64,000 nucleotides of DNA from an uncultured Candidatus Saccharibacteria bacterium (GTDB lineage: Bacteria > Patescibacteriota > Minisyncoccia > Phycocordibacterales > CAIZLB01). Below the pieces are notes generated by a model, which saw only the letters and a program-made list of their open reading frames with translations, was not told the DNA's origin and made no database searches. Shown in pieces: positions 1 to 64,000 of this stretch. Where the stretch lies: NCBI GenBank assembly GCA_964368945.1, contig CAYJDM010000005.1, positions 22,699 through 86,698 of the forward strand. The letters run 5' to 3'. How positions within the stretch are numbered: the stretch's first letter is position 1; every line of letters starts with the position of its first letter. The position numbers were made by a program, and so were the translations under genes.

Positions 1-145
1 CCATTGATGGGAGCGATTCGATTGACATCCCTTCTGGAAGCGGTATTCCGGCGCTGACAATCTTTGCAAGCACATCAGATGCGGCAATAATCTTTTGGGG
101 CGATATGTTCCCCCATCCTGTACGAGGCCGATTTTTCGTTTTCAT
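1..145 (-). CDS. Partial hypothetical protein (N-terminus only; gene continues beyond the window start)
   Basis: Reverse-strand ATG at 143-145 (MKTKNRPRTGW...) with an open frame running to the window edge. Divergent from the PadR gene. No recognisable domain. Confidence 0.3.
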   Translation of the reverse strand, partial: MKTKNRPRTGWGNISPQKIIAASDVLAKIVSAGIPLPEGMSIESLPSM

Positions 146-272
146 AAGAACTGAAGCGGGGTTGGGTTTGAAAATCTTTCTTATCATAGATTGCCATGCG
201 GCGGGATTTTGTCAAAGCCGGAGCCATGATCAATGCCTTAGACCTTTTTCCACATACTACCTTGTTCTACAT

Positions 273-296
273 AGTACTATATGATACGCTAGTACT
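273..296 (+). promoter_or_regulatory. Inverted repeat AGTACTA-N10-TAGTACT immediately upstream of the PadR start codon; candidate PadR autoregulatory operator
   Basis: Perfect 7-bp inverted repeat at 273-279 / 290-296, ending 1 nt before the ATG at 298. PadR regulators typically autoregulate through palindromic operators. Confidence 0.35.
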
Positions 297-297
297 G

Positions 298-627
298 ATG
301 AAAGAAATCAATATCGAAGAAACGAAAGCCGGCATGAGACGCGGCATGCTCGAATACTGCATCCTGCTCATCATTTCGCGCGGCAAGATGTATGCATCGG
401 ATATGCTGGGCAAGCTCAAGGATGCGGACCTGATCGTGGTCGAAGGCACCATCTATCCCCTCCTCAACCGATTGCGCAATGACGGGTTGCTGGACTATAC
501 ATGGGAAGAATCCAAGTCCGGTCCGCCGCGCAAATACTATACCCTCACCCAGAAAGGCCGAGATAATCTCTCGCAGCTCAAGACGACATGGAAATCGCTG
601 GTCGAATCAATAGAAACATTAATGTAA
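298..627 (+). CDS. PadR-family transcriptional regulator
   Basis: Winged-helix PadR signature (MLEYCILLIISRGKMYASDM...GTIYPLLNRLRNDGLLDYTWEESKSGPPRKYYTLTQKG). The ATG at 298 is preferred over the longer alternative-start ORF from 196. Confidence 0.8.
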   Translation: MKEINIEETKAGMRRGMLEYCILLIISRGKMYASDMLGKLKDADLIVVEGTIYPLLNRLRNDGLLDYTWEESKSGPPRKYYTLTQKGRDNLSQLKTTWKSLVESIETLM

Positions 628-670
628 TCAAAATCACCAAAAATCACTTAGGCAAGCTAAAATCAATTTT

Positions 671-2587
671 ATGAAAAAAGCACTCACAATAAGCATAGCT
701 CAGACGCTCTTCACCATCGAAGAAGACGCATATGCAAAACTTGATCATTATTTAACCTCGATACGATCTCATTTCGCCCATACAGAAGGACATGCGGATA
801 TCCTCAGCGATATCGAGGCGCGAATCAGCGAGAAATTCACCGAATCCAAGAAGCGGATAATCACGCTCGAGGAAGTCGAGGCGGTCATTGCATCGATGGG
901 ACGAGTAGAGGATTTTGGCGATGCAGAAGATGCCGCGCATGCGCATAGAAGCCATGAAGGCAACCATGCAAATCATGATTCAAACAATGCTGCACAAGGA
1001 GATGCGGCGGCCGGAGATTTTTCTACAGAAAAGAAAAAGAAGCTCTATCGAAATCCTGATGACAAGATCCTTGCAGGAGTGGCATCTGGACTGGGAATTT
1101 ATTTCGGAGTCGATGCATTGTGGATGCGGCTCGGATTCGTTTTGCTGACGATATTCACCAATGGATTCGGAATTCTGCTCTATATAGTATTGGCGCTCAT
1201 TATGCCCGAAGCCAAGACATCCGCGCAGAAGCTCGAGATGGAAGGCAGCCCAGTAACGCTCGAGACGATGAGCGAAAACATACGCGATAATTTCAAAAAA
1301 AAAGTAAAGCCAAAGATGGACGAGCTGAAGGTAAGGCATGGAAATAGCATTACCCGCCTGCTCGCCCTTCCGTTCAAGATCCTCAAGAAAGTTTTTGACA
1401 TCCTCGTGCGAACGGTTTTCCCTCTTATCAGAATCCTGATCGGCGCTTTTATCGCCGTCATATCGCTTGGCGGAATCCTTTTCTTCTCATTCATGGCGCC
1501 GCTCATTCTCACGAATAGCACGGCATACTTCGACTTCCCTCTCATGACAATAGTCTCCGGCCCGCTTATGTATCTCGCGGTGATCGGAATCTATCTCGCC
1601 ATCGTCATTCCTTTGGTTATCATATTCATGCTTGCCATCGGTCTTATCAGGAGAAAAAACATCCTCAGCCTCAAGGTAGGACTGACTCTCCTGGCGATAT
1701 GGTTCGTCGCGACAATATGCGGAGGCGTTGCGGGATTCAATGGCGCGCAGAAGGTCGAGGCATATGCCGATACGAATCCGCTCTATGATAAAACTACCCG
1801 CGACTTCGCCATCAGATCAGATCTCATCAAGAATCTCGAAGTTCAGAGCGGCATCAAGCTCAACCTCGTCCAGATTGCCAAAGATGGCGACACTGCAGCG
1901 AATAGCGGAGGCGTGGGCACTAGCGCGGGCAGCACTACGGAGCCCAGACTCCAAGCAACAGGCCGAACTCGAATCATCGACGATCTCGTAGTACGACAGG
2001 ATGGCGACACCCTGCATATAGAGCTGCTGTCTTCCGCTCGAAATAATTTCTGCTTCTTCTGCAATCTCGATGGCATTGAAGCGACTTTGTATCTGCCTGC
2101 GCTCGACAGCATTACGGCAAAGCATGGCGCGGATATCTCTGTCGATTCGTGGAAAAGCCCCGCCCCATTCAGCATCACTTTGGAAAATGGCGGGCATGGC
2201 GAGATCGACGACCTCATAGCACCAGAGCTTCGCATCAATGTCATCCATGGATCTGAACTCGAATTGAATGCGGACACTTCGACTTCCACGATCGAGATCG
2301 AGAATGGCGCGCGACTCGATATGACCGGAACAAGCACGGCCGTATCGGCCAACGTCAAGCATGGCAGCCGCGTTGATTTCACCGATATGCTCATCAACAG
2401 CGCCAGCGCGATGGCAGAAAACGGCTCCCGCATCATATTCGGCAGTCTCAAGGATCTCAATGCGAATGCCAAGCATGGATCGAGGATCGAATATTCTGGA
2501 TCGCCAAAGGTGATTGAAAAAACATCGAATGGCTCGGTTGTGAAGAATACCAGCGACGATTCCGATTCGGACGAGATCGATTATTAA
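671..2587 (+). CDS. Membrane stress-sensor-like protein: N-terminal DUF1700-like helix, PspC domain, multi-TM region, C-terminal DUF4097 (putative adhesin / toast-rack) repeats
   Basis: PspC domain motif KLYRNPDDKILAGVASGLGIYFGVDALWMRLGFVLL..YIVLALIMPE. Several hydrophobic helices follow. The C-terminus has repeated beta-strand DUF4097-like units (HGSRVDF, HGSRIEY). The gene sits right after PadR, which is the classic arrangement. Confidence 0.75.
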   Translation: MKKALTISIAQTLFTIEEDAYAKLDHYLTSIRSHFAHTEGHADILSDIEARISEKFTESKKRIITLEEVEAVIASMGRVEDFGDAEDAAHAHRSHEGNHANHDSNNAAQGDAAAGDFSTEKKKKLYRNPDDKILAGVASGLGIYFGVDALWMRLGFVLLTIFTNGFGILLYIVLALIMPEAKTSAQKLEMEGSPVTLETMSENIRDNFKKKVKPKMDELKVRHGNSITRLLALPFKILKKVFDILVRTVFPLIRILIGAFIAVISLGGILFFSFMAPLILTNSTAYFDFPLMTIVSGPLMYLAVIGIYLAIVIPLVIIFMLAIGLIRRKNILSLKVGLTLLAIWFVATICGGVAGFNGAQKVEAYADTNPLYDKTTRDFAIRSDLIKNLEVQSGIKLNLVQIAKDGDTAANSGGVGTSAGSTTEPRLQATGRTRIIDDLVVRQDGDTLHIELLSSARNNFCFFCNLDGIEATLYLPALDSITAKHGADISVDSWKSPAPFSITLENGGHGEIDDLIAPELRINVIHGSELELNADTSTSTIEIENGARLDMTGTSTAVSANVKHGSRVDFTDMLINSASAMAENGSRIIFGSLKDLNANAKHGSRIEYSGSPKVIEKTSNGSVVKNTSDDSDSDEIDY

Positions 2588-2626
2588 AAATCGTACGCAG
2601 AGTAAAACGCAGATTATGTAGAATAG

Positions 2627-2661
2627 AAAAGCCCCTGGCGAACGAGTCGTTAGGGGCTTTT
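2627..2661. terminator. Intrinsic terminator hairpin between convergent genes
   Basis: Stem AAAAGCCCCT / AGGGGCTTTT with a 15-nt loop, followed by a U-rich tract. It lies between the stop of the + gene (2587) and the stop of the - gene (2698). Confidence 0.55.
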
Positions 2662-2697
2662 CGGATTTTCAATTCAGTTGCGCGGCGCGCTGCACGA

Positions 2698-3075
2698 TTA
2701 CGGCTTGTCCAGGATCCAGGCCGGAAGGACAAAAACTACGGTATCATCGCCGATCGAGGCCTCTCGCACTTCCCATCCAGGATGCACATTCTTCGAGGGT
2801 GCTTCAGGCGGATCATACACCATGCCGGAATGTCTCACGCAGTGAGCAGCGACACCATCGGCATCGCAGGCGAGAATCGCGCGTTCAGGCTTGAATTTAG
2901 AATGTCGGAAATCATCAGGGAAAAAAGCCAGGCAAGTTCGCGTATGGCCGGTAACCACATGTATTCCATCGAAATGCGTATCGGCTACGCTCGAGACGAG
3001 TCCTGCCAAGCCGTCTTTTCTTCTGGCGACGCCCCAAAGGAGGCTTTTTTCGGTGAGCAATTTTAGTAGGTCCAT
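2698..3075 (-). CDS. Hypothetical protein (125 aa), no confidently recognised domain
   Basis: Clean ORF bounded by terminator-like hairpins on both sides. Sequence MDLLKLLTEKSLLWGVARRKDG...HVVTGHTRT. Function unknown. Confidence 0.45.
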   Translation of the reverse strand: MDLLKLLTEKSLLWGVARRKDGLAGLVSSVADTHFDGIHVVTGHTRTCLAFFPDDFRHSKFKPERAILACDADGVAAHCVRHSGMVYDPPEAPSKNVHPGWEVREASIGDDTVVFVLPAWILDKP

Positions 3076-3192
3076 AAGTCAGTGAGTCTAGATTGTGTTG
3101 GATTTGGTGAATGCTGCACAGAGGATGACATGGAATGAAAATCCGAGTGTACGAAGCTGTCGGAAATCATTACATTCATATTGCAATAAGTC

Positions 3193-3219
3193 AAATGGCG
3201 CGCCTTAAGGCGCGCCATT
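3193..3219. terminator. Perfect 26-nt palindrome (AATGGCGCGCC TTAA GGCGCGCCATT) followed by a T-run
   Basis: Perfect palindrome seen directly, followed by CAAGCGGTTTTTTTG. It lies between two minus-strand genes. Confidence 0.5.
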
Positions 3220-3246
3220 CAAGCGGTTTTTTTGCTTTAATTCCGA

Positions 3247-3753
3247 CTAGGCAAGCGTGATTTTCTCGATCACGATGGGATTCATAGGCCTATCATTCGG
3301 ACCCGTCGGAGACATGCCGATCGCCTCGACGATATCCATGCCCGCAGTCACATGGCCGAAGACAGTATGTTTTCCATCAAGAAAAGCATTGTCCTGAAGG
3401 TTGATGAAGAACTGGCTGCCATTCGTATTCGGTCCGGCATTGGCCATGGAGATAGTGCCGGGCGCATTCCGGTTATTTGCATTCGTGCCTCCGATCTCAT
3501 CAGCGAATTTGTAGCCCGGGCCACCCGTTCCCCAATATGCCGCCTGAGAATCGTCCTTCGTAAGCGGATCACCGCCCTGGATCATGAAGCCTGCAATGAT
3601 GCGGTGAAATTTTACCCCATCATAGAATCCCTCCCCTGCGAGCTTTGCGAAATTCGCAACGGTATTGGGAGTCTGCTCATTATGGAATGCGATCGTGATA
3701 TCGCCCTTATTCGTATGGAGGACCGCACTTGATGGTGTGTTTTGCATTTGCAC
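3247..3753 (-). CDS. ppiB: Peptidyl-prolyl cis-trans isomerase, cyclophilin type
   Basis: Canonical cyclophilin motifs: FHRIIAGFMIQGGDP, GTGGPGYKFADE, SMANAGPNTNGSQFFI, HTVFG. Confidence 0.9.
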   Translation of the reverse strand: MQMQNTPSSAVLHTNKGDITIAFHNEQTPNTVANFAKLAGEGFYDGVKFHRIIAGFMIQGGDPLTKDDSQAAYWGTGGPGYKFADEIGGTNANNRNAPGTISMANAGPNTNGSQFFINLQDNAFLDGKHTVFGHVTAGMDIVEAIGMSPTGPNDRPMNPIVIEKITLA

Positions 3754-3842
3754 AGTGTATCAAAGCGCTCGCCCATTTTCCACCCTATCGTCAAACCCGT
3801 CTCGCGCGCATATGGCATTCGGTTTGATGCTATTATTAATTC

Positions 3843-5081
3843 ATGAAAAATTCAGATAGAAACTATAAGATCATATTGTGCATCCTCCTCATTGCATTTG
3901 GAGTATTCCTCTATTGGGCATATGGATGCTATGCATCAAAGACGGGAGGACAAGCGATGCGGCAGCATACCCTGGCCGATGACAATGCGCGAGAGATAGC
4001 GGTCCTTTCAGACAAGTCGGGCGAGATTGCCTCAGACAAGAATATAAAGACGGCGCATGACAATGCCGATACGCAGACTCCGACAACCGTATATGCGCCT
4101 TATTCTGCGTCGAATCCGCCCAAGACTTTTTCCATACTTGTAATGCCTGATACTCAATTCTATGCGCAGAGCTATCCTGAGATATTCTGCAAGCAGACCG
4201 AATGGATAGCCGCGAACAAGGCGAAGCTCAATATCCAATTCGTCTCTCAGCTCGGCGATATCGTCAATGACCACAAGGATCGCATCGATGAATGGGAGAC
4301 CGCATCGAAATGCATGAAGGTGCTGGACGATTCGAAAATACCTTACGGCATCATTCCCGGCAACCACGATACCGATGGACAATATCGCGAAGGCGGCATG
4401 CTGACATATGACGCATACTTCCCCGCTTCCCGCTATGATTCGAATTATTGGTATAAGGGAAATCGAAAGAATAATCAGAATAATTATCAGATCATCAATG
4501 TCCAGGTTCCCGATGCCGATGCGTCGGCAGGCTCGATCATAAAGCCGGTTGCTCGCACGATCCAGATGCTTTTTCTCAATCTGGAAATCGAGCCGTCTGA
4601 CAATACCCTCGCCTGGGCTAATTCCATTGTCAAAAAATATCCGAATATCTATACGGTAGTCACGACTCATAAATACCTGCCGGACAGCATCAGCAATGAG
4701 GCAGCGGCGGATGCATATGGCAAGCCCGGAGGACTAACGGCGCCGCTCGATGATAATCGCGCATATAGCCAAAGCGGAAATACCGGCCAGAATATCTGGG
4801 ACAAGCTCGTGAAAGACAATTGCAATATCCGCATGGTGTGGAATGGCCACTATCATATGACCGATGGCGAATTCATGCTCGATTCCAAGAATGCCTGTGG
4901 CACGAATGTCCGCCAGATCATCCAGGATTATCAGGCTCGCGAAGTGGGCGGCAATGGCAGATTGCGAATCTATACATTTGATTTCACTGCAAAAAAGATA
5001 AAGGCGCAGACATATTCGCCGCATACGAAATCATACGAGACCGATGCGGACAGCGAGTTTGAAATGGGTTTTGACATCTAG
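3843..5081 (+). CDS. Calcineurin-like metallophosphoesterase with N-terminal membrane anchor
   Basis: N-terminal TM helix (ILCILLIAFGVFLYWAY). Metallophosphatase motifs VMPDTQ, GDIVND, GNHD. Confidence 0.65.
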   Translation: MKNSDRNYKIILCILLIAFGVFLYWAYGCYASKTGGQAMRQHTLADDNAREIAVLSDKSGEIASDKNIKTAHDNADTQTPTTVYAPYSASNPPKTFSILVMPDTQFYAQSYPEIFCKQTEWIAANKAKLNIQFVSQLGDIVNDHKDRIDEWETASKCMKVLDDSKIPYGIIPGNHDTDGQYREGGMLTYDAYFPASRYDSNYWYKGNRKNNQNNYQIINVQVPDADASAGSIIKPVARTIQMLFLNLEIEPSDNTLAWANSIVKKYPNIYTVVTTHKYLPDSISNEAAADAYGKPGGLTAPLDDNRAYSQSGNTGQNIWDKLVKDNCNIRMVWNGHYHMTDGEFMLDSKNACGTNVRQIIQDYQAREVGGNGRLRIYTFDFTAKKIKAQTYSPHTKSYETDADSEFEMGFDI

Positions 5082-5096
5082 TCGATCGGACTCATG

Positions 5097-5135
5097 GTGT
5101 ATCTAACTATCACGTTACGTGATAGTTAGATACAC
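5097..5135. repeat. Perfect 18-bp-stem palindrome with TTA loop (GTGTATCTAACTATCACG tta CGTGATAGTTAGATACAC)
   Basis: Perfect inverted repeat seen directly. Core ACGTTACGT. No adjacent U-tract. It lies between convergent genes. Confidence 0.6.
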
Positions 5136-5159
5136 CACCACAAAGACGCAGACAGGGAC

Positions 5160-5192
5160 GAAGAAACCCGGACGTTACGTCCGGGTTTCTTC
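5160..5192. repeat. Second perfect palindrome, 15-bp stem with TTA loop (GAAGAAACCCGGACG tta CGTCCGGGTTTCTTC)
   Basis: Perfect inverted repeat 25 nt after the first. It shares the central ACGTTACGT core. Confidence 0.6.
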
Positions 5193-5217
5193 TACGTATC
5201 CTCTTCCCCGAATATGC

Positions 5218-6093
5218 TTAGATCTTTGTGAAAACCATCTTCTTCGAATCTGTGCCTGCGAATGTCAGCGTATTGCCAGAAAGGGAGACCGTTGCGCCCG
5301 TATTCAGCATGGAGCCGAACTGCTGCTCATAATCCATGAGGCCGACAGGAGTCGTGCAATACATCATCGTGCCGATCATACTTGCTTTCATGACATTATT
5401 CGTAAGCGCATATGTGCCGCCCATGCCATTGCAGAATTTAGCATTGATCTGATTGCCATTGAATGCCACTGAAGGCTTTGAATCCGTAGCGGCACCGGCT
5501 GGTACGGCAGCGCCATTGAATGAAGTCAGGCGAAATGTCTTGCCATCGAGGCTGGCCGAGAGACCTGTCGCAACTCCCGCGGCTGGCGGAGTCGTTGAAG
5601 CACCCGCGCCGCCATTGACCGCAGACTGGGCAGGAGTAAGGCCGTCGCGGCAATATCCTTCTGAATTCTTCACGACGATGCAATCCTTTTTATCAGCAAG
5701 CCATTTCATGCCGGTATCGGGACCCGTGCCATGATGCAAAGTGAGCGTCTCGAAATTGCGGGTGAATGTGACGCCTTTGCCGTCCGCCGTCTCGTCGCCG
5801 ATGACGGAGATCGGGCCATCAAGCATGACGAAATTCAATCGGTATTTGCGAGGCGCAGTCGATGCGATATATTCGACAGAGAGCGATGTCCCTTCAGGAC
5901 CAACCCATCGGCCTTGAAGCTGCAATGCGGTCGTTGAGTCTGAGCCGCCGTTTGAGCCATTGCTCGTATTCGTATTGGCATCAGTGGGAGCTGCAGGAGA
6001 ATTGTCAGGTGTATTTGCCATGCGAGCGCTCCACATGAGCGCAATGATAACGAGAACGACTACGATGGTCGTAGCGATTGTTGTTTTTTTCAT
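5218..6093 (-). CDS. Secreted/membrane-anchored protein with C-terminal META (HslJ-like) domain
   Basis: N-terminal signal/anchor (MKKTTIATTIVVVLVIIALMWS). C-terminal FCNGMGGTYALTNNVMKASMIGTMMYC...LSGNTLTF fits the META-domain pattern (GCN..G.Y....T.M.C). Confidence 0.55.
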   Translation of the reverse strand: MKKTTIATTIVVVLVIIALMWSARMANTPDNSPAAPTDANTNTSNGSNGGSDSTTALQLQGRWVGPEGTSLSVEYIASTAPRKYRLNFVMLDGPISVIGDETADGKGVTFTRNFETLTLHHGTGPDTGMKWLADKKDCIVVKNSEGYCRDGLTPAQSAVNGGAGASTTPPAAGVATGLSASLDGKTFRLTSFNGAAVPAGAATDSKPSVAFNGNQINAKFCNGMGGTYALTNNVMKASMIGTMMYCTTPVGLMDYEQQFGSMLNTGATVSLSGNTLTFAGTDSKKMVFTKI

Positions 6094-6116
6094 ATATAAA
6101 ATATACAGGTCGGAGA

Positions 6117-7145
6117 TTAAGATTGAATGAACTTGAAGCTCTTTACCATATCTTCCAAAATCCCCTGCACTTTCGCGCGATCGAATTCGGAGATTCCCTG
6201 AGACGGATCATAATTGCCTAAATTCGTAGAGTGGATCGTATACTCGACTGCATAGCAAAGGCCATCGCGCATCGTTCGATAGCTTGTCGTATCATAATAA
6301 TTGCCAGCGCCGGCATCGCCGAGATTGTATTTGCTGAATGCGACGCCATTGATCGTCACCCTGCCAGCCGAGACTGGATTCGTTGCTGAATCGGCAGCAG
6401 GATTCGCGACTTCGGGATTATATCCTGGTGTTTCGCCATTCGATGCGCGCAAACAAAGCTCTATCGATTTCGGATCAGCGCTTGAGCCCACGACGAATGT
6501 AGCTTCGCTGAAATTCGTCTTTGGCTGGAATGATCGCGGAATGACTACGGTTACGAGACGGTCGCCCATCGTATCAGCATTCGCGCGCCATTGCTGCGAA
6601 AGTTCGATTTCGTCGCCGACGACCATGAATTGCTTTGGATATGCGAAAGAGAATGTCTCTGCCTCATTCGTGAACGCATACTTCGAATCAGTGCCGAGCG
6701 TGCCTGAATCATCGCTTGCTACATTTCCAGCTACACAATCCGAATAGATGGCCTTATTTTTTTCCATGACCATCGCCGAATCCCCTTTTCCGATGAATGC
6801 AATATCGCCCTTCTCATATCTGATGCCGGAGCCAGAAACGACTTGAGGCAAAATGAATTCTCTTCCATCCGCCAGTGCGAGGCTCATCATCGAATCGCCG
6901 GCGTTTGTGCCATTGGCACCAGTCGCAGCTGTCTGATTATCGAATTGCGCCGTGACAGTTCCTTCCTTGCAAAAATACATAACTGAATCGTCAGAATCAT
7001 CGGCATCGTTCGCCGCTCCATTGCCATTATTATTCTGCGTCGTCACGCCATTCACCAAAGAAGGATTCATTACAGCAACCCTATCGATGATGATAACCAG
7101 TGCGATGAGAAAAAGCACCGGAATGATTATGTTTTTATATTTCAT
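6117..7145 (-). CDS. Secreted protein with MliC-like (membrane-bound lysozyme inhibitor of C-type lysozyme) domain
   Basis: Signal/anchor MKYKNIIIPVLFLIALVIII. The YFCKEGT...ILPQVVSGSGIRYEKGDIAFIGKGDSAMV...YSDC stretch matches the MliC pattern (Y.C...SGSGArY...KG..A......C). Confidence 0.55.
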   Translation of the reverse strand: MKYKNIIIPVLFLIALVIIIDRVAVMNPSLVNGVTTQNNNGNGAANDADDSDDSVMYFCKEGTVTAQFDNQTAATGANGTNAGDSMMSLALADGREFILPQVVSGSGIRYEKGDIAFIGKGDSAMVMEKNKAIYSDCVAGNVASDDSGTLGTDSKYAFTNEAETFSFAYPKQFMVVGDEIELSQQWRANADTMGDRLVTVVIPRSFQPKTNFSEATFVVGSSADPKSIELCLRASNGETPGYNPEVANPAADSATNPVSAGRVTINGVAFSKYNLGDAGAGNYYDTTSYRTMRDGLCYAVEYTIHSTNLGNYDPSQGISEFDRAKVQGILEDMVKSFKFIQS

Positions 7146-7157
7146 GCCTCAAGTATA

Positions 7158-8090
7158 TCAAATGGTGACATTGATGGGCGCAGCCGGAGGAAGATCGTCA
7201 TGATCATGCTGCTGAGCGACCGGTTGCTGCTGCCCGCCCTGCGGCTGTGCAGCGCCTTGAGAACTGCCCTGAGAACCCACCCATCCTACCGGAGACTGGG
7301 TTGGCGAGGATGTCTGCACCTGAGGCTGACCAGCTTGCTCGCCAACAGGAGGATGATCCGCGAGCGGAATCTGCTCGACCGCATGAGCCTGCGCATGCTG
7401 CTGAGGCGTCATCGGGAAAGGAGCTTGTGGCGGCGTCTCATGAACCTCGCCTGCGACCGGAGCCTGCTGAATGATCGGCGCGCCCGTCATGATGCCGTCG
7501 CGCTTCTGATGATGATATGTATTCGCGACTTCCGCATAGAAAGCGGGATTTGGAATATGGTGCAGGATAAAAATCGGAGCCAATTTATCATCAAGGCATT
7601 TCAAATCGCCAAAGCGGAATATTTTGCCGAGAAGTCCTTCCTCTATCTGAAAGGATTTCACATTCTTCAGGTCGTATACTGTCTGCGAGCTGAATATGAT
7701 TCCCTTTTTTATCTTGATGACATCAGGCGAGATCATATAATAGTCATTGATATGCACCATGATGATGCCGACTATATAGAGCAGATATGAGAAAACCAAA
7801 ACGAAGCTTATGACCAGGCTTGCCGAATTCATCATTGATGGCTGGCCGGCTGAAGGCGCGGCAGAGAATGCATTTGAGAAAAGAGGAATCAAAACCCCTG
7901 ACAAGAGGACCTGCAAAAGCACCCAAGCGACTATCAGTCCGAGCGTGCCGATTGCGATGCGTGTAATCGGTATGATTATATCCTTGCGGACGATATGGGT
8001 ATAAAGCACCTGCGGCTGAGCGGGAGCCTGTACGGGCGCTTGAGGAGCAGGCTGCGCCGATTGCTGTGGCTGAGTCATATCTGGTGGCAT
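7158..8090 (-). CDS. Membrane protein with bPH_2 (YdbT-like bacterial PH) domain and Pro/Gln-rich disordered tail
   Basis: Start reassigned to the internal ATG (MPPDMTQ). It has TM helices, and IKIKKGIIFSSQTVYDLKNVKSFQIEEGLLGKIFRFGDL is a bPH_2-like motif. The C-terminus is low-complexity and P/Q-rich. Confidence 0.55.
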   Translation of the reverse strand: MPPDMTQPQQSAQPAPQAPVQAPAQPQVLYTHIVRKDIIIPITRIAIGTLGLIVAWVLLQVLLSGVLIPLFSNAFSAAPSAGQPSMMNSASLVISFVLVFSYLLYIVGIIMVHINDYYMISPDVIKIKKGIIFSSQTVYDLKNVKSFQIEEGLLGKIFRFGDLKCLDDKLAPIFILHHIPNPAFYAEVANTYHHQKRDGIMTGAPIIQQAPVAGEVHETPPQAPFPMTPQQHAQAHAVEQIPLADHPPVGEQAGQPQVQTSSPTQSPVGWVGSQGSSQGAAQPQGGQQQPVAQQHDHDDLPPAAPINVTI

Positions 8091-8181
8091 GCAATAAGTG
8101 TACGCTCGAAAAAGAAAAACCGCCACCCGGATGGGCGGCGGCTCTTCTTTCAATTCTGCTTTTATGCAGAATTCTTCATTC

Positions 8182-8655
8182 TTACATATTCGGAGTCGAG
8201 GGAGGATTTGAAGGCATCTCTGGCGCAGCAGCTGACGCTGATGGAGCCGATGGAGCAGCGGGAGCTGCAGGAGCCGCAGTCGCAGTAGCCGTTCGCATGC
8301 CCTTTGGATTCGGGCCATACTTATTGTCCGGGCCGCTATCGCCTACTGTGAATACCAGCAATATGATCCATCCGACGAGAGGAATGAGACCGATAAGCAT
8401 CCACCAGCCGCTTCGATTAGTGTCATGCAATCGTCGTGCCAATACCGCAAGAGACGGAATCAAGACAGCAAGAGAGTATATTGATCCTATGATGCCGATT
8501 GACTCTTCCGCACCTGCTTTTCCAATGAAGCCATCGATAAAGCCGAGTACGAAGCTGATAATGATGTTGAATAGGATAAAAAACCAATATTCTGATCGAG
8601 TCGCTCGTCCAGAGAACGTAGCGTATTTCTTCAAAACCGTTAGATAATGATTCAT
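8182..8655 (-). CDS. DUF805-family inner-membrane protein
   Basis: RATRSEYWFFILFNIIISFV...LARRLHDTNRSGWWMLIGLIPLVGWIILLVF is the characteristic DUF805 pattern. C-terminal Ala/Pro-rich tail. Confidence 0.65.
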   Translation of the reverse strand: MNHYLTVLKKYATFSGRATRSEYWFFILFNIIISFVLGFIDGFIGKAGAEESIGIIGSIYSLAVLIPSLAVLARRLHDTNRSGWWMLIGLIPLVGWIILLVFTVGDSGPDNKYGPNPKGMRTATATAAPAAPAAPSAPSASAAAPEMPSNPPSTPNM

Positions 8656-8796
8656 CTGAGTTAAATAATGCTAATAAGGAATCGCCTATAAGTATAGCAA
8701 ATTAGCCCTGTATGCCAGGACGCCCTGGGGATGATGAAGATTGGATGAAGACGATCTTCCTCGACATCGGCACCCACCTCGTCGCATGGATTCGGC

Positions 8797-10662
8797 CTAT
8801 TTGCCAAAGACCCCTTTGAGGAATTCGGCAACCTTAGGGTATGCATCGAGACGGTTCTTGAGCTTGCTGAGGCCATGGCCTTCATCATGATAGACAAGCA
8901 GCTCTGCCCTGCCTCCTTGCGCGGTGATCTTTTCGACGATCTGCTCTGCCTCATTCAAAGGAACGCGAGGATCATTGGCTCCATGGATTACGAAGAGCGG
9001 CGCCTTTATTTTTTCTATATGATTGATGGGAGAAATATCATGCAAAAGCTGACGATCCGTAGCGAGCGATCCATATTCAGCCTCGCGAATCGCGCGACGA
9101 TATGATGCTGTATTCTCGAGGAATGTGACGAAGTTCGCGATGCCTACGACATCGATTCCGCCAACCCAGCGATCCGGATGAAAAGCGAGACCGGCAAGCG
9201 TCATATATCCGCCATAGCTTCCGCCCATCAGGACGACCTTATTCGCATCAAGTTCCGGCATCGTCTTTATATGATCATGCAGCGATGCGATATCGCTCAC
9301 GGAGTCGAGCCGCTTTTCGACATCGTCCATTGCGAGATATTTCTTTCCATAGCCAGCGCCGCCTCTGACATTCGGTGCAATGACCGCATATCCCTGATAT
9401 ACGAAATATTGAATGAGCAAAGCGAGATTCGGCTGGAATTGCGATTCCGGCCCGCCATGGATATGAATGATGACAGGAACTTTTTCATCGCTCACATTGT
9501 TTGCGGCGGCGGGATTTTTTGGCAGGTATAAAAAAGCAGGGACGCTTAGGCCATCGAATGATTCGTACCTGAATAATGCAGGCTCGACGAGATCTTCTGG
9601 CAGAACACCTTGTGCGGTATTGGTAATAGGCCAGCTTTTCTTTTCATCGATCGAATACATCCAGATATTCGTCGCATGTCGTGAATCATTCGTCGTGACG
9701 ATGAGATTCTTTGAATCGCGGGAAAACCTGCATGAAGTAATAGTCGTCTCCTCAGACAAGCCGGTCAATGGGACAGGAATAAAATTATCGGCATTTCGCG
9801 CATTATTCGAAATATCGAATAAGCGGAGTTTTTCATATCCATCTTCATTGATCTGAACAGCGAGATATTTGCCATCCAGAGATATTGTGCAGCCATTCAC
9901 ATCCCAATCCGGCGTCATGATATATGCGAATTCTTTTTTCCCAATATCAAAAAAGCTCAGGCCACGAAAGTCCCTGCCTTTATCTGTCCTGGTAAAAAAT
10001 CCGCTCTCATCAGGAAGCCATGATGCGCCGCCAAAATATTCCGATCCTTCATGGGCATTGATATGCTCGATCGCTGTTTTTCGCCCTTCAGCATCGAGCG
10101 TAATGAGATAAAGATCCTTGTCCGTATTGGTATTGCTTGTCCTTACCAGCAGATACGATCTGTCGGGAGAAAAGCCCGCTGAATGTGAATCTCCGCCCTT
10201 ATCGAATACGCAATGGCTTTCGCCCGTCTCCATATTCATCAAATAGACATCGAAATCGGTTCCATTTCGTCCATTGTGAGAAAATGAGATGAATTTGCCA
10301 TCTCGAGAAAAGCTCCCGAATGAATGCTTGATTTTAGGATTGTCAGTCAGTGCCTTGGTCGACTTGGTTTCGAGATCATAGAGATAGAATTGCACCTGCT
10401 CATCGCCTCCTTTGTCTTTGCCATAGATGATCTGATTTTTGGTCGGAGAAAAAAGCGCGAAGTCGAGCGCGCCATCGTACGAAGTCAGCTGTTCTGCTTT
10501 GGCGTGATCATCGTCTTTGCCTATCCCTTCGCTCGAAATCAGATAGAGCTGATGCGTACCGCTGGCATTATTGAGAAAAGAAATCAGGCTGCCATCATGA
10601 TTGATCGACAGTGAGCCCGAAGCCTGCACTTTGAGAAAATCACTGATTTGATAGGTTTTCAT
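8797..10662 (-). CDS. S9-family serine peptidase (prolyl oligopeptidase / acylaminoacyl-peptidase-like) with N-terminal beta-propeller
   Basis: C-terminal alpha/beta-hydrolase with GGSYGGYMT nucleophile elbow and a later D and H (HGANDPRV...HGL). The N-terminal repeats look like a TolB/WD40-like propeller. Confidence 0.85.
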   Translation of the reverse strand: MKTYQISDFLKVQASGSLSINHDGSLISFLNNASGTHQLYLISSEGIGKDDDHAKAEQLTSYDGALDFALFSPTKNQIIYGKDKGGDEQVQFYLYDLETKSTKALTDNPKIKHSFGSFSRDGKFISFSHNGRNGTDFDVYLMNMETGESHCVFDKGGDSHSAGFSPDRSYLLVRTSNTNTDKDLYLITLDAEGRKTAIEHINAHEGSEYFGGASWLPDESGFFTRTDKGRDFRGLSFFDIGKKEFAYIMTPDWDVNGCTISLDGKYLAVQINEDGYEKLRLFDISNNARNADNFIPVPLTGLSEETTITSCRFSRDSKNLIVTTNDSRHATNIWMYSIDEKKSWPITNTAQGVLPEDLVEPALFRYESFDGLSVPAFLYLPKNPAAANNVSDEKVPVIIHIHGGPESQFQPNLALLIQYFVYQGYAVIAPNVRGGAGYGKKYLAMDDVEKRLDSVSDIASLHDHIKTMPELDANKVVLMGGSYGGYMTLAGLAFHPDRWVGGIDVVGIANFVTFLENTASYRRAIREAEYGSLATDRQLLHDISPINHIEKIKAPLFVIHGANDPRVPLNEAEQIVEKITAQGGRAELLVYHDEGHGLSKLKNRLDAYPKVAEFLKGVFGK

Positions 10663-10743
10663 TTCGAGTAATTATACATGCTTGGACGGCTTTCGCATGC
10701 GTCCTTATAAGCCCTTATGCATCCTTATGCGACGCGAGAGCTA

Positions 10744-10775
10744 TTGATTTTTTACATAAAATATGCTGTAGTATA
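10744..10775 (+). promoter_or_regulatory. Putative promoter TTGATT-TTTTACATAAAA...TAGTAT upstream of the secreted-protein gene
   Basis: TTGATT -35-like hexamer and a downstream TAGTAT/TATAT -10-like element. It shares an 18-nt motif TTGAYTTTTTACATAAAA with the promoter at 51014. Confidence 0.35.
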
Positions 10776-10835
10776 TCCGATTACGGCAAGCAATTCCCGC
10801 CCCGTCATCGCTTCATACACCCAGCCAACTCTAAT

Positions 10836-12056
10836 ATGAAACAGTACATTAACTGGCGCCCCATGGCGCTTTTCGCATCTCTCTTCGCTTTCGCCGTGAC
10901 CATCTCCGGCTCCCTGCTCGGCGGCAATACTGCCGCGGCACAAGACTCGACCCTCACGCTGTCGGAACCGCAGATGCAAATCCCGTCGAGGGCGATACGG
11001 ATCAATCCCGAATACGGCGCTTATACTGTGCCGATGATGCTCGCGGCCTTCAAGGCCGAGACAGGCGACCTCAAGGTCAAGCGCATCTATGTCGAGGCCG
11101 ACTCCCTTGCCGTTAATACGTATTATCTCTACAATGGCAATACATTCATCGCCGCCACCGGCGTTGATCCAACACAGGAGACATTCATCGAAGCGAATAC
11201 CATCATGGCGAAGGATACGCTCTTAATGCCGACCATCAAGGTCAATCTGCGCGAAGACGCTCAGACAGCAAGCCCGACAGGCGCCGTCAGCATCAGAATC
11301 AAGCGGGTCACTTATGAGAAACCCGACGGATCCGAAGGCGTGGTGCAGTCGAATATCATCGGTCGCTCCATGTACCCCATGGAATCCGGTGCGATCTACA
11401 CCCTCCGCAGCGCTCCGACGATCACTGCCACCACGCATATGAATGGCACCACATCATCAGTCATCGCGACCTTCTCATTCGATATGCAGGCTTTCGGCGA
11501 TACGGTTCTGATGCCGACGCCGGACCTGTACCATATCCGCCTCACCGATCTCGACGGAGTCGATCAATATCTGATGCCAAGCATTGGAGTAGTTACCATG
11601 CCAAGCTCCGATCTCGGAGACGGATCCGTTTCAACGGTAACCGTAACGGCAAGCCTGACCGGCAATGCCATCCGCAAATCCGGCCTGTACAAGGCACGTC
11701 TCGAGCAAGTCGGATGGAAAATCGGACAGGCGACCACGCTCCAAACCTGGGGCCTGGATGATGCTGTCACCGGCATCCTGCAGATCAATTCCAATGATGT
11801 CGCGAATACTCGGATCACCGACATTCGCGCCAATGCTGATCAGACCCTGACGATAACGGCGGTCATCCCCGCCTTCGGCTATCTGCTGCAGCATTCGCCG
11901 GATATGGTCAATTGGTCGAATAATAATCCGCCAAACACCACGCGCACATTGATGAGCGTCGCACCGAACGGCATGCAGACGTTTGAGATCCGCACGCCGA
12001 TGCCGGCAGGCGCTGCCAAGCGCTTCTTCCGCATCGCGGTGACGCCTCAGCAATGA
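10836..12056 (+). CDS. Secreted hypothetical protein (signal peptide, 406 aa)
   Basis: Classic signal peptide MKQYINWRPMALFASLFAFAVTISGSLLG. No recognised domain. A terminator follows. Confidence 0.55.
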   Translation: MKQYINWRPMALFASLFAFAVTISGSLLGGNTAAAQDSTLTLSEPQMQIPSRAIRINPEYGAYTVPMMLAAFKAETGDLKVKRIYVEADSLAVNTYYLYNGNTFIAATGVDPTQETFIEANTIMAKDTLLMPTIKVNLREDAQTASPTGAVSIRIKRVTYEKPDGSEGVVQSNIIGRSMYPMESGAIYTLRSAPTITATTHMNGTTSSVIATFSFDMQAFGDTVLMPTPDLYHIRLTDLDGVDQYLMPSIGVVTMPSSDLGDGSVSTVTVTASLTGNAIRKSGLYKARLEQVGWKIGQATTLQTWGLDDAVTGILQINSNDVANTRITDIRANADQTLTITAVIPAFGYLLQHSPDMVNWSNNNPPNTTRTLMSVAPNGMQTFEIRTPMPAGAAKRFFRIAVTPQQ

Positions 12057-12100
12057 TGCCGGGCATCTGGCATGCATTGAAATTCAAGACAAAAAAACAA

Positions 12101-12126
12101 GGCCGGCTTCCTCGCGGAAGCCGGCC
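12101..12126. terminator. Bidirectional intrinsic terminator (GGCCGGCTTCC tcgc GGAAGCCGGCC)
   Basis: 11-bp perfect stem. A-run upstream and T-run downstream. Between convergent genes. Confidence 0.65.
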
Positions 12127-12149
12127 CTATCTTTTTATAAAATCTATTC

Positions 12150-12578
12150 CTATTTGCTTGTCATATCCGTGTTCACTACGTTCGCATCGACAGTCGGCTT
12201 TGCTATTTGCTTTTTTACAAAAAACTTCGCGCCCAGCCACACAGAAGGCACCGACAAAATGACGAGCGCCCAAGGATACCAAATTGGTCCGAGATGACCA
12301 TTGGCAAGCGCGCCCATGGTCCCGAAGACGATTCCGATGCAGCCAAAGACGATCGCATGCTTCATGGGATTTTGCGGCGCCATCCTGGCGACGATATATC
12401 CTCCGAGGATCGTATAGACGGTTCGATACAAGAGAGCGAGCAAAAATGGCGCCGTCGCGAATGATATTCCGGTAGGCATAAGGCCTGCCCTTTCGAGGAG
12501 CATATCTGTTGCCACGGAAAGAGCGACGACGGCAATGAATCCGTAAACCACCGCTCTGATGCTTTTGATTGTATTCAT
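12150..12578 (-). CDS. Small integral membrane protein (4 predicted TM helices), function unknown
   Basis: Hydrophobic segments throughout (IRAVVYGFIAVVALSVATDML; APFLLALLYRTVYTILGGYIV; IVFGCIGIVFGTMGALA; WALVILSVPSVWLGAKFF). Confidence 0.5.
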   Translation of the reverse strand: MNTIKSIRAVVYGFIAVVALSVATDMLLERAGLMPTGISFATAPFLLALLYRTVYTILGGYIVARMAPQNPMKHAIVFGCIGIVFGTMGALANGHLGPIWYPWALVILSVPSVWLGAKFFVKKQIAKPTVDANVVNTDMTSK

Positions 12579-12581
12579 ATA

Positions 12582-13262
12582 TCAGATGATAGCAGATTCA
12601 TTGATGCGTCGCACGATTTCATCCCAAGAAAAGACCCTCTCGACATTCGCAGGCAAAACGCCGTCGGGTATCTCGATTCCCTGCTTTGTCATTTCCTTTT
12701 TGATCGATTCGATGGCATTCCATGGGGTATCGAGGAGAAAAGCCGTCTTTACGCAAGGGCTGACATCCAGAATGTTCTTATAGTGATCGTCGATGAAATA
12801 ATCTATGCGCAGATCCGCGCATATATGGGATTTCTTTTTTCGCCTTTCGACAATCTCATGATGAGGATTGGTAAAAACAATATCGCGAAATATGCCCGGC
12901 AGGTTTTTATCAATCCACCTATGCGTAATCTCCGCCCTATCGTCTCCGCGCGCAGTCACGATGACCAGATCATGATGCTGCGCTAGCGCTTTCACCCCTT
13001 CTATCGCCCCGTCGATCGCCGGGCCATGATGATGCATATCTGTGGCGCAAAATTCATTGACGAAGGCCTCCTCGGTGATTTTGTCCAAGCCCCAAAGAAA
13101 GCCCATATAATATTCATGCTGCTCATCCCTCTTGAATGCGGTGCCATATTTCTGATTGATGAACTCGCGCAAATCATCTGCCAGATTGTATACGACATCG
13201 TCGAAATCGATGCCTATGGTTTTGCGGGGTATGGGAGATTGCGGGTTTTCGGCGGGTGTCAT
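12582..13262 (-). CDS. HAD-superfamily hydrolase, 5'(3')-deoxyribonucleotidase (NT5C/YorS)-like
   Basis: HAD motif I IGIDFDDVV, motif II VIVTAR, motif IV YFIDD. Size and layout resemble the NT5C family. Confidence 0.5.
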   Translation of the reverse strand: MTPAENPQSPIPRKTIGIDFDDVVYNLADDLREFINQKYGTAFKRDEQHEYYMGFLWGLDKITEEAFVNEFCATDMHHHGPAIDGAIEGVKALAQHHDLVIVTARGDDRAEITHRWIDKNLPGIFRDIVFTNPHHEIVERRKKKSHICADLRIDYFIDDHYKNILDVSPCVKTAFLLDTPWNAIESIKKEMTKQGIEIPDGVLPANVERVFSWDEIVRRINESAII

Positions 13263-13837
13263 GCTGGTAGTATATCCAAATGCCCCTTATCATTCCACCC
13301 CATGATGCGCCACTTGTTTTTGTCAGAATTGAAGACGAATGTCGATATGCCCGCATTCTCTAGGACCAAAACATCCTGCATTTTTGCGAGAAGCTCCGGC
13401 GTCAGCGAATCCCCGATGAGGAGATATGCGAGCAATGCCTTGAGGAAAATGGCATGGCTTACGACAACTATATGCCGCCGGCTCTCATCCACCTGCTCAA
13501 GCAGGGCTTTCGTATCGGCAAGCCTCTTGATCAAAACTTCATATGGTTCGTGAAATTCCCAATTGCCTTTTTCATTCGGCGAGGCTTTCACCTCTTTCAA
13601 AAATCCATATGCCACGGGTTGGATGCCAGTGACTCTCTCGATCTCCTGCCCGGTCTGCCGCGCGCGAAGGATATTGCTCGTATATATGACATCAATCGAT
13701 ACGCCCTTGAATTGATCGGCAACCGCAATTGCCTGAGCGCAGCCTTTTTCAGTAAGCGAATCCTCTGCCCCATCATGATCGGGATTTATATTGGATTGGC
13801 ATTCGGCATGCCTGACGATGTATACGGTGATTCTCAT
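13259..13837 (-). CDS. Histidine phosphatase family protein (phosphoglycerate-mutase-like)
   Basis: VYIVRHAECQSN (RHG-type catalytic His), LRARQTGQ, VVVSHAIFLKAL. Confidence 0.7.
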   Translation of the reverse strand: MRITVYIVRHAECQSNINPDHDGAEDSLTEKGCAQAIAVADQFKGVSIDVIYTSNILRARQTGQEIERVTGIQPVAYGFLKEVKASPNEKGNWEFHEPYEVLIKRLADTKALLEQVDESRRHIVVVSHAIFLKALLAYLLIGDSLTPELLAKMQDVLVLENAGISTFVFNSDKNKWRIMGWNDKGHLDILPA

Positions 13838-13850
13838 GATTCAGCGTGAA

Positions 13851-14519
13851 TTAGGAATACATCTCCGCGATCTTCCGCCTCGTCTTTTCGACCATCGCCC
13901 AAGCGACTTCCTGATCGATATCGCGATCGAATTCGAGCTTTCCGCCTGAATAATCCAGCGGCGCAATCACCTTGGTCTTGTACTCAGTGTCGATATCTTT
14001 TTTCACAATAAACGTCACGGCAAAATCGCTCATGCTCTTCGAAGAATGAAATGCGCCCTTTGGAACTTCGTAATCATTATTCTGATTGACGATATCCGCC
14101 TGCTCCATCGTATATGAAATCACCTCATCTGATGCGATCTGATTCCCGGCCCCATCGCCTCTAAAAATGCGAAATCCGCCCCCTTCATCCGGCCAAGTGC
14201 CATACATGCTATTCATGATCTTCCCGACAAGAACGAAGCTGTGTATACCGAATGCATGGTCATGTATTTCGAACATATCCGGACTGCGCTTCGGAAGCGT
14301 CGCATCCCAAATATGCAGCTGATATATGCCGGCACGCTTGTTCATATATGCATCCCCGCCTGTGTTGCCGCCCATATCCAAGCTGAGCTGCAGGAAGCCG
14401 TTGGGATGCAGGGTGATTTTTTTATCCTGCTTTTGGCGCATCTCTATCGCCTTGTCTATCATTGCCAAAACATCCGAGATCTTCAGCCCTTCGAAATCAA
14501 ATGTGAATTCCATATGCAT
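13851..14519 (-). CDS. Hypothetical protein, possibly cupin-like
   Basis: ORF trimmed to the internal ATG (MHMEF). The HDH..GIHSF stretch is weakly cupin-like. No confident family. Confidence 0.4.
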   Translation of the reverse strand: MHMEFTFDFEGLKISDVLAMIDKAIEMRQKQDKKITLHPNGFLQLSLDMGGNTGGDAYMNKRAGIYQLHIWDATLPKRSPDMFEIHDHAFGIHSFVLVGKIMNSMYGTWPDEGGGFRIFRGDGAGNQIASDEVISYTMEQADIVNQNNDYEVPKGAFHSSKSMSDFAVTFIVKKDIDTEYKTKVIAPLDYSGGKLEFDRDIDQEVAWAMVEKTRRKIAEMYS

Positions 14520-14583
14520 ACCAGTATACCCAAAAACCGCCACCTGAGTAGATGACGGTTTTGGCACGATTGATGCTGCTGCG

Positions 14584-14793
14584 CTACTTATTGAGCTGAT
14601 GCAATTCGCCCTCCGTTCGCTCGATGGCATCGGCATTCGCTTCGCGATCCTTTTCCAGCTTCTCCTTTTCTGCCTCAAGCTCGTTCTCGCGCTCTTCTCT
14701 CAACTGCTCCAATTCCTGCTCCCGTTTTTCATTCACTTCCTTGCTCGCCAATTCTTCCTTTTCCATATTCTTTACCTCGTCTGTTGTTGTCAT
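14584..14793 (-). CDS. Small (69 aa) highly charged coiled-coil protein
   Basis: E/K/R-rich heptad-like sequence (EKREQELEQLREERENELEAEKEKLEKD). It could be a real small gene or a low-complexity artefact. Confidence 0.3.
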   Translation of the reverse strand: MTTTDEVKNMEKEELASKEVNEKREQELEQLREERENELEAEKEKLEKDREANADAIERTEGELHQLNK

Positions 14794-14954
14794 ATATGTA
14801 TTAATTATGGCTAAAAAACCCGGGCCGATGCAACAGCTTCATGAACCCTAGAAATCTGGGCTGCATCGCCTCCTACATGCTCAGCCTAACCCCTGGCCGG
14901 ATCTATTCAAGCAAGTTATGCAGGTTTTGCGAGAAATGCTTAATGCGAAGTTAA

Positions 14955-15608
14955 TTATCCAATACGCACAGTTTCCCCTTCCCCGACAATATCGACCTTA
15001 CCATCCACGACCTTCAGTGCCGTATGATCATCGGTTGAATATACAGGATGCGCATAATGCGCCTTATTCGACTCGAGGTTTTCCTTTCTCACATGCTGAA
15101 AATAATCCGAATTGAGATGCGGGACGAAAATGAAATCCACATATCCGAAAGGATGCGCCAATTCTTCGAATGACTCCTCCGGATAGACGATGCTCATCAA
15201 ATCATGCGTAAGGAATTGCCCCATCACCATGCTGCCGGCGCTGATCCCCATATAGACTTTTGTTTTGAGCAATTCGGGTAGCATATCTGCAAGCCCTGTA
15301 TCTCGCATTGCTTTTGCGAGGTATTGCTCATTTCCTCCTCCAAAGCAGATCAGATCCGCGGCTTCCAAATGCGGCAGCCACTCTTCTTTTGACAAGCCTG
15401 CAATATCCAGAATATCGATTCGCTTGAACTGTTGCTTTTGGAATTCGACGAGATTATCGATAAGCCATGTCTTGTCATCAACGAATGAATTCGCAGCAGT
15501 TGGGATGAATAAAGCACAGATCTCATTTGCAGGCTTCCCAACGAGTTCGACAACCGCCTTGGCGATATGGTCATTGGTGATTCCGGCTGATGTGAGGAGG
15601 AGTTTCAT
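14955..15608 (-). CDS. Peptidase S51 family (dipeptidase E / cyanophycinase-like)
   Basis: MKLLLTSAG start and GISAGSMVMG nucleophile-elbow region, typical of peptidase E. Confidence 0.7.
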   Translation of the reverse strand: MKLLLTSAGITNDHIAKAVVELVGKPANEICALFIPTAANSFVDDKTWLIDNLVEFQKQQFKRIDILDIAGLSKEEWLPHLEAADLICFGGGNEQYLAKAMRDTGLADMLPELLKTKVYMGISAGSMVMGQFLTHDLMSIVYPEESFEELAHPFGYVDFIFVPHLNSDYFQHVRKENLESNKAHYAHPVYSTDDHTALKVVDGKVDIVGEGETVRIG

Positions 15609-15625
15609 ATTGATATATATTAGGA

Positions 15626-16240
15626 TTAGTTTTGCTTATCTTTTTCCCTTGTCTTTGCTTTCGCTTCTTTTGCCAGGTGTTTCTTGTATTTCAAGTATTC
15701 ATTGAGGCTCATATACGTTTTTGGATCCGCCTTATCGGTAAAAAGGATGCCATCAAGATGATCGAGTTCATGCTGAATGATGCGCGCCAAGAGGCCGCTG
15801 GCATCAAGGGTAAAGGGTATGCCTTTTTCATCAAATGCCTTTACGGTAACCGACTCGGGGCGATTGACCATGGCGAAGAGCTGGCCATTCACGACGCTGC
15901 CGCAGCCCTCCCATCCCTTGATCTTCTTTTTTGAGAAAGATGTGATCTTGGGATTGATGAAAATGCGAAGCGGATCTTCTGTGCCTTTGGCGATCTTTCG
16001 CTTCTTGGTCGTCTTGATTTCCGATATGAAAATGCGAGTGCTTTTGCCGATCTGCGGAGCTGCCATTCCCACGAGATCGTTGTGGCGCATTGAGTCCACG
16101 AGATCGCGAACCGTTGCCACATCTTGAGATGAGAGGTGCTTTGTCTTTTTCTCTATTTTTTTATTGAGAAAAAACTTCACGGGCTTTGCCTTTGCCCTAA
16201 TGACGCTATTGCCTGCTTGGACTGCTTCTTTGATTGCCAT
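15626..16240 (-). CDS. def: Peptide deformylase
   Basis: Motifs GMAAPQIG (motif 1), EGCGS (motif 2), QHELDHLDG (motif 3). Start set at the internal MAIKEAV. Confidence 0.8.
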   Translation of the reverse strand: MAIKEAVQAGNSVIRAKAKPVKFFLNKKIEKKTKHLSSQDVATVRDLVDSMRHNDLVGMAAPQIGKSTRIFISEIKTTKKRKIAKGTEDPLRIFINPKITSFSKKKIKGWEGCGSVVNGQLFAMVNRPESVTVKAFDEKGIPFTLDASGLLARIIQHELDHLDGILFTDKADPKTYMSLNEYLKYKKHLAKEAKAKTREKDKQN

Positions 16241-16247
16241 GGTTTTT

Positions 16248-16637
16248 TTAAAAATTCTTAAATTCCTCGACAAGGCCGTCGACCGAATCGTAAAAGATAA
16301 TCTTGTCCGCTGTGCCTTCTATGGTATCCGAAATATCCGAGCCTGTCTTTGCGATGACCACGATCGGCTTGCCAATTGCTTTCGCGAAGCCGGTAGCCAC
16401 GCCGAGTCCTACGCCTTTTTCAGAAAATTCCACCAAGAGCATATCGACCCCTCGAATCGCTTCGAAATCCTGAGTCATGATCTGCTTATTCGTGAATTTC
16501 AATGCGCCCCATTGCTCGAAGTCTCGTACCGCAACGATAGACTCATGGCCGGCCTTTGTCAAGGCATCGGACAGGCTTTCTATGAATGCGCGATTGGACA
16601 GATCTGAATGAAATTTGATTGCGAGGTAGATTTTCAT
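16248..16637 (-). CDS. Nucleoside 2-deoxyribosyltransferase-like Rossmann protein
   Basis: MKIYLAIKFH start, 129 aa flavodoxin-like fold. Resembles the NDT / DUF4406 family. Assigned by pattern only. Confidence 0.45.
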   Translation of the reverse strand: MKIYLAIKFHSDLSNRAFIESLSDALTKAGHESIVAVRDFEQWGALKFTNKQIMTQDFEAIRGVDMLLVEFSEKGVGLGVATGFAKAIGKPIVVIAKTGSDISDTIEGTADKIIFYDSVDGLVEEFKNF

Positions 16638-16658
16638 ATATCGAGATTTTGCTAAGAT

Positions 16659-17177
16659 CTAAAAAGAAAACTCCACAACCGTCTTGAATGGCTGTACCGG
16701 CGGATCATATTCAGGAGAGCCTTCTTCGAACCCTTGTCGCTGGACCAAATATGCCGAATCCCCTTTCACGATCTTGAAGATATCTCCGAAGCCAGCAGCA
16801 TAGCACTGAACGGCCGTGGTGCTCGCAAGCTTCGCCCCTTTGAAATCTGGCAATTCATTGCAGCCGCCTGGAGCAGTAGCGATCACCATCATCTCGGATC
16901 GCCCATCAAGATATTTCGCAGTGAGACGAACATTTGTTTGAGGCAAACCGTCAGGATTGAGCGAATCATCAGCTTCGAATGACCATTTGAAATTCGGAGG
17001 CGTAGCCGTATCAGAATTAGCGGTGCTTGTGGCTGTCGGGATATCATTCGCCATCTCTATCGGCTTTTCTGAAGGATTTGAAAAATACATCCTATAGGCG
17101 AAAAATCCCACGACTATTACCAGTACGATGATGAGGAAATTTCCCAGAGCATTGGAAGGTTTTGGTTGCATGCTCAA
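16659..17177 (-). CDS. Membrane-anchored hypothetical protein
   Basis: N-terminal TM anchor (LGNFLIIVLVIVVGFFAYRMYF), then a soluble domain of unknown function. Confidence 0.45.
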   Translation of the reverse strand: MSMQPKPSNALGNFLIIVLVIVVGFFAYRMYFSNPSEKPIEMANDIPTATSTANSDTATPPNFKWSFEADDSLNPDGLPQTNVRLTAKYLDGRSEMMVIATAPGGCNELPDFKGAKLASTTAVQCYAAGFGDIFKIVKGDSAYLVQRQGFEEGSPEYDPPVQPFKTVVEFSF

Positions 17178-17345
17178 AGTATATCAGAGATCGACTCTGG
17201 AGGTTTTTGCCGAAAATAACACCAAATGCTATGCTGACTGCAGCGATAAATCCATCTCATACCTCCAGCGCGCCTGCTCGGCCCACAAACTGGATGATGG
17301 TCGCATATCAGAGCAGCTCTATTACGGATCATTCAATCACTATCT

Positions 17346-17537
17346 ATGACTGACTCAACGAATCTCAAGCATAAGGACTGGGAAGGAATTCCCGAAGGCC
17401 AGAAGGAATGGTGGATCGAGCATCAGCGCAATTGGCGAAGCTGGGGCTCATGGTTTTCTTGGGGATCGCCTGTAGGCCTCGGCCTCTGGTTCGTCCTCAT
17501 GGCAGCCGCATTCTGGATCGTTATGCAGGCAATCTAA
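17346..17537 (+). CDS. Small (63 aa) Trp-rich membrane protein
   Basis: A C-terminal TM helix (LGLWFVLMAAAFWIVMQAI). An intrinsic terminator follows immediately. Confidence 0.4.
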   Translation: MTDSTNLKHKDWEGIPEGQKEWWIEHQRNWRSWGSWFSWGSPVGLGLWFVLMAAAFWIVMQAI

Positions 17538-17551
17538 TTTAGGAAAAAAAC

Positions 17552-17580
17552 AAAACCGCCTTCGTGAAGAAGGCGGTTTT
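17552..17580. terminator. Bidirectional intrinsic terminator (AAAACCGCCTTC gtgaa GAAGGCGGTTTT)
   Basis: 12-bp perfect stem flanked by A-run and T-run. Between convergent genes. Confidence 0.65.
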
Positions 17581-17581
17581 G

Positions 17582-18730
17582 TTATTGATCTTTTTTATTC
17601 GAATTAAAGCATGTGGTAATTCCCAAAAGCATAGCATCGAGTTTTTCGCCGACGTTTGCCCAAGACAGATTTGCAGAAGCGAACGCTTCCGCCTCGACAC
17701 CTATCTCTTGCCTTTTTGCAGTATCAAGCAAGAACCCTCTGATCGTCGAAGTCAGCAAAGGCACATCATCCGGCTTAATCAAGATCCCGCTTTCCCCATT
17801 CTTTATCAGTTCTTCATTGCCCATCCCCTCTGAAGCGACTATGCAGGCACCTACAGCCATTGCTTCCGCAACGACCGTCATAAGGCCTTCTTTGTATACG
17901 GAAGGAAAAACACATAATGTCGAAGAGTAAAAATAATCTTGAACATTCTCGACAAAGCCCTCAAAATGTACCGAGTCTCTGATACCCGCATCCGCTGACA
18001 GCTTTATCATGTTTTCCTTCTCAGGACCATCGCCCAGAATCCATAACGATGCCTCGGGAAATTCTTTCTTTATACCAGCAAAAGAATGTATTAGGTTTTC
18101 AACGCCTTTTCCGAGAATGAGTCTGCCCGCGAAAACCAGATTGATGCCTTCCGGAAGCACACGATTGAGCACAGACGGTTTTTCGGCACCTTTTTGAATA
18201 ATGTAATTCAAAGGGACCTTGTTTCTATCGATTTTCTGCTGCCAGCGCCTCTTGACGTTCTCGCTATTCGATATGGTCGCATCGCAAAACGAAAGGAAGG
18301 CATTGTAAATTTCAATCTCATGTTCTGGATGACCACCGAGATAGACAGCGTTTGGGATATCGAGATTGCGAAAAACAGAATCCACTAAATAATAGCTGAG
18401 AGCGACGTCAGGCCGATCGTCTTTCATGACATTGTGAATCAGTATCGAAAACAATATCGTCTCGCGATCCCATCTGCTCTGATTCGATTCGGGCGCCTCA
18501 TCGTAGATATATCGATACTTGTCAGGAATGACCATTTCGACAATCCTAATTTGAGGATTGCTCTTTATGAATGCTTTGTATTGGGCTGAATACACATCAT
18601 CGACAGGTCGTATCGTATAGAGAATCACTTCATTGTCGAGGCGCGAGAGAAGCTCTGCATGCATCATGCACACCCTTTCGCTGCCACCGACATAATAGGA
18701 GACCCTTGGTTGGATTATGCCGATCTTCAT
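17582..18730 (-). CDS. Glycosyltransferase family 4 (GT-B, group 1)
   Basis: MKIGIIQPRVSYYVGGSERV N-terminus. C-terminal GT1 core (FAGRLILGKGVENLI...EGMGNEELI). Confidence 0.8.
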   Translation of the reverse strand: MKIGIIQPRVSYYVGGSERVCMMHAELLSRLDNEVILYTIRPVDDVYSAQYKAFIKSNPQIRIVEMVIPDKYRYIYDEAPESNQSRWDRETILFSILIHNVMKDDRPDVALSYYLVDSVFRNLDIPNAVYLGGHPEHEIEIYNAFLSFCDATISNSENVKRRWQQKIDRNKVPLNYIIQKGAEKPSVLNRVLPEGINLVFAGRLILGKGVENLIHSFAGIKKEFPEASLWILGDGPEKENMIKLSADAGIRDSVHFEGFVENVQDYFYSSTLCVFPSVYKEGLMTVVAEAMAVGACIVASEGMGNEELIKNGESGILIKPDDVPLLTSTIRGFLLDTAKRQEIGVEAEAFASANLSWANVGEKLDAMLLGITTCFNSNKKDQ

Positions 18731-19689
18731 AGCGTTTTCTTCAAATCAGCCAATATCGCAATGCCAGTATCGTTTTTCAATAATTCGATATCCATCAATT
18801 CTTCAAACGAAACCTCTTTTCTTTCTACCGTTTCAAATCCGTCTTTTTCCGGAATGAATTCTCCCTGGCTTGACACATCAGCGACAAAGCGACTCTGCTT
18901 CGAGACAGAGAGGACTTCTCCATTAAGCATGACTTTGACGACGACCTCCCCGAGAAGTCTCGCATTGCTTATTTCAACCTGCGCCTCCTCCCTGACCTCT
19001 CTCACCGCACAATCCAAAGGCGACTCATCCATATGACAACCACCTCCGGGCAATGCATGCGAAGCGGCACCATCCTCTCGCACGACAATGAATTGGCCGT
19101 CTTCAGTTTTGGCAAATGTAACAGACTGAGTGTTTGGATATTGAACAGGGTCCGTTCCGGCGGGAAGATACGTAAACGAGTAATCAAATGCCTTCTTCTT
19201 ATATTCAGATAATACGAAATTGTACATATCGAGGAGCTGGTCATTGTCAGATCTTTGAGAAAAAAGCTTCCTGGCCTCATCCTTCTGCAATGCATCCCTT
19301 TCGAGGGTTTCTTTTGGCTGCCAAGACCGATCGACTTCCCTCACGAATGACATGGTGACAGGCATCACATTTTTCTTCGCAAACTTGAACTTGCTTTCGT
19401 CGCCGCTATTAGTAGCGAGGACATACCCAATAGTCTCGATATGATCTATGAATATCCCCGCCTCTTCATGAGCCTCTCTTTTCAATGCATCTTCCCATGT
19501 TTCCCCTTGCTCTATCTTTCCGCCGACGATATCCCACCAGCCATTCTTTTTCTTCACAATGACGAGATTCTGTCCGATGAAAGCGAACGATAGCGGTGTG
19601 GACACAGGCAGGCCTTCAGGGAGGTTGCGCGCCTCAAAGAAGACAAATTCTGTCTTTACCCCATTATCTTCTGTTTGGTACTTATTCAT
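18727..19689 (-). CDS. Tandem NUDIX hydrolase (two NUDIX domains)
   Basis: Two NUDIX boxes: GGKIEQGETWEDALKREAHEEAG and PGGGCHMDESPLDCAVREVREEAQV. Confidence 0.8.
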   Translation of the reverse strand: MNKYQTEDNGVKTEFVFFEARNLPEGLPVSTPLSFAFIGQNLVIVKKKNGWWDIVGGKIEQGETWEDALKREAHEEAGIFIDHIETIGYVLATNSGDESKFKFAKKNVMPVTMSFVREVDRSWQPKETLERDALQKDEARKLFSQRSDNDQLLDMYNFVLSEYKKKAFDYSFTYLPAGTDPVQYPNTQSVTFAKTEDGQFIVVREDGAASHALPGGGCHMDESPLDCAVREVREEAQVEISNARLLGEVVVKVMLNGEVLSVSKQSRFVADVSSQGEFIPEKDGFETVERKEVSFEELMDIELLKNDTGIAILADLKKTL

Positions 19690-21244
19690 GATTTTTATTT
19701 ATAAGCTCTTCATATGTTTTTAAATTTTGCACATATTCCTTCTCCTGCAGCTCGACGCTGCCTGACCGAGGCGGATGATTCAAATGATACACGCCGCATT
19801 CGAGAATGGGAATGACGAAGCAGCCATTTGCAATTAGCCGCGCCCCAAAATACGTATCCTCCAGACCCCAACCGATGAATTTGTCTGAAAACCCCCCAGA
19901 TTTTATGAACAGGCTCTTTTTCAAGCTCATATTATGCCCTACGACCATCGAAGGCAAATCATAGCCATTTATCATTCTTCCATATCCGAAATCCTTAAAT
20001 GCATTCGTATCGCTCAGTATTTCATAGACGCCATCAAGGTCGATTTTATTAATCCAATTCTGTCCCTTAGCCGATATTCTCGCCATTCTCTTGTCATCAT
20101 ATTTCGAAGGAATCTCAAGCCCTTCCATTATTCGGTCCGGATTGTTGATGTCGGAATCCCTTTCAATATTTTTCTTCATGGAGACAAAAACCGCTTCGGG
20201 ATAAAAACGCAGGCGATTCGAATGCTCCGCCAAATAGTTCTTGGATAGCAATATGTCAGAATCAATGAACAAAAGATGCTCATTCGAGGTAGCAGCAACT
20301 CCGATATTTCTTGCGGCAGAAAGGCCAGACCTTGTCTCAAGCCGGACGATCTTGAGCTTGAAAGAGAATGAATTGATTCTATCTTTCAACATATCCGAGA
20401 CCAGGACATTGCTACCGTCATCGACAACGACCACTTCGATCATGCGCTTTTCATCCAAGCTTAGATCCTGACCCTCAATAGCGAGCAGGACCTGAAGGAT
20501 CGTATCCTCAGAATTATAAGCGGGCACAATTATGGAAATGGGGCGCATCGATTTCGCACCAACCTTAACGAGCCTATTGTAATGATTCGAGAAAACGGAA
20601 TAGTCATTTGATTTATTGCTCAGACTTGATTTTATGCTGGCACTGCCAGAAGACATTAGATCTATGCCGAATTCATTCCCATATCGGGTAACTTTATGAT
20701 TGAGAATGCTTGACTCATCGAACAAGGCTTCCTTCCCAACCCCCTCAAACCTTTTGCCGATATCCGATGAGGTCAATTCCCTGTCAATGAATTCTTGATA
20801 TTCAGCAGCACGATTGCCAGTGAGTCCTTCGTCTACGGTCATGAGATCCCCGATAGGCGTCCCTAAATCGACCTTAATATGATGATCGGCGGCATCAATT
20901 TTGCAAAATTCCATCTGGACAACCGTATCGCTTATGTACGCGTCTGAAAATCCGAGATCGTTGATGACCCTAAGGAAATATTTTATATTCTTATTCTGTA
21001 TCCCTATCGGAGGAGTGGAGCTAAAGACTTCAATGAATTTTTTATTGAGCTCGGAATCAGCATCATGCCGCTGCATATAGCATGATGAGTCAGCAAATGT
21101 CACCTCCAATATTTTTTCTTGATGCTCTGTATACATTCCGAGCGAAGACCTGACCGCAGGCAGGCTGTATTCGCCTACAAGCGAGACAAGCAGCTCCTGA
21201 AGGCGATCTTTCTTTATCAAATATTTTTTTCTATGACTTTTCAT
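19682..21244 (-). CDS. Glycosyltransferase family 2 with ~230-aa N-terminal domain of unknown function
   Basis: GT-A motifs ISIIVPAYNSEDTI, VVVVDDGS, FIDSD (DXD). Confidence 0.8.
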   Translation of the reverse strand: MKSHRKKYLIKKDRLQELLVSLVGEYSLPAVRSSLGMYTEHQEKILEVTFADSSCYMQRHDADSELNKKFIEVFSSTPPIGIQNKNIKYFLRVINDLGFSDAYISDTVVQMEFCKIDAADHHIKVDLGTPIGDLMTVDEGLTGNRAAEYQEFIDRELTSSDIGKRFEGVGKEALFDESSILNHKVTRYGNEFGIDLMSSGSASIKSSLSNKSNDYSVFSNHYNRLVKVGAKSMRPISIIVPAYNSEDTILQVLLAIEGQDLSLDEKRMIEVVVVDDGSNVLVSDMLKDRINSFSFKLKIVRLETRSGLSAARNIGVAATSNEHLLFIDSDILLSKNYLAEHSNRLRFYPEAVFVSMKKNIERDSDINNPDRIMEGLEIPSKYDDKRMARISAKGQNWINKIDLDGVYEILSDTNAFKDFGYGRMINGYDLPSMVVGHNMSLKKSLFIKSGGFSDKFIGWGLEDTYFGARLIANGCFVIPILECGVYHLNHPPRSGSVELQEKEYVQNLKTYEELINKNHE

Positions 21245-22124
21245 AATTTTTTGGATTGCTCACAAATGATAATTCGTCTATCATGAATGAAATGAGGCCC
21301 TCATCGATATCCTCCAAAGGGAATGCCTTCATTCCGCCAAAATCAGCCTCAAGATGGCCTTCCTGCCTAATCCTATTCAAATAGTTTTTCCAGCAAGCCT
21401 TCATCAAATCCCCTTTTTCGACAACAACATTGCCGTGGGACATTTCTTGGGCAATATGAAGGAGCTCTCCGAGGATCGACAAAGTAGCCGAATGAGCGAG
21501 CAATACGACGTTTACCCCCCTGGACTCGACTTCTCCTCGATGCTCTAGATAATCAACAATGGCCTCATAATATCTTTGACTCAGCGCTCGGTAGCTTTCA
21601 CCGTACGAGACGAAACTCTCATTGAGCTCGGGATACTTGCATTCGCCAGATTCAAGCGCCACGGGATCGCCGAAGCGGTAGTTTGGATTATTGTAATCGC
21701 CGTCTTCATCAAAAGTTTCTGCCCAAAAAGCATTCCACGCATCCTTGAGGAAGCCTATCCTTCTTCCAGGAACATAATCTGGAGGGAGCACTATTTCGCC
21801 ATGTGAAAGCTCCGCAAATCGATCATCCTTTCTTATCGCCACCCTAATACCCCCGTCTTTTTCTTCGACGGTATCCTTAAGCAAGGACGCTGTTGAGTAC
21901 GCCCTCTTGCGAGGGGACGATACGATAAGGACCTTCTCCATGCCCTTCGCATGAGTATTATCGATGACCATCTGCGCATTTGCGGCGATCACCTCCATAG
22001 ATTTCTCATCTACCTCCTTGAGATCGGTATCCATGCCGTCGGTCAAATCATCGACATCTTCGAAATGCCTTCCAACAAGAACAGTATCGGTTTCTGAATT
22101 TTGCCCAAAATTATTTTTTTCCAT
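21231..22124 (-). CDS. Histidine phosphatase superfamily protein
   Basis: VLVGRHFED (RHG-like), VLIVSSPRKRAYSTASLL (matches sSP.kRa.qTA), VVLLAHSATLSIL. Confidence 0.5.
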   Translation of the reverse strand: MEKNNFGQNSETDTVLVGRHFEDVDDLTDGMDTDLKEVDEKSMEVIAANAQMVIDNTHAKGMEKVLIVSSPRKRAYSTASLLKDTVEEKDGGIRVAIRKDDRFAELSHGEIVLPPDYVPGRRIGFLKDAWNAFWAETFDEDGDYNNPNYRFGDPVALESGECKYPELNESFVSYGESYRALSQRYYEAIVDYLEHRGEVESRGVNVVLLAHSATLSILGELLHIAQEMSHGNVVVEKGDLMKACWKNYLNRIRQEGHLEADFGGMKAFPLEDIDEGLISFMIDELSFVSNPKNYEKS

Positions 22125-22824
22125 ATGTATTACACTTAATCAACGCGACGACAAAGCCTCCGTTAAATTTAATATAGGCCTTTCTTGAAATAAACCATAA
22201 AGGAAGGATGAGAACTCTCAGTACCTCCCAAAATGCCTTGCTTCTTTTTGGCAAATGCAGATACTCGATCTTCTCGACCGAGGCCCCAGAAGCCTCCAAT
22301 AATTGGATAAATGACTTGAGGCTGTAATGGTGGATATGCCCGTATTTCCGCTCAGTCTCCTTCCACGGATCGATCTTTTTGCACGTCGCCCACATGATGA
22401 ATCTATTTATCGGATTGTCCTCGATAGGCACCTTGATCACAGCGAGTTTTCCTAGCGACAATATTCTGTCAAGGAGCTCTTTATCATTTTCAACATGCTC
22501 AACTATATCTATGGCCAAGACCAGATCGAAGCCAGTTCGCTGATAATCAAAAATGCTTAGGGGCAGCCACTCAACAACCCCCTCGCTATCATTCTGCCGA
22601 GCGATATCTATTATCTTGCGGGATATGTCTACCCCTACGACATCCTTGCTGCCAAGCCTCTTTGCGATTTCTATAAGGATCTTACCAGATCCACACGCTA
22701 TATCAATTATGGAATCAGGCTTGAATCCCTTGGGCAAGATGCTCAAAACCGCGCTGCTCTTTGTATGAAAATCGGAATCATGCAAATCCTTATTCAGTTT
22801 CAGGTATTCTTCTTGATAGTCCAT
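22111..22824 (-). CDS. Class I SAM-dependent methyltransferase
   Basis: Motif I IIDIACGSGKILIE, motif II VVGVDIS, then DLVLAIDIVEHV. Confidence 0.8.
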   Translation of the reverse strand: MDYQEEYLKLNKDLHDSDFHTKSSAVLSILPKGFKPDSIIDIACGSGKILIEIAKRLGSKDVVGVDISRKIIDIARQNDSEGVVEWLPLSIFDYQRTGFDLVLAIDIVEHVENDKELLDRILSLGKLAVIKVPIEDNPINRFIMWATCKKIDPWKETERKYGHIHHYSLKSFIQLLEASGASVEKIEYLHLPKRSKAFWEVLRVLILPLWFISRKAYIKFNGGFVVALIKCNTYGKK

Positions 22825-22825
22825 G

Positions 22826-23491
22826 TTATTTCATTATTAGGTTAAATTCGTCATTGCCGAGCGATCCATTTTTCCTTTCAAAAAAAGTATGCACGGATTT
22901 CCATCCGAAGCCTTTCCCCATTTCAATGCAGGCGGTATCGTCATCGAAAAATAATACCCTACTGGCTTGAGGCAAAGACCGCGAGACCACCTCAAACACT
23001 TCGGCCGAAGGCTTTCTGACAAAACCCAATTCGGACTCGCCAAAAATGCGCTTGACGCAATTGACGACACCGACCCTAGAAGCAATGCGAGATGCAAAGT
23101 AAGAAGAATTATTCGTGAAGATAATCAAGGGAATATCATATTGTGACAAAACTTTCCATGGCGATGACTCGCCAATGCCCAGCATATCGAGATCCATCGG
23201 CGCTATCACCTCTCGGTTGAATTCCTCTTCGTCGACGCCCGACAACAGGCATGCCGCAATCTCTGAAACGGTATTGAATTTCTCCTTTTGGATACGAATG
23301 AAATCCTTAGCGTGCTCTGTTTCAAAACCGTATTTCTTAAGCAAAAAAGCATACAACGTTTCGTAAAAAACTTCACGCGCTTTCATGATATCCGGATACA
23401 GCGTGCCATCGCAATCCAATACGATATATTCCGGAGAATGTTCCGAGATCAATTCTGATATCCTCAGAGCTGGATCAGGATTATATTTCAT
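22826..23491 (-). CDS. HAD-family hydrolase
   Basis: YIVLDCDGTLY (motif I), IIFTNNS (motif II), VLFFDDD (motif IV). Confidence 0.75.
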   Translation of the reverse strand: MKYNPDPALRISELISEHSPEYIVLDCDGTLYPDIMKAREVFYETLYAFLLKKYGFETEHAKDFIRIQKEKFNTVSEIAACLLSGVDEEEFNREVIAPMDLDMLGIGESSPWKVLSQYDIPLIIFTNNSSYFASRIASRVGVVNCVKRIFGESELGFVRKPSAEVFEVVSRSLPQASRVLFFDDDTACIEMGKGFGWKSVHTFFERKNGSLGNDEFNLIMK

Positions 23492-24362
23492 TTTTGATCC
23501 AGTTATATGTCTTTAAAAGGCCCTCGTCCCAGGCAGTGCGAGCCTCCCAATCCAGAAGCCTCTTTGATTTTGAAACGTCCACGTCTTCGAGAATCGTCTG
23601 ATTGTTTCTTTGCTCGATGAAGACTATCTCGGATGCCGAACCCGTAATGCGCTTAACATCCTCTGCCATGCGAATCGCGGACACGGCTTCCTTTTGAGAA
23701 AGATTGAATACCTGGCATTTTGCATTTTCAGGATTTTCCAGCGGAGCAACTATGCCTTCTACGAGATCGTCTATGAAAGTAAGCGTTCTTTCTTGAGCGC
23801 CATCACCATGTACCGTTATCGGTTCATTCCTAAGGGCCTGACTAAAGAACACATGAAGCCCGAGCGCCTTCCGCATGCCAGGCCCATAGATAGTGGCAAA
23901 TCGCAGAATTGTCCATGGCATATCGTAATTCTTTCCATAGCCTCTGACGATCCATTCGCCGGCATACTTCGAACATGCGTACAGGTCTGAAGGATTTGGC
24001 AGCGTCTCATCCTCAATGGCAGGATGCTTATCCAAGTTCCCGTATACGCATACCGTCGAAGCATATATAAGCCACTTCGACTGCTTTGCGCAGACATAAG
24101 AAACATTGTGAGTTCCCTCCACATTCTTCAAGACGCCGTCTCTGCCAACATCAGGATTTGCCGTCATCTTCGTCAAATCAGCTTGGGCGGCGATGTGAAA
24201 TACCACATCGACTTCTTTTATCGCCCTTTCGACGCAATCCAAGTTCAATAGATCATCCCCTGTCAAAATGTCGAAGCCGCGAACATCGTGCCCCTTCTTC
24301 CTGAGATCATCCATGACTTTCGAACCGATGAAGCCGCCGCTTCCTGTAATGAGAATTTTCAT
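23481..24362 (-). CDS. NAD-dependent epimerase/dehydratase (extended SDR; UDP-sugar epimerase-like)
   Basis: MKILITGSGGFIGS Rossmann start and YxxxK region (YACSKYAGE). Start set at MKILITG; the ORF-track start at 24398 lies inside a terminator hairpin. Confidence 0.85.
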   Translation of the reverse strand: MKILITGSGGFIGSKVMDDLRKKGHDVRGFDILTGDDLLNLDCVERAIKEVDVVFHIAAQADLTKMTANPDVGRDGVLKNVEGTHNVSYVCAKQSKWLIYASTVCVYGNLDKHPAIEDETLPNPSDLYACSKYAGEWIVRGYGKNYDMPWTILRFATIYGPGMRKALGLHVFFSQALRNEPITVHGDGAQERTLTFIDDLVEGIVAPLENPENAKCQVFNLSQKEAVSAIRMAEDVKRITGSASEIVFIEQRNNQTILEDVDVSKSKRLLDWEARTAWDEGLLKTYNWIKNEI

Positions 24363-24369
24363 ATAAAAA

Positions 24370-24402
24370 AATAATGTGGCATATTCACTATGCCACATTA
24401 TT
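24370..24402 (-). terminator. AT-rich intrinsic terminator (AATAATGTGGCATA ttcac TATGCCACATTATT) whose U-tract runs directly into the epimerase start codon
   Basis: 14-bp perfect stem. On the minus strand it is followed by UUUUUUUAU then the AUG at 24362. Confidence 0.5.
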
Positions 24403-24425
24403 ATTATAAAAGAAAGGACAGAGAG

Positions 24426-25154
24426 TCATCCTAGCTCTACGACCCTGAATAGGAATTTGACTCCCAAGGACCATCGGGCACCGGCACGGGCTTGGCAGGC
24501 ATTAATCCAGCGCCTGCCTTTATTACGCCGGCGGACGCAAAGAATCCGGTGATTTCCAGCCGTGTCTTCAAAAGGTTTCATTGCAAGCCAAAGGATTTCT
24601 CCGCAAGGCTGACTGTCGTACAGAAGACGCAGCTGGTATGCATCCTCCGGAAGACAGAGCTTGAGTGCCGAGCCACCCAAATTCTTCTCGCTCCAACGAG
24701 CCAAGAAATCGGTATCCAAAAACACGTCGGTCCTGACTGGCTCATCGAATCCGAAAAATTCAAGCGGCAATGCGGCAAGGCTTGCCATGCCACTTGAATT
24801 CTCGACGCTGAACGACGGATGCTTGATGAGATACCGCGACCAAATTCCGAGATGGTATTTTTTCTCAACCAGATCGCATAATTCCGAGGCCGTCATATTT
24901 CCGACCGGAATGCTCTTCCAGGGATCAATTTTTGTTCCTGGAACATGCCTGATAACCGTTCGCGCCCGGTGCTTTACCGCCTCAAAGAAAAGATGCACTG
25001 CTTCAGCGCCATTCCTCAAGGTCCATTCGATGTCTTTGTCTGGGACCTTGCCGAGATAATGGGAATTGCTGAGAAAAAGCCCTGCGATTTCAGCCGCCCT
25101 CGGGTCAGCCAACTTTCCATCGCCGCCTTGTGGTCCGCTCAATGGTTCATTCAT
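24426..25154 (-). CDS. Hypothetical protein
   Basis: ORF with an internal ATG (MNEPLSG). No recognisable family by eye. Confidence 0.4.
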   Translation of the reverse strand: MNEPLSGPQGGDGKLADPRAAEIAGLFLSNSHYLGKVPDKDIEWTLRNGAEAVHLFFEAVKHRARTVIRHVPGTKIDPWKSIPVGNMTASELCDLVEKKYHLGIWSRYLIKHPSFSVENSSGMASLAALPLEFFGFDEPVRTDVFLDTDFLARWSEKNLGGSALKLCLPEDAYQLRLLYDSQPCGEILWLAMKPFEDTAGNHRILCVRRRNKGRRWINACQARAGARWSLGVKFLFRVVELG

Positions 25155-25253
25155 AGTTTTGGTGAATCTGATTGTTGTGTTTCTGTGTTTCCTGATCTGG
25201 TGAAAATATAAAACATATTGTGGATTTTGTCCACTAATCGACAGCACTACATC

Positions 25254-25685
25254 TTAAGCCCGCTTCACCGCCAGCTTGATGATTTTCTCAAGTTCCTTCG
25301 CATCAATATCAGCAAGCCTCTTGATATAGAGGCAACCTCCGCCCTCCTTATATTTGCCGAGGCTCAGAAGAAAATCATTGTCTCCTTTATTTTCCTTCAG
25401 CCCGCCATTCGTCATGGTAAAAACCTTCAGGCCATAGAGCGCGATATTCTGGGCTCGCGGTGCGAAGCCGATCTGCATCCATTCTGCAGTCTTGCCATTC
25501 GCATATGCATATGTCCTGCGGCCGAAGCCGACGATCGATGCGCCCCACATTTCAGGCTTCGACTTCGAAATCTTTTCCATCATCGCGCAAATAGCGATGC
25601 AGTCCTCACGCTTTTCCGCATCCTTTATCGTTCTCAAAAATTTCGAGACGCTTGCCTTATTGAGTTTTGTTTTTAGTTCGGGCAT
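25254..25685 (-). CDS. DUF1801 (YdhG-like) domain protein
   Basis: FLRTIKDAEKREDCIAICAMMEKIS...MWGASIVGFG resembles the DUF1801 family. Confidence 0.4.
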   Translation of the reverse strand: MPELKTKLNKASVSKFLRTIKDAEKREDCIAICAMMEKISKSKPEMWGASIVGFGRRTYAYANGKTAEWMQIGFAPRAQNIALYGLKVFTMTNGGLKENKGDNDFLLSLGKYKEGGGCLYIKRLADIDAKELEKIIKLAVKRA

Positions 25686-25715
25686 GAATTTTTTTGATAG
25701 TATGCCGCCCAATGC

Positions 25716-26123
25716 CTAAGCCGCTGGCAACTTGCTAAAGTCCATATGAAAAAATTCCCAGACATGCCCATCGAGATCCTCAATCGCCTTCGTATACATG
25801 AAGACGAGATCCTCTTCCCTATGTAGCTTGCCACCTGCCGCAATTGCTTTTGCATATATGGCATCAACCTCTTCGCGGCTTTCGCATGAGAGAGCGAGCA
25901 GCGCCTCATTCGCAACCTTCGCATCAACCAATTCCTTCTTCGTGAATTGCTTGAACTTTTCTTCCGTTAGGATCATGGCATAGATATGCCCATCATCGAT
26001 GATGAGGCAGGCTCCGTCATCGTTCGAAAACTGCGGATTGAATGAATAGCCCAGTGCCTCAAAGAAAGCCCTGCTTTTCGCCAGGTCCTTGACCGTGAGA
26101 TTGATGAATACTTGTTTTGTCAT
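25716..26123 (-). CDS. VOC-family (glyoxalase/bleomycin-resistance-like) protein
   Basis: Paired beta-alpha-beta-beta-beta module. INLTVKDLAKSRAFFEALGY and C-terminal HVWEFFH. Confidence 0.7.
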   Translation of the reverse strand: MTKQVFINLTVKDLAKSRAFFEALGYSFNPQFSNDDGACLIIDDGHIYAMILTEEKFKQFTKKELVDAKVANEALLALSCESREEVDAIYAKAIAAGGKLHREEDLVFMYTKAIEDLDGHVWEFFHMDFSKLPAA

Positions 26124-26207
26124 GAGGCAATTATAGTATGGCGTGATTGCGGAGTCGAGAATGCCCAGGCTTCAAGATCGGCATGGTCAAGCAGCGCAGA
26201 CTCGATG

Positions 26208-26510
26208 CTACAGTCTAGAGCGAGCGATGATTTCAATTTCACTCTCTTGTAAATTTGGAAATTTTTTCCTGACATCACCCAACCTCAATCGAGCTTCTTT
26301 ACGAGTCAGGTATCTTAGTCCGAATTTAACTATTTCATTTGGATTTGAATCATTTCTATCATCCTGAGGTGAAAATTCTTCCGCATTTGGATATAAAGGT
26401 GTATTAAAAAGCCTTTGGACTCTTTTTATTTCTCGTTGTTGTCTCTTTTCAGGTGTGAAAAAAGCTATGTAAATTAGCAAAATTATTATAATAATCAACG
26501 AATAAATCAT
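26208..26510 (-). CDS. Small (100 aa) membrane-anchored protein in a locally AT-rich segment
   Basis: N-terminal TM (MIYSLIIIIILLIYIAFF) followed by a charged tail. The surrounding ~400 bp is visibly AT-richer than its neighbours. Confidence 0.35.
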   Translation of the reverse strand: MIYSLIIIIILLIYIAFFTPEKRQQREIKRVQRLFNTPLYPNAEEFSPQDDRNDSNPNEIVKFGLRYLTRKEARLRLGDVRKKFPNLQESEIEIIARSRL

Positions 26511-26661
26511 ACTTAAATTTTATCTCTTATTTGCTGGGAGAGAAGGAATCGGACCTTCATTGAGAGCTTCAAAGGCTCCTGTCCTACCATTAGACGATCT
26601 CCCAATAGATTTGTCAATACCCACTCAATCGAGGGGAATATACGACATATCGCCCACTACT

Positions 26662-27687
26662 TTATACAAAAAACTTGAAAAGCGCCAGCTCAATCGGCAT
26701 CACCGAAACGAAAGTCTTGCCCACCTGCTCCCGATGTGTCAGCAATAATTCGAGCATGCGCATGGCATCTCCGACCTGCTTCTTGCTTTTGACGATTCCC
26801 GCCTCGCTGAGCAGGAATGCGCGCAGCTCAGACATGACGAGATCCGCGAAGATCTTCACATCCATATCCGATTCATGGATTTTTTTCAAAATAGAAATTC
26901 CTGCAGCGAGACCCGTCGCATCCGCAGAGACATCCTCACTCCCCGCTCGTGCGCCAAGAACAGCATCCACAAAGCTCGCAACCAAAAGATGCGGCGGCAC
27001 TGAGATTATTTTCTCAACTTCTTCGAGAGAAACTTTCGCAGAATCCTTTCCGCCTGCCTTGGCCATTCCCACGACAGACTGCAGCGTCGACAAGGTATCT
27101 CTATACGAGCCATTTCCGACCATGGCGATTACCTCGGCGGCTTTTTCATCCATTTCTACGCCCTCCTTGCGCGCCACATTCACGACATGATTCTTGAGCG
27201 TCTCAACAGTGGGCTTGGCAAAATGGAATAACTGGCAGCGCGAGATGATGGTCTCAGGAATCTTATGAAGCTCCGTCGTAGCGAGAATGAAAATCACATG
27301 CTTCGGCGGCTCCTCAAGCGTTTTCAAAAAAGCATTGAAAGCGGATTTCGAAAGCATATGGACCTCGTCCAATATATAGACCTTGAATTTCGAATTCAGC
27401 GGCAAAGTATATACCGCCTCATTCAGCGTTCGGATATCCTCCACGCTGGTATTCGATGCCGCATCGATTTCATAAATATCCTCAGGCGCTGTCCCGATAT
27501 TCTGCGCAAATATTCTGGCTATCGTCGTCTTGCCCGTTCCTCTCGATCCCGCGAAAAGATATGCATGCGATGGCTGTGCGGCTGATTCCACCTTCTTTAC
27601 TTCTGCTTCGAGGATATTGACGATATGGCTCTGACCGACGACTTCGCTGAATTGCGCCGGACGATATTTGCGGTATAGGGATGACAT
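26662..27687 (-). CDS. dnaX: DNA polymerase III subunit gamma/tau (short form, lacks the Zn module)
   Basis: YRKYRPAQFSEVVGQ, Walker A GSRGTGKTTIAR, FKVYILDEVHML, SRC sensor. Confidence 0.8.
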   Translation of the reverse strand: MSSLYRKYRPAQFSEVVGQSHIVNILEAEVKKVESAAQPSHAYLFAGSRGTGKTTIARIFAQNIGTAPEDIYEIDAASNTSVEDIRTLNEAVYTLPLNSKFKVYILDEVHMLSKSAFNAFLKTLEEPPKHVIFILATTELHKIPETIISRCQLFHFAKPTVETLKNHVVNVARKEGVEMDEKAAEVIAMVGNGSYRDTLSTLQSVVGMAKAGGKDSAKVSLEEVEKIISVPPHLLVASFVDAVLGARAGSEDVSADATGLAAGISILKKIHESDMDVKIFADLVMSELRAFLLSEAGIVKSKKQVGDAMRMLELLLTHREQVGKTFVSVMPIELALFKFFV

Positions 27688-27730
27688 GAGGATCAGTATA
27701 GCATTTGATGTTTTTTATGGAAAAAAACAC

Positions 27731-27760
27731 GCCGGCCCTTTCGGGCGCGGCATGCATTAT
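27731..27760 (-). terminator. Intrinsic terminator at the downstream end of the island (before dnaX)
   Basis: GC-rich stem GCCGGCCC tttc GGGCGCGGC with one bulge. Followed on the minus strand by a U-run. Confidence 0.5.
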
Positions 27761-27792
27761 CTAGCGACGAAGCGCAATCGCCTTGCGCGATA

Positions 27793-28287
27793 TCAGCAGC
27801 ATTCGCATGGAACCAAATGACATTTGGTGCAACGGGGCTTCTTGCGTGGGCGAAGCTCATCGTTCGGAATCATGGCGTCTCGTGCCGCATTCAGGAACTC
27901 GGCGACTGTCATGCCGCCTTCCATGGATGCATCTTCCTCCAGATCATCTAGACAGGCAAACACGGTTCGCCAGCCTCCCTTGTCGAGCCTCACGGCCCGA
28001 AATCCCGGCAGGCAGATCATCTGCCAGTAATCTCCGAGGTCAGTGGATGCCTCGGCCTGAATCGGCTTGAAAGCATGAGCATAGATCAGACAATGATCCC
28101 GCACCGTTGACGATCCGCCCAAGATCCGAAAGAGGCCTGCGGCCAGTTCCTTTATCGTGTCTTCAGGCTTGAATAATCGCGCGATACGCGGATGGATTTC
28201 GCCTATCAATTCCCGATCTGTCAGGAAAGCGGCTTCTGCGACTGGTGTTGGTGTTGGCATGGTTCGAGTATCGCCCTCGCCCATCAT
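27793..28287 (-). CDS. Island gene C: hypothetical protein with C-terminal CxxCx4CxCC zinc-knuckle-like motif; paralog of gene B
   Basis: ORF with ATG-ATG start. C-terminus PRCTKCHLVPCECC. Shares the GW..FAC block (RLDKGGWRTVFAC) with gene B (RIKNSGWMQLFAC). Confidence 0.5.
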   Translation of the reverse strand: MMGEGDTRTMPTPTPVAEAAFLTDRELIGEIHPRIARLFKPEDTIKELAAGLFRILGGSSTVRDHCLIYAHAFKPIQAEASTDLGDYWQMICLPGFRAVRLDKGGWRTVFACLDDLEEDASMEGGMTVAEFLNAARDAMIPNDELRPRKKPRCTKCHLVPCECC

Positions 28288-28373
28288 GGACAAGAACTTG
28301 TTTTGGCGATATGCGGATCAGCGATTCGCTGCCATATGCGCAGCACGAATCCCTATCCCGCATATCGCCAAAA
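28266..28373. repeat. Regulatory repeat element copy 1: half-site TATCGCCCT, then inverted repeat TTTTGGCGATATGCGG ... CCGCATATCGCCAAAA (41-nt spacer containing the palindrome CAGCGA-T-TCGCTG)
   Basis: Seen directly. 16-bp perfect inverted repeat at 28301-28316 / 28358-28373, plus an upstream degenerate half-site at 28267-28277. Confidence 0.6.
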
Positions 28374-28447
28374 CCAAGCCGGATCAAAGGGCTATTGTTC
28401 TAAAGACACAATACACCATCGCTGCAAGCCGAGTCAAAAAATGCGCG

Positions 28448-28480
28448 CCGTCCCCACTCGGGGATCGGCGCGCATACTGC
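28448..28480 (-). terminator. Intrinsic terminator after island gene B
   Basis: GCGCGCCGTCCCC actc GGGGA(T)CGGCGCGC, a 13-bp stem with one bulge. Followed on the minus strand by a U-run. Confidence 0.55.
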
Positions 28481-28502
28481 GCATGCTTGCGAACGGCCAT
28501 CT

Positions 28503-28934
28503 TCAGGCCATGGCTTCCTCGACTTGCTTAGGAGCGAATTGAGGAAACGCCCCATAGATATCGCTGAGCGCGATCGTCTCATTCGATCCCCATGAATTCG
28601 TGATATTCCGATTTCTACATGCAAACAGCTGCATCCAGCCGCTATTTTTGATGCGGCGCATGTCCTCAATGGCGACGGGCATCCCGATGAGACCCCGTCG
28701 GATCGTTGAGGCGCTTGCGCCCTTGTTCGGAACATACAGTTCGTTGAAATACACCTTGACCGAAATCAGATCGCCGCCGTCATTCCTCATCACTGCCATG
28801 ACCAGCCCATCAGCAATCCGCTCCAGCGAGGAATTATGGCTTTTTGCAGCCGACGGAAGCACCAGATCCTTCATGATCGCGGCAATAATTTCAAGTGAGA
28901 CTCCGAGAGAGCTGAGTATTTCTTCTTTGTTCAT
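28503..28934 (-). CDS. Island gene B: hypothetical protein, paralog of gene C (no Cys knuckle)
   Basis: Start at the ATG (MNKEEILSSLG). The longer ORF-track start at 29039 would read through the regulatory repeat. Conserved block MRRIKNSGWMQLFAC. Confidence 0.45.
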   Translation of the reverse strand: MNKEEILSSLGVSLEIIAAIMKDLVLPSAAKSHNSSLERIADGLVMAVMRNDGGDLISVKVYFNELYVPNKGASASTIRRGLIGMPVAIEDMRRIKNSGWMQLFACRNRNITNSWGSNETIALSDIYGAFPQFAPKQVEEAMA

Positions 28935-28938
28935 GCTT

Positions 28939-29055
28939 GGATATCGCCCTTTCCGGTCATGGAAAGAATTTTGATTGTTTTGGCGATATGCGAAGGCTCG
29001 GGCAAGGACAAGGGAAAAAGCAAGGGGCGCCAAGAGCATTCGGATATCGCCAAAA
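28939..29055. repeat. Regulatory repeat element copy 2: half-site GGATATCGCCCT, then inverted repeat TTTTGGCGATATGCG ... CGGATATCGCCAAAA (48-nt spacer)
   Basis: Seen directly. Same architecture and half-site sequence as copy 1, 673 bp away. Confidence 0.6.
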
Positions 29056-29195
29056 CGGCTGAGAGAGCGGAAGGCAATGCAAGTATCACAGAAAGATCAT
29101 TCGTGAAAACTATACAATAGGCGCAAAAACTATGCCACTGTGCAAAACCATCTCTGACGGGCAGCGAAAATCTCGGTCAGACAGACAAAAAAAGC

Positions 29196-29221
29196 GCCGT
29201 CCCTTTCGGGACGGCGCTCGA
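29196..29221 (-). terminator. Intrinsic terminator after island gene A
   Basis: GCGCCGTCCC tttc GGGACGGCGC, a perfect 10-bp stem. Followed on the minus strand by a U-run. Confidence 0.6.
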
Positions 29222-29237
29222 ATTTCGAGCTCATGCC

Positions 29238-30026
29238 TCAGCTCGCGGGCATCGATTCAACGGCCTCTACGCGCGGATGGTATTTTTCGAGTCCGAGTGC
29301 TACGAGCGTGCGACAAGCGCATGGCTTATTTCCGCAAGCCAGGCAGCCTTTTCCATAAAAATGGTCGACGGCTGTCGCAAGATCGATCTCGAGCATCGAG
29401 GAAATGGCGCAAATCCACGTGAATACATCCGCAAGCTCCTGAGCATAGCTATCGGCAATGTCATCCGACGTATTGAGCGGCTGCGTCGCATCGATCTCCA
29501 GCATCGCCACTTCGGACACTTCAGAAAAAAGCCGATTGAGCACGCCTTCGATTCCTGCCGCTTGATTATGCGCGCCATATCTTTGACGCAGCGTCTGCTG
29601 CCACATCGATATGCTCCATTCCAATTGCGCAGGATCGATCACGCTTTCGCATGGATTTTCCGATCGCGCCTCAGAGGCGCATGTGCATGGATCCGAGTTG
29701 CAGTACCCGCATTTGTTCGCAGGAAATTTCCGGCAGAGCGTCTCATTGAAGGGAAAGCCGGCATAGAATCCGTCGATGAAAGCCATCAGCCTCGAAAAGA
29801 GCGAAGCGCATGCCTTTCTCAAGACATGCCGATCTCGCTTCTTGCGAATGCAATCGTGAATATAGCGCACTGCCTTGAGCAGGAATGCGCCACGCTCGAG
29901 ACGGCTCCGCATGAGCAGGGAATTCTTCTTGCCGTATATTTCGGCGAAATGGGCCTGCCATGCATCGATTCCATACGTAGTTTTGTCTGTGGTTTCCGGT
30001 GTCGGTATCGCTGAAGAAGATTTCAT
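29238..30026 (-). CDS. Island gene A: tandem all-alpha MazG-like nucleotide pyrophosphohydrolase-like protein; each half ends in a CxxCx4CxC motif
   Basis: The second half aligns to small MazG/YpjD-type NTP-PPases (LFSEVSEVAMLEI; ELADVFTWICAISSMLEIDLATAVDHFYGK). The first half is a degenerate copy. Cys motifs are CGYCNSDPCTC and CLACGNKPCAC. Alternative TTG start at 30041. Confidence 0.55.
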   Translation of the reverse strand: MKSSSAIPTPETTDKTTYGIDAWQAHFAEIYGKKNSLLMRSRLERGAFLLKAVRYIHDCIRKKRDRHVLRKACASLFSRLMAFIDGFYAGFPFNETLCRKFPANKCGYCNSDPCTCASEARSENPCESVIDPAQLEWSISMWQQTLRQRYGAHNQAAGIEGVLNRLFSEVSEVAMLEIDATQPLNTSDDIADSYAQELADVFTWICAISSMLEIDLATAVDHFYGKGCLACGNKPCACRTLVALGLEKYHPRVEAVESMPAS

Positions 30027-30085
30027 TCGCGCTCCTTTCAATGCCTGTATGAGGCGGTTGGATGTTGAGGATGTGTAGTGAAGAA

Positions 30086-31285
30086 CTATTCCTTCAAGAT
30101 CACAGTACCATTAAAATGAGAATCTGTAAATGCCTCAATGATGCGTCGCACATCCGCAGCATTCTCTGCTTTTTCCATCAATTCCATGCGCAATTCCTTG
30201 GCGCCGTCGAATCCGTTTATATATGCCTTGAAGTGCTTTTTCATTATGGCGAAATTCTTGATCGCGCCGAGATGCTTTTCGAATAGCTCAGTGTGGCGGA
30301 TTGCCATCTGCAAACGCTCTTCGATTGTCGGATTATGCGCGGCTGCTGATGACCAGTCGGCATTTTCGCCGGCCTTCTGTTCGTCATTGCCTTTTTTAAT
30401 ATAAAAATTATTCAAACCGCTCCATAGCCAAGGATTGCCGAATAGCGCGCGCCCAAGCATGGCTCCATCGGCTCCCTGCTCCGCCGCTTTCTCCAAACCA
30501 TCTGGCACAGAAACGATATCTCCATTGCCCATGATGAGCGTGCGGTCGATAGGCGCGAGCTCAGCCTGAATCTGATCGCGGATCGCGACAGCTTCGCCGA
30601 CATGTTCCCATCTCGCAGGCACGAGCGACATTTCCTTGCGCGTTCGCGCATGAATAGTGATCGCGGCTGGATGCGCTTCGAGCAAAGCAGGCAGCCAAGT
30701 CGCCAATTCATTTTTGCCATAGCCGATTCGCGTTTTTACCGATACGGGAATCGGCACGCTTATGCCATCAAATGCATTGCGATCAGATGCGGGAGATTTT
30801 CCATCTTCAAAAGCGCGCTTCGCACCGGCCTGCGCAGCGCGAATGATTTCCTGCGCGCGCTTCGGATTCTTGATCATGCCCGCGCCAGCACCCTGCTTCT
30901 CGATTGATTTGTCAGGGCACCCCATATTGATATCAATGCCATCAAATCCGAGCGTCGCGACGAGATATGCTGCCTGCTCCATATATTCAGGATTCGATCC
31001 GAACAATTGCGCGACGATCGGATGCTCGGTCGGGCCGAACAAAAGATCCGCCATCAGCTTCGCCTTCCCTTCCGGAGTAGCGCGCACGATGCCGTCGGCA
31101 GAAACGAATTCCGTCCACATCATATCCGGATTGCCGCATTCGGCGATCAATGTTCGAAAAGCCACATCCGTAACATCCGCCATCGGCGCAAGGACGCTGA
31201 GCGGACGGCCAGGTCGAATAACCTCGCCAGTCGCGATGTCTTTGCCATCGATGATTTCAGTTTTTAGCTTTTGCCAGACATGCAT
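30086..31285 (-). CDS. dus: tRNA-dihydrouridine synthase (Dus family)
   Basis: SVLAPMADVTDVAFR, TIM-barrel FMN motifs, and the catalytic Cys region (GIDINMGCP). Start set at the internal ATG (MHVWQK). Confidence 0.8.
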   Translation of the reverse strand: MHVWQKLKTEIIDGKDIATGEVIRPGRPLSVLAPMADVTDVAFRTLIAECGNPDMMWTEFVSADGIVRATPEGKAKLMADLLFGPTEHPIVAQLFGSNPEYMEQAAYLVATLGFDGIDINMGCPDKSIEKQGAGAGMIKNPKRAQEIIRAAQAGAKRAFEDGKSPASDRNAFDGISVPIPVSVKTRIGYGKNELATWLPALLEAHPAAITIHARTRKEMSLVPARWEHVGEAVAIRDQIQAELAPIDRTLIMGNGDIVSVPDGLEKAAEQGADGAMLGRALFGNPWLWSGLNNFYIKKGNDEQKAGENADWSSAAAHNPTIEERLQMAIRHTELFEKHLGAIKNFAIMKKHFKAYINGFDGAKELRMELMEKAENAADVRRIIEAFTDSHFNGTVILKE

Positions 31286-31351
31286 ACTATATGTATAAAA
31301 CCCTCCGCCTTTTTCAATCACAATACCAAACGATCGCAGGATTGTATATAA

Positions 31352-31495
31352 AAAAATGTGACCCGTCCCCCACAGGGTGAGGACGGGTCGTGCTGGTCGA
31401 TGCATGGGGCTACGGATTTTCGCTCAGGCTTGATGCCGTCGCTAAGTCTATTCAATTCGCAGCCGGCCATGTCCTTTGGACATTGTCGGCAGCAC
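31352..31495 (-). ncRNA. Candidate ~140-nt small RNA or attenuator leader upstream of dus (promoter to terminator)
   Basis: Minus-strand near-consensus promoter TTGACT-16-TATAAT (plus-strand coordinates 31524-31529 / 31502-31507). It is followed ~110 nt later by hairpin GACCCGTCC...GGACGGGTC (31360-31389) plus a U7 tract. No ORF fits inside. Confidence 0.35.
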
Positions 31496-31501
31496 ATAAG
31501 T

Positions 31502-31529
31502 ATTATAGCATAGTTGCAATAATAGTCAA
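31502..31529 (-). promoter_or_regulatory. Near-consensus sigma70-type promoter (TTGACT-16 nt-TATAAT) on the minus strand
   Basis: Hexamers read directly from the reverse complement of 31502-31529. Confidence 0.5.
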
Positions 31530-31636
31530 TAGGCATTTTATCTAGAAAAAAACGCCTACAAAATTCGTATTTCCATGCTAAAATGGCGTCTTAAAACTTT
31601 TATATAAATAAAAACGTTCAACAGAACACAGCACAT

Positions 31637-33043
31637 ATGGCAAGCAAACCAAACCAGACAAAAGCACCAGCGACGAAGGCTCCCGCAGCGAAGGCGTCGG
31701 CGAAAGCCGCACCAGTAGCCGGACTTTCCCCTATCAAGACAATCATGGGCCGAGAAATTCTCGACTCGCGAGGAAATCCGACTGTGGAAGTCGATGTCAC
31801 TCTCCGCGACGGCTCATTCGGACGAGCCGCTGTTCCATCAGGAGCATCCACAGGATCATATGAAGCGATCGAGCTTCGAGATGGAGACAAGAAGCGATAT
31901 CTCGGAAAGGGCGTGCTCAAGGCCGTAGCGAATGTGAATGGCCCATTGCGAAAGGCATTGGTTGGAAAATCTTTTACGCAGGAAACTCTCGACCGAGCAA
32001 TGATCGCGCTTGATGGAACTCATAACAAGGCAAAGTTCGGAGCGAATGCAATCCTCGGAATCTCAATGGCTTTCTCACACGCAGCTGCGAAGTCAAAGAA
32101 GATGCCTTTGTTCAAATATTTCGCTCAGATCGCAAAGACTGGCAAGCCGATGTCTCTCCCGCTTCCGATGATGAATATCTTGAACGGAGGAAAGCATGCT
32201 GAAAAGTCTACGGACCTTCAGGAATTCATGGTCATGCCTGTCGGCGCGAAGTCTTGGTCTCAGGCTTTGCAGATGGGAGCTGAAGTTTTCCATGCTCTCA
32301 AGAAAATCCTTCACGATCGAGGACTCGGAACTACGACTGGCGATGAAGGAGGATATGCGCCGTCTCTCGGAAATAATGAAAGCGCGCTCAAGGTCATCCT
32401 CGAGGCGATCGAAAAGGCCGGATACAAGCCTGGAAAGGATATCGGAATCGCAATCGATGCCGCTTCGACTGAATTGTACAAGCCAGGCGAAGGAAGCGTT
32501 GCCGGCGAATCAAAGAACGGCACATATGAGCTCGCATCAGAAAAGCGAACTCTTTCTACGCCGGAAATGGTTGCCTTCTATGCAGACTGGCTTACGAAGT
32601 ACCCTATCGTCTCTATCGAGGACGGATTCTCAGAAGACGATTGGCTCGGATATGAAATGCTTACAAAGCAGTGCGGAAAGAAAGTTCAGATCGTCGGAGA
32701 TGATCTTTTCGTAACGAATATCGACCGACTCAAGACTGGCATCGAGCGAAAGGCTGGAAACTCCATCCTCATCAAGCTCAACCAGATCGGTTCAGTCACT
32801 GAGACAATCGACGCTATCAAGATGGCACATAAGGCCGGCATGACAGCAGTCGTCTCTCATCGATCAGGAGAAACAGAGGACACGACAATCTCTCATTTCG
32901 TCGTCGGACTCGGATGCGGACAGATCAAGACCGGCTCACTCTGCCGAACTGATCGAGTCGCGAAGTATAACGAACTCCTCCGAATCGAAGAGCAATTGGG
33001 TGCGAAGGCGGTGTTTGCTGGAAAGGGCGCGTTTAAGGGTTAG
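31637..33043 (+). CDS. eno: Enolase (phosphopyruvate hydratase) with a 25-aa Ala/Lys/Pro-rich N-terminal extension
   Basis: [27 protein letters not shown], and the catalytic motifs ([20 protein letters not shown]). The N-terminal [29 protein letters not shown] precedes the canonical enolase start. Confidence 0.9.
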
Positions 33044-33064
33044 TCGCTGAATTGCAAAACGAAG

Positions 33065-33108
33065 GACGCCGCTCTCGCATCGATGATGCATGAGAGCGGC
33101 GTTTTTTT
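33065..33108 (+). terminator. Intrinsic terminator after eno
   Basis: ACGCCGCTCTCGCATC gat GATGCATGAGAGCGGCGT followed by TTTTTTT. Confidence 0.7.
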
Positions 33109-33416
33109 GGTCCTGCGACCAATCAATCATGGTTTGCATTGAGCTGGCGCGCGCCACCATCGCACTATGGTCCCTGGCGGTCGCGGCGTGAATTTCTTGA
33201 CAGAACCAGGCTTGCGCGCCCTCAGTTGCTTGCCGAATTTATTAGCCAATCGGGCGGCGGTTCTGCGGAAGCTTTCCACAGCTACCGCTTTCTTGTTTGA
33301 TTCCAGTTTTTTTGACACGAGTTAAGAGTGGTTTGAAGTTAGCATCCCCTTTCTCAAAGAAGTTGAGCTTTCCTGCCAATAACGATATTCTTAAGTTACG
33401 AAAAAAGCAAATGAGT

Positions 33417-33452
33417 TAGCCGCCGTCCGGGAGTTCCGGGCGGCGGCTTTCT
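33417..33452. repeat. Repeated palindromic terminator-like element, copy 1 (GAGttaGCCGCCGTCCGGGAGTTCCGGGCGGCGGCTTT)
   Basis: 7-bp GC stem plus inner CCGG pairing. U-rich flanks on both strands. A near-identical copy lies at 33958-33993. Confidence 0.55.
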
Positions 33453-33468
33453 TTGTTTGGTCAGATTC

Positions 33469-33879
33469 CTACGGTTGAAATCTGCCCATCAATCTCGATA
33501 TAGCTGTCGTAGTTGCTGAAGTAAGATTCTTTTCTTTCGACTGTCTTCTTACTTCTTCAGATGCTTCCGACGAGCATTCGATCTGGCCTTCGCGATTAGT
33601 CCTGGCAACAATAATCAATTGCCCGCCTTGACGCATCAATGTCAGATGCTGCCGCTCGAAAAAACCAGCAGGATCGAGGCCGCGCGCGACGAGCGCATTT
33701 TCCTTTGCCTGGCCCAAGATGACCCGATGAAGAGTATCGTCATCCTTGTTGCAGCAAACATATCGGCCAGAGACGACGCTTTTGGGCTTTTGGCCCGATG
33801 AGGGGCCTTTGCCTGCTGGCAGGGCCTGTTCCCTGGTCTTCGGTATTGGCCATCCACGATAGTGAGGGTACTTGCTCAT
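33469..33879 (-). CDS. Hypothetical protein (136 aa) in a gene-poor region
   Basis: ORF ending 17 nt before repeat copy 1. No recognised domain. A C-rich CCCCAACCCCAACCC motif lies 5-30 nt upstream of its ATG. Confidence 0.35.
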   Translation of the reverse strand: MSKYPHYRGWPIPKTREQALPAGKGPSSGQKPKSVVSGRYVCCNKDDDTLHRVILGQAKENALVARGLDPAGFFERQHLTLMRQGGQLIIVARTNREGQIECSSEASEEVRRQSKEKNLTSATTTAISRLMGRFQP

Positions 33880-33957
33880 ATGCTGGGTTTCGGGTTGGGG
33901 TTGGGGTTTGACTTATTCCTGCCGACATCATGCCATAAGAATATGGAAAAAAGAAGT

Positions 33958-33993
33958 GAGCCGCCGTCCGGGAGTTCCGGGCGGCGGCTTTGT
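33958..33993. repeat. Repeated palindromic terminator-like element, copy 2
   Basis: GAGCCGCCGTCCGGGAGTTCCGGGCGGCGGCTTT. Its core is identical to copy 1 over ~34 nt. Confidence 0.55.
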
Positions 33994-34037
33994 TCTAATC
34001 TTTCAGGCTGCTGTGCTGTAGAATTCCGGGCTTTTTT

Positions 34038-34349
34038 CTAATGCCCGCTTCGATAGCTTCTGATGGCACCCATCTTGGCTCTTTCTCCAGGTTTGTAGAA
34101 TGCCTTATCTCTGGTAAACGCGCTGACATGCGGGTTGTCATCTTGACGCATTTCGTGGCGATCAATATATCGCTTGAGGCTGCGCATTTTCCAGCCCTGA
34201 CTGCGGCCACTGCGGCGCCAAGGCGGCTTTGAGAGCACGAAACGCCTCTCGATCGCTCGGGCCAGGCCCGTGACGCCTGCCACTTCGTATATTTTATATA
34301 TTGCCATAATGTGCTGATTTGGGTTGATTTGAATTTGCTTATATGCCAA
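34038..34349 (-). CDS. Hypothetical basic protein (103 aa)
   Basis: ORF ending 45 nt before repeat copy 2. K/R-rich. No known domain. Coding status uncertain. Confidence 0.25.
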   Translation of the reverse strand: MAYKQIQINPNQHIMAIYKIYEVAGVTGLARAIERRFVLSKPPWRRSGRSQGWKMRSLKRYIDRHEMRQDDNPHVSAFTRDKAFYKPGERAKMGAIRSYRSGH

Positions 34350-34641
34350 GCTCTCCCGTTAGGAATTCTTTGCCCCTAGTATTCAACCGTCGCTCCATGA
34401 CCCATCCTTTGCCATCTCCTCTCCGGCAAAGAATTGTCGAATAGGTTCGGCGTCGTTTGGCGCTTTTCCGCGCCGGCTTTTTCCGGGCTCGCTCATACTT
34501 TTGTTGAGGTGTCTTTCTTTTTGCTGCCATACGGCCTCCTTTGGTTTGGTTGTTCTGTTGGCCCCGATGCGGTCGTCGCTCGGTGATTCCGAGAGGTACT
34601 ATGGCATGCAAATAAGAAACTGTAAAACCGTCGAATGCCAT
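34339..34641 (-). CDS. Hypothetical very basic protein (100 aa)
   Basis: Overlaps the previous ORF by 11 nt. It could be one frameshifted gene (pseudogene) or two small genes. KR-rich (AAKRKTPQQKYERARKKPARKSAKRRR). Confidence 0.2.
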   Translation of the reverse strand: MAFDGFTVSYLHAIVPLGITERRPHRGQQNNQTKGGRMAAKRKTPQQKYERARKKPARKSAKRRRTYSTILCRRGDGKGWVMERRLNTRGKEFLTGELGI

Positions 34642-34667
34642 AACGCGATCGATCCCCTTTTCCCAAA

Positions 34668-36338
34668 ATGAAACCCGCGGTAGAATACGGCTCTATGCAA
34701 AACGACAAATCGTCCAAGAACAAAAACCAGACCTGCCTCATCGTCCTCGACGGCTGGGGCTATCGCGAGGATACGCAGCATAATGCCGTGGCTGCCGCCA
34801 AGACTCCGAATTTCGACAGATACTGGAAGCAATACCCTCATACCCTCCTCGAGGCCAGCGGTTTGGCTGTCGGCTTGCCGGAAGGCCAGATGGGAAATAG
34901 CGAGATTGGCCACACGACGATCGGTGCAGGCAAGTCCATCGATACGGATCTTGTGCGCATCAAGAAGTCGATCGAGGCAGACGGCTTCTCAACGAATCTT
35001 GCTTTTATAAAAATCTTCGAGCATGTCAAAGCGCATGACTCAACCCTGCATGTCAAAGGATTGGTTGGAAATGGCGGTGTGCATGCGCATACGGAACATC
35101 TCATCGCTTTTCTGAAGGCTGCGAAGAAGGCAGGCATCGAAAAGATCGCAATACATGCCTTCACTGACGGACGAGATACCGCACCACAGAGCGCCGCAGG
35201 TTTTCTAGAAGAGATAGAAAATGCCATCGAAGAAATCGGCGTCGGCTATATCGCGACTGCATCAGGGCGATTCTATGCCATGGATCGAGACAATAATTGG
35301 GATCGATTGGCCAAGGCCGAAGAGGTCATGTTTGAGGGCAAGGGCAAGACGCATCAGCATTCTACGACTTCGAATAAGCCATCTGTTTATGTCCGAGCGC
35401 TTCATGCAGAAGGAATCCTCGACGAGCATATGGAGCCTGTCATCTTCCTCGATGAGGATGGCAAGTCATATAAGGTGGAAAAAAATGACGGCATCTTCTT
35501 TTTCAATTTCCGCTCGGATCGCGCCCGCATGCTTTCGAAGAATATCGCAAAGAAAGCCACAGAGAACAATTGGTGCTTCGTTACGCTAACTGAATATCAG
35601 AAAGATCTCGAATGCCTTGTCGCTTTTCCCCCATCCCTCATCGAGACGACTATGGCCAAGGAAATCTCTGCCGCAGGCCTGACGCAGGCGCATATAGCAG
35701 AGACTGAGAAATATCCGCATGCCACTTTTTTCCTCAATGGCGGCACGGAAGAGCCTCATGAAGGCGAAAAGCATATCATGCTCGATAGCCGCAAGGATGT
35801 GCCGACCCATGACCTCGCCCCAAAGATGCGCGCGGAAGGAATCGCGGACAAAGCCATCGAGCAGATCAATGAAGGAGCGAATTTCATCTTCATCAATTTC
35901 GCCAATCCGGACATGGTCGGACACACTGCCAATGTTCCGGCAATCATCGAAGCCGTCGAGGAAACCGATCTGCAGCTCGGTCGCGTCGTCGATGCCATGC
36001 TAGCGCGAAGCCATGTGAAAAGCGTCGCCTCCGACGGACATGAAATCGAAGGCCCAACAGGAATCGCCACTTCCCTTTTCGTCACAGCGGATCATGGCAA
36101 TGCGGAAATGAATCTCGATATGGAAACCGGCGATAAGCATACTGCGCATACGATCAATCCTGTGCCGGCGATCATCGTATCCGATACATTATTCGAAAGC
36201 AAAAACATCGCCACGACGGACGGATCGCTGGTCAAATTGCGATCAGGCGGATCGCTCGCCGATATTGCGCCGACAATGCTCGATATCCTGGACGTGGACA
36301 AGCCGATGACAATGACAGGGAAAAGCTTGATTGAATAG
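34668..36338 (+). CDS. gpmI: 2,3-bisphosphoglycerate-independent phosphoglycerate mutase
   Basis: LIVLDGWGYRED, MGNSEIGHTTIGAG, and the C-terminal metal-binding TADHGN. The alternative start MQNDK at 34695 is possible. Confidence 0.9.
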   Translation: MKPAVEYGSMQNDKSSKNKNQTCLIVLDGWGYREDTQHNAVAAAKTPNFDRYWKQYPHTLLEASGLAVGLPEGQMGNSEIGHTTIGAGKSIDTDLVRIKKSIEADGFSTNLAFIKIFEHVKAHDSTLHVKGLVGNGGVHAHTEHLIAFLKAAKKAGIEKIAIHAFTDGRDTAPQSAAGFLEEIENAIEEIGVGYIATASGRFYAMDRDNNWDRLAKAEEVMFEGKGKTHQHSTTSNKPSVYVRALHAEGILDEHMEPVIFLDEDGKSYKVEKNDGIFFFNFRSDRARMLSKNIAKKATENNWCFVTLTEYQKDLECLVAFPPSLIETTMAKEISAAGLTQAHIAETEKYPHATFFLNGGTEEPHEGEKHIMLDSRKDVPTHDLAPKMRAEGIADKAIEQINEGANFIFINFANPDMVGHTANVPAIIEAVEETDLQLGRVVDAMLARSHVKSVASDGHEIEGPTGIATSLFVTADHGNAEMNLDMETGDKHTAHTINPVPAIIVSDTLFESKNIATTDGSLVKLRSGGSLADIAPTMLDILDVDKPMTMTGKSLIE

Positions 36339-36366
36339 CGACAGTGAGTCAATTATGGAAAAAAGA

Positions 36367-36394
36367 AAACCGCGACTCGATCTGAGCGCGGTTT
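36367..36394. terminator. Bidirectional intrinsic terminator (AAACCGCG ... CGCGGTTT)
   Basis: 8-bp stem flanked by an A-run and a T-run. Between convergent genes. Confidence 0.55.
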
Positions 36395-36415
36395 TCTTTT
36401 TCTCAAATAAACGAG

Positions 36416-36826
36416 CTAGATCAAAGACATGATCACGAGCGTCGCCACGATCAGGCCGACAAGCTCATGAGATGCATCGATCCAGAACAATCCCCAAACA
36501 TAATCCTTCTTGAGGTTGTAGAGCTTTCGCTGAGCAAGCATCGGGAAAACGAATCCGAGCCACAAGAGGAATGTGACGAAGATCGCCTGCATCCAGCTCG
36601 TGCCATAATTGACTACGAAAAGCGAGAGCACGAATGTGCTGACAAGCGTGACGAGGAGGCCCCATAGGATCCATGCCCCGCCATTGCTCTCAGGCTTGAA
36701 ATCAGGAGCAGTGCCCTGAAGCGTGAGCCACTTCCTTCCAAAAAGACCCTTTGGCATATACCAGATTGCCCCGATAATAAAGCGCGCCACAGTGGCCGCA
36801 AGCAAAACCAAAATAAATGATGTCAT
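36416..36826 (-). CDS. Integral membrane protein (4 TM), DUF1761-like
   Basis: Hydrophobic helices throughout. No catalytic motif. Confidence 0.45.
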   Translation of the reverse strand: MTSFILVLLAATVARFIIGAIWYMPKGLFGRKWLTLQGTAPDFKPESNGGAWILWGLLVTLVSTFVLSLFVVNYGTSWMQAIFVTFLLWLGFVFPMLAQRKLYNLKKDYVWGLFWIDASHELVGLIVATLVIMSLI

Positions 36827-36904
36827 GCGGATAGTATACCCTTCTTGCGCCGAGTCGAAAAGCGGACAGCGATGGCCGTGACCAGCGAGACTCTGTCGCC
36901 CTTC

Positions 36905-37486
36905 CTAATGCTTGATCGTAGCCTCGAGCTTCGTCATATCCTGCGATCCGCGAGCGATATCGGAATGCAGTCGCTGGATTTCATTCTGCACATGGAATTT
37001 ATTTTCCTTGAGCTTTTCTACCGCTGCCTCTCGCCTCTTGGCCTCCAATTCCTTTTGCGATTTGACACTGCTCAATCTCAGATATTCGGTCTCCGCATGA
37101 TGCATATCATTTGTGAGCCGAGCCAGAAGGGCCTTGGTCTCCTCTATATGCTTTCTGAGGCTGTCGACTTCTTCCTTCGCGGCGGCGATCTGATGATGGG
37201 AATCCTCGCTAACACGCTTCGCCTCGGTTGCTGCCAAATCCGCTCGCGTCAGCTCATTCGTGAATCTGCGCAGATCCGATTCGCGGCTCGAGAGCTCCAA
37301 TTTATTATGCCGCAATTTCCGGTCTTCCAATTCGAACTTTTCCTTGGCGCGCTCTTTCTCTACGCGATTCTTTTCCTTGATATTGTGATCATCGCGCATG
37401 CGCTCCGAAAGCGCGCCTTCATTCGCGACGAGTGTCCGCCGCGATCCCGACAATCCTCCTCCTGGTAATGGTGCACCGAAGATCAT
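36905..37486 (-). CDS. Coiled-coil protein at the distal end of the pilus operon
   Basis: E/K/R-rich heptad periodicity over ~150 aa. 15 nt downstream of the pseudopilin gene on the same strand. The antisense + ORF (36845-37468) was rejected. Confidence 0.45.
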   Translation of the reverse strand: MIFGAPLPGGGLSGSRRTLVANEGALSERMRDDHNIKEKNRVEKERAKEKFELEDRKLRHNKLELSSRESDLRRFTNELTRADLAATEAKRVSEDSHHQIAAAKEEVDSLRKHIEETKALLARLTNDMHHAETEYLRLSSVKSQKELEAKRREAAVEKLKENKFHVQNEIQRLHSDIARGSQDMTKLEATIKH

Positions 37487-37527
37487 ATATGGAGATAGTA
37501 TAGCATTCCGCAATTAGACATTTTAAA

Positions 37528-38058
37528 TTATGGGAAAATTTCCTGAACTCCTGGCAAGATTCCGAAGTCTATTTTGATTATGCGAGAGCGAGGATTTGCC
37601 GGGTTGAGTAAAAGCGCGAATCTGGTTATGCCATTTTCCGTCGAGGTAGCCCAATGCGCATCCGGGAATCCATCATTCGCGAGAGAAAATAACGACACGA
37701 CAACCCTTGCGCCGGCAGCATGAATGAAGCCGCATTCGATTTCATTTTTGGCCGTTCCAAAATCGCATTCCGCAAAAACGCCAATGCCTTCCTTGCTGAA
37801 AACGATCCTCGTTTGATCGTCGCTGACCTCTGCATAATCCGCTATTTGATTCAGATCGTGCAAATAGACCGCAAGCCGAAGCAAAGATGCATGAGTCTCG
37901 GCTTTTTTGACAATCAGGCTGAGCCTGTCATTGAAAACCCCTGAAGTCTGAACGAAGATCGAAATCGCAATCGCTATGAGCGCGACTGAGATTATCATTT
38001 CGATAAGGGTAAATCCTCGCTTTCGGAGCTTTGCGCTTCTTTTTATCATAATACTCAT
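37528..38058 (-). CDS. Prepilin-type N-terminal cleavage/methylation domain protein (pseudopilin / minor pilin)
   Basis: RKRGFTLIEMIISVALIAIAISIF is the class III signal: G-F-T-L-I-E followed by a hydrophobic helix. Confidence 0.7.
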   Translation of the reverse strand: MSIMIKRSAKLRKRGFTLIEMIISVALIAIAISIFVQTSGVFNDRLSLIVKKAETHASLLRLAVYLHDLNQIADYAEVSDDQTRIVFSKEGIGVFAECDFGTAKNEIECGFIHAAGARVVVSLFSLANDGFPDAHWATSTENGITRFALLLNPANPRSRIIKIDFGILPGVQEIFP

Positions 38059-39506
38059 CAGAATTTGATTATCGCTATCGGCGTAGTCGTGCTCTCCATG
38101 CCAACGACAATGTCTCGACCGGCACATGTCATGCTCGTGGTGGTTGCGGGCAATGCGACAGATCGATCCATTGAATATGCGCCAGATTGGTTTCGCTTGA
38201 GCAATTCGATGGCTGGCGAAGGTACTTTCGAGAGTGCCAGCAAATACGATCCGCCAAATACCTCCTCGACCTGCAGGATCGTCTTATTCATATCCGCACT
38301 TGCGATCGTTGAGAATTTCCAAGGCAAAGGCTTCGATGCCGCAACATCGTCAAGCAGTCCGGAGGTTTTATACAATTCAACATTCCCTACCGTTCTTCCG
38401 AAATACGCTTCCTTTTTGTACGTAGCTATCGATTTTCCATTTCCGGATAATCCGGGCGCGTCGAAGGATTTTGCCAATATAAATTCACTGAGTGACTTGA
38501 ATGGTGTATTGCCGACCATTGTGCTGCCAGTCAATGCCGTAGAGGAACCGTTTACGAATGCAGGGGCTTTTAGCAAATATGTCGAGAATTCGATGGGATT
38601 GGGAGACCCGACGATTAGCTCATACGGCGTGCGGGCCATATCGTTTATGCCCGCATTGATTTCAACAGACTGAATTGGGAAAGCATACAGATCATCCTTC
38701 TGATCGCCAGAAGGCCGATGTGCGATTTTGCTCGCGTTCAATTCCCTGCTGGTATTTTTATCCAGACCTATGTATATCCAATCTTTAGAGCTCAGAATGC
38801 GCAAAGGCAGTCCGGCTGCCACGGGAAACAATCCTGGAAATATCGACCTCACCATCGCCTTATCTATTTGTGGCATGCCAGTGTTGGTCGCGGAATCTGT
38901 CGGTACCCATTCGAATAAGCTGTTGATCGGAATCCTGACCACTGGAGAAGTAATGCTTCTTTGAGCTACGAATATATACGAATCAAAGAAATCAAAATCT
39001 ACCGTGCCCGGGCCGAATTCTATTGAACCAACAGGATCATGCGTATCTGCATGAAAAACATACATATCGGGATCAGTCGTGGATGAGCTATTCGTCCCCA
39101 AGACCAAATACCCCCGCCCATTATTCGGAATGTATTGAATAGTCGAAAGGATATTTCTTTGATGAGAAAAGAAATGCGGATACGAAACAATTGGAGTCGT
39201 CGAAGATATCGCATATTGCGCCAAAGCCATATCGCAAGAATGCCGATTGGAATATCCGTTTATATTGTCAGGCAAGAACCATTCGATATTGCCTGTAACT
39301 ATTTCATCATGCGCTATCGATGCCGCTCTAGATTTTTTGATCTGAAATTCCTCGCTTGAAAATATGAACAAAAGTATCGGCAGGCAAATGATTGAGAAAA
39401 CGGCCAAGGCGATCAGAATCTCCATAATCATGGAGCCTCGGCTTGCTGATATGGCGGCATTATTTTCCATGAATTTTTTATTCATATCCATCATATTATT
39501 TGACAT
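38058..39506 (-). CDS. Large (482 aa) pilin-like protein with atypical prepilin signal (GSMIMEILIALAVFSI)
   Basis: Gly then Glu at +5, followed by a hydrophobic helix. The long C-terminal domain may be a tip adhesin / large minor pilin. Confidence 0.55.
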   Translation of the reverse strand: MSNNMMDMNKKFMENNAAISASRGSMIMEILIALAVFSIICLPILLFIFSSEEFQIKKSRAASIAHDEIVTGNIEWFLPDNINGYSNRHSCDMALAQYAISSTTPIVSYPHFFSHQRNILSTIQYIPNNGRGYLVLGTNSSSTTDPDMYVFHADTHDPVGSIEFGPGTVDFDFFDSYIFVAQRSITSPVVRIPINSLFEWVPTDSATNTGMPQIDKAMVRSIFPGLFPVAAGLPLRILSSKDWIYIGLDKNTSRELNASKIAHRPSGDQKDDLYAFPIQSVEINAGINDMARTPYELIVGSPNPIEFSTYLLKAPAFVNGSSTALTGSTMVGNTPFKSLSEFILAKSFDAPGLSGNGKSIATYKKEAYFGRTVGNVELYKTSGLLDDVAASKPLPWKFSTIASADMNKTILQVEEVFGGSYLLALSKVPSPAIELLKRNQSGAYSMDRSVALPATTTSMTCAGRDIVVGMESTTTPIAIIKF

Positions 39507-40563
39507 GCTGCATCAATCCATAGAGAGGGCTCAAGATGCCGTATGCCAATAATCCGACCAATACTCCGATTCCAATCATCAATACGGGCTCGAGCATTTT
39601 CATATATATCTTCGAATAATGATCCAAGGCTTCTGCATGATGCTCAGCCAAATGATCGAACATATCCCCATACGACGACGATCTCTCAGCCACTGAGGCA
39701 AACAATGTCCATATCGAAGGAACGATCTCTGTTCCTGCTCGCCTCATCTGTCCGCCTTTCAGCGCATCCGAAAGCTGCATGCCCTTGGTCACGGATTCGG
39801 ATATTCGGATGAATTCCAATTTGATCGGATGAAGCTTGGTCGTATTCGCGAGCAGCCCGAATACCGTACCGATATCGGCACGGAATCGTATATATAGAGC
39901 AATGAATGCGGAATAAGAGCCGAATAGATAGGCTTTCATGAATGAGGAAATTGCCGGCGATTTTAGGATAAAAATATGGAATTTCATCCTAAAGAATCTC
40001 AATCGGAAGATGACGATCAATGCGACAATAAGCCCAATAAGCGTTCCGATCACGAGCGGGCTCCTATGGATCAGCAAGTCTGATGCATATAGCATCATGC
40101 TCGTCAGCGGATTCAGGGAGACACCAGGCATGCTGATGATGTCCTTTATATTCGGAACGATTACGAGAAGGGTGAACAATGAGAACGAAATCGTCATGAG
40201 GAGCACGATGGCTGGATATACGGACAATCCAATAATCTGCGACCTGGCCTTATTCGCATTCGACAGATGGGCCACTATCTTTTCCAATGCGACCGCGATC
40301 TGGCCATTCGATTCGCTGATATGGATTATCTGGATAAAAAGAGGATTCTTGCTGAGCTGCGTATGCGAGAACACTTCCGAATATGGCATGCCCGATAGGA
40401 ACATATCAGCAATCGTTTCCATATCGCGCTTCTGCTTATTTTTCTTTGATGATGCGATATAGAGCAAAGCCTCCCTGGGAGAAATCCCCGCCCGGATCGA
40501 ATGAGCGAGCGCCTTAAGAGACTGCCTGTCTATCGTATAAATCTTTGCTTTATTTTTCATCAT
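39496..40563 (-). CDS. pilC: Type IV pilus assembly / type II secretion platform protein (PilC/GspF family)
   Basis: Two T2SS-F repeats, three TM segments. Typical length and position next to the ATPase. Confidence 0.8.
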   Translation of the reverse strand: MMKNKAKIYTIDRQSLKALAHSIRAGISPREALLYIASSKKNKQKRDMETIADMFLSGMPYSEVFSHTQLSKNPLFIQIIHISESNGQIAVALEKIVAHLSNANKARSQIIGLSVYPAIVLLMTISFSLFTLLVIVPNIKDIISMPGVSLNPLTSMMLYASDLLIHRSPLVIGTLIGLIVALIVIFRLRFFRMKFHIFILKSPAISSFMKAYLFGSYSAFIALYIRFRADIGTVFGLLANTTKLHPIKLEFIRISESVTKGMQLSDALKGGQMRRAGTEIVPSIWTLFASVAERSSSYGDMFDHLAEHHAEALDHYSKIYMKMLEPVLMIGIGVLVGLLAYGILSPLYGLMQHVK

Positions 40564-41666
40564 TATCGAATATATTTATTCATCTCATCTTTGGATATCA
40601 AACCTTCATGGAACATATTTTCAACCCTATCCTTCAGCAGCATAATCCCCTCTTCCCTAATCGTCTGTGCGAGACTATTGCTACCTGCCCCATCGGAAAA
40701 CATCAGCGCCGATTTGAATTTCTGATTGAATTGCACGATTTCGAATATGATTTTGGCGCTTGAATGCGTATGGATCTTTCTTTGAGATACGAGCAAATTG
40801 ATGACCTGTGCGCATGCATCTGATTTGATACCGATCGAATTCAATCGGTCGATGATGCCGAGAGCCGAGACGGCATGAATGGTAGCCAATACCAAATGGC
40901 CTGTCAGCGCCGCTTGTATTGCAAGCTCCGCCGTTTCCCTGTCGCGTATTTCACCAACCATGATTACGTCCGGATCCTGCCGCAGCACACTGCGCAGAGC
41001 ATGCGCAAATCCGAATCCTTGCTCTTGCTGAACGACGATTTGCCTTATATTCGGAATGACAACTTCGACGGGATCCTCGAGCGTTACGATGACTTTGGAT
41101 TGTCGGGATAGATGTCTCAAGCATGCATAGAGCGTAGTCGTCTTGCCCGAACCAGTAGGGCCGGAGACCAGGATCAATCCGGAATCCTTATGGAGCGCGG
41201 ATATGAGCATTTCATATTCCTCAGTAGGCAAGCCTATATGCGCCAGATCGAATAAATCGACATTGTTCGAAAATATGCGGCATACGATATTTTCTCCGAA
41301 CACGGTCGGCGCTGTCGATACGCGAATGTACGCCTTGGTTTCAATATGCGATTCCGCATCTTTGTGTCGGAACGTGAATGCACCGTCCTGGCTCTTGTCA
41401 TTTATATCCAATCGCAATCTGGCAAGCACTTTTATCCTGCCTACAATCGAGCGGGCAATTTCATGAGAAATTGATGTGCGGTTTGTTATATTCGTGCCGA
41501 TACGCAAAGTGACCCATGCCGCATATTCGGCAATATCGAGATGAATGTCGCTGGCTTTCAGCAAAATAGCGATTCGACATAATTCGTCGGTTGTCTCGAT
41601 GCTATCGTTGCCGATCAGGCTTGTCTGCATTGCTGGTTTCAGTAAGCGATCATTCATCGCGAACAC
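40563..41666 (-). CDS. pilB: Type IV pilus / T2SS assembly ATPase (PilB/GspE family, short form lacking the N-terminal domains)
   Basis: Walker A VSGPTGSGKTTTL. Asp box and His box (DVIMVGEIRD; TGHLVLATIHA). GspE-type motif DGAFTFRHKD...IRVSTAPTVFGENIVCRI. Confidence 0.8.
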   Translation of the reverse strand: MFAMNDRLLKPAMQTSLIGNDSIETTDELCRIAILLKASDIHLDIAEYAAWVTLRIGTNITNRTSISHEIARSIVGRIKVLARLRLDINDKSQDGAFTFRHKDAESHIETKAYIRVSTAPTVFGENIVCRIFSNNVDLFDLAHIGLPTEEYEMLISALHKDSGLILVSGPTGSGKTTTLYACLRHLSRQSKVIVTLEDPVEVVIPNIRQIVVQQEQGFGFAHALRSVLRQDPDVIMVGEIRDRETAELAIQAALTGHLVLATIHAVSALGIIDRLNSIGIKSDACAQVINLLVSQRKIHTHSSAKIIFEIVQFNQKFKSALMFSDGAGSNSLAQTIREEGIMLLKDRVENMFHEGLISKDEMNKYIR

Positions 41667-41713
41667 TTTAGCAATAGCGACATTAAGTTTTGATCAAATA
41701 AAAAAAAGAAAAA

Positions 41714-41737
41714 CCGCCGGTCGTTGCCAACCGGCGG
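41714..41737 (-). terminator. Intrinsic terminator after the hypothetical gene 41765-42550
   Basis: CCGCCGG tcgttgccaa CCGGCGG. Followed on the minus strand by a U-run. Confidence 0.5.
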
Positions 41738-41764
41738 CTTGCATTCTAGAAGCGATGAAACCGC

Positions 41765-42550
41765 TTATTCCTTAGGCACGCCATGGAAAATCCTCCAAAT
41801 GAGATGATTGATCTCATCGATCAGCTTGAATCGATGCGTCGGTTTTTCTTTTTCCGAAACAGCGATCGTGGCCGCAGGCTCTGGTTTTGGCTCAGGGTCA
41901 AGTGTCCATTTTTCGCCATTGGTAATTGCAAGGAAGCGCAGGAACGGCAGGCTTTCAATAGACTCGGGACCGTAAACGGATTGCCGCATAGGAGTAAAAT
42001 GCGTATCGGCAAAATTGCCAAGCGCATAATAGTTTCGAGGATCAGTGACACGATCCATCATCGAAGAATCTTTGAAGGCGGCGCCAAAGTAGATATCGGC
42101 AGTCGGACGGTCGGACTGACCATGCGAAGGCAAACAAATGGCGACATATAAAAGATTCCAAGGCGACGAATTGTAACGACCGCTCCTAAGCTTACGATAG
42201 AGGCAAACCTTGACACTGTATGTTCCGCCCAGATAACTGGTGACGGAAGGCCCGTACATGACCCAGGAACCCTGTGCGTGGACGATACAGGTCTGAATAA
42301 CCCCCTCCTCGCAACCTTCTGGCGTTGCAGTTTCCCATTCCTCAAGAGGCATTGCCGGCTTCACGACACTCGTATTGGGCTCATCGCCATCCATCCACAC
42401 CTGTACATCGCAATGATGATAGAAGTGGATGGAGATTTCGTCATGCAGGGCACATGTGCGCTGTTTTACTGCAAGACGTGCGATTTCGAGGGCTGTCGTG
42501 ACCGCGGAGGTGTGGACCGCTTTGCTTTTCGTTGTATTTTGTAGTTTCAT
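41765..42550 (-). CDS. Hypothetical protein (261 aa) with a long structured 5' leader
   Basis: Clean ORF with its own promoter and terminator. No recognised domain. Confidence 0.5.
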   Translation of the reverse strand: MKLQNTTKSKAVHTSAVTTALEIARLAVKQRTCALHDEISIHFYHHCDVQVWMDGDEPNTSVVKPAMPLEEWETATPEGCEEGVIQTCIVHAQGSWVMYGPSVTSYLGGTYSVKVCLYRKLRSGRYNSSPWNLLYVAICLPSHGQSDRPTADIYFGAAFKDSSMMDRVTDPRNYYALGNFADTHFTPMRQSVYGPESIESLPFLRFLAITNGEKWTLDPEPKPEPAATIAVSEKEKPTHRFKLIDEINHLIWRIFHGVPKE

Positions 42551-42585
42551 TTTGACACAATCAATGTGCTAACGACCAGACGCTC

Positions 42586-42629
42586 TTACCTGGAAATCCA
42601 GCACCTCAGCATGAGGTGCTGGAAGGTAA
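42586..42629 (-). promoter_or_regulatory. Long interrupted hairpin in the 5' leader (TTACCT gg aaa TCCAGCACCTCA gca TGAGGTGCTGGA AGGTAA)
   Basis: 12-bp perfect stem plus 6-bp outer stem. No U-tract. 37 nt before the start codon. Further small hairpins lie upstream in the ~165-nt leader. Confidence 0.4.
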
Positions 42630-42730
42630 TAACGCAGACCGTTGTTGCCATCAAGACAACGCATTAGAAGCATGCGAATGTATCCAATGCATTGTCCTGA
42701 AACTGCAACCAGTGAAAAATCTCCTTTACA

Positions 42731-42760
42731 ATAATACCACATATATATGGTATTTGTCAA
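42731..42760 (-). promoter_or_regulatory. Sigma70-type promoter TTGACA-18-TATTAT on the minus strand
   Basis: Read from the reverse complement (plus-strand TGTCAA 42755-42760; ATAATA 42731-42736). Confidence 0.45.
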
Positions 42761-42774
42761 GTATTTATAGGGCT

Positions 42775-43680
42775 CTATTTAAGGGTAAAATCACCAGCCT
42801 TCACCCGCATGATATTTCGCGCAATCGCCCCTACCCCCGCCCTCTGTCCCAGCCAACATGCAAAGCTTCTTATATAGAATCCGCTGCTTACCGTCATGCT
42901 GAATTTCATAATCTTGAGCGGCACATTGCAGTCGTCTCTGCCAGGCGCCTCATATTCAGTCTGCCATTTTTTCCATGATTCAATTATTTCATTTTGCCTA
43001 AAGTCGCCCTTGATCTGTTGCGCGAATACGATCGATTCGATCGCGAGTTCATCAGGCGAGATTTCCGCATGGTGTAACGAACCATCAAGTAACGTCATAG
43101 TTTCTTCCACCAAGTCTGAGATCCGCGACACCTTCTTTGCATCCTTCCCTTGCTCGCGAGAAAGAATTTCAATCTCATATATTTCAACCTCATTCGTCGG
43201 CAATTTCGGAATTGTCGCATCGATCCCATGATCTTTTACATATTGAAAAAGCGGAATGCCATCGATCGGCTTCGACGAATAGAATGGATATGTTTGCCGC
43301 ACTTTGCCCAAGAGATCGTCTCGACCACCAAGCTTGCCGTCATCGCTACCGCCATCTTGATCAAAACTTAATGTCGGCCATGTTAAAAAATCATCGCCGG
43401 CAGTATCGCCCGAAGCGACAATGCCGAGCTGGTCGAAAGTGTCCGTCGCGACGCCTAAAACAACCTCGAATTCATATGTCTTCTTTAACCCCAAATATGA
43501 CTCCTTTTCCTTAATCTCATCGCCCTCAAGGGCGATCAATAATCCGGCCGCTAGAGGGTCGAGGCGGCCTGCATATGTGAGGGATACGGGAACGGGTTTG
43601 CCCTCGCTTTGGAGGTCGTTTTTGAGCCTCTGGAGGCATTCCAGGCAGGTCTCTCCCTGTTTCTTGTATAATAGGTGCAT
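42775..43680 (-). CDS. truB: tRNA pseudouridine(55) synthase (TruB family, divergent)
   Basis: YAGRLDPLAAGLLIALEGD corresponds to the GHTGTLDPLATGVL catalytic motif. LGVATDTFD corresponds to LGvtTdTdD. Start set at MHLLYKKQGET. Confidence 0.65.
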   Translation of the reverse strand: MHLLYKKQGETCLECLQRLKNDLQSEGKPVPVSLTYAGRLDPLAAGLLIALEGDEIKEKESYLGLKKTYEFEVVLGVATDTFDQLGIVASGDTAGDDFLTWPTLSFDQDGGSDDGKLGGRDDLLGKVRQTYPFYSSKPIDGIPLFQYVKDHGIDATIPKLPTNEVEIYEIEILSREQGKDAKKVSRISDLVEETMTLLDGSLHHAEISPDELAIESIVFAQQIKGDFRQNEIIESWKKWQTEYEAPGRDDCNVPLKIMKFSMTVSSGFYIRSFACWLGQRAGVGAIARNIMRVKAGDFTLK

Positions 43681-43702
43681 AGACGTTAGAATCATAACCA
43701 TC

Positions 43703-45010
43703 ATGCAAAGAAAGTCCAATACCCTATCGACAGAGCCTTATAAGGGCGTCAGAGATTTTTACCCTGAAGACCTATTCGTTCAGGAGCATATATTCTCTGT
43801 CTGGAAAAAGGCCGTCGAGAAATTCGGGTATGCCAAATACGATGCATCGATCCTCGAGCCGACAGAGCTCTACAAAGCCAAGTCTGGCCAGGAAATCGTA
43901 AATGAGCAGATGTATACATTCGTCGATCGAGGCGATCGCGAAGTTGCATTGCGACCAGAAATGACGCCAACGGTAGCGCGACTCGTGGCTGGGCGAAGAC
44001 GAGAACTAGGTTACCCTCTCCGCCTCTATTCTATTCCAAACCTATTCCGATATGAGAGACCTCAGCGCGGACGATTGCGAGAGCATTGGCAGCTCAATGT
44101 GGATATGTTCGGCCTCGCCAATACATCAGCGGACATCGAGATCATAGAAGTCGCATCCGAAATCATGAAGGAATTCGGAGCGCAGACTTCGGATTTCAAG
44201 ATTCGCATCAGCAGCCGCAAGCTCCTCAATTCCCTCTTCAATGATTGGTATGAGCTGGACGAGAATCAGGCGCATGCGATGAGCAAGCTTCTCGATCGCA
44301 AGGCAAAGATCCCAGAAGAAACATTCTATTCCGAGGCAGAGCAGATCATCGGCAAGCCTTTCGCCTTCTTGAATTTCGATTTGGACGGCGATCGAAGCCA
44401 GGCATTCGCATTCCCGAATATCAAGGCAGCCTACGAAGAGCTCAAGCTCGCAATGGATACGCTCAAGGAACGCGGCATCACGAATGTCGAATTCGATCCG
44501 GGAATCGTTCGGGGATTCGACTATTATACGGGCATCGTATTCGAGGTATATGACACTGATCCCGCAAACAATCGCGCGCTCTTTGGAGGCGGACGATATG
44601 ATGAGCTCATGGACCTATTCGGGGGCGAAAGCATGCCAGCATGCGGATTCGGCATGGGAGATGTAACGATCCGAGACTTCCTCGAGACCCGAAATCTTTT
44701 GCCAGCATATAAGCCTGCAGCGAATGTGATGATCTGCATCATGGAGGATTCGACAGGAGCAGCAAAGTCATTTGCGGAAAAAATCGCCCGAGAGCTGCGA
44801 GACATCGGCGTAAATATCGCAATGAATTATTCCGAAAGAAGCACCGGAGACCAGATCAAGACCGCTGAAAAGCATAGCATTCCGAATGTCATCATCATCG
44901 GAGAAAATGAGGCGTCTGCAAATGCATATGAGATAAAGAATCTCGCATCCGGAGAAAAAGCCTCTGTCCCCAACCCCGAATTTGTAAAAGAGTTCGTGGC
45001 TCGTGTATAA
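43703..45010 (+). CDS. hisS: Histidyl-tRNA synthetase
   Basis: GVRDFYPED, class II motif 2 (LRLYSIPNLFRYERPQRGRLREHWQLNVDMFG), motif 3 (GGGRYDEL), and a C-terminal anticodon-binding domain. Start at the internal ATG (MQRKS). Confidence 0.9.
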   Translation: MQRKSNTLSTEPYKGVRDFYPEDLFVQEHIFSVWKKAVEKFGYAKYDASILEPTELYKAKSGQEIVNEQMYTFVDRGDREVALRPEMTPTVARLVAGRRRELGYPLRLYSIPNLFRYERPQRGRLREHWQLNVDMFGLANTSADIEIIEVASEIMKEFGAQTSDFKIRISSRKLLNSLFNDWYELDENQAHAMSKLLDRKAKIPEETFYSEAEQIIGKPFAFLNFDLDGDRSQAFAFPNIKAAYEELKLAMDTLKERGITNVEFDPGIVRGFDYYTGIVFEVYDTDPANNRALFGGGRYDELMDLFGGESMPACGFGMGDVTIRDFLETRNLLPAYKPAANVMICIMEDSTGAAKSFAEKIARELRDIGVNIAMNYSERSTGDQIKTAEKHSIPNVIIIGENEASANAYEIKNLASGEKASVPNPEFVKEFVARV

Positions 45011-45019
45011 TGCGCCGAT

Positions 45020-45595
45020 ATGCGCAAAATAGTATTTGATATTGAAACCAGAAACGCCTTTCAGGATGTCGGAAAATGGGACCCTACTCTCCTCGACATC
45101 TCCGTGCTCTGCACCTACGATACCGAGACCGGTGAATATCAGAGCTATCTGCAGGAAGATCTCCATAAGCTCTGGCCGATACTCGAGCGCGCCGATATGC
45201 TCATCACATTCAACGGAGACCACTTCGATATTCCGCTCCTGAATAAATACTATTCTGGCGATCTGACAAAGATAAAGAGTCTCGATCTCCTCAAGGAAAT
45301 TCGAAAAGCCATCGGCTTCCGAGTAGGTTTGGACAATATCGCCTCTGCGACGCTCGGCAAAGGCAAAACCGCCCATGGCCTCGAAGCAATTGAATGGTGG
45401 AAGAAAGGCGAGATCGAAAAGATCATCAAGTACTGCATCAGCGATGTGGAAGTGACGAAGGACGTATACGAATATGCAATGACGAATAAGAAGCTCAAAT
45501 ACAAGGAGGGCGACAAGGTTATCGAATTCGATATCGACCCTACTGACTGGGAGAAAAAAGAAGAGAGCAAGATGACATTCAGCCTGCCGTTCTAG
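45020..45595 (+). CDS. RNase H-like 3'-5' exonuclease (PolB-exonuclease-like, YprB family)
   Basis: FDIET (Exo I), FNGDHFDIPLL (Exo II), YCISDVEVT (Exo III, YxxxD). Confidence 0.55.
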   Translation: MRKIVFDIETRNAFQDVGKWDPTLLDISVLCTYDTETGEYQSYLQEDLHKLWPILERADMLITFNGDHFDIPLLNKYYSGDLTKIKSLDLLKEIRKAIGFRVGLDNIASATLGKGKTAHGLEAIEWWKKGEIEKIIKYCISDVEVTKDVYEYAMTNKKLKYKEGDKVIEFDIDPTDWEKKEESKMTFSLPF

Positions 45596-45614
45596 GCATG
45601 ATATAATCTTTGGC

Positions 45615-46352
45615 ATGAACGCCTCGTACAAGTACACAAAAGGAAATGTCCTTACCCCTATTGCAATCCTCATTGCAGGACTCGCGATCGCTTTTGCCAT
45701 TTATCTGAACCGCTCCAGCGTCGCAGAGCCAAAGGCCATCTCGATAGACGAGCCTCAGGTTTTGAACAATGATGCTTTCATCCCTGTCGATGACCGCGAC
45801 CATGTGCTCGGAGATATCGACAATGCATCGCTTATCATCGTCGATTATTCGGATCTTCAGTGCCCATATTGCAAGATGATGCATGAGACATTGAATCAGA
45901 TATATTCTGAAAATAAAGCTTCTGGCAAAATCGCCTGGGTCTATAGGCATTTCCCTCTTTCCATCCATGCTCAGTCAGGATCTCTCGCGCAAGCATCTGA
46001 ATGTGCCGCTGATGTAGGAGGAGAGGAAAAGTTTTTCCCATTCATTGATAAGGTATTCGCAGCATCGGATCCGGATATCGAGCCAGATCCAAAGCAATTG
46101 CCTGTGTACGCAGGAGAGCTGGGCATCGATGTTGCCAAATTCAATGTCTGCCTATCAAGCGGCAAATTTGCCCAGAAGACAAAGGACAGCTATGACAATG
46201 CCATCAAAATGACAAACGTCGAAGTCACGCCTTTCACGGTTTTCGTATCAAAAGACAAAATCATTCCCATCGTAGACTCGAAAGGAAATGGATTCGGCGC
46301 GCTTCCATATGGAACGATGAATGCCTTGGTTAAGGAATTTTTGGGACAATAA
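45615..46352 (+). CDS. DsbA-like thiol:disulfide oxidoreductase, membrane-anchored
   Basis: N-terminal TM, then thioredoxin fold with the CPYC active site (DYSDLQCPYCKMMHE). Confidence 0.75.
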   Translation: MNASYKYTKGNVLTPIAILIAGLAIAFAIYLNRSSVAEPKAISIDEPQVLNNDAFIPVDDRDHVLGDIDNASLIIVDYSDLQCPYCKMMHETLNQIYSENKASGKIAWVYRHFPLSIHAQSGSLAQASECAADVGGEEKFFPFIDKVFAASDPDIEPDPKQLPVYAGELGIDVAKFNVCLSSGKFAQKTKDSYDNAIKMTNVEVTPFTVFVSKDKIIPIVDSKGNGFGALPYGTMNALVKEFLGQ

Positions 46353-46432
46353 TCTCGCGATTTGACTATTTGCTATTTTATGTCATTCTAAATCACAGAA
46401 AGCCCGAACCCCAACACCAACCCCGTCTACCC

Positions 46433-47038
46433 ATGACCATTCTGACATCCCAAATAGAAATGCCTGGCCAGCCCAGGCTGATCACACTTGAAACCCCGCA
46501 AGACAAGAACGTCTACGACTGGCTGAAGGAGACATATCCGGAGGCTTGCTACGAAGGTCCGTACGACGTCCCTGAACATCCCCTTACGCTAAAGAATGTG
46601 TTGAGCAAGCAGACGACAGGTCCAGCAAGCAGAAAGCATTTTGGACTCATGAGAGTCGCAAACATATTGCCTGCCGAATATGATAAAGATGAGCGAATGG
46701 CGATCCAAACGCTCAGGTACATGTTTGCATCCGTAACTATGAAAATTGGGGAAGAAACGTACAGGGCCCGAAACGCAAGGGCTTTGGATCTACTGACATT
46801 TTTCACCGCGGATCAATCTGCGACCATGAGACTAATCAAGCAGGATCGTGAGCGCTCCACTTTGATCTATGCACTCGGAGAAACATTCGAAACGCTAGAT
46901 CGCTCTAATAAAATCATCAACCGACATGCGCTGAGGGCAAATTATTTTCTTGTCCCCCCACAACTAAGCAAGGAAACGGTCGGAGGCTATATTGAAAACA
47001 GGAACGAAATCCTTCTCGTTCTCGAAAAGGAAAACTGA
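46433..47038 (+). CDS. Hypothetical protein (201 aa)
   Basis: ORF from an internal ATG. The CCCGAACCCCAACACCAACCCC motif lies 9 nt upstream. No recognised domain. Confidence 0.4.
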   Translation: MTILTSQIEMPGQPRLITLETPQDKNVYDWLKETYPEACYEGPYDVPEHPLTLKNVLSKQTTGPASRKHFGLMRVANILPAEYDKDERMAIQTLRYMFASVTMKIGEETYRARNARALDLLTFFTADQSATMRLIKQDRERSTLIYALGETFETLDRSNKIINRHALRANYFLVPPQLSKETVGGYIENRNEILLVLEKEN

Positions 47039-47080
47039 CACTTCGGCCTTGCGCCACGGTATTGATATCCACCCCCCGAC

Positions 47081-47108
47081 AAAAGCCCCAGCTTTCGTTG
47101 GGGCTTTT
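47081..47108. terminator. Bidirectional intrinsic terminator (AAAAGCCCCAG cttt CG TTGGGGCTTTT)
   Basis: Stem plus a following TTTTTTT. Between convergent genes. Confidence 0.6.
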
Positions 47109-47132
47109 GTTTTTTTGCCGCATATCTAACGA

Positions 47133-50100
47133 CTATTCGCCGAGCAAGAACTCCTCAAAATCCCTAATCGCATCGAAGTCATTCTTATACTCCCCTTTCG
47201 CATATTTCTGCGCAATCTCGGCAGGCATTTCGAAATCGAGCGCTTGGATCCGCTGGTATACGGCGACAGCGAGCTTCTTCAATCGATCCGCATCCTCATC
47301 CGTGAGCTCAAGCTCCGCACAATGGATTTCCTTCTTTGTGCCGACCGGCTCTACGAATTCGATGACGCCGAATCTGACATCGGTATTTGCTGCGCCATGG
47401 AGACCCCTCGAAGCAGAGCGCAGTCGCGGGAACAATACCTCGCGGCAATACGCAGAATGCTCGATCAATAATTTATAAAAAAGAAGCTGGTTCTTGTAAT
47501 GATAGCCTTTGATCGCCATCGTCCCAGTCGCGTCCTCAAAAGACTCGAATGCGCGGCCAGTCTTATAATCATGAACCGAAAGCTGATCTTCCGAAATCGA
47601 GACCTTGTCTATTTTTCCTGTAATAAAAGCCCTGCCCTTATTTGGGAAATCCTCATGGCCAATGCCATCGTCCGCATAGCCATCGGCATCGGGATCCACG
47701 ATCAGAATCTGCTCGCGTCCGAAATCCATCTCTGCGATATCCGCATCCTTGAATGTATCAGATCGCTTTGCCATGAATGCCGTCAGGGCTGCCTTGCCAC
47801 GCGATAGGAATAGCTTGAAGTCGGCAGGATGGAGCTTTTCCTTTTTCAAAAACTTCTCGAATTCTGCAAGGATATCATCGATCGGCATCAATTCAGCAGC
47901 CGCATCAGATTTCTCTCTCTTTTTGCCGCCTGTATCGGCTCCAAACTGAGTCTCGTTCGATGTCTCAGTCTTTTTCTTTAGATCCAAAAGGATGCATTCG
48001 AGCGTCGAATGAATCGCAGAACCATATGCGCCGGATGGCGTCTTGCTCTGCGGAAATCGCAGAAGATTCTGCTCAAAGAAAAGCCGCGGTCCGCCCTTCG
48101 GAACATTCAGGAAATTATTCAGATGAGTGACCGACAATTTATAGTTCTCGACAAGGCCGCGGAGCAAGGCATTTTCCTCATCCAAAAATTCAGTCGTATG
48201 ATAAGCCATCTGTGCAGACTCGAGGAGCTCTTCTGCCTCTGGTGCGAATTTTGCTAGTGCCAGCTTGTCGATGCTGCCAACCAAGGCTTCGCTTTCAGGC
48301 ACGGCATCGACGAGGAATCGCAGACGGCTCGCCTTCTTTCCCCCTTCTTTCACTTCATGCGCAGTGAGAATCAGATTATCCTTCGCGCGAGTTAGAGCCA
48401 CATAGAATAGCCGCAGCTGATCGTCCTCTGAGTCGCCGGCTGGCTTTACGGGCAGGTTTATAGGAAAAGGAATTCGGTCCGGCATGCCGCGAGAAGCCCA
48501 GACATCGTCCTGGCATGAGAGCACAAAGACCGTATCGAATTCGAGGCCTTTGGACTTATGCGCGGACATCAGATTCACTGCGCTTCGAGCAGTCACGAAT
48601 GGGCTTTCGTCATTGAGGCTGAGATTGTTTTTCTCATACATATCCACGAACTTCACCAGATCCGCAATCGTCAAATGCCCGCTTAGCGAATCAAATCCGT
48701 CAAATGCGCGAATGGCATTGATAAAAACCCGCAGGCTCGACAAGAACGAAAGGTATTCGGAACGCGCATGAGAAAACTTTTCGCCAGAGAAATAATGCGC
48801 GCGGAAAGGGCTGGTGAATTTCGCATCCGGCTTATCGCTGTCGCGCTCCAAGCCATCATCCAAATCATCCTCCTTATCAGTATCGACGGCCAGTGCGACA
48901 TGAGCGCCGATGATGCGATCGAGGATGAGCTCGAGCGGAGCGCTTTTGGCCTCCACGGAAAGCTCGATCAGGAACTCAGCGATATCTGCCACGCGCTTGC
49001 CATAAGACCCACCATTGGTGTCGCCAAAGCCAGGCTCGCCCATGCTGGCCATGACCTCGAGCCAAGTCTTGCCCGAACGCTTTGCCTCTAGCGAAATATT
49101 CCAGACATCGATCCGGCGAATTCCCCAGAATGGAAAGCTCAGGATCGTCGGAAGGAGATCTTCTTGCGCGCTTTCATGCGGCTGCGAGCCGATCACAGAT
49201 GAAATATACCGAGCGATCATGATGATCTCGCGGATATGCGGCTCGGCGAATACGTTTTGCTCACGCTCATATTTGATAGGCACTTTTTCATTGCGCAAAA
49301 AAGGCACGATCGCCTCGAGATTGGCATGCTTGCGCCCGATAATGGCGATATCCTCAGGCTTTGTGCCAGCGTCGATGAGCTCGCGGATTTTTTGCGCCAC
49401 GAACTTATATTCATGAAGGTGCGTTTCGAAAAGGTGATACGAAACATCGGTCGCAGACCCCATATCGCGTAGAAGAGACTCGGACGTTACGTCCAAGTTT
49501 GTTCGATGCCTAGTGACATCTGATCTGTCTTCAGTTTTGTTCGCCGACTTGAAAGACTTGAGCTGCTTCGACAGATCTGGAATGAGATTCTCGAGGCGCT
49601 TTTCCCCTTTTCTCATAATATTCATAGCGAGATCGAGAATGCCTTGCGTCGAGCGATAATTGTCCGTCATCGATACGAGCCCCACGTCGATATAGCGATG
49701 CCGAAAATCGAGGATATTCGAAAGCTCCGCGCCCTGGAATTTATAGATCGCCTGATCATCATCGCCCACGACCATGATATTCGGCCGGCCGCCATGCTCC
49801 GGAGCGCTGGTGAGCAGCGAGAGGATTCGCATCTGCGCATTGTTGGTATCCTGGAACTCATCGACGAGCAGATACTGGTACTGCTCCTGCAATTCATATC
49901 GCAGCCGTGCATTAGTAGACAGTGCCTGAATCACATCGAGAATCATATCGTCGAAGTCGAAGTAGCCGAGCCTATGCATTTCCGTCTGATAGGCCTTATA
50001 CAAAGCAGCGAAGCTCCGCATGCGCCCGATATTCAATGCATCCTTGAAAACCTTCCGGCCATCGTCATCCTTCACTATCCATTTAGCCTTCCATTTTGAG

Positions 50101-50981
50101 AGAGGCTCGGTCTCGTCTTTTTTGGACGCTTCGCTCAAAGCATCCGCTATCGAGCTCGCGACGGCTTCTTCGATTGAGTGAAAAGCGATGGCGGCAGCGC
50201 TTTTCTCCCCTGACTTTACGCCGCTCTTTTCGCCGCCTTTTTCTTTTGCCTCGCGCGCCTCCTTGACGCGCTTCGAGCCCGCATCAGCCAAAGCCTGAAC
50301 CGCGCGCTCGATGGCACTGAAGTCCTTTTTGCTCAGACGCTCCTCGAATGCAGGCAGAACCGTCGCAGAAATCGTCTCGAACCCCTTTTCATTATCATCG
50401 AGAATCTCAACGAGCTCATGCGGCATGAGGCCGGACTTCTTTATATTCGAAATGGCATTCTGCGTGGCCTTGAGATAAACGAAGCCTTCCTCCGGATGGT
50501 ATGAGCGAAGCGGATCATCATGATCAAGCGCATTGAAAAGATTTTCCAGAACCGAAATCTGCGTAATCGGATCAGCGGCCCTGAATGTCGCTCCATGATA
50601 AAAAAACTCCCCATGCTTGCGAATGATATCGACGCAAAAATTATGGAATGTATGAATGGCGACGCCATATGCGCGCTCGCCTATCAGACGAGACAAGCGA
50701 TCCCGCATATTCTGCGATGCCGAATCGGTAAATGTCAGGCAGAGGATATTGGAAGGCATGGCCTGAGTCTCCTTGAGGATCTGCGCCACTCGCATGCCCA
50801 GGATTTCGGTCTTGCCTGACCCTGGCCCCGCGACCACCAGCAAAGGGCCATCTATCGTGTCTACGGCCTTCTTTTGGGCGGAATTGAGCTTTGCATAGCG
50901 CTGGCTGAACACATGCTCAAAGCCATGCTCAGGCCCATTCTGGGCATTGTTTTGGGCCTTTGTAGAGGGCTTCATATGCAT
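47133..50981 (-). CDS. UvrD/AddA-family ATP-dependent DNA helicase with C-terminal PD-(D/E)XK (RecB-type) nuclease domain
   Basis: Walker A VVAGPGSGKTE, motif II LLVDEFQDTN, helicase motifs through VI. C-terminal FITGKIDKVS...VHDYKTG nuclease motif. Confidence 0.85.
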   Translation of the reverse strand: MHMKPSTKAQNNAQNGPEHGFEHVFSQRYAKLNSAQKKAVDTIDGPLLVVAGPGSGKTEILGMRVAQILKETQAMPSNILCLTFTDSASQNMRDRLSRLIGERAYGVAIHTFHNFCVDIIRKHGEFFYHGATFRAADPITQISVLENLFNALDHDDPLRSYHPEEGFVYLKATQNAISNIKKSGLMPHELVEILDDNEKGFETISATVLPAFEERLSKKDFSAIERAVQALADAGSKRVKEAREAKEKGGEKSGVKSGEKSAAAIAFHSIEEAVASSIADALSEASKKDETEPLSKWKAKWIVKDDDGRKVFKDALNIGRMRSFAALYKAYQTEMHRLGYFDFDDMILDVIQALSTNARLRYELQEQYQYLLVDEFQDTNNAQMRILSLLTSAPEHGGRPNIMVVGDDDQAIYKFQGAELSNILDFRHRYIDVGLVSMTDNYRSTQGILDLAMNIMRKGEKRLENLIPDLSKQLKSFKSANKTEDRSDVTRHRTNLDVTSESLLRDMGSATDVSYHLFETHLHEYKFVAQKIRELIDAGTKPEDIAIIGRKHANLEAIVPFLRNEKVPIKYEREQNVFAEPHIREIIMIARYISSVIGSQPHESAQEDLLPTILSFPFWGIRRIDVWNISLEAKRSGKTWLEVMASMGEPGFGDTNGGSYGKRVADIAEFLIELSVEAKSAPLELILDRIIGAHVALAVDTDKEDDLDDGLERDSDKPDAKFTSPFRAHYFSGEKFSHARSEYLSFLSSLRVFINAIRAFDGFDSLSGHLTIADLVKFVDMYEKNNLSLNDESPFVTARSAVNLMSAHKSKGLEFDTVFVLSCQDDVWASRGMPDRIPFPINLPVKPAGDSEDDQLRLFYVALTRAKDNLILTAHEVKEGGKKASRLRFLVDAVPESEALVGSIDKLALAKFAPEAEELLESAQMAYHTTEFLDEENALLRGLVENYKLSVTHLNNFLNVPKGGPRLFFEQNLLRFPQSKTPSGAYGSAIHSTLECILLDLKKKTETSNETQFGADTGGKKREKSDAAAELMPIDDILAEFEKFLKKEKLHPADFKLFLSRGKAALTAFMAKRSDTFKDADIAEMDFGREQILIVDPDADGYADDGIGHEDFPNKGRAFITGKIDKVSISEDQLSVHDYKTGRAFESFEDATGTMAIKGYHYKNQLLFYKLLIEHSAYCREVLFPRLRSASRGLHGAANTDVRFGVIEFVEPVGTKKEIHCAELELTDEDADRLKKLAVAVYQRIQALDFEMPAEIAQKYAKGEYKNDFDAIRDFEEFLLGE

Positions 50982-51013
50982 ATCATTATACCGCGCTGTG
51001 GATATTGGCTATG

Positions 51014-51042
51014 GTTGACTTTTTACATAAAAGGTGCTATTA
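51014..51042 (+). promoter_or_regulatory. Consensus-like sigma70 promoter TTGACT-17-TATTAT
   Basis: Hexamers at 51014-51019 and 51037-51042. Shares TTGAYTTTTTACATAAAA with the element at 10744. Confidence 0.5.
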
Positions 51043-51138
51043 TATATATGCCAGATTGTTCCTTAAGCCCTCCTGCATGCAGGAGCAAAACGACCAACCC
51101 GCCGGAGCGATCCGGCACAACCCAAAAACCAAACCAGT

Positions 51139-51378
51139 ATGTACAGCTATTGGATCGAAGTGCTCGTCATAGGCATACTTACGGTGCTCTGCATGTATGC
51201 GGTGCCCGTAATCCTCAACGAGCTAATCACAAGGCTACTCCGTCGCCGCGCGAAATCGACAGGATATGCGATCGATGATACGGCCTTGCAAAACAAGGCG
51301 ATCATTATCACCGCAAGTATCATCGCCCTGGCGGTAATCACAGCCTTGCTGATTTCGAGGATCTACCCGATCCTCTGA
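51139..51378 (+). CDS. Small (79 aa) two-TM membrane protein
   Basis: Two hydrophobic helices flanking a basic loop (RLLRRRAKS). Bracketed by a strong promoter and a terminator. Confidence 0.5.
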   Translation: MYSYWIEVLVIGILTVLCMYAVPVILNELITRLLRRRAKSTGYAIDDTALQNKAIIITASIIALAVITALLISRIYPIL

Positions 51379-51406
51379 GCAGGACCACCGTCAAAACCAT
51401 ACGAAT

Positions 51407-51432
51407 AAAGGCCCGGCAACTGCCGGGCCTTT
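51407..51432 (+). terminator. Intrinsic terminator (AAAGGCCCGG caactg CCGGGCCTTT + TTTTG)
   Basis: Perfect stem and T-run. Confidence 0.65.
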
Positions 51433-51470
51433 TTGTCGCCATGATGAATGGCGATGCTTTGTATGGGCCG

Positions 51471-51677
51471 CTATTTGCGACCCGCCTCCCCTTTGCTTTG
51501 CGACGAGGGCTTTTGCTTTTCAGGACTGAAGATCCTTTTATGGTCCCGAACGAGATATGCCGCGCCGATGAGCGCGAGGAGAAGGCATGCGCAGACGAAG
51601 AGCGCCGCGATCAACCTGATAATCGTATTCCTGTCTGAAGGTGCGAGATGCGTGTTCAATTGCGTGGGTGGTTGCAT
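51471..51677 (-). CDS. Small (68 aa) hypothetical membrane protein
   Basis: One TM helix (IIRLIAALFVCACLLLALIGAAYLV). Weakly supported. Confidence 0.25.
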   Translation of the reverse strand: MQPPTQLNTHLAPSDRNTIIRLIAALFVCACLLLALIGAAYLVRDHKRIFSPEKQKPSSQSKGEAGRK

Positions 51678-51943
51678 GCCCTTTCGGGCATCGGTTTGGA
51701 GAATTCTGTGTGAAAGAGAGGTCGAAATTCGACTGTGAATCGCATTGGGAGGAACCTGCTCTGACCATCAGAATACAATAGATTCATCATTATATCAATA
51801 TGTAGCAAAATTGCCCGGGCATGCATTGATATGTCGGGGCCTGATTCTATGTCCGGATTTCATCGCCAGGTATCCCTTACCCGGTAACAAAACGCGCCTC
51901 CTTCATGCGGATTGTGTATCTCTACAACAAGCAGAAATAGAAA

Positions 51944-52003
51944 AAACCTCACCGTTCTGCTTCCTTGCAAAAATGCGCAAATCAGCAGAACGGCGAGGTT
52001 TTT
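51944..52003. terminator. Bidirectional terminator after rpoD (14-bp stem with one mismatch, 24-nt loop)
   Basis: CCTCACCGTTCTGC ... GCAGAACGGCGAGG with T-runs on both strands. Confidence 0.5.
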
Positions 52004-52012
52004 TATTTCTGA

Positions 52013-53347
52013 CTAATAGTTCTTCAACCGATTCACCTTCTCATGCTGGCGGATCTTTTCATGAGCTTTGGCTTCGATCTGTCGGATTCGCTCTCGCGTT
52101 ACGCCGAACATCTTGCCTACTTCTTCGAGCGTATGCTGGATGCCATCCGTGAGGCCATGTCGGAGCGCGAGGATTTCTCGCTCTTTTTCCGAAAGGTCGC
52201 CGAGGATTTCAGTGACCTGATCCGCAAGGATTCGTCGAGATGATTCCTGATCAGGAGAGAGGATTTTATCATCAGGGATAAAATCTCCGAACATCGACTT
52301 GTCATCGCCATCATCACCGACTGGCGCATCCAATGAAACCGTATTCTGATCGATTTTCTCAATCATATATACCTTCTCTGGCTCGATTCCCATCTCAGTC
52401 GCGATTTCCTCTGGCAAAGGCTCTCGTCCCAAATCCTGGAACAATCGTCGCACTACCTGCTTATACTTCGCAATCGTTTCAACCATATGCACGGGAACTC
52501 GGATCGTTCGGGACTGATCAGCGAGGGCTCGCGTGATCGACTGTCGAATCCACCATGTCGCATATGTCGAGAATTTGAATCCCTTTGACCAATCGAATTT
52601 GTCTACGGCCTTGAAGAGACCGAGGTTTCCTTCCTGAATCAAGTCGAGCAATGTGAGATCAGGGCTTCGGTTCGCATATTTCTTGGCGATAGAAACCACG
52701 AGTCGGAGGTTTGCTTTGGCAAGGAGATTCTTTGCCTCCATATCTCCGAGCGCAATTCGCTTTGCGAGCTCTTTTTCCTCATGCGCATTGATGAGAGGAT
52801 ACTGGCCGATTTCCTTGAGATACATCTGGATGGAGTCATATGTATCGCTCTTTGCAGTTCCATATTTTTTCAAAATATCCTCAGCATCCTTATTGAAATC
52901 AAGCAATCCTCCTCCTTCGAGAACATCCACCCCGGCAACCGACAGCGTATTGTAGAGCTCTTCGAGGAAGATAACATCGTCCTCGATATGCGGGAATGAT
53001 TTGAGGATTTCATCATATGTCACGAAGCCGCGATCCTTTCCCTTCTGGATCAAATCAACCGCCCTTTCTTCCATTGACCCTCGAGTGGGCTTTCCTTTCT
53101 TTGGATGCTGTGCGGTCTCGATCACATTCGACAAGGACATATCGGCAGCATGAAGACCATGCGTCTTTTTTGACGACTTTGGCTTATAGGCTTTCGGACC
53201 TTTCATTTTCGGCTCTTTTACCTTGGCGACTTTTGGCTGTTTTGCTGGCTTCGGCGCTTTTGCTGCTTTCGCAGTCACTTTCTTTGCGGCTTTCTCAGGC
53301 TTTGACGGCTTCGATGGCTTGCTTTTGATTTTTGTTTTTTGTGGCAT
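52013..53347 (-). CDS. rpoD: RNA polymerase sigma-70 factor with ~65-aa Lys/Ala/Pro-rich N-terminal tail
   Basis: Region 2 (DLIQEGNLGLFKAVDKFDWSKGFKFSTYATWWIRQSITRA), region 3, region 4.2 (LTLEEVGKMFGVTRERIRQIE). N-terminal KPSKPSKPEKAAKKVTAKAAKAPKPAKQPK... Confidence 0.9.
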   Translation of the reverse strand: MPQKTKIKSKPSKPSKPEKAAKKVTAKAAKAPKPAKQPKVAKVKEPKMKGPKAYKPKSSKKTHGLHAADMSLSNVIETAQHPKKGKPTRGSMEERAVDLIQKGKDRGFVTYDEILKSFPHIEDDVIFLEELYNTLSVAGVDVLEGGGLLDFNKDAEDILKKYGTAKSDTYDSIQMYLKEIGQYPLINAHEEKELAKRIALGDMEAKNLLAKANLRLVVSIAKKYANRSPDLTLLDLIQEGNLGLFKAVDKFDWSKGFKFSTYATWWIRQSITRALADQSRTIRVPVHMVETIAKYKQVVRRLFQDLGREPLPEEIATEMGIEPEKVYMIEKIDQNTVSLDAPVGDDGDDKSMFGDFIPDDKILSPDQESSRRILADQVTEILGDLSEKEREILALRHGLTDGIQHTLEEVGKMFGVTRERIRQIEAKAHEKIRQHEKVNRLKNY

Positions 53348-53405
53348 ATATTTTATTGGCTTTCTATTAATTGTTTTATGTTATGAAAAATTTTTTGCTT
53401 TCCTG

Positions 53406-55448
53406 TCATCTTTTCTGTCTGTGAAGCTCTGATAGTCGAAGGGAGATTTCTTGACACTTGCGGATTATTTCGTCTGATCTTACCTTATCTCTGGAACTCT
53501 CAGCAAGGGATAATTCGGACATATGCTTGCTTAATTTCTGCTTGAGCGATCGTTCTTCGAGCTCATACAGAAGATCGAAGAGATGCCTGCGCAGATTCTC
53601 TATCTGCGCTTCTATTTTTCCATCAGACTGGGCGAAAAACGCCTCGCCCTCGAACAATAATTCATCGCGATTATTCGCGCGCAATTCCGCTATCTGCTTT
53701 GCCTCATCTCCCTGCACGAAAACAGCGAAGCGCTCTTCGGCATCGTCGCGGACTTTCTTGTATTTTTCAGCATGGGCGGCATTTGCGACTGGCTTGCCCG
53801 CATCAGCATCAGCGTTCGTGCCACCCGCCTTTTCCATGAGTGATTCTATATACGTCATGAGAGCCAGAGTCCTGCGCATAGCCACATCGACCGGAGTCTT
53901 TGCCTCGATATGGTCTTGGCTCGCATACATCTTTCCGCCCATCACTTTTTCATTGCCGATATAATCAGCGGAATCATTCGATGACCCGGACGATCCCTTT
54001 GAATCTGACTTTGAGGCGGATGATTTCGACGATGACGATTGAGAAAAAGAGCTGAGTCCAAGTATTGATTCGCGGCCATCGATGGCGATCTTTTGAACCA
54101 GGGCATCGACCTCATCGCTGATTCTCTTTTCGTCGATCTTTGACTTCAGGCCTCTCGCCGCGACAAGCGAGATCAATTCGCCTCGCTTGATAGAGCTTGG
54201 CGTAAGGGCGATATCCGGCACGATTTCCTTCTCCAAAGCCTTGATTAATTCATGGCGCATCTTGTCCCCTCCTCTATCATTACCATCCGCATCGACATCC
54301 GAATATTTTTCCATCAAGACGCCCAGATAATATTCCACGACATGCGTAGACTTCTTGAGGGCTTCGACGAATGCCGCCTTGTCCTTCACGATGAGAGAAG
54401 CCGGATCCTCGCCCTTTGGCAAAGTCACGACTTTCACATCGAAGCCCTGCTCGATCGCCAATCGCTCCCCTCTTCGCGTAGCGCCATAGCCGGCATTGTC
54501 GGCGTCGTACATGAAGATGAGATTCTTCGTCATGCGGCCGATTTTTTCCAAATGAAGAGAAGTCAAGGCCGTTCCCGATGTAGCGACGGTATTCTCGACG
54601 CCGATCTGATGCGACATGAGCAAATCCATCTGGCCCTCTACCAGAATCACATAGCCCCATTTGCGAATGGCATGCTTGGCGCGATCGAATCCATACAATA
54701 GCTCTGACTTATTGAAGACCTGGCTGTCCGGGCTATTGAGATATTTTGCCGAGGCGCCATCCACCGCTTCTTTGCCAAAGATTCTGCCAGAAAACCCTAC
54801 GACACGTCCTGACGAATCGAATAATGGGAACATGATGCGCGAACGGAATCGGTCATAGCATTTGCGCTGACCATTCTCCAAGCTCTGCTTGATCAAGCCG
54901 ACCTGCTCCATCTCATCGAGCGAGATCAGATGCCCTTCGATTTTCTGATTGATGAGATATGACGAAACCGATCGCCATTCATCCGGCGCATATCCGATCT
55001 TCCAATCCTTGGCGCTTTGCTCCGTCAATCCTCGATCAAACAGATATCTCAAAGCATCTGCTCCAGGTGCCGGCTTGGCAAGCCACAAAAGCCGCGCATA
55101 AAACTCCATGGCCATTTCCAGGATCTTGTACTGACGCTCGCTTTTCTTATAGGCATCCGATTTGAATTCATCGAGAGGCACGCCCGCGCGCTCAGCCAGC
55201 ACCTTGAGGGCGCCTAGGAAATCCATCTTTTCATATTCCTGAACGAAGGTGAAGATATCCCCTTTCTGTCCGCAACCGAAGCAATAATAATTGTTTCGGG
55301 ATGGCGAGATGAAGAATGACGGAGTTTTTTCATTGTGAAAAGGACACCGCGCCTTGAAATTGGCGCCGGCGCTTTCCACCTTGATATACGAACTGATTAC
55401 ATCAACGATACCGAGTCGTTCCTTGATGCGTTCAGCTGTTGAGGCCAT
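53406..55448 (-). CDS. dnaG: DNA primase
   Basis: CHC2 zinc finger (CPFHNEKTPSFFISPSRNNYYCFGCGQKGD), RNA-polymerase domain, TOPRIM (EGQMDLL...YDADNAG), and a Ser-rich C-terminal linker. Confidence 0.9.
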   Translation of the reverse strand: MASTAERIKERLGIVDVISSYIKVESAGANFKARCPFHNEKTPSFFISPSRNNYYCFGCGQKGDIFTFVQEYEKMDFLGALKVLAERAGVPLDEFKSDAYKKSERQYKILEMAMEFYARLLWLAKPAPGADALRYLFDRGLTEQSAKDWKIGYAPDEWRSVSSYLINQKIEGHLISLDEMEQVGLIKQSLENGQRKCYDRFRSRIMFPLFDSSGRVVGFSGRIFGKEAVDGASAKYLNSPDSQVFNKSELLYGFDRAKHAIRKWGYVILVEGQMDLLMSHQIGVENTVATSGTALTSLHLEKIGRMTKNLIFMYDADNAGYGATRRGERLAIEQGFDVKVVTLPKGEDPASLIVKDKAAFVEALKKSTHVVEYYLGVLMEKYSDVDADGNDRGGDKMRHELIKALEKEIVPDIALTPSSIKRGELISLVAARGLKSKIDEKRISDEVDALVQKIAIDGRESILGLSSFSQSSSSKSSASKSDSKGSSGSSNDSADYIGNEKVMGGKMYASQDHIEAKTPVDVAMRRTLALMTYIESLMEKAGGTNADADAGKPVANAAHAEKYKKVRDDAEERFAVFVQGDEAKQIAELRANNRDELLFEGEAFFAQSDGKIEAQIENLRRHLFDLLYELEERSLKQKLSKHMSELSLAESSRDKVRSDEIIRKCQEISLRLSELHRQKR

Positions 55449-55544
55449 AGGTTTTGGGTTGAGATTTTTTGTAAAGGTCGCCGTGACTTAAGCGAGCCTT
55501 TTGATAAATCCCGAGCACATAGTTCTTGACGCGATTACGCGTTC

Positions 55545-58500
55545 CTATGCATTCAAGTATTCGTCTGTATCTCCGTTCGCGTACGAATCGTGAAGATCCT
55601 GGATCATCTTGTTCTTCGGGCTTCCCTTGAATCCGGTTCCGGCAGGGATCAATCGTCCGATGATGACGTTTTCCATGATTCCATAAAGCTGATCCGGCTG
55701 TGCCTTCAATGATGCGCCGATGAGGATTCGGTTCGTATGCTGGAACGATGCCGCCGAGAGAACGCTTCTTCGCGAAAGCGATGCTTCCGTGATTCCCATG
55801 GCTACATGCTCTCCCTTCGCCTCGATTCCGCTATTGTTTCGAGCCTTTCGGTTTTCTACATCCATTTCTACGCTTTCGACATGGTCGCCGACTGCGAATG
55901 GAGTGCTGCCCGCTTCCTTGACCCTCTGTCGTGAGAACATCTGTCGCACGATGATTTCGATATGCTTTCGGTTCAAGCTATCTCCCTGCAACTCGTAAAT
56001 CTTCTTTACTTCATTGATGATGTATTCCTGAGCAGCGCTCTGTCCGGCATACTTGTAAAGCTCTTCGATATCCGCATGACCGTCAGTGAGGATGTCTCCC
56101 TTCGATACATGCTGATTCGCCTTTACAGTAGGAACTCGCGGGTGATGGAAGAGGTATTCCGTCTCGACGATCTTCTTGCCCTTTGCAGGAGCATCAGGAA
56201 TGATCTTGATGATTCGGTCTCGTCCGGCCTCTCGCACTTCGCTGATGACGCCATCAACCTTTGCGATGATCGCAGGGTGCTTAGGCGCTCGAAGCTCGAA
56301 CAATTCTTCTACTCGCGGCAAACCGGCTGTGATATCTCCTCCGACTACGGCTACACCTCCTGAGTGGAAGGTACGCATAGTAAGCTGAGTTCCCGGCTCT
56401 CCAATCGCCTGTGCGGCAACCGTACCGACGGCTTCTCCGAGGTCTGTCATCTTGCCCTTGGCAAGATCCATACCGTAGCAAGCTGCGCAGATTCCAAGCT
56501 CAGTCTTGCAAGAGAGCGGAGATCGCACTGCCAATTCGATGATTCCCTGGCTTTCGAGAACGAGGGCATCGTCCTTTGTCAAAAGATGGCCTCGCTTGAA
56601 GATGACTGCTCCATCAGCATTCGTCACATCCTTGGCGACGATTCGTCCAGTGGCAGACTTCACGTATGATTGAGAGATTCCTGATGCGGTCTTGTGGGTG
56701 ATCGTAATCGATTCCTTCGTTCCGCAATCGTCTTCGGTGATCATGATGTCCTGAGCGACAACGAAGAGTCGTCGCGTAAGGTATCCGGCCTTCGCTGTGT
56801 TCAAGGCAGTATCGGTCATACCCTTTCGCACGCCGTGAGTCGTAATGAAGTATTCAATCGGAGTAAGTCCTTCCTTGAATGATGATGTGATCGGAAGCTC
56901 GATCGTCTCTCCCTGAGAGTTTTGGATCATACCCTTCATACCCACCATCTGCGTAAGCTGACCCATCGAACCTCGCGCTCCTGAGATAACCATGTCATAG
57001 ACCGGGCTATTTCGATCAAGAGTTCGAGCTACATGTGATTCAACTTCTGCCTTGGCATCCTGCCAGATTCCGATGATCTTTCGAGTCTTCTCGTCTGCAG
57101 CGAGCAATCCATCATTGTAATCCGCAGTAACGACATCGGATTTGACCCGAGCTCGTTCTACTACTTCATGCTTCTCTGGCTGAACGACGATGTCATCGAT
57201 AGACCAAGTGACGCCTGACTTAGTCACATATTTGAATCCGAAATCCTTAAGCTTATCGATAAGCACAGGAACATTATCAAGGCCTACGAGATTGACGGTA
57301 TCCTTGATGATTCCGCTCATAACTGACTGTGTGACTTCCTTATTCACATATGCATATGTATCTGCAAGGAGATTGTTGAAAAGAATTCGTCCGACCGTAG
57401 TCTCGAATACCTTTCCTTCGAATTCAGCGAACTTAGGAGTCTCAGGAGCGAGGACCTTGATGATCGTTCGGTATGAGATCTGATCGAAGTTCAAAGCCTG
57501 AATAGCTTCGTCCGGACCAGAGAAAGCCTTGCCTTCTCCCTTTTCTCCTGGAACATGCTTCGTCATCCAGAATGCTCCGAGCACGATATCGAGCATCTTA
57601 TTCGTAACAGTCGGCTCTCCTGTTCCCGGCTTCAAGATGTTCTTGCTAGACTGCATGATTTCTCGTGCCTCAAGCTGAGCTTCTTCGGACAATGGAACGT
57701 GGACGGCCATCGTATCTCCGTCGAAGTCGGCGTTGAATGGAGAACAAACGAGAGGGTGAACCTGGATCGCATTACCTTCTGTCAAAACCGGCTGGAAAGC
57801 CTGGATAGACAATCGGTGAAGCGTAGGGGCTCGGTTCAAGAGAACGTATTTATCCTTGATGATCTGCTCGAGGATTGCCCATACTTCTGGAATACCATCA
57901 TCGATCAATCGAGATGCGCCTCGAATATTGAAGGCCATTTCTCGCTTGAGCAATTCTGAGATAACGAATGGTCGGAACAATTCCAATGCCATATGCTTTG
58001 GAAGTCCGCACTGGTTGAGCTTGAGGTTTGGACCTACGACGATTACTGATCGTCCAGAGTAGTCCACTCGCTTTCCGAGCAAGTTCTGTCGGAAGAGACC
58101 TCGCTTGCCCTTGAGGTTATCGGCAATAGACTTGAGCGGTCGTCGCTGAGCCGCGCCCATTCCTGCATATACGGTAGAACCATGTCGGATCGAGTTGTCG
58201 ATCAAGGCATCTACGGCTTCCTGCAAGATTCGCTTCTCATTTCGAAGGATGACGTCCGGAGCATTGATCTCTCGTAGCTTTCGAAGTCGATTGTTTCGGT
58301 TGATAACTCGTCGGTAGAGATCGTTAACATCAGAAGTGGCATGTCGTCCGCCTTCCAATGCAACCATAGGTCGGAGACCTGCTGGAATTACAGGGAGAGC
58401 ATTGATGAACATCCATTCAGGTCGAACATTCGCCTGAGCGAGGGATTTGACGACTGAGATTCGTCGGAGGATCTTGTCTCGATCGACAGCGGATGCCTTA

Positions 58501-59234
58501 TCGACATTTGATTCGAGCTCTGTAAGGAGCTTTTTGACATCGAGAGTCTTGAAAATATTGTGAACAGCTTCTGCGCCGATGCCAGCCTCGAATGAAGATC
58601 CATATCGGAGAGAGAATTTATGGTATGCGACTTCGTCGAGAACGCGTCCGATCTGAATGCTTTCGATATCAGTCTTTGCGCCCATGAGCAATTCGATAAG
58701 AGCCTCCTTGGTCTTTTCATCCTGAAGAGTCTTTACCTTATTCTTATATTCGCTATCGAGCTCTCGGAGGAGTCGGGCTTTTTCTTCCTCATTGACCTTG
58801 GTGATCAAATATCCGGCGAAGTAGATAACCTTCTCCACTTCTCCAGCATTCATTCCGAGAACCTGTGCGATTCGAGAAGGAAGAGTTCGCAAGTACCAGA
58901 TATGAGAAACGGGCACGCAAAGCTCGATATGGCCCATTCGCTCTCGTCGAACGATTGATCGCGTAAGCTCTACTCCGCACTTCTCGCAGACGATTCCCTT
59001 ATATCGAATTCCCTTATACTTTCCGCAATAACATTCGAAATCCTTTTCAGGACCGAAGATTTTCTCATCGAAAAGACCATTCTTCTCGCTTCGCTGCGTT
59101 CGGTAGTTCATCGTCTCCGGCTTCGTCACCTCGCCATGAGACCATTCTCGGATTCGCTCAGGAGATGCGAGCTTGAGGACGATTGAGTCGAATGCATCCA
59201 CGCTTTTTTCCTTGATTGTTCTTGAAGTTTTCAT
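55545..59234 (-). CDS. rpoC: DNA-directed RNA polymerase subunit beta'
   Basis: Zn-finger [27 protein letters not shown] active site, and bridge-helix / trigger-loop motifs. Confidence 0.95.
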
Positions 59235-59279
59235 AATTGTGTTTTTTTGTGTAGGTTTTAGATAAAAGTTGGATGCGGC

Positions 59280-62200
59280 TTAAATCGAATCATCTTCAAT
59301 CAATTCTCCAATTCGACCGTCTTTTTGGAGTTCTACATCGATGCCGAGACCTCGCAGGTTCGCCAACAATACATTGAACGATGCGGGAGCATTAGGCTCG
59401 ATCAATCGCTGGCCCTTTACGATAGAGTCGAAAGCCTGAGATCGTCCGACGATATCGTCCGACTTGATCGTAAGCATTTCTCGGAGCATATGAGCGGCTC
59501 CATAACCTGCGAGCGCCCACACTTCCATTTCTCCGAATCGCTGACCTCCTGACTGCGCCTTTCCTCCGAGAGGCTGCTGCGTGATCAAAGAGTAGGGACC
59601 GATAGATCGCATATGGATCTTATCCTCGACCATATGGTGAAGCTTCAACATATACATGTATCCGACTGATACGTCCTGCTCGAACTTTTCTCCAGTTCGT
59701 CCATCGAAAAGCTTCTGCTTTCCAGTCTCAGGGATTCCCTGAGCAACGAGCTCTGCCTTGATTTCCTCAACCGTCGCGCCCATGAATGGAGGGACGATAG
59801 CCTGATATCCGCCCTTTGCAGCAGCGAGACCGAGGTGAAGTTCCATGATCTGTCCGAGGTTCATTCGAGAAGGCACACCGAGCGGAGTAAGGATCATATC
59901 CACAGGAGTACCGTCAGCCATGAATGGCATATCTTCGACAGGAAGGACTCGTGAGATGACACCCTTGTTTCCATGTCGTCCAGCGAACTTATCTCCGACA
60001 GTCGCATTTCGAAGAAGCGCGACCTCGATATGGATTCGCTTGATGATTCCAGATTCGAGCTTATCGCCTCGCTCTCGCGAGAATACCTTGACGCCGATGA
60101 CTCGTCCTCGCTTTCCATTTTCGAGTCGCTTAGATGAATCCTTAACGTCTCGAGACTTTTCTCCGAAGATTGATCGGAGGAGTCGCTCTTCAGGCGTAAG
60201 CTGCGTTTCAGACTTCGGAGTGATCTTTCCTACGAGGATATCTCCTGGCCGAACTTCTGCGCCGATTCGAACGATGCCGTCTACATCGAGGTTCTTGAGC
60301 TTGCCTTCTCCGACATTCGGAATGTCATGAGTAGTGACTTCGGGCCCAAGCTTCGTATCTCGAACATTGATTTCGAATTCTTCGAGGTGCACGGTCGTGA
60401 ACTTCGATTCTCGAACCAATCGCTCAGAAATGATGATGGCATCTTCATAGTTCGCGCCAGACCATGTCATGAATGCGATGAGCGCATTCTGTCCGAGCGC
60501 GATCTGACCATTGTCAGTCGTAGAAGCATCAGCGAGAATATCTCCTCGCTTTACTTTCTGATTAGGGAAAACAACCGGTCGCTGATGGAAAGCCGTGAAC
60601 TGGTTAGACTTTTCGAATGCGACGAGCTTGTATTCAATGTCCTTCTTTGGACCCTTGAAAACGATCTTCTGCGCATCTACATATGTGATAGTTCCATCAT
60701 CTGGAGCCACGATTACTCGTCCTACATCGAGAGCTGCTTTTTCTTCAATTCCCGTAGCAACGAAAGGAGCTTCAGGAACGATTACAGGCGTAGCCTGCTT
60801 CTGCATATTCGATCCCATCAAGGCTCGCGTACCATCATCATTGCTTACGAAAGGAATCATCGATGTAGAGATCGAGAATGCCTGCTCTGTAGCAACGTCC
60901 ATGAGATCCACATCAGTAGCAAGTACGATCGCAGGCTTGCCCTTGAGTCGTACCTCTACGCGCTCTTCCTTGATCTTCATATTCGTATCATACGGAGTCG
61001 CAGCGTGGGCGATTCTGAAGCCTTCTTCTTCGAGGGCGTTCAAATAGATGATTTCAGACGTGATCTTTCCATTCTTTACCTTTGCATATGGAGTCTCGAT
61101 CATGCCGAAATGGTTGATTCGAGCATATGTAGCAAGCTGAAGAACGAGACCGATGTTCGGACCTTCAGGCGTATGGATCGGACAGATTCGTCCATAATGA
61201 GAAGGGTGTACGTCTCGAACTTCGATACCTGCTCGCTCTCGCGTAAGTCCGCCGGGACCGAGGGCTGAGATTCGTCGCAAGTGCTCTAGCTCTGAGAGGA
61301 CATTTTCCTGGCTCATGAACTGTGATAGCTGGTTCGTCGTGAAGAATTCCTTTACTCGAGCCTGGAGAGGTCGAGGAGAGATGAAGTTCACAGGCAATGT
61401 CGCATCAGTATCAATAGTAGACATTCGGTTCTGAATGTTTCGCTTGATCTGAGTCATACCGATTCGAACCTTCTGCTGGAGCATTTCTCCAACCAATCGC
61501 ACTCGTCGAGATCCCATATGGTCGATATCGTCGATTTCCGCCGCAGGATTATGGTTGAGCTCGATCATATGCATGATGCTCGTAACGAGATCGTCAAGAG
61601 TGAGCGCCATCTGGCTGAGATTCTTCTCATCCATAGGCTTGCCGAATCGCTGATTGAATCGGAATCGTCCGACTCGCGAGAATTCATATCGCTCCGTGCT
61701 GAAAAGCGCCGAGATATGCTCTTTGGCGTTTTCTGGAGTGGCGAGGTCGCCATCTCGAAGCTTTCGGTAGATTTCTACATATGATTCGTCAGATGTCTTG
61801 GCATGATCCTTTGCCAAAGTAACCTCGAGGTGAGGCTTAGCATACTTGCTTGTCTTGAATAGGTCGTAGATTTCCGTATCAGTATCCACTCCGAAGATTC
61901 GAAGAAGCGAAGAAACCGGGAATTTTCGCTTTCGATCGATCTTTACCATCATCGCGCCATCCGCTTCCGTCTCGATCTCAATCCATGCGCCTCGTGCTGG
62001 AATGATCTTCGTTCCGAAATAGCTCTTTCCCTTGAGTTCATTTGCTGTGAAAAACACACCGTATGATCGCGCGAGCTGAGGCACGATCAATCGCTCGATA
62101 CCATTGATGATGAACGTACCGTGCTCAGTCATGACAGGGAAGTCGGCCATGAATACTTCCTGCTCCTTCTCAGTATTGAGGATCTTGTTCTTGACTCGAA

Positions 62201-62462
62201 CCATCACCTTGAGAGGGGCTTCGAAGTTGACCTTATTGGCCTTGGCATATGCCTCGTCGTATTTGGGCTTCTGAAGCTCGAATCCCGTAAAGTCGAGCTC
62301 GAATTTCTTTCCTGTAAAATCCTGGATTGAAGAGAATTCTCCGAATACGTCTTTCAATCCCTGTTCCTGAAGCCATTTGAATGAATCAAGCTGAGCCTCA
62401 ACCAGGTTTGGCATCGGTGTCAGCGGCTCCTTAAATTTTGAAAAATATTTCTTTGGGCGCAT
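59280..62462 (-). CDS. rpoB: DNA-directed RNA polymerase subunit beta
   Basis: Rifampicin-cluster region (QLSQFMSQENVLSELEHLRRISALGPGGL), GDKFAGRHGNKGV, and C-terminal motifs. Confidence 0.95.
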   Translation of the reverse strand: MRPKKYFSKFKEPLTPMPNLVEAQLDSFKWLQEQGLKDVFGEFSSIQDFTGKKFELDFTGFELQKPKYDEAYAKANKVNFEAPLKVMVRVKNKILNTEKEQEVFMADFPVMTEHGTFIINGIERLIVPQLARSYGVFFTANELKGKSYFGTKIIPARGAWIEIETEADGAMMVKIDRKRKFPVSSLLRIFGVDTDTEIYDLFKTSKYAKPHLEVTLAKDHAKTSDESYVEIYRKLRDGDLATPENAKEHISALFSTERYEFSRVGRFRFNQRFGKPMDEKNLSQMALTLDDLVTSIMHMIELNHNPAAEIDDIDHMGSRRVRLVGEMLQQKVRIGMTQIKRNIQNRMSTIDTDATLPVNFISPRPLQARVKEFFTTNQLSQFMSQENVLSELEHLRRISALGPGGLTRERAGIEVRDVHPSHYGRICPIHTPEGPNIGLVLQLATYARINHFGMIETPYAKVKNGKITSEIIYLNALEEEGFRIAHAATPYDTNMKIKEERVEVRLKGKPAIVLATDVDLMDVATEQAFSISTSMIPFVSNDDGTRALMGSNMQKQATPVIVPEAPFVATGIEEKAALDVGRVIVAPDDGTITYVDAQKIVFKGPKKDIEYKLVAFEKSNQFTAFHQRPVVFPNQKVKRGDILADASTTDNGQIALGQNALIAFMTWSGANYEDAIIISERLVRESKFTTVHLEEFEINVRDTKLGPEVTTHDIPNVGEGKLKNLDVDGIVRIGAEVRPGDILVGKITPKSETQLTPEERLLRSIFGEKSRDVKDSSKRLENGKRGRVIGVKVFSRERGDKLESGIIKRIHIEVALLRNATVGDKFAGRHGNKGVISRVLPVEDMPFMADGTPVDMILTPLGVPSRMNLGQIMELHLGLAAAKGGYQAIVPPFMGATVEEIKAELVAQGIPETGKQKLFDGRTGEKFEQDVSVGYMYMLKLHHMVEDKIHMRSIGPYSLITQQPLGGKAQSGGQRFGEMEVWALAGYGAAHMLREMLTIKSDDIVGRSQAFDSIVKGQRLIEPNAPASFNVLLANLRGLGIDVELQKDGRIGELIEDDSI

Positions 62463-63029
62463 GTATGCTATGGGTAAAATGAGTAAAATTGGTAGGTTTT
62501 TGTAATGAAGATCTCATCAAAAGCGCTTTCAAAGCCGCATAATCTACCCCAAAAGTTATCCACAGAGACCGGTTTTCTCCCCTATTTGCAGCCTTTTTCA
62601 AGGCAGAAATCGTTGAGGAATCTCTGTGTTTTAACCCCTAATAAACAAAAAAAATCGCACGGAATTGGGATATCGAGCGAGTTGCTAGTTAGGGATGGGA
62701 TTTTAAATATGGCCTAGAATAAGCTTAAAATGAAACTTAGTAACAGGAAAGTCTGTCAGGTTCACGCGAAGAGCTGGCGGGAAAACTCATTCGTCTTACG
62801 CAGAATACTATTCTTGCATTATTTTTAGGCCCCGTCAACAGGTATCCGGAAGCAAAACAAAAGTCAATCATCTTTTACACATATGGGGATAAAAAGGTTG
62901 CATGTCGATTGCTTCTGCCCTGTCTCAGGCATATCATTGACCTGAAGCCATCAAAGCTCTTTGATTTCTTTTCCTTTCGAAACTTCCCCAGTCCATCAGC
63001 CAGCACAACCCCACCACCATACTGCCATC

Positions 63030-63275
63030 ATGATCAATTCCGTACCAGGGCTTCTGCCCTTCGTCCCATCAGCGACTCCACGCATTCGCCGGCCGCAAGC
63101 GGCACAGTCGCCAGCGAGCATCGTGCCATCTCCCTTGCCAGGACAACTCGTCATAGTGAGCAAAAACGGCATCAGCTCGGCATTCATGCCGCAATCAATG
63201 CCATCGCCCCAATCGCCGCCCCGCGATTTCGCCGAAGGCGCACCTGAAGACAATCTTCCGAACGATGAGAGCTGA
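63030..63275 (+). CDS. Possible small Pro-rich protein (81 aa) in the otherwise non-coding region upstream of rpoB
   Basis: An ATG 12 nt downstream of a CAACCCCACCACC motif; a strong terminator follows at 63303. But this region is GC-rich and has ORFs in all frames. Confidence 0.15.
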   Translation: MINSVPGLLPFVPSATPRIRRPQAAQSPASIVPSPLPGQLVIVSKNGISSAFMPQSMPSPQSPPRDFAEGAPEDNLPNDES

Positions 63276-63302
63276 GGGACCGAATAGGTTCACAAAAACA
63301 CG

Positions 63303-63345
63303 CTGCCGGCCCCGCATGATTGCGGAGGCCGGCAGGTTTTTTTTT
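63303..63345. terminator. Bidirectional intrinsic terminator (CTGCCGGCC ccgcatgattgcgga GGCCGGCAG + T9)
   Basis: 9-bp outer stem plus inner CCGCA/TGCGG pairing. Followed by TTTTTTTTT. Serves the GNAT gene on the minus strand. Confidence 0.65.
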
Positions 63346-63402
63346 AAATTTAATCCCTCCAATAAGCTCATTCCATGAAGAAAATATGCATACTAGCTAG
63401 GT

Positions 63403-63897
63403 TTATTCGCCGTCAGCTGGATTATATTCCATCATATAGTGCATATCCGTCGTCTCAGTATCCTTAAATCCGAGCTTTGTATATAGCCGCCTCGCATCTA
63501 CGTTTTCCCTTAGAACCTGCAGCTTTACAGGAATTCCCTTTGATTTCGCTTCATCTATCAATTCCCGCAAGACCTTGCTGCCGATGCCTTGTCTCTGGAA
63601 TTCATTTGAGACGACCAATTCATGCAAGAAGATATGATCCGAATGACGCTCAATCGCGCAATATCCGCAATCTCTTTCGTCGCTCATCATCACCTCATGA
63701 GGATCCGCATTCCAGGCATTGTCAAAAAATTCATCCTGCATCGCTTCATCCCATTCGCCGAACTGTCTGACTACCGTATCGTGATATCCCTCATGATGAA
63801 CGCGACGCGCGAAATCAGTATCTTCTGCAGTCGCGGCCCGTCTTGTTATTTTCGGACCTTCTTCAAGTGTTGCCATACCCGGAGCTTTTTCATTCAT
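63403..63897 (-). CDS. GNAT-family N-acetyltransferase
   Basis: Motif A QRQGIGSKVLRELIDEAK and motif B region (RRLYTKLGF). Confidence 0.8.
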   Translation of the reverse strand: MNEKAPGMATLEEGPKITRRAATAEDTDFARRVHHEGYHDTVVRQFGEWDEAMQDEFFDNAWNADPHEVMMSDERDCGYCAIERHSDHIFLHELVVSNEFQRQGIGSKVLRELIDEAKSKGIPVKLQVLRENVDARRLYTKLGFKDTETTDMHYMMEYNPADGE

Positions 63898-64000
63898 AGT
63901 GAATCAATTATACATTCTCGCTGCCTTTCTTGGAATTCTTGATCAAATCTTCAGCAGCTCTCCATTCCTCAATCTTCTTATGATCGCCGGACATGAGCAC

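Follow-up and report, generated by a model that had tools for sequence, protein, structure and literature searches.

The window analysed here, a 64,000-nucleotide stretch from the genome of an ultra-small Paceibacterota (Patescibacteria) bacterium, contains three minus-strand genes, termed A, B and C, between the start of dnaX (27687) and the stop of dus (30086). An initial annotation had described them as a GC-rich island, made up of a separately regulated MazG-like enzyme and two paralogs of possible defence or toxin-immunity function, which raises the question of whether they form a single accessory module. Our analysis leans, with modest confidence, towards another reading, in which A, B and C are lineage-specific cargo of a variable dus-dnaX interval with two functionally separable parts, namely a dus-linked two-unit MazG-family protein (A) and two paralogs (B and C) placed under a shared structured leader. 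The reading frames themselves, A (29238-30026), B (28503-28934) and C (27793-28287), were borne out by an ORF check and by public gene calls, which agree on products of 262, 143 and 163 aa.

The dus gene (30086-31285, minus strand) encodes a tRNA dihydrouridine synthase (Pfam Dus, E = 2.8e-54) whose likely start, MHVWQKL at 31285, was deduced from alignment with the Dus protein of the closest relative, L005; the mechanical ORF extends to 31405. On the other side, dnaX (26662-27687, minus strand) is a short version of 341 aa (Pfam DNA_pol3_delta2, E = 1e-30). A promoter scan placed a promoter-like site at 27695-27723, and since its -10-like TATACT lies only 7 nt 5' of the ATG, the dnaX mRNA is probably leaderless. 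Comparison with relatives across Paceibacterota revealed dus-dnaX synteny in 14 related loci, where 52-5997 bp of heterogeneous, unrelated content lie between the two genes. The distance is 52-107 bp in L017 and L018 but reaches 6 kb in other relatives, while L005 carries A without B and C, so the contents of the interval are polymorphic. Other genomes harbor housekeeping genes in the gap, such as guaB-like, purA-like and rimK-like ORFs, as judged from reading the translations.

The GC enrichment was smaller than the 57-60% first attributed to 27700-30085. This segment measures 52.9% against a window mean of 48.7%, about 4 points higher and at the 99.7th percentile of same-size windows (sd 2.2), and GC contents of 51.9% and 50.8% were found for dus and for the 8 kb to the right of the segment. 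The GC3 of the three genes (0.58-0.61) is ordinary within the window, and their codon-usage scores (z of +0.2, -0.8 and -0.5 for A, B and C) all lie within 1 sd of it. GC is raised and codon usage looks native, so that together they give no clear signature of recent acquisition. No flanking direct repeats around the segment appeared in the repeat tables, the tRNA-Gln gene lies on the far side of dnaX and not at the border of the segment, and the neighbours scanned between 17.6 and 36.3 kb are glycan synthesis and glycolysis genes, with no integrase, recombinase, mobile-element or defence gene among them. The idea of an island holds for the lineage-specific content, with an empty dus-dnaX gap in L017 and L018, but draws no support from codon usage or mobile-element features and no clear one from composition.

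Gene A begins 59 nt past the dus stop and is preceded, 6 nt upstream, by the Shine-Dalgarno sequence AAAGGAG. Because the scan detected neither a terminator nor a recognisable promoter-like site in these 59 nt, A probably rides on the dus transcript, and its separate regulation is doubtful.

Family alignments divide the A protein into two MazG-like units. The first (about residues 20-116; 29679-29969, minus strand) is degenerate, lacks the ExxE/ExxD residues and terminates in KFPxxxCxxCx4CxC, with knuckle 1 at 29679-29711. The second (about residues 137-238; 29313-29618, minus strand) is of the catalytic type and terminates in CxxCx4CxC, with knuckle 2 at 29313-29345. In a 4-sequence alignment, the residues of the ExxE...ExxD metal motif (E169, E172, E197 and D200) are invariant in unit 2, as are K100, F101, P102, C106, C109, C114 and C116 at the end of unit 1 and C228, C231, C236 and C238 at the end of unit 2. 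The metal motif and both Cys4 knuckles stayed aligned when three more two-unit proteins were added (7 sequences), and a regex search detected both CxxCx4-5CxC knuckles in 8/8 two-unit proteins. Against the Pfam MazG family (PF03819), A scored 14.6 bits as a whole protein and 16.1 bits for its C-terminal half (E = 0.014-0.04), below the gathering cut-off of 22 bits; this cut-off was passed by its full-length homologs from L117 (48.0 bits), L121 (45.2 bits, with both units matching) and a Vibrio phage (26.7 bits). A profile built from A and its L005 homolog matched PDB 1vmg over the whole domain (chain residues 11-93, E = 2.8e-7), and BLASTP aligned A with the L117 protein over its full length (E = 6e-22). 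Full-length relatives occur in other Patescibacteria-like contigs. Profile, pairwise and alignment evidence thus agree on the MazG-like C-terminal domain and degenerate N-terminal copy first proposed, and on these sequence data A is classified as a divergent two-unit MazG-family NTP pyrophosphohydrolase, with a catalytic-type C-terminal unit and a degenerate N-terminal unit.

In the mechanism that we propose, unit 2 would use its Mg2+ site to split a (d)NTP, or a nucleotide related to it, into the monophosphate and PPi, and unit 1, as an inactive structural copy, would take the place that a second subunit normally has in a MazG dimer. The Cys4 knuckles probably bind zinc. In an organism that salvages nucleotides, the most likely role of A would be nucleotide-pool sanitation or nucleotide control; its homologs adjoin dnaX in L005 and recG in L117, a DNA-metabolism context.

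Comparison with known proteins places A unit 2 close to the single-domain MazG of the SSO3215 type (PF03819; 1vmg), with which it aligns over the whole domain and shares the same ExxE...ExxD motif. A differs from this type in its strong divergence below the Pfam cut-off, and in its fusion behind a degenerate unit in place of a homodimer. From more than 500 metagenome stretches with MazG domains, 80 loci were kept, and 49 of these encode proteins of 88-116 aa (about 97 aa) with a CPxCxxxPCxC C-terminal tail; this KY..GC..C....C.C ending is common to A unit 2, and the solved 1vmg chain ends where the Cys tail starts in the tailed proteins. E. coli MazG resembles A in that a single chain holds two tandem all-alpha NTP-PPase domains that contribute unequally to catalysis, but it is not known to have Cys4 knuckles, differs in size and has two recognisable domains. 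No direct sequence match was obtained between A and E. coli MazG.

The same two-unit architecture as in A, with a degenerate unit 1 running into KFP..C..C....C.C and a catalytic unit 2 closed by the second knuckle, was found by tblastn in "MazG-like family proteins" of E. coli IncY plasmids (WP_000944483.1) and of a filamentous Vibrio phage, or inovirus (PQ189347; XLL20512.1), which match 80-84% of A with about 24% identity. These proteins of 330 aa continue C-terminally into a helical extension of about 100 aa, which is missing from A; A ends 24 residues past knuckle 2 and belongs, with its L005, L117 and L121 homologs, to a short subtype. They are also phage or plasmid cargo, the IncY plasmids being presumably P1-type phage-plasmids, whereas A is chromosomal and lies 3' of dus.

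The two other genes encode near-orphans, with only two known members for B and three for C among about 15 billion proteins. B is 143 aa long, while C measures about 163-164 aa from its first AUG (AUG1) or 155 aa from a second one (AUG2, 28260). The R....GW..(V/L)FAC block reported for both was indeed present, at 28617-28655 in B and 27952-27990 in C. Beyond this, protein similarity is weak (BLASTP E = 0.004 over 13 aa; hhalign probability of 7-10% over 48-68 columns), although the similar blocks are collinear. The clearly homologous leaders and terminators make the claimed paralogy plausible despite this weak similarity, and B and C are probably paralogs. At its C-terminus, C carries a CxxCx4CxC knuckle (27799-27831) that matches the MazG tail (hhalign probability of 79.5%), so that C appears to share the Cys4 knuckle of MazG proteins. 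No Pfam, NCBIfam or PHROG domain was found in B or C, and their AlphaFold models (pLDDT of 36 and 41, respectively) were unusable and gave no fold assignment.

The orphan status of B and C and the missing fold predictions would fit decaying or non-functional duplicates, or mis-called ORFs. We judge this very unlikely, given that two diverged genomes both keep the frames open, with dS values of 0.58-0.67 against L004 and dN/dS values of 0.36 for B (63% aa identity to its L004 ortholog) and 0.28 for C. C matches P0002 with 74% identity and P0005 with 38% identity (E = 6e-23), and the latter retains both length and motifs. B and C thus evolve fast yet under purifying selection (dN/dS of about 0.3). 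Over the same comparison, dnaX has a dN/dS of 0 and is 100% identical at the amino acid level, against 63-74% for B/C. This contrast, the confinement of the family to a few genomes and the tandem layout of the small cytoplasmic paralogs, whose promoters and terminators are their own, could also describe a diverging array of orphan proteins of the immunity or host-interaction type, unrelated to A. An episymbiont would retain such proteins to protect itself from factors of its partner cell or to interact with them. Such a role is improbable in our view and a matter of pure analogy; neither a toxin gene nor a secretion signal or known immunity domain was found.

Each of the three genes ends, as initially annotated, in its own GC-rich hairpin with a T-run. 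The terminator after A (29192-29219, minus strand; 12-bp stem with 9 GC pairs, T7) was detected by the terminator scan, and those after B (28448-28480, minus strand) and C (27731-27760, minus strand) by sequence reading together with inverted repeat I16 and repeat D5, respectively. In L004, the B terminator is conserved with a loop change only and the C terminator keeps its stem with changed bases; the L004 contig stops short of the terminator of A. Consensus matching alone yielded a weak promoter-like site for B (GTGGCA-18-TATAGT; 29109-29138, minus strand) and another for C (TTGACT-18-TATTGT; 28408-28437, minus strand), the latter being conserved in L004 and overlapped at its -35 by the T-run of the B terminator. 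B and C would therefore each constitute an independent promoter-leader-CDS-terminator unit, as predicted from these signals.

These units bear on the proposed defence role, in which A would respond to a phage by depleting or destroying nucleotides (dNTPs, alarmones or signalling nucleotides), with B and C as sensors, regulators or immunity partners, C docking onto A through the shared Cys4 tail. MazG-like domains have been reported as effectors in rare PUA-HAD defence systems, where they replace Calcineurin-CE (bioRxiv 10.64898/2026.01.15.699771), and as the phage anti-defence protein Atd1 (PMC10419184). A has the enzyme superfamily and a nucleotide-directed chemistry in common with both, a likeness at the level of the superfamily alone; its locus contains no PUA, HAD, NTase or other partner gene. 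The fast evolution of B and C, the knuckle of C and the variability of the interval would suit such a role, and since the full-length A relatives retrieved from annotated phage and plasmid collections sit on mobile elements, some part in conflict is conceivable. However, PADLOC (PADLOC-DB v2) returned no significant match for A, its homologs, B or C: the best match of A, PtuB, was below significance (E = 0.01, 13 bits, 37 residues), and the A homologs yielded only weak coiled-coil LmuB noise. B and C had no significant match in PHROG, phage records or viral contigs. A homologs occur without B and C in every other locus examined (L005, L117 and the 80 metagenome loci). The neighbouring genes and the native codon usage described above, together with dN/dS values well below 1 and no sign of diversifying selection across the whole B and C genes, also argue against defence or counter-defence. 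As each gene is its own terminated unit, with terminators and promoter-like sites separating A, B and C, no type II toxin-antitoxin architecture is present. We therefore consider a defence role improbable and speculative; nothing links the three genes to phage defence, and what had been presented as the best candidate for an undescribed system is instead a modest curiosity.

The duplicated element noted upstream of B and C proved to be real and better conserved than their coding sequences. A 16-mer, GTTTTGGCGATATGCG, occurs four times here with at most 1 mismatch, whereas 0.9 matches would be expected in the whole window even at up to 3 mismatches, and the leaders of the two genes are homologous. 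In B, a long hairpin P1 (28977-29056, minus strand; inverted repeat I2, 23 nt, 91%; RNA fold z of -3.4) has a basal 16-bp stem common to the C leader and an upper stem of its own, with a CU-rich loop. It is followed by a small hairpin P2 (CUUUCC-AUGACC-GGAAAG; 28941-28965, minus strand) presenting AUG1, then by box 3, GGCGAUAU. A 9-codon uORF, MTGKGDIQA-stop (28930-28959), overlaps the B start as AUGA. In C, P1 (28300-28374, minus strand; inverted repeat I1, 29-nt arms, 86% complementary) has fold z values of -5.7 in the window and -5.5 in L004 and the lowest MFE among 36 gene 5' regions; by fold z, the leaders of the window rank 2nd and 4th among these 36. The start region of C (28256-28297, minus strand) comprises P2 with AUG1 (28273-28297), box 3, GGCGAUAC (about 28268-28275), and AUG2 (28258-28260), which is able to pair with the segment just 5' of P1 in a tentative helix P0 (28374-28380) whose register differs between genomes. 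No candidate start of either gene has a well-placed Shine-Dalgarno sequence, so that the assigned start sites are tentative.

The C leader, over about 75 nt, is 100% identical to that of L004, compared with about 94% for dnaX and about 80% for the C coding sequence, and in the B leader a U-A pair of P2 is replaced by C-G in L004, a compensatory change. In 4/4 leaders, the P1 3' arm is predicted to be able to pair with box 3 instead, these four copies from two closely related genomes being all that is known of the element; searches of the 64-kb window and of 1.5 Mb of related loci gave no further copy. Rfam identified only the tRNA in the window and nothing meaningful at E≤5 in 27600-30200. Since the leader is more conserved than the coding sequence and contains a compensatory change, control at the RNA level appears to be the best reading. 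In this scheme, P1 with its invariant 16-bp base, P2 carrying the first AUG and the GGCGAUA box would form mutually exclusive structures, the box pairing alternatively with the P1 3' arm and the leader 5' end with the true start region, so that a shared trans-acting factor or condition would govern either translation initiation or mRNA stability of both genes. Mutually exclusive pairings, AUG-enclosing hairpins and a leader more conserved than its coding sequence are also features of start-occluding leaders such as RNA thermometers, ribosomal-protein autoregulatory leaders and riboswitch expression platforms. The B/C leader differs in having no conserved internal loop or junction hinting at a metabolite pocket, its conserved part being a perfect 16-bp duplex.

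The same conservation could reflect sites acting as DNA. Neither the 16-bp base of P1 nor the boxes vary between paralogous leaders or between genomes; they therefore show no covariation and may just as well be sites bound by a protein on the DNA. On this view, a shared repressor, perhaps B or C, would recognise the three GGCGATA(T) boxes (two inverted, one direct) as operators, and the ability to form hairpins would be incidental. GGCGATAT occurs 15 times in the window against 3.8 expected, 5 of the 15 copies lying here, and DNA-binding proteins, more typically than dsRNA-binding ones, recognise a perfect duplex by its sequence. Against this stand the upper P1 stems, wholly different in sequence between B and C and still self-complementary, and the compensatory change in P2. 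The elements also occupy +26 to +130 relative to the predicted promoters, on their downstream side, the inner ends of the inverted 16-mers are separated by 43 nt in one leader and 48 nt in the other, which is awkward for a dimeric repressor, and the leader of the distant C homolog in L114 retains the architecture and not the sequence, with a hairpin enclosed by a 9-bp helix between its 5' end and codons 4-6. Operators are thus a serious but unlikely alternative to RNA-level control.

The 16-nt terminal inverted repeats of P1 also resemble MITE ends, so that the hairpins could be leftovers of such elements beside decayed genes. No target-site duplication was found, and the element is not repeated elsewhere in the sequences searched. 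The sequences 3' of both hairpins are homologous, indicating that hairpin and gene were duplicated together. Integron attC sites were considered and rejected: an attC site has its RYYYAAC core ahead of its GTTRRRY core and forms the 3' end of a cassette that has no promoter, whereas the hairpins show GTTTTGG...CCAAAAC on both strands and stand 5' of genes with their own promoters and terminators.

Under RNA-level control, a more far-reaching version of our preferred reading, which we regard as a long shot, is that the B/C leader represents a new class of cis-regulatory RNA switch sensing either a nucleotide handled by the MazG-like protein or protein C through its MazG-type putative zinc knuckle. 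If this were true, dus, A, B and C would make up a self-contained nucleotide-surveillance or conflict circuit peculiar to this Paceibacterota lineage.

On the minus strand between 26.6 and 31.4 kb, transcription runs in the order dus (30086-31285), gene A (29238-30026, 262 aa), gene B (28503-28934, 143 aa), gene C (27793-28287, 163 aa in the public gene call), dnaX (26662-27687) and tRNA-Gln (26533-26604), dus and dnaX being assigned by Pfam and the tRNA by a tRNA search. The A, B and C products (262, 143 and 163 aa) are the same in public gene calls for three Logan contigs from this organism. The initial annotation had given each of the three genes its own terminator, and all three terminators are real. 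That of A was recovered by a terminator scan (12-bp stem, 9 GC, T7 tail), and those of B and C were read straight from the sequence and are also present in the repeat table. The closely related contig L004, which ends before the terminator of A, keeps those of B and C, with base changes that preserve the stems. The description of the MazG gene as separately regulated looks doubtful: since the 59-nt dus-A spacer contains neither a terminator nor a promoter-like site, A is probably co-transcribed with dus.

Upstream of dus, a sequence that fits the promoter consensus very well (TTGACT-16-TATAAT with TG, 31529-31502, minus strand) is followed after about 100 nt by a terminator-like hairpin and T-run (31389-31360), about 75 nt before the likely start at 31285. 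This hairpin could act as an attenuator in the leader; for the region as a whole (31353-31529, minus), fold z is only -1.9. The dnaX ATG lies 7 nt past a -10-like TATACT, itself directly after the C terminator (27688-27723) and kept in L004, and this short distance suggests a leaderless dnaX mRNA.

The segment carrying A, B and C has a GC content of 52.9%, below the 57-60% first claimed, compared with 48.7% for the window (sd 2.2 over same-size windows). At the 99.7th percentile, it is still the window's GC-richest stretch, and its neighbours come near it (dus 51.9%, the 8 kb to the right 50.8%). GC is thus raised as proposed, but codon usage is not unusual: GC3 of the three genes (0.58-0.61) and their codon-usage log-likelihood z among 59 ORFs (A +0.2, B -0.8, C -0.5) are ordinary for the window and therefore carry no signature of recent foreign origin. 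No mobile-element genes were found among the scanned neighbours; further out, the region is flanked by glycan biosynthesis genes on one side and by glycolysis genes on the other. A far stronger outlier than this segment is a 100-aa ORF adjoining tRNA-Gln (26208-26510, minus; 32.7% GC, z -4.3, GC3 0.24), with a hydrophobic N-terminus and no match in Pfam.

Taken alone, A scores below the cut-off on Pfam MazG (14.6 bits, E 0.04). A two-sequence profile of A and its homolog from the closest relative, L005, matched the Sulfolobus MazG-type structure 1vmg across the whole domain (E 2.8e-7), and a 230-aa two-unit protein encoded downstream of recG in the metagenome locus L117 (48 bits on PF03819) matched A end to end (E 6e-22). 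Two mobile-element proteins, both of 330 aa, matched 80-84% of A by tblastn: a cargo protein of a Vibrio filamentous phage (E 5e-6; itself 26.7 bits on Pfam MazG) and a 'MazG-like family protein' of E. coli IncY plasmids (E 1e-3). A four-sequence alignment revealed invariant residues in a first cysteine knuckle (K100, F101, P102, C106, C109, C114 and C116), in the ExxE (E169, E172) and ExxD (E197, D200) motifs of the C-terminal unit 2, and in a second knuckle (C228, C231, C236 and C238), and these stayed aligned when three further two-unit proteins were added. The N-terminal unit 1 lacks the acidic residues. This homology, together with the loss of acidic residues from unit 1, identifies A at the sequence level as a divergent, short-subtype member of the two-unit MazG family, with one putatively catalytic and one degenerate unit. 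The 1vmg match, the L117 match and the alignments thereby support the original view of a MazG-like protein with a degenerate N-terminal copy.

Searched by word index against 5.8 billion proteins, A matched only itself, and a scan of viral contigs with the A alignment returned nothing. The metagenome MazG scan yielded over 500 stretches, and 80 loci were kept. Single-domain MazG proteins of 88-116 aa ending in KY..GCPxCxxxPCxC are encoded at 49 of these 80 loci, and two-unit proteins by a few stretches. Both representatives of the tailed single-domain proteins that were scanned are solid PF03819 members, one matching 1vmg with E 3e-24. The solved 1vmg structure ends at the residue where the CPxCxxxPCxC tail of these proteins starts, and no description of this tail was found among the 12 best-ranked papers of a literature search on MazG and zinc knuckles.

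The relatives identified through dnaX are Patescibacteria/Paceibacterota MAGs, the closest GTDB representative being 65% identical. Of 24 related loci, 14 have dus in front of dnaX and co-oriented with it, the two genes being 52 bp to 6 kb apart. This gap occurs without A, B and C in other genomes: it is empty in L017 and L018, holds PGI-like, guaB-like and purA-like genes in L010 and rimK-like genes in L027 (all named by eye, those of L010 from translations), and in other related loci is occupied by genes for membrane proteins and for an HTH-like protein. In L005 it holds a gene for a secreted Ig-like protein, a minus-strand gene, the A homolog (38% identity, tblastn) and an unrelated small ORF. 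Because these contents are unrelated, the dus-dnaX interval is a slot of variable content in Paceibacterota. A is older than B and C in this lineage.

The L005 gap includes a GC-rich, convergent 138-aa ORF (7970-8386, minus) that has a terminator to itself and no match in Pfam, adjoining a 405-aa secreted Kre9/KNH-like Ig-domain protein. In the Yonathbacteria locus L007, three tandem ORFs of 146, 165 and 195 aa (8212-9856) lie directly upstream of dnaX; considered as relatives of B and C, they were found by hhalign to be unrelated. This locus hints that small uncharacterised genes repeatedly move into the slot.

B and C have a very narrow distribution. The word-indexed search of 5.8 billion proteins returned self matches and a single C ortholog (P0002, 74%), and running a C profile exhaustively against 1.84 billion representatives with HMMER added one distant homolog, P0005 (38% identical, E 6e-23), on a 627-nt contig. 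A weak match of this profile to CarboxypepD_reg-like repeats (P0006) is probably spurious. Nothing was found for B or C in Pfam, NCBIfam, PHROGs or PADLOC, in phages by tblastn, in viral contigs scanned with their alignments, or among plasmids; a PDB sequence search with their profiles gave only noise (such as MelC caddie and designed helical repeats). The A homolog on the E. coli plasmid is preceded by two small genes that look by eye phage-structural and unrelated to B and C. AlphaFold2 models were unusable (pLDDT 41 for C from two sequences, 36 for B from a single sequence). The 1.76-kb L004 contig encodes B-like (63% aa) and C-like (74% aa) proteins beside a dnaX with a 100% identical protein and about 94% identical DNA. 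Nei-Gojobori dN/dS against L004 was 0.36 for B, 0.28 for C and 0 for dnaX (dS 0.67, 0.58 and 0.35, respectively); purifying selection, though relaxed, acts on B and C, which are real genes.

Regarding their proposed paralogy, protein similarity is weak, limited to a 13-aa block (BLASTP, E 0.004) and 48-68 collinear columns at 7-10% hhalign probability, but at the DNA level homology is clear for the leaders, first codons and terminators, so that duplication of the whole cassette is the simplest account. C ends in a CxxCx4CxC knuckle, absent from B, which matches the profile of the MazG tail at 79.5% hhalign probability. A reading of the B and C bodies as degenerate MazG units was rejected, as hhalign matched only the 11-residue knuckle of C. 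The B frame is open upstream to an ATG at 29039 (178 aa; 28935-29039, minus), which would add MLLAPLAFSLVLARAFA..., resembling a signal peptide without a charged n-region. The codons of this putative extension lie in the CU-rich loop and the 3' arm of a leader hairpin, P1, and public gene calls use the 143-aa start.

The promoter-like sites of B and C abut the preceding terminators, with the leader elements downstream. In both mRNAs the predicted order is the long hairpin P1, a small hairpin P2 with the first AUG, a third GGCGAUA box (box 3) and the second AUG (AUG2). P1 has arms of 23 nt in B and 29 nt in C; its basal 16 bp (GUUUUGGCGAUAUGCG / CGCAUAUCGCCAAAAC) differ by one base, and its upper stems are unrelated in sequence, each self-complementary. 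In B, the first AUG begins a uORF of nine codons (MTGKGDIQA), its stop codon sharing an AUGA with the B start; in C, the corresponding codons (MMGEGDTRT) are joined in frame through a 1-nt difference. The start of P0005 corresponds to the position of AUG2. Compared with shuffled sequences, fold z was -5.7 for C, -3.4 for B and -5.5 for the L004 C leader; among the 5' regions of 36 genes, the two window leaders rank 2nd and 4th. A stretch of about 75 nt in the C leader, running from the 3' arm of P1 to codon 11, is 100% identical to L004, versus about 80% for the C coding sequence, and two of the three differences between the B leaders form a compensatory U-A to C-G pair in P2.

When the P1 5' arm is removed, the 3' arm is predicted to pair with box 3 and stack on P2 in all four leaders, giving the leader two mutually exclusive modelled conformations. 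The segment directly 5' of P1 is also predicted to be able to pair with the AUG2 region (a tentative P0). The leader of the distant homolog in L114 differs in sequence; its predicted fold (z -3.3) has an internal hairpin enclosed by a perfect 9-bp helix between the 5' end and codons 4-6. The shared leader reads as an RNA-level element that would control translation initiation or mRNA stability. The invariance of the GGCGAUA boxes would also suit a DNA operator, which we consider an unlikely explanation.

The RNA-level candidate has no Rfam match, and 1.5 Mb of related loci contain its motif only in the same species and in L004. A leader 15-mer gave 85 single matches, attributed to chance, and no inverted pair in viral contigs; a 16-mer copy at 4760-4775, inside an unrelated plus-strand gene, is likewise a chance match. 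Readings of the hairpins as MITE, attC or CRISPR repeats were rejected on sequence grounds. Elsewhere in the window, a leader some 150 nt long that is strongly structured, with two long hairpins (42560-42730, minus; RNAfold z -7.1, no Rfam match at gathering score), lies behind a near-consensus promoter (TTGACA-N17-TATTAT) and precedes a 261-aa gene (41765-42550) heading a type IV pilus-like operon (T2SSE ATPase, T2SSF).

The three genes had been proposed as a defence or toxin-immunity module. MazG-like domains are indeed effectors in rare PUA-HAD systems (bioRxiv 10.64898/2026.01.15.699771), a MazG-like phage anti-defence protein, Atd1, has been described (PMC10419184), and the long-subtype relatives of A ride mobile elements. 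The A locus shares the domain with such conflict systems but lacks partner genes, yields no PADLOC matches and shows no defence, toxin-antitoxin or clear genomic-island membership; its composition is native, each gene is separately terminated, and A homologs occur elsewhere without B and C. A defence role consequently appears improbable. We lean slightly towards a nucleotide-pool enzyme adjoining DNA-replication genes, accompanied by two co-regulated lineage-specific proteins. A would act on the nucleotide pool of an organism that, like Patescibacteria in general, probably depends on salvaged nucleotides, with B and C as the co-regulated pair.

The locus makes no long-standing question testable, and its overall value is modest, in three respects. 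The dus-dnaX junction is shown to be variable in Paceibacterota genomes. P1, P2 and box 3 form a compact candidate regulatory RNA in Patescibacteria, where to our knowledge cis-regulatory RNAs are hardly described, although its narrow distribution limits its general importance. Finally, A documents a short, chromosomal subtype of the two-unit MazG family with paired Cys4 knuckles, whereas the long subtype, for which we know of no function, is carried by phage-plasmids and filamentous phages; biochemical work on one subtype would shed light on the other.

What the first reader, a model, noticed from the sequence alone, without database searches (positions are those of the whole stretch)
28266..29055. 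Duplicated regulatory element built from GGCGATAT half-sites (16-bp inverted repeats with 41-48 nt spacers) in front of both paralogous island genes
Two copies of the same architecture, 673 bp apart. Each copy has a degenerate half-site ((G/A)(G/T)TATCGCCCT) and then ~25 nt later a 15-16 bp inverted-repeat pair: TTTTGGCGATATGCGG ... CCGCATATCGCCAAAA at 28301-28316 / 28358-28373, and TTTTGGCGATATGCG ... CGGATATCGCCAAAA at 28978-28992 / 29041-29055. Copy 1 also has an inner palindrome, CAGCGA-T-TCGCTG. The inverted-repeat arms are near-identical, but the spacers between them are unrelated. This argues for conserved protein-binding sites, such as operators for a dimeric regulator bound at three sites, rather than a simple sequence duplication. 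A MITE-like element with 16-bp terminal inverted repeats is an alternative reading. The element sits directly 5' of gene C's ATG-ATG start and of gene B's ATG. The ORF-track N-terminal extension of gene B (to 29039) would read through copy 2 and is probably not coding.
Basis: seen in the sequence. Interest (0 to 1): 0.7.

Follow-up and report, generated by a model that had tools for sequence, protein, structure and literature searches.

The report
Conserved folded mRNA leader, not operators
The repeated GGCGATAT sites in front of two orphan genes are real, but they most likely form a folded mRNA leader whose middle copy can pair with either of the other two and so expose or hide the ribosome-binding region; they do not look like DNA operators or a mobile element.

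Summary
Two copies of the same three-site architecture lie 673 bp apart, in front of minus-strand genes B and C. Both genes are orphans, sitting in a variable slot between dus and a holB-like gene.

The interpretation changes. Three other loci from related uncultured bacteria carry the same element. Across these five instances:
- The arm-to-arm distance is 46, 56, 57, 62 and 98 bp, and the spacers are unrelated in sequence. Each spacer is nevertheless self-complementary and extends the arms into a long hairpin (P1).
- P1 and a second small hairpin (P2) show compensatory changes. They also show G·U pairs that exist only on the gene's sense strand.
- Promoter-like hexamers lie upstream of the element.
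- The third GGCGATA(T/C) site is conserved in different reading frames. It sits 6-7 nt before the ATG.
- If the 5' arm is made unavailable, every instance refolds so that the 3' arm pairs with the third site, stacked on P2. This buries positions -20 to -5.

Best reading: a lineage-specific 5'-leader RNA built as anti-sequestor / sequestor / RBS-proximal site. What triggers the refolding is unknown.

A MITE is rejected: no target-site duplication, and no other copies in genome, metagenome or viral scans. DNA operators remain possible but are poorly supported.

The parts
28408..28437 (-). Promoter-like site for gene C (TTGACT-18-TATTGT). It lies between B's terminator and the element.
   Evidence: The -35 hexamer TTGACT is also present in L004 (TTGACT-18-TAATGT, read) and in L108 (TTGACT-16-TATCGT with TG). 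This is a consensus match only; no transcription start site is mapped.
28300..28374 (-). Copy 1, hairpin P1 of the gene C leader. The 5' arm is 28374->28357 and contains GGCGAUAU. The 3' arm is 28317->28300 and contains AUAUCGCC. The region between them is an irregular apical helix.
   Evidence: The leader folds at -70.4 kcal/mol with z = -6.8 against shuffles.
28276..28294 (-). Copy 1, hairpin P2 (CUUGUCC-AUGAU-GGGCGAG). It contains 3 G·U pairs, and the upstream in-frame AUG-AUG lies in its loop.
   Evidence: The G·U pairs make this hairpin specific to the sense strand (3' module -17.4 kcal/mol sense against -10.8 antisense).
28268..28275 (-). Copy 1, third site GGCGAUAC, 7 nt upstream of the gene C AUG (28260-28258). 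It is complementary to the 3' arm of P1.
29109..29138 (-). Promoter-like site for gene B (GTGGCA-18-TATAGT), downstream of A's terminator (29219-29192).
   Evidence: Consensus match only.
28977..29056 (-). Copy 2, hairpin P1 of the gene B leader. The 5' arm is 29056->29039 and the 3' arm is 28994->28977. There is one C·C mismatch, and the inner pairs are A-U where copy 1 has G-C or G·U.
   Evidence: The leader folds at -54.3 kcal/mol with z = -4.6.
28949..28966 (-). Copy 2, hairpin P2 (CUUUCC-AUGACC-GGAAAG).
   Evidence: The relative L004 has CCUUCC...GGAAGG, a U-A to C-G double change.
28941..28948 (-). Copy 2, third site GGCGAUAU, 6 nt upstream of the gene B AUG (28934-28932).
28931..28960 (-). 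Nine-codon upstream ORF (MTGKGDIQA*). It starts in the P2 loop and its stop overlaps B's start (AUGA). The third site is read here in a different frame or context from gene C and L102.
   Evidence: Read. It is conserved in L004 with one K->R change. It is not conserved as a separate ORF in the other instances, where the upstream AUG is in frame with the gene.
28503..28934 (-). Gene B (143 aa), an orphan protein regulated by copy 2.
27793..28260 (-). Gene C (155 aa from this ATG; 163 aa as called from 28284). It is a distant paralogue of B and is regulated by copy 1.
28441..28475 (-). Intrinsic-terminator-like hairpin plus U-run ending gene B. It implies that gene C is a separate transcription unit.
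   Evidence: (I15), sequence. It is conserved in L004.

Best explanation
The element is a structured 5' leader of the B and C mRNAs, transcribed from the minus strand. It has three interacting segments.

1. The 5' arm (UUUUGGCGAUAUG...) and the 3' arm (...CAUAUCGCCAAAAC) form the base of a long hairpin, P1. The apical part of P1 is free to vary.
2. Downstream come an A-rich linker and a small hairpin, P2.
3. Abutting P2 is a second copy of GGCGAUA(U/C), 6-7 nt before the AUG.

The 3' arm is complementary to both GGCGAUAU copies, so it can act as a sequestor of the ribosome-binding region. The 5' arm acts as its anti-sequestor.

- With P1 formed, the third site is largely free and the mRNA can be translated.
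- If the 5' arm is removed or occupied, the 3' arm pairs with the third site, stacks on P2, and buries positions -20 to -5. Candidate triggers are 5' processing or decay, RNase III cleavage of P1, or a trans-acting RNA or protein.

This three-way pairing constraint explains why the 8-nt core is nearly invariant while everything around it covaries.

Shown: the conserved architecture, sense-strand-specific pairing, covariation, and the predicted alternative fold in every instance. Inferred: that the region is transcribed, that the switch operates in vivo, and what triggers it.
For: **1. Five instances in three lineages plus one paralogue pair**
- Window C, window B, L004 (C copy, plus a partial B copy), L102 and L108.
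- The proteins have diverged to about 13-23% identity between subfamilies. The arms and the third site persist.

**2. P1 is an 18-bp helix in all five**
- One C-G to U-A double change in L102.
- G-C to A-U and G·U to A-U in window B.
- G-C to G·U at two positions in L102 and L108.
- All eight G·U pairs have the G in the 5' arm of the sense strand. On the other strand they would be mismatches.
- RNAalifold finds 4 pairs with double changes.

**3. The spacers differ but all extend the helix**
- The sequence between the two 11-nt seeds is 38-54 nt in four instances and about 90 nt in L108, and is unrelated in sequence between lineages.
- Each stretch is self-complementary: z = -4.1, -2.9, -1.4 and -2.4 against shuffles (these stretches include the inner 4-5 bp of the arms).
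- The extra sequence in L108 is also paired (leader z = -6.1).

**4. P2 keeps its structure with different sequences**
- CUUGUCC/GGGCGAG, CUUUCC/GGAAAG, CCUUCC/GGAAGG, CCAUUC/GAAUGG and CCAUUCC/GGUAUGG.

**5. The sense strand folds better than the antisense in 4 of 5 instances**
- The advantage is 6.6-20.7 kcal/mol.

**6. Promoter-like hexamers lie between the upstream terminator and the 5' arm**.

**7. The third site is conserved at the nucleotide level in different reading frames**
- GGC-GAU in C and in B's upstream ORF, against GG-CGA-UAU in L102 and L108. Coding does not explain it.

**8. The alternative fold appears in every instance**
- With the 5' arm absent or blocked, the minimum-energy fold in all instances is the 3' arm paired to the third site and stacked on P2.
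- Mean probability that the third site is unpaired falls from 0.48-0.69 to 0.02-0.28.

**9. The only change in the sequestor core fits both partners**
- It is C to U in L102 and L108, which still pairs (as G·U) with both GGCGAUAU copies.

**10. The element is exclusive to these genes**
- A covariance model of the 3' module finds only these instances in 139 kb of the window and related loci. The next hit has E = 0.07.
Against: - No transcript data exist. Promoters are consensus matches only, and the scan did not flag one in L102 or upstream of L004's C copy.
- P1 is 20-34 kcal/mol more stable than the alternative fold. The switch cannot flip by equilibrium and needs an unidentified trigger.
- The alternative helix itself shows no double compensatory change. 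It is almost invariant, which is uninformative.
- In C-type copies and L108 its terminal pair is lost (GGCGAUAC).
- The G-rich Shine-Dalgarno-like bases sit 12-13 nt from the AUG, which is unusually far. It is unclear how ribosomes load even in the open state.
- The sample is small: about three independent lineages.
- Window B folds slightly better on the antisense strand.
- A more distant C-like homologue (L110) has no element in the 90 nt available upstream.
Confidence: 0.5

Rival explanations
1. DNA operators. A host or island-encoded DNA-binding protein recognises the three GGCGATAT sites on double-stranded DNA and represses or activates transcription of B and C.
For: - Three copies of one 8-mer per gene, two of them inverted.
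- The core is invariant between paralogous copies and between species.
- The sites are over-represented in the window.
Against: - Site-to-site distances are 46-98 bp, with no fixed spacing or helical phase.
- The sites lie downstream of the promoter-like hexamers rather than over them.
- No regulator or helix-turn-helix gene was found in the loci.
- Gene A is absent from L102 and L108, so it cannot be the factor.
- B and C are too divergent to share a DNA specificity if they were autoregulators.
- The model does not explain the self-complementary spacers, the covariation in P1 and P2, or the strand-specific G·U pairs.
Confidence: 0.17
2. A leader hairpin without a switch. P1 and P2 are real RNA structures that act only as an mRNA stabiliser or as an RNase III processing site. 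The third GGCGATA copy would be an unrelated ribosome-binding or N-terminal remnant of the ancestral duplication.
For: - All the evidence for P1 and P2 as RNA helices applies.
- The large energy gap favours P1.
- A regular duplex of 18-29 bp is the kind of substrate RNase III accepts (my own knowledge, not tested here).
Against: - A purely structural hairpin would not need an invariant 8-nt core. The rest of P1 covaries freely.
- The third site keeps the same 7-8 nt in all lineages, in different reading frames, and always directly abuts P2, so that a coaxial alternative helix forms.
Confidence: 0.2
3. A mobile or recombination element: a MITE with 16-bp terminal inverted repeats, an integron attC-like site, or a REP-like repeat.
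For: - Terminal inverted repeats with variable interiors.
- Location in a hypervariable gene slot between dus and holB, whose content differs in each relative.
Against: - There are no flanking direct repeats.
- The interiors are unrelated in sequence and length.
- There are only two copies in 64 kb, and none elsewhere in 139 kb of related loci.
- Scans for the inverted repeat returned only chance matches, coding matches or generic palindromes: 74 genome loci, 18 metagenome loci and 4 viral loci.
- The polarity GTTTTGG...CCAAAAC is the reverse of the attC arrangement RYYYAAC...GTTRRRY (my own knowledge of attC).
- Each gene has its own terminator and promoter-like site.
- The element keeps a fixed position and orientation relative to the start codon.
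Confidence: 0.03
4. An antisense-strand function. The reverse complement of P2, followed by the T-rich complement of the A-rich linker, is an intrinsic terminator for an antisense RNA that starts inside the gene and overlaps the start codon.
For: The terminator scan flags this site on the antisense strand in window B, L004 B and L102.
Against: - It is not flagged for window C or L108.
- P2 of gene C has G·U pairs that become A·C mismatches on the antisense strand (3' module -10.8 antisense against -17.4 sense).
- No antisense promoter was predicted inside B or C near the start.
Confidence: 0.05

Closest known systems
The hok mRNA 5' switch (tac / ucb / mok-SD elements) of type I toxin-antitoxin systems
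   Same: There are three cis segments. An upstream element (tac) competes with the Shine-Dalgarno region for one complementary box (ucb, the anti-SD). Which pair forms decides whether the mRNA can be translated, and the shift is driven by RNA processing rather than by a ligand (PMC9841398). Here the 5' arm corresponds to tac, the 3' arm to ucb and the third site to the ribosome-binding region.
   Different: - No 3' fold-back (fbi) element was found. The AUAUCGC at C's stop codon is not conserved in L004.
- No antisense Sok-like gene is evident.
- The products are 143-163-aa soluble-looking orphans, not peptides of about 50 aa.
- The default fold here is the open, translatable one.
- There is no sequence relationship.
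Sequestor / anti-sequestor expression platforms of translational riboswitches and T-boxes
   Same: A sequestor hairpin covers the ribosome-binding region, and an alternative anti-sequestor hairpin prevents this. The terms are used as in PMC1262725.
   Different: - There is no aptamer or specifier. The apical part of P1 is unrelated in sequence and varies about twofold in length.
- There is no Rfam match; the best E-value is 0.43.
- The anti-sequestor helix is far more stable than the sequestor helix.
RNase III-dependent leaders such as lambda cIII or N, and E. coli rnc or pnp (from my own knowledge, not checked in the literature tools)
   Same: A long, nearly perfect duplex in a 5' leader close to the ribosome-binding site. 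Binding or cleavage of it changes translation or stability.
   Different: Cleavage was not tested here. Those leaders have no repeated 8-mer triad.
MITEs and Correia-like intergenic repeats
   Same: Short inverted-repeat ends in intergenic DNA next to start codons.
   Different: No target-site duplication, no dispersed copies, non-homologous interiors, and fixed linkage to one gene family.

Membership tests
Palindromic DNA operator of a dimeric regulator | Inverted half-sites at a short, fixed spacing | tested here: not met
   Core-to-core distance is 57, 56, 62, 46 and 98 bp in the five instances.
Palindromic DNA operator of a dimeric regulator | Sites overlap or flank the promoter or transcription start | tested here: inconclusive
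   Promoter-like hexamers lie 20-65 nt upstream of the first site. These are predictions only.
Palindromic DNA operator of a dimeric regulator | A cognate DNA-binding regulator is encoded nearby or identifiable | tested here: not met
   No DNA-binding domain was found in A, B, C or their neighbours. L102 and L108 carry the element with only the downstream orphan gene.
Palindromic DNA operator of a dimeric regulator | Specific protein binding to the double-stranded DNA sites | not testable with these tools
   This needs EMSA or DAP-seq.
MITE | Target-site duplication flanking the terminal inverted repeats | tested here: not met
   The flanks are AACTT/CAAGC for copy 1 and TGATT/GGCTG for copy 2. 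Neither pair is a direct repeat.
MITE | Many dispersed copies with homologous interiors | tested here: not met
   Only two copies in the window and unrelated interiors. No related copies in genome, metagenome or viral scans, nor in related loci. The complete source genome could not be scanned.
Integron attC site | RYYYAAC ... GTTRRRY core sites, at the 3' end of promoterless cassettes, with an intI integrase nearby | tested here: not met
   The ends read GTTTTGG...CCAAAAC, which is the opposite polarity. Each gene has its own terminator and promoter-like site. No integrase was found among the neighbours scanned. The neighbourhood was not scanned exhaustively.
Known riboswitch or leader family (Rfam) | Match to a curated covariance model | tested here: not met
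   The best hits are miRNA or snoRNA models at E of 0.43 or worse, far below gathering scores.
Known riboswitch or leader family (Rfam) | A conserved ligand-binding core | tested here: not met
   The apical part of P1 is unrelated in sequence between lineages and varies from 38 to about 90 nt.
Sequestor / anti-sequestor translational switch (mechanistic class) | A segment complementary to the ribosome-binding region | tested here: met
   AUAUCGC(C/U) in the 3' arm pairs with GGCGAUA(U/C) 6-7 nt before the AUG, for 7-8 bp stacked on P2, in 5 of 5 instances.
Sequestor / anti-sequestor translational switch (mechanistic class) | An upstream segment that competes for the sequestor, giving mutually exclusive folds conserved across homologues | tested here: met
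   The 5' arm carries the same GGCGAUAU. P1 is an 18-bp helix with covariation. Both folds are predicted in every instance.
Sequestor / anti-sequestor translational switch (mechanistic class) | A physiological trigger that shifts the balance, with a measurable effect on translation | not testable with these tools
   The energy gap of 20-34 kcal/mol means that removal or occupation of the 5' arm is required. Nothing identifies the agent.
hok/Sok-type type I toxin-antitoxin locus | A small hydrophobic toxin, an antisense RNA gene and a 3' fold-back element | tested here: not met
   The products are 143-163 aa. No conserved 3' complement of the 5' arm exists (and L004). No antisense promoter was predicted.

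The most novel reading that the evidence does not exclude
The leader is a processing- or decay-coupled three-element RNA switch. It works like the hok tac/ucb/SD module but has an independent origin. It gates translation of a hypervariable family of orphan genes, possibly toxin-like or conflict-related, that occupies a gene-turnover hotspot between dus and holB in an uncultured small-genome bacterial lineage. The RNA has been kept by selection while the proteins it controls have diverged almost beyond recognition.
Probability: 0.2. Interest if true: 0.6.

Novelty: new member of a known kind. Interest (0 to 1): 0.4.

Why it matters
- It would add an undescribed cis-regulatory leader RNA, with no Rfam counterpart, from a poorly studied uncultured lineage.
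- It is a clear natural example of a three-way pairing constraint freezing an 8-nt core while the rest of the structure covaries.
- It marks B, C and their homologues as genes whose expression is tightly gated. That gives a handle on an otherwise uncharacterised, fast-evolving orphan family in a variable chromosomal slot.
- It is a cautionary case for annotation. Repeated 'half-sites' with variable spacers can be RNA pairing partners rather than operators.
- Gene callers extended ORFs through the element in three places: window B to 29039, L102 to 198 aa, and C to 163 aa.
- The scope is narrow (one lineage, no experimental system), so the general impact is modest.

Tried and rejected
**Protein searches**
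- Searches for A, B and C against 5.8 billion proteins returned only the proteins themselves plus one C homologue.
- Pfam, PHROGs, NCBIfam and PADLOC gave nothing significant for B or C. A has a weak sub-threshold MazG-like hit, E = 0.04.
- A profile search over 1.84 billion representatives found only P0021 and P0023 as new small-protein relatives, apart from the proteins used to build the profile. Three further hits, each over 1,100 aa with several matched stretches, were not examined.
- The AlphaFold model of C was unusable (pLDDT 48.6), so no fold search was run.

**Searches for the element elsewhere**
- Inverted-repeat scans returned 74 genome loci, 18 metagenome loci and 4 viral loci. On inspection these were chance matches, conserved coding matches or generic perfect palindromes and fold-back contigs. 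None had the extended arms or the third site.
- The source genome is not in the genome collection, so a whole-genome copy count was impossible.
- A covariance-model search of the window plus related loci found no extra copies.
- Rfam gave nothing.

**Ideas considered and dropped**
- A conserved upstream ORF as the regulator. The 9-codon ORF is separate only in the B copies. It is in frame with the gene in C, L102 and L108.
- A three-way junction enclosing the AUG. The outer helix uses different partners in B and C.
- A hok-like 3' fold-back element. GAUAUCGC at C's stop codon is not conserved in L004.
- A promoter inside the spacer or between the 3' arm and the AUG. The TATAAT in L102's P2 loop is not conserved, and nothing of the kind was flagged.
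- A sense-strand terminator or attenuator. No U-run follows P1, P2 or the alternative helix.
Full report
**1. What is there**

The genes around the finding run on the minus strand.
- dus is at 30086-31405.
- Gene A is at 29238-30026 (262 aa).
- Gene B is at 28503-28934 (143 aa).
- Gene C is at 27793-28260 (155 aa, or 163 aa from the upstream ATG).
- A DNA polymerase III delta'/gamma-tau-like gene ('holB-like') is at 26662-27687.
- Enolase lies on the other strand at 31637-33043.

The window is chromosomal. It carries compact rpoB (1060 aa) and rpoC (1229 aa), dnaG and an AddA-like helicase. G+C in the island is only slightly higher, about 0.54 against 0.48-0.50.

A, B and C each end in an intrinsic-terminator-like hairpin. 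They therefore look like separate transcription units.

They are far beyond chance. TTTTGGCGATAT occurs exactly four times, all in the element, against 0.56 expected even when one mismatch is allowed.

**2. Reading it on the coding strand**

On the mRNA-sense strand each copy has the following order.
1. The upstream gene's terminator.
2. A sigma-70-like promoter match: TTGACT-18-TATTGT for C and GTGGCA-18-TATAGT for B.
3. The 5' arm, (G)UUUUGGCGAUAUGCGG.
4. A spacer.
5. The 3' arm, CCGCAUAUCGCCAAAAC.
6. An A-rich linker.
7. A small hairpin, P2.
8. GGCGAUA(U/C).
9. Another 6-7 nt, then the AUG.

The third 'half-site' has the same sense as the 5' arm. It is therefore complementary to the 3' arm.

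**3. Relatives**

B, C and A are orphans in a 5.8-billion-protein collection. Related loci were reached in three ways.
- Through the one C homologue: L004.
- Through members of the enolase 90% cluster: L102-L107.
- Through a profile search: P0021 gave L108 and L109, and P0023 gave L110.

The slot between dus and the holB-like gene (bounded in L106 by dus only) is a turnover hotspot.
- The window has three genes there.
- L102 has two.
- L108 has one.
- L103 and L104 have an unrelated opposite-strand gene.
- L106 has a 391-aa gene.

The element is present in L004, L102 (before gene 2) and L108.
- L004 carries it before C, and its truncated contig end carries part of it before B.
- In L004, everything from the 3' arm to the ATG is identical to the window, although protein C is only 73% identical and the spacer has diverged.
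- L102 has GGGUUUUGGCGAUAUGUGGG ... CUACAUAUCGCUAAAAC ... CCAUUC-UAUAAUU-GGAAUGG-GGCGAUAU-UCCAAA-AUG.
- L108 has the same arms, about 90 nt between them, and CCAUUCC-ACAACA-GGUAUGG-GGCGAUAC-UCCAAA-AUG.

A distant C-like homologue (L110) shows no element in the 90 nt available upstream. L103-L107 have none.

**4. RNA or DNA?**

Several independent observations favour an RNA structure on the sense strand.

(a) P1 geometry and substitutions
- The arms pair over 18 bp in all five instances.
- Substitutions are one C-G to U-A double change, G-C to A-U and G·U to A-U changes in B, and G-C to G·U changes in L102 and L108.
- All eight G·U pairs have the G in the 5' arm of the sense strand.
- RNAalifold reports four pairs with double changes.

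(b) The spacers
- They are unrelated in sequence between lineages and range from 38 to about 90 nt between the two 11-nt seeds.
- Each is self-complementary and extends P1.
- Leader z-scores are -6.8, -4.6, -5.2 and -6.1.

(c) P2 keeps a 6-7-bp helix with five different sequences. This includes a U-A to C-G double change between the two nearly identical B leaders.

(d) The sense strand folds 6.6-20.7 kcal/mol better than the antisense in four of five instances. Window B is the exception, by 3.5 kcal/mol.

(e) The distance between the inverted cores is 57, 56, 62, 46 and 98 bp. There is no fixed spacing or helical phase, which a protein bridging DNA sites would normally need.

(f) No regulator gene travels with the element.

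**5. Why three identical 8-mers?**

I folded each leader with the 5' arm deleted or constrained to be unpaired.
- In every instance the minimum-energy fold pairs the 3' arm AUAUCGC(C/U) with the third site.
- That helix is coaxially continuous with P2, and the A-rich linker is left as a one-sided loop.
- Mean probability that the third site is unpaired drops from 0.48-0.69 to 0.02-0.28.
- For positions -20 to -5 it drops from about 0.4 to about 0.1-0.16.

One segment that must pair with two others puts a three-way constraint on the core. This explains why the core is nearly invariant while the flanking pairs covary. The single change in the sequestor core (C to U in L102 and L108) still pairs with G in both partners.

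The third site is conserved in different reading frames: GGC-GAU in C and in B's 9-codon upstream ORF, against GG-CGA-UAU in L102 and L108. Coding does not explain it.

**6. Mechanism proposed, and its limits**

The architecture is anti-sequestor (5' arm), sequestor (3' arm) and ribosome-binding-region site. This is the logic of the hok mRNA tac/ucb/SD module (PMC9841398) and of translational riboswitch or T-box expression platforms (PMC1262725).

- There is no aptamer, because the apex of P1 is not conserved.
- P1 is 20-34 kcal/mol more stable than the alternative. The default state is therefore open.
- Closure needs the 5' arm to be removed or occupied. Candidates are 5'-end-dependent decay, RNase III cleavage of the long duplex, or a trans-acting RNA or protein. 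None of these could be tested.
- The Shine-Dalgarno-like Gs are 12-13 nt from the AUG and partly inside P2. Ribosome loading in the open state is also unclear.

I put 0.5 on the full statement: a sense-strand leader RNA with a functional alternative pairing. I put about 0.7 on the weaker claim that this is an RNA-level leader structure of some kind.

**7. Rivals**

- DNA operators (0.17). This explains the invariant 8-mers. It does not explain the spacing, the spacer complementarity, the covariation or the strand asymmetry.
- Hairpin only, with no switch (0.2). This does not explain the invariant core or the position of the third site.
- MITE, attC or REP (0.03). There is no target-site duplication. 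Inverted-repeat scans of 596 Gb of genomes, metagenome contigs and viral contigs gave only chance or generic palindromes. The ends have the wrong polarity for attC.
- Antisense terminator at P2 (0.05). It is flagged in three instances. It is not conserved in C or L108, and it is weakened by A·C mismatches.

**8. Novelty and score**

No Rfam family matches, and there are no homologous elements outside this lineage. It is a new member of a well-known kind, the structured mRNA leader with mutually exclusive pairings.

Interest is moderate. The three-way constraint is clear, and it is unusual for a leader to outlast its coding sequence. However, the element is confined to orphan genes in an uncultured lineage, and its trigger is unknown.

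Noticed in passing
window 27793-30041; L102 7557-8678; L103 2937-3410; L106 1023-2198; L108 1357-1818: The interval between dus and the holB-like gene (bounded in L106 by dus only) is a gene-turnover hotspot. The window has three orphan genes there, L102 two, L108 one, L103/L104 an unrelated 157-aa gene on the opposite strand, and L106 a 391-aa gene.
   Followed up: partly
window 29238-30026 (gene A) and the 3' end of gene C (about 27796-27840); also P0003 and P0023: A cysteine motif C-x2-C-x3-(P/S)-C-x-C occurs twice in A (CGYCNSDPCTC and CLACGNKPCAC). It also occurs at the C-terminus of C (CTKCHLVPCEC), in P0003 (CTMCHKEPCDC) and in P0023 (CSVCDGKSCGC). A also has a weak MazG-like stretch (Pfam E = 0.04). 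B lacks the motif.
   Followed up: no
window 29002-29020 (-) and 15640-15658 (+): A 19-nt near-identical match, CTTTTTCCCTTGTC(C/T)TTGC, links the spacer of copy 2 to an intergenic stretch upstream of the gene that starts at 15608. Expected count is 0.02. Its orientation relative to the neighbouring gene is opposite in the two places. Unexplained.
   Followed up: partly
window 28931-28960 (-); L004 25-54: A 9-codon upstream ORF (MTGKGDIQA) has its stop overlapping gene B's start (AUGA). It is conserved in L004 with one K->R change. Its AUG sits in the loop of P2. The homologous stretch is in frame with the gene in C, L102 and L108, which is why gene callers gave longer products.
   Followed up: partly
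window 28949-28966 (+); L102 8018-8037 (+); L004 37-20 (-): On the antisense strand, P2 plus the complement of the A-rich linker scores as an intrinsic terminator. An antisense RNA ending there would cover the start codon.
   Followed up: partly
window 26533-26604 and 25900-26800: A tRNA-Gln(UUG) lies just downstream of the holB-like gene in a low-G+C stretch (0.39-0.41), with an AT-rich 100-aa ORF at 26208-26510. L102 has a tRNA-like sequence at the equivalent place. A lone GGGCGATAT sits at 26647-26655, right after the holB-like stop.
   Followed up: no
window 27783-27790 (-): GAUAUCGC overlaps gene C's stop codon and is complementary to the 5' arm core. That made it a candidate hok-like fold-back element. 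It is not conserved in L004, so it is probably chance.
   Followed up: yes
L102 8680-8740 (-): The B-like gene 1 of L102 has no P1. It does have a small hairpin (UCCCUC-GGUU-GGGAGG) followed by UGCGAC about 13 nt before its AUG. This resembles P2 plus a degenerate third site and may be a decayed version of the leader.
   Followed up: no
metagenome loci L083, L084, L087, L088; genome loci L043, L058: Several inverted-repeat pattern hits are perfect long palindromes or fold-back contigs (for example L087 and L088, with arms over 40 nt). These are generic hairpins or assembly artefacts and are unrelated to the element.
   Followed up: yes

Follow-up and report, generated by a model that had tools for sequence, protein, structure and literature searches.

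A conserved four-cysteine knuckle in a tandem MazG-like protein and a neighbouring orphan on a Candidatus Saccharibacteria contig

The four-cysteine motif C-x2-C-x3-P-C-x-C, found twice in gene A (a tandem MazG-like protein) and once at the C-terminus of gene C (an orphan), is real, non-random and conserved. It probably forms a small, autonomous metal knuckle of the Cys4 type, with Zn(II) the likeliest metal, and in A this would be an inherited cap that defines the family. The window, i.e. the whole 64 kb stretch of DNA analysed, contains exactly three copies of the strict motif when all six frames are scanned by regular expression, and the looser pattern C..C....C.C returned only the same three sites. 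All three are on the minus strand, with the identical spacing described in the first-pass annotation, whose gene coordinates for A (ATG at 30026) and C (end at 27793) also agree with ours. The elements that carry the motif are as follows.

29238..30026, minus strand: gene A, tandem MazG-like protein (ORF list; 262 aa in the gene callers)
29727..29969, minus strand: half 1 of A, residues ~25-105, degenerate MazG-like helical unit (hhalign, AF2 model)
29679..29711, minus strand: knuckle 1 of A, CGYCNSDPCTC, with C111, C114, C119 and C121 (regex, family alignment)
29355..29633, minus strand: half 2 of A, residues ~137-229, predicted MazG-type NTP pyrophosphohydrolase unit (profile alignment)
29313..29345, minus strand: knuckle 2 of A, CLACGNKPCAC, with C233, C236, C241 and C243 (regex, family alignment)
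27793..28284, minus strand: gene C, orphan of 163 aa with a C-terminal knuckle (homology searches)
27799..27831, minus strand: knuckle 3, CTKCHLVPCEC, followed by one more Cys and the stop codon (regex)

The motif and its probable metal site

From the six-frame residue frequencies, 0.005 strict and 0.09 loose motifs are expected in the window, and over 300 block shuffles the motif count averaged 0.003 and never exceeded 1. Compositional coincidence, by which this genome would produce Cys-rich strings at random, is ruled out as a practically negligible explanation by the three motifs observed against 0.005 expected per window, by the shuffles, by the cysteine invariance across 151 relatives of A (detailed below) and by the motif's retention in the homologue of C; nor is the pattern common and scattered, an outcome that the first-pass annotation had allowed for, as no further motif occurs in any frame of the window. 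The motif is under selection, since all 8 Cys of A are invariant in 60 aligned relatives, each 25-50% identical to A, and the four Cys and the Pro are kept in the C homologue.

All four Cys of knuckle 1 are present in 151/151 aligned relatives of A, and the first ligand of knuckle 2 is Cys in 139/151 and His in 7/151, this being the only recurrent replacement among the 151 members. Such a Cys-to-His swap at a ligand position reads as a metal-ligand signature, and invariant ligands with Cys/His interchange only are what a generic metal-binding Cys4 site would display. The family consensus is K-Y-P-x2-G-C-x-Y-C-x3-P-C-x-C for knuckle 1 and R-Y-G-x-G-C-P-x-C-x3-P-C-x-C for knuckle 2; the knuckle loop is rich in K/R/H (32-35% vs a background of 14.5%) and depleted in D/E. 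In the AF2 model of A (pLDDT 89.2, pTM 0.85) the knuckle blocks reach pLDDT 93-97 (knuckle 1 ~95-97) and are neither helix nor strand; AlphaFold places no metal, and a confident knuckle loop is not in itself proof of a metal site. A structural Zn(Cys)4 site is our best reading of these features, and if metal binding holds true, Cys mutants would offer a simple handle on the family.

Classical zinc ribbons carry two CxxC knuckles on separate beta-hairpins, ~10-30 residues apart. A ribbon of this kind is ruled out here, since all four Cys lie within 11 residues and the confident AF2 model has no strands at 106-121 or 231-243 of A (DSSP). Of the "zinc-ribbon / interaction module" suggested in the first-pass annotation, the conserved Cys4 of metal-binding type thus stands and the classical ribbon does not. 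Retroviral-type CCHC zinc knuckles (C-x2-C-x4-H-x4-C) are very short, bind a single metal and often have basic flanks. Their first three ligands are spaced as in the Cys4 knuckle, a resemblance that implies no membership: in the latter the fourth ligand follows after one residue (C-x-C) rather than four, all ligands are Cys, and no match to PF00098 was obtained. The SEC-C motif (PF02810), the Zn-binding C-terminal tail of SecA and many other proteins, is likewise a short, Cys-rich, basic element with P-C-x-C that occurs on unrelated proteins, but its order and spacing, C-x-C-x8-C-[CH], differ from those of the Cys4 knuckle, and neither C nor the knuckle peptides matched it in Pfam. Isolated knuckle peptides had no match in Pfam (E<=10) or NCBIfam, and in the PDB a profile of the knuckle by itself hit CxxC halves only. 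The 11-residue knuckle, for which neither a domain model in Pfam or NCBIfam nor a PDB chain or publication was found, is a candidate new mini-domain for domain databases.

Gene A and its family

Gene A starts with the ATG at 30026 (262 aa), and an upstream TTG at 30041 gives an ORF of 267 aa, to which all A residue numbers used here refer. Gene A arose by internal duplication of a unit made up of a MazG helical bundle and a knuckle: the family profiles of half 1 and half 2 align to each other over 99 columns with the knuckle included (hhalign probability 99.4%, E 5e-21), which bears out the earlier description of one knuckle closing each MazG-like half. Each half thus ends in (K/R)-(Y/F)-(P/G)-x2-3-C-x2-C-x3-P-C-x-C, placed directly past the point at which canonical MazG domains stop.

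Half 2 belongs to the MazG / all-alpha NTP pyrophosphohydrolase superfamily. The A model has the four-helix-bundle MazG fold when compared with SsMazG (1vmg; Foldseek TM 0.89, rmsd 1.4 A over 88 columns), and the A-family profile matches 1vmg at E 2.7e-14 as well as five further MazG-type structures, the alignments to 1vmg, 2q5z, 5ie9, 2gta and DCTPP1 covering half 2 only (E 2.7e-14 to 1e-4). Against Pfam MazG, A alone scores 14.5 bits, under the 22-bit gathering threshold, in a weak match at residues 167-229; PF03819 is matched by 8/60 family members, and a BFVD fold search returned generic NTP-PPase folds only. The catalytic acidic residues are kept in half 2 only (E174, E177, E202 and D205, forming E-x2-E...E-x2-D), and across the 60-sequence alignment E202 is invariant and the other three are conserved at >=90%. 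Half 1, whose helices span residues 25-43, 47-66, 71-90 and 98-105 in the AF2 model, is without them, its consensus being A-L-A-R vs E-x-A-D in half 2. Half 2 is therefore described here as a predicted catalytic NTP/dNTP pyrophosphohydrolase site with a putative Mg-binding E-x2-E...E-x2-D, and half 1 would be its dead partner, which would make the polypeptide a fused pseudo-dimer. The knuckles of A would most likely pin the C-terminal end of each helical bundle, presenting a basic loop that may touch nucleotide phosphates or a neighbouring subunit.

SsMazG SSO3215 (1vmg), the integron enzyme iMazG (2q5z/2q73), B. subtilis YpjD (2gta) and DCTPP1/RS21-C6 are homologous to half 2 of A and share its acidic residues. 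Unlike A, the solved single-domain MazG chains do not extend past the K-Y-P position and lack the Cys4 knuckle, and whereas single-domain MazG enzymes form non-covalent dimers, A would be a covalent fusion of a dead and a live unit. None of the solved MazG structures matched by the A family has the knuckle, in keeping with the first-pass view that it is not a standard MazG appendage. E. coli MazG (3cra) resembles A in having two MazG-like units per polypeptide, and these are units that contribute unequally to catalysis; it has no knuckles, however, matches A only weakly in structure (Foldseek probability 0.41, TM 0.24-0.29) and has no sequence-level match to half 1. A true relative is the "MazG-like family protein" WP_000944483.1 from E. 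coli IncY, P1-like plasmids, which aligns over both halves (hhalign probability 99.6%, E 8.6e-24). This protein and a second true relative, XLL20512.1 from a Vibrio filamentous phage, carry both knuckles (KKFPSCCPYCLGAPCSC / YYLNGCPVCNKRECVC); at 330 aa they differ from A by an extra C-terminal helical tail of ~90 residues. Both are on Proteobacteria mobile elements and are uncharacterised, with no NCBIfam or PADLOC model.

At least 469 relatives of A, each representing a cluster at 50% identity, were recovered by exhaustive phmmer (E<=1e-3), while word-index searches with A or with the family alignment gave almost nothing. The members are ~240 aa long and come mostly from Patescibacteria MAGs, and 127 of the best 150 relatives have two C-x2-C-x4-C-x-C motifs at equivalent positions. 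They form a sizeable, unnamed and uncharacterised subfamily, in which two homologous halves are each closed by a knuckle. Well studied as MazG-type enzymes are, no solved or described member with a metal knuckle was found, in the literature or among structures, and the subfamily is newly defined here by its duplicated "MazG + Cys4 knuckle" unit with one half dead and one live, activity being predicted. PHROGs gave no match for the A family, the degenerate knuckle pattern had no match in IMG/VR viral contigs, and PADLOC defence models returned a noise-level hit for A only (PtuB, E 0.011) and none for B or C.

Genomic loci of the family were collected with a degenerate DNA pattern for K-[YF]-P-x3-C-x-Y-C-x3-P-C-x-C, which gave 38 matches; one of these (L013) was discarded as a chance match containing stop codons. 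The genes flanking 36 family-A members have housekeeping functions, with a leaning towards thymidylate supply and replication, and include Tmk (3 times), ThyA, ThyX, a Dcd-like protein, DnaE and DnaX, and this neighbourhood suggests a role of the A family in dNTP / thymidylate supply, a weak spot of salvage-dependent organisms.

Genes B and C

Between A and C lies a second orphan, gene B, and both orphans have leader and terminator elements of their own.

28503..28934, minus strand: gene B, orphan of 143 aa without a knuckle (homology searches, no family match)
28931..28960, minus strand: upstream ORF of B, 9 codons, MTGKGDIQA* (read from the sequence; direct repeat D2)
28977..29056, minus strand: leader inverted repeat upstream of B, arms TTTTGGCGATAT[C/G]CG (repeat I2)
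28300..28374, minus strand: leader inverted repeat upstream of C, 29-nt arms, 86% complementary (repeat I1, z = -6.8)
29192..29219, minus strand: hairpin with T-run after A, terminator-like (repeat families D3, D5)

Gene C consists of a body, a basic linker (PRKKPR) and the C-terminal knuckle. Its body has no detectable homologue beyond one close relative (P0003), which is 74% identical and has the knuckle as CTMCHKEPCDC, with every Cys and the Pro retained but changes in the linker and at the variable positions of the motif; no relatives of C were found in the JGI metagenomes. The last 20 residues of C align to knuckle 2 of the A family (hhalign E 1.8e-4). A reading of C as a third MazG unit was rejected as unsupported, since forced global hhalign alignments against either MazG half scored on the knuckle alone. 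An AF2 model of C built from the two-sequence alignment was unusable (pLDDT 41). C is an unrelated, fast-evolving, lineage-restricted protein whose tail, set off by a basic linker, is the same mini-module. The sharing of the knuckle between A and C is seen in one lineage, in two sequences.

Gene B is 63% identical to its only known homologue, and neither B nor C has a detectable domain or family match (no Pfam at E<=1). The TGA of the upstream ORF of B overlaps the ATG of B (ATGA), and this ORF has a homologous counterpart in the opening codons of C (MGEGDTRT). Promoter-like sites lie upstream of the leader inverted repeats of both B (29138-29109) and C (28437-28408), the C repeat is conserved in the related locus L003, and the two cassettes share 15-nt leader arms. 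The terminator-like hairpin of A is near-duplicated after C and partly after B. Similarity between the B and C proteins is weak (BLASTP E 0.005, hhalign E 0.006, shuffle p ~0.006). B and C are fast-evolving orphans, each with its own copy of a shared leader hairpin and terminator. A toxin-antitoxin reading of the pair is not supported, as the two are separate transcription units and have no family matches.

Gene A, which the first-pass annotation had treated as an island gene together with C, is a resident gene, and B/C are optional: the relative L004 has the arrangement dus-A-dnaX, in which the A homologue directly adjoins both dus and dnaX and neither B nor C is present, so that the reading of A-B-C as a genomic island is rejected for A, and the A-family knuckle exists independently of C. 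The 36 other family-A loci likewise contain no homologue of B or C and no second knuckle-bearing ORF, and co-occurrence therefore gives no support to an A-C complex. From the shared knuckle alone, binding between A and C does not follow. In the same loci (<=8 kb each) the loose motif is absent from all other ORFs of >=50 aa, which makes it unlikely that a motif 1.4 kb from A is pure coincidence; this rarity leaves room for a functional or evolutionary link between A and C, as yet unproven.

Origin and function of the shared knuckle

One possible, if unlikely, origin of the C knuckle is a local partial duplication or recombination event that copied it from the neighbouring A or another member of the family, after which it would have been kept as a stabilising tail with no functional tie. 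The distance of 1.4 kb and the alignment of the C tail to knuckle 2 of A would suit such an event, as would the duplicated look of the B/C cassettes themselves, with their 15-nt leader arms, leader peptide, near-identical D3/D5 terminators and weak protein similarity. However, at the DNA level the knuckle regions have only the P-C-x-C codons in common (13 nt, D4), the residues leading up to the first Cys are spaced differently (C has K-K-P-R-C, A has K-F-P-x3-C), and eleven residues are too short to serve as proof of descent.

We regard as quite unlikely an A-B-C functional system in which the knuckle serves A and C as a common module for interaction or nucleic-acid binding, so that C (with B) would use it to dock on A or to compete with A for the same partner or ligand. 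The absence of B/C at the A locus of the relative and at the 36 other family-A loci indicates that the A knuckles are maintained without C; in addition, A, B and C each form a transcription unit with its own terminator, the B/C leader is not found in A, and B and C are without a detectable domain. What speaks for such a system is that a motif so rare in the window and in the 36 family-A loci is nonetheless present in a cassette beside A, that the C knuckle sits behind a conserved basic linker (PRKK-R) and the A-family knuckle loops are basic, and that B and C, at 63% and 74% amino acid identity, evolve much faster than the flanking dnaX (100% over the 162 dnaX residues on L003), which fits a conflict or regulatory role.

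The knuckle also occurs outside A and C. One collected locus (L008) encodes an unrelated giant LRR protein with 18 knuckle copies in tandem arrays, and the presence of the motif on unrelated proteins (C and this LRR protein) points to a self-contained, portable mini-module. The L008 arrays are probably extracellular, where disulfides would be as likely as zinc. They suggest that the unit may be stable as disulfides, and thereby lend something to a reading, very doubtful in our judgement, in which the four Cys bind an Fe-S cluster or Fe/Cu, or act as a thiol/disulfide redox switch that gates activity, in place of structural zinc. An invariant Cys4 with occasional His also suits Fe or Fe-S ligation, and MazG-type enzymes sanitise oxidised nucleotides in some organisms, so that a redox link is conceivable. 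On the other hand, judged by ferredoxin and rubredoxin spacings, four ligands in 11 residues with C-x-C would suit a mononuclear site over a cubane cluster, no Fe-S assembly genes were seen among the neighbours of family-A genes, and no Fe-S family match was obtained in Pfam or NCBIfam.

Finally, a decidedly improbable extension would make the knuckle a portable docking module and B and C two diverged, rapidly evolving copies of one cassette with a structured leader in common, inserted beside the resident A and forming a lineage-specific regulatory or conflict module in which C mimics the knuckle of the enzyme so as to bind A or compete for its partner or substrate. Were this docking reading true, dNTP-pool sanitation would be tuned in an ultra-small Patescibacteria genome.

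A rare four-cysteine motif in genes A and C

Gene A, encoding a tandem MazG-like protein, and the genes for the two orphan proteins B and C are flanked by a dus-like gene (30086-31405) and a dnaX-like gene (26662-27687); the sole RNA gene detected in the window, a tRNA-Gln(TTG) (26533-26604, minus strand), lies just downstream of the latter. When the 64 kb window was searched in six-frame translation with the strict regular expression C..C...PC.C, exactly three matches appeared, and the looser pattern C..C....C.C added none.

Genes and knuckle motifs of the A-B-C region
29238-30041, minus strand: ORF of gene A; start placed by gene callers at ATG 30026, giving 262 aa
29679-29711, minus strand: CGYCNSDPCTC, knuckle 1, in gene A (regex scan)
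29313-29345, minus strand: CLACGNKPCAC, knuckle 2, in gene A (regex scan)
28503-28934, minus strand: gene B, 143 aa
27793-28284, minus strand: gene C, 163 aa
27799-27831, minus strand: CTKCHLVPCEC, knuckle 3, in gene C (regex scan)

The expected number of strict matches, calculated from six-frame residue frequencies, is 0.005, and 300 block shuffles of the window gave a mean of 0.003 and a maximum of 1; the first-pass annotation was thus right to take the motif as real, and compositional accident is ruled out as its source.

Gene A as a duplicated MazG unit with a knuckle

A word-indexed search of 5.8 billion proteins with A returned nothing but A itself. Exhaustive phmmer comparison with 1.84 billion cluster representatives recovered 469 relatives at E<=1e-3, of which 226 reach E<=1e-10; almost all have 235-255 aa and are matched from end to end, and in 127 of the best 150 the C-x2-C-x4-C-x-C motif occurs twice, in equivalent places. 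An alignment of 60 of these sequences (25-50% identity to A) shows the eight Cys, Y155, E202 and W209 to be invariant and E174, E177 and D205 to be at least 90% conserved (numbering of the 267-aa ORF). The corresponding profile matches the Sulfolobus MazG structure 1vmg (E 2.7e-14), and also iMazG, 5ie9, YpjD and DCTPP1, in each case through the second half only and with the match ending just before the knuckle. The confident AF2 model of A built from this alignment (pLDDT 89.2, pTM 0.85) consists of two alike helical units with an irregular loop holding four Cys after each, and 1vmg superposes on it with a TM score of 0.89 and an rmsd of 1.4 A (Foldseek). Profile-profile comparison of the N-terminal and C-terminal halves of the family (prob 99.4%, E 5e-21) extends over 99 columns that include the knuckle, and so A arose by internal duplication of a "MazG unit + knuckle". 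The acidic motif E-x2-E...E-x2-D is kept in half 2, while half 1 is without these acidic residues, its consensus reading A-L-A-R in place of the E-x-A-D of half 2, which makes the product of A a fused pseudo-dimer with a single predicted catalytic half.

Both A-family knuckles conform to the extended consensus (K/R)-(Y/F)-(P/G)-x2-3-C-x2-C-x3-P-C-x-C, and the motif Pro is found in 77% of the copies of knuckle 1 and 67% of those of knuckle 2. Each Cys of knuckle 1 is kept in 151 of 151 aligned relatives; the first ligand of knuckle 2 is Cys in 139 and His in 7 of them, and no other recurrent replacement occurs at a knuckle ligand in this alignment. Since an exchange restricted to Cys and His at an otherwise invariant position classically points to a metal ligand rather than a disulfide, we read the knuckle as a metal site. 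The three residues that separate the second Cys from the Pro are 32-35% K/R/H (background 14.5%) and 5-6% D/E (background 12%). Neither Pfam nor NCBIfam has a model that hits the knuckle, even at E<=10; when 66 knuckle segments were combined into a profile, its PDB matches were limited to isolated CxxC halves, and a literature search on the motif strings and on MazG with a zinc ribbon or cysteine returned nothing relevant. The evidence best supports a compact metal-binding Cys4 knuckle in which zinc is the probable metal. The first-pass annotation had proposed a shared metal-type module that is no feature of characterised MazG enzymes, and on both points our results agree.

Distribution and neighbourhood of the A family

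One genome of each GTDB species was searched with a degenerate DNA pattern encoding K-[YF]-P-x3-C-x-Y-C-x3-P-C-x-C, which 74 of 151 A-family members satisfy. Of the 38 loci obtained, 36 encode a family-A protein (HMM), and one was rejected as a chance match containing stop codons. The 36 loci come overwhelmingly from Patescibacteria MAGs (Saccharibacteria, Paceibacterota, Kaiserbacteria, Shapirobacteria, Levyibacteriota and Nomurabacteria), with a few from Gammaproteobacteria and Bdellovibrionales. Even the loose motif is absent from their other ORFs of at least 50 aa (at most 8 kb per locus). The remaining locus of the 38, in a Defluviitaleaceae MAG (L008, WRLD01000010.1), encodes a BspA-like leucine-rich-repeat protein of >2385 aa (ORF end 7157, minus strand) with 18 copies of C-x2-C-x2-Y-P-C-x-C, spaced as in the knuckle and arranged in head-to-tail arrays of 3-6 between LRR blocks. 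This Cys-rich repeat, matched by no Pfam or NCBIfam model, is undescribed, and its 18 copies in a wholly unrelated protein show that the knuckle unit is self-contained. On the best-supported reading the knuckle is, in A, an ancestral, family-wide cap closing each MazG-like unit, and it is also a portable mini-module, as on C and the LRR protein.

The other family-A loci share no conserved operon partner, and neither B nor C has a homologue near any of these genes. The 54 immediate neighbours assigned by Pfam (loci within L009-L045) are housekeeping genes, with functions in DNA-precursor supply and replication represented repeatedly: thymidylate kinase (three times), ThyA, ThyX, a dCTP-deaminase-like protein, DnaE, GyrB and MgsA. 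DnaX is encoded near A in the window and at L004, L024 and L036. These recurring neighbours would fit a role of the A family as dNTP-pool pyrophosphatases, and hint that in Patescibacteria the family takes part in supplying dUMP/dTTP or in sanitising dNTPs.

By tblastn, relatives of A are also present on 17 E. coli plasmid records, of which the one inspected is the IncY replicon NZ_CP020936.1, and in the Vibrio filamentous phage PQ189347.1 (L007, 2521-3513). The plasmid protein, WP_000944483.1 (L006, 1030-2022; P1-like plasmids), is annotated as "MazG-like family protein" and matches the A-family profile with E 8.6e-24. Each of these two relatives has 330 aa, carries the two knuckles and ends in an additional helical tail of ~90 residues, and neither matches a defence-system model. 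The CPR-type knuckle pattern had no match in IMG/VR.

B and C as optional genes beside A

The first-pass annotation was wrong to place A in an island with C: at L004 (GCA_013565675.1) an A homologue (50% identical, all eight Cys kept) lies directly between dus and dnaX with a spacer of ~180 nt and without B or C. A is the resident gene, and B and C are optional. The flanking proteins at L004 are 75-79% identical to those of the window against 50% for A, which thus evolves faster than the genes beside it.

The single homologue of C in 5.8 billion proteins is P0003 (74% identical), encoded on a 1.8-kb contig (L003) with the gene order B-C-dnaX; JGI metagenomes contained no relative. Between the window and this contig dnaX has ~95% DNA identity (by eye from the alignment) and 100% protein identity over the 162 residues present on L003, whereas the B and C proteins are 63% and 74% identical, and by this comparison both evolve much faster than the adjacent dnaX. 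The linker ahead of the C knuckle (IPNDELRPRKKPR in the window, IQGGDGPPRKKSR in P0003) and the variable motif positions differ, the four Cys and the Pro are unchanged, and the extra terminal Cys of C is absent from P0003.

Neither B nor C matches Pfam, NCBIfam, PADLOC or PHROG; C gave only weak, unrelated matches to PDB sequences (best E 0.018) and an unusable AF2 model (pLDDT 41). Only the last 20 residues of C align with the A family (hhalign, E 1.8e-4, prob 48%), and forced global alignments revealed no further similarity. The first-pass annotation had suggested that the shared knuckle could mediate an A-C complex. The motif is extremely rare and yet present in the cassette adjoining A, which argues against pure coincidence; however, hundreds of lineages maintain the A knuckles without C, so the co-occurrence lends no support to such a complex, and a functional joining of A and C through the knuckle seems improbable to us. 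A local evolutionary origin of the C knuckle, or some functional A-C link, is possible. A weak, collinear similarity links B and C, with R-x3-G-W-x3-F-A-C at its centre (BLASTP E 0.005, hhalign E 0.006); its score was reached in 11 of 2000 shuffles (p ~0.006), suggesting that they may be diverged duplicates of one cassette.

A GC hairpin with a T-run follows each of the three genes. Upstream of B and of C there is a long inverted repeat that lies downstream of a promoter-like site.

Terminators and leader repeats
27722-27745: terminator hairpin after C
28438-28454: terminator hairpin after B
29187-29210: terminator hairpin after A
28300-28374, minus strand: leader inverted repeat of C, arms TTTTGGCGATAT[C/G]CG
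28977-29056, minus strand: leader inverted repeat of B, arms TTTTGGCGATAT[C/G]CG

The terminators are near-copies of one another (88% identity across 24 nt for those after A and C), consistent with duplication or insertion of a cassette beside the A terminator. Four perfect or near-perfect copies of the 15-nt arm occur in the window, only in the B and C leaders (0.5 expected); both leaders are conserved in L003, form very stable hairpins when folded as RNA (z = -6.8 for C and -3.5 for B), and are matched by no Rfam family. They may represent a new cis-regulatory leader or a pair of operators. Downstream of the B hairpin lies a 9-codon uORF, MTGKGDIQA* (28931-28960, minus strand), whose stop overlaps the B start (ATGA); the homologous MGEGDTRT, downstream of the C leader hairpin, is fused in frame at the N-terminus of C (28258-28284, minus strand), and the DNA that encodes it shows 100% conservation in L003. 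This arrangement suggests either control of the leader-peptide type or a true C start at the downstream ATG 28260. A third copy of GGCGATA(T/C), close to the start codon, could offer the right arm of the leader repeat an alternative pairing partner.
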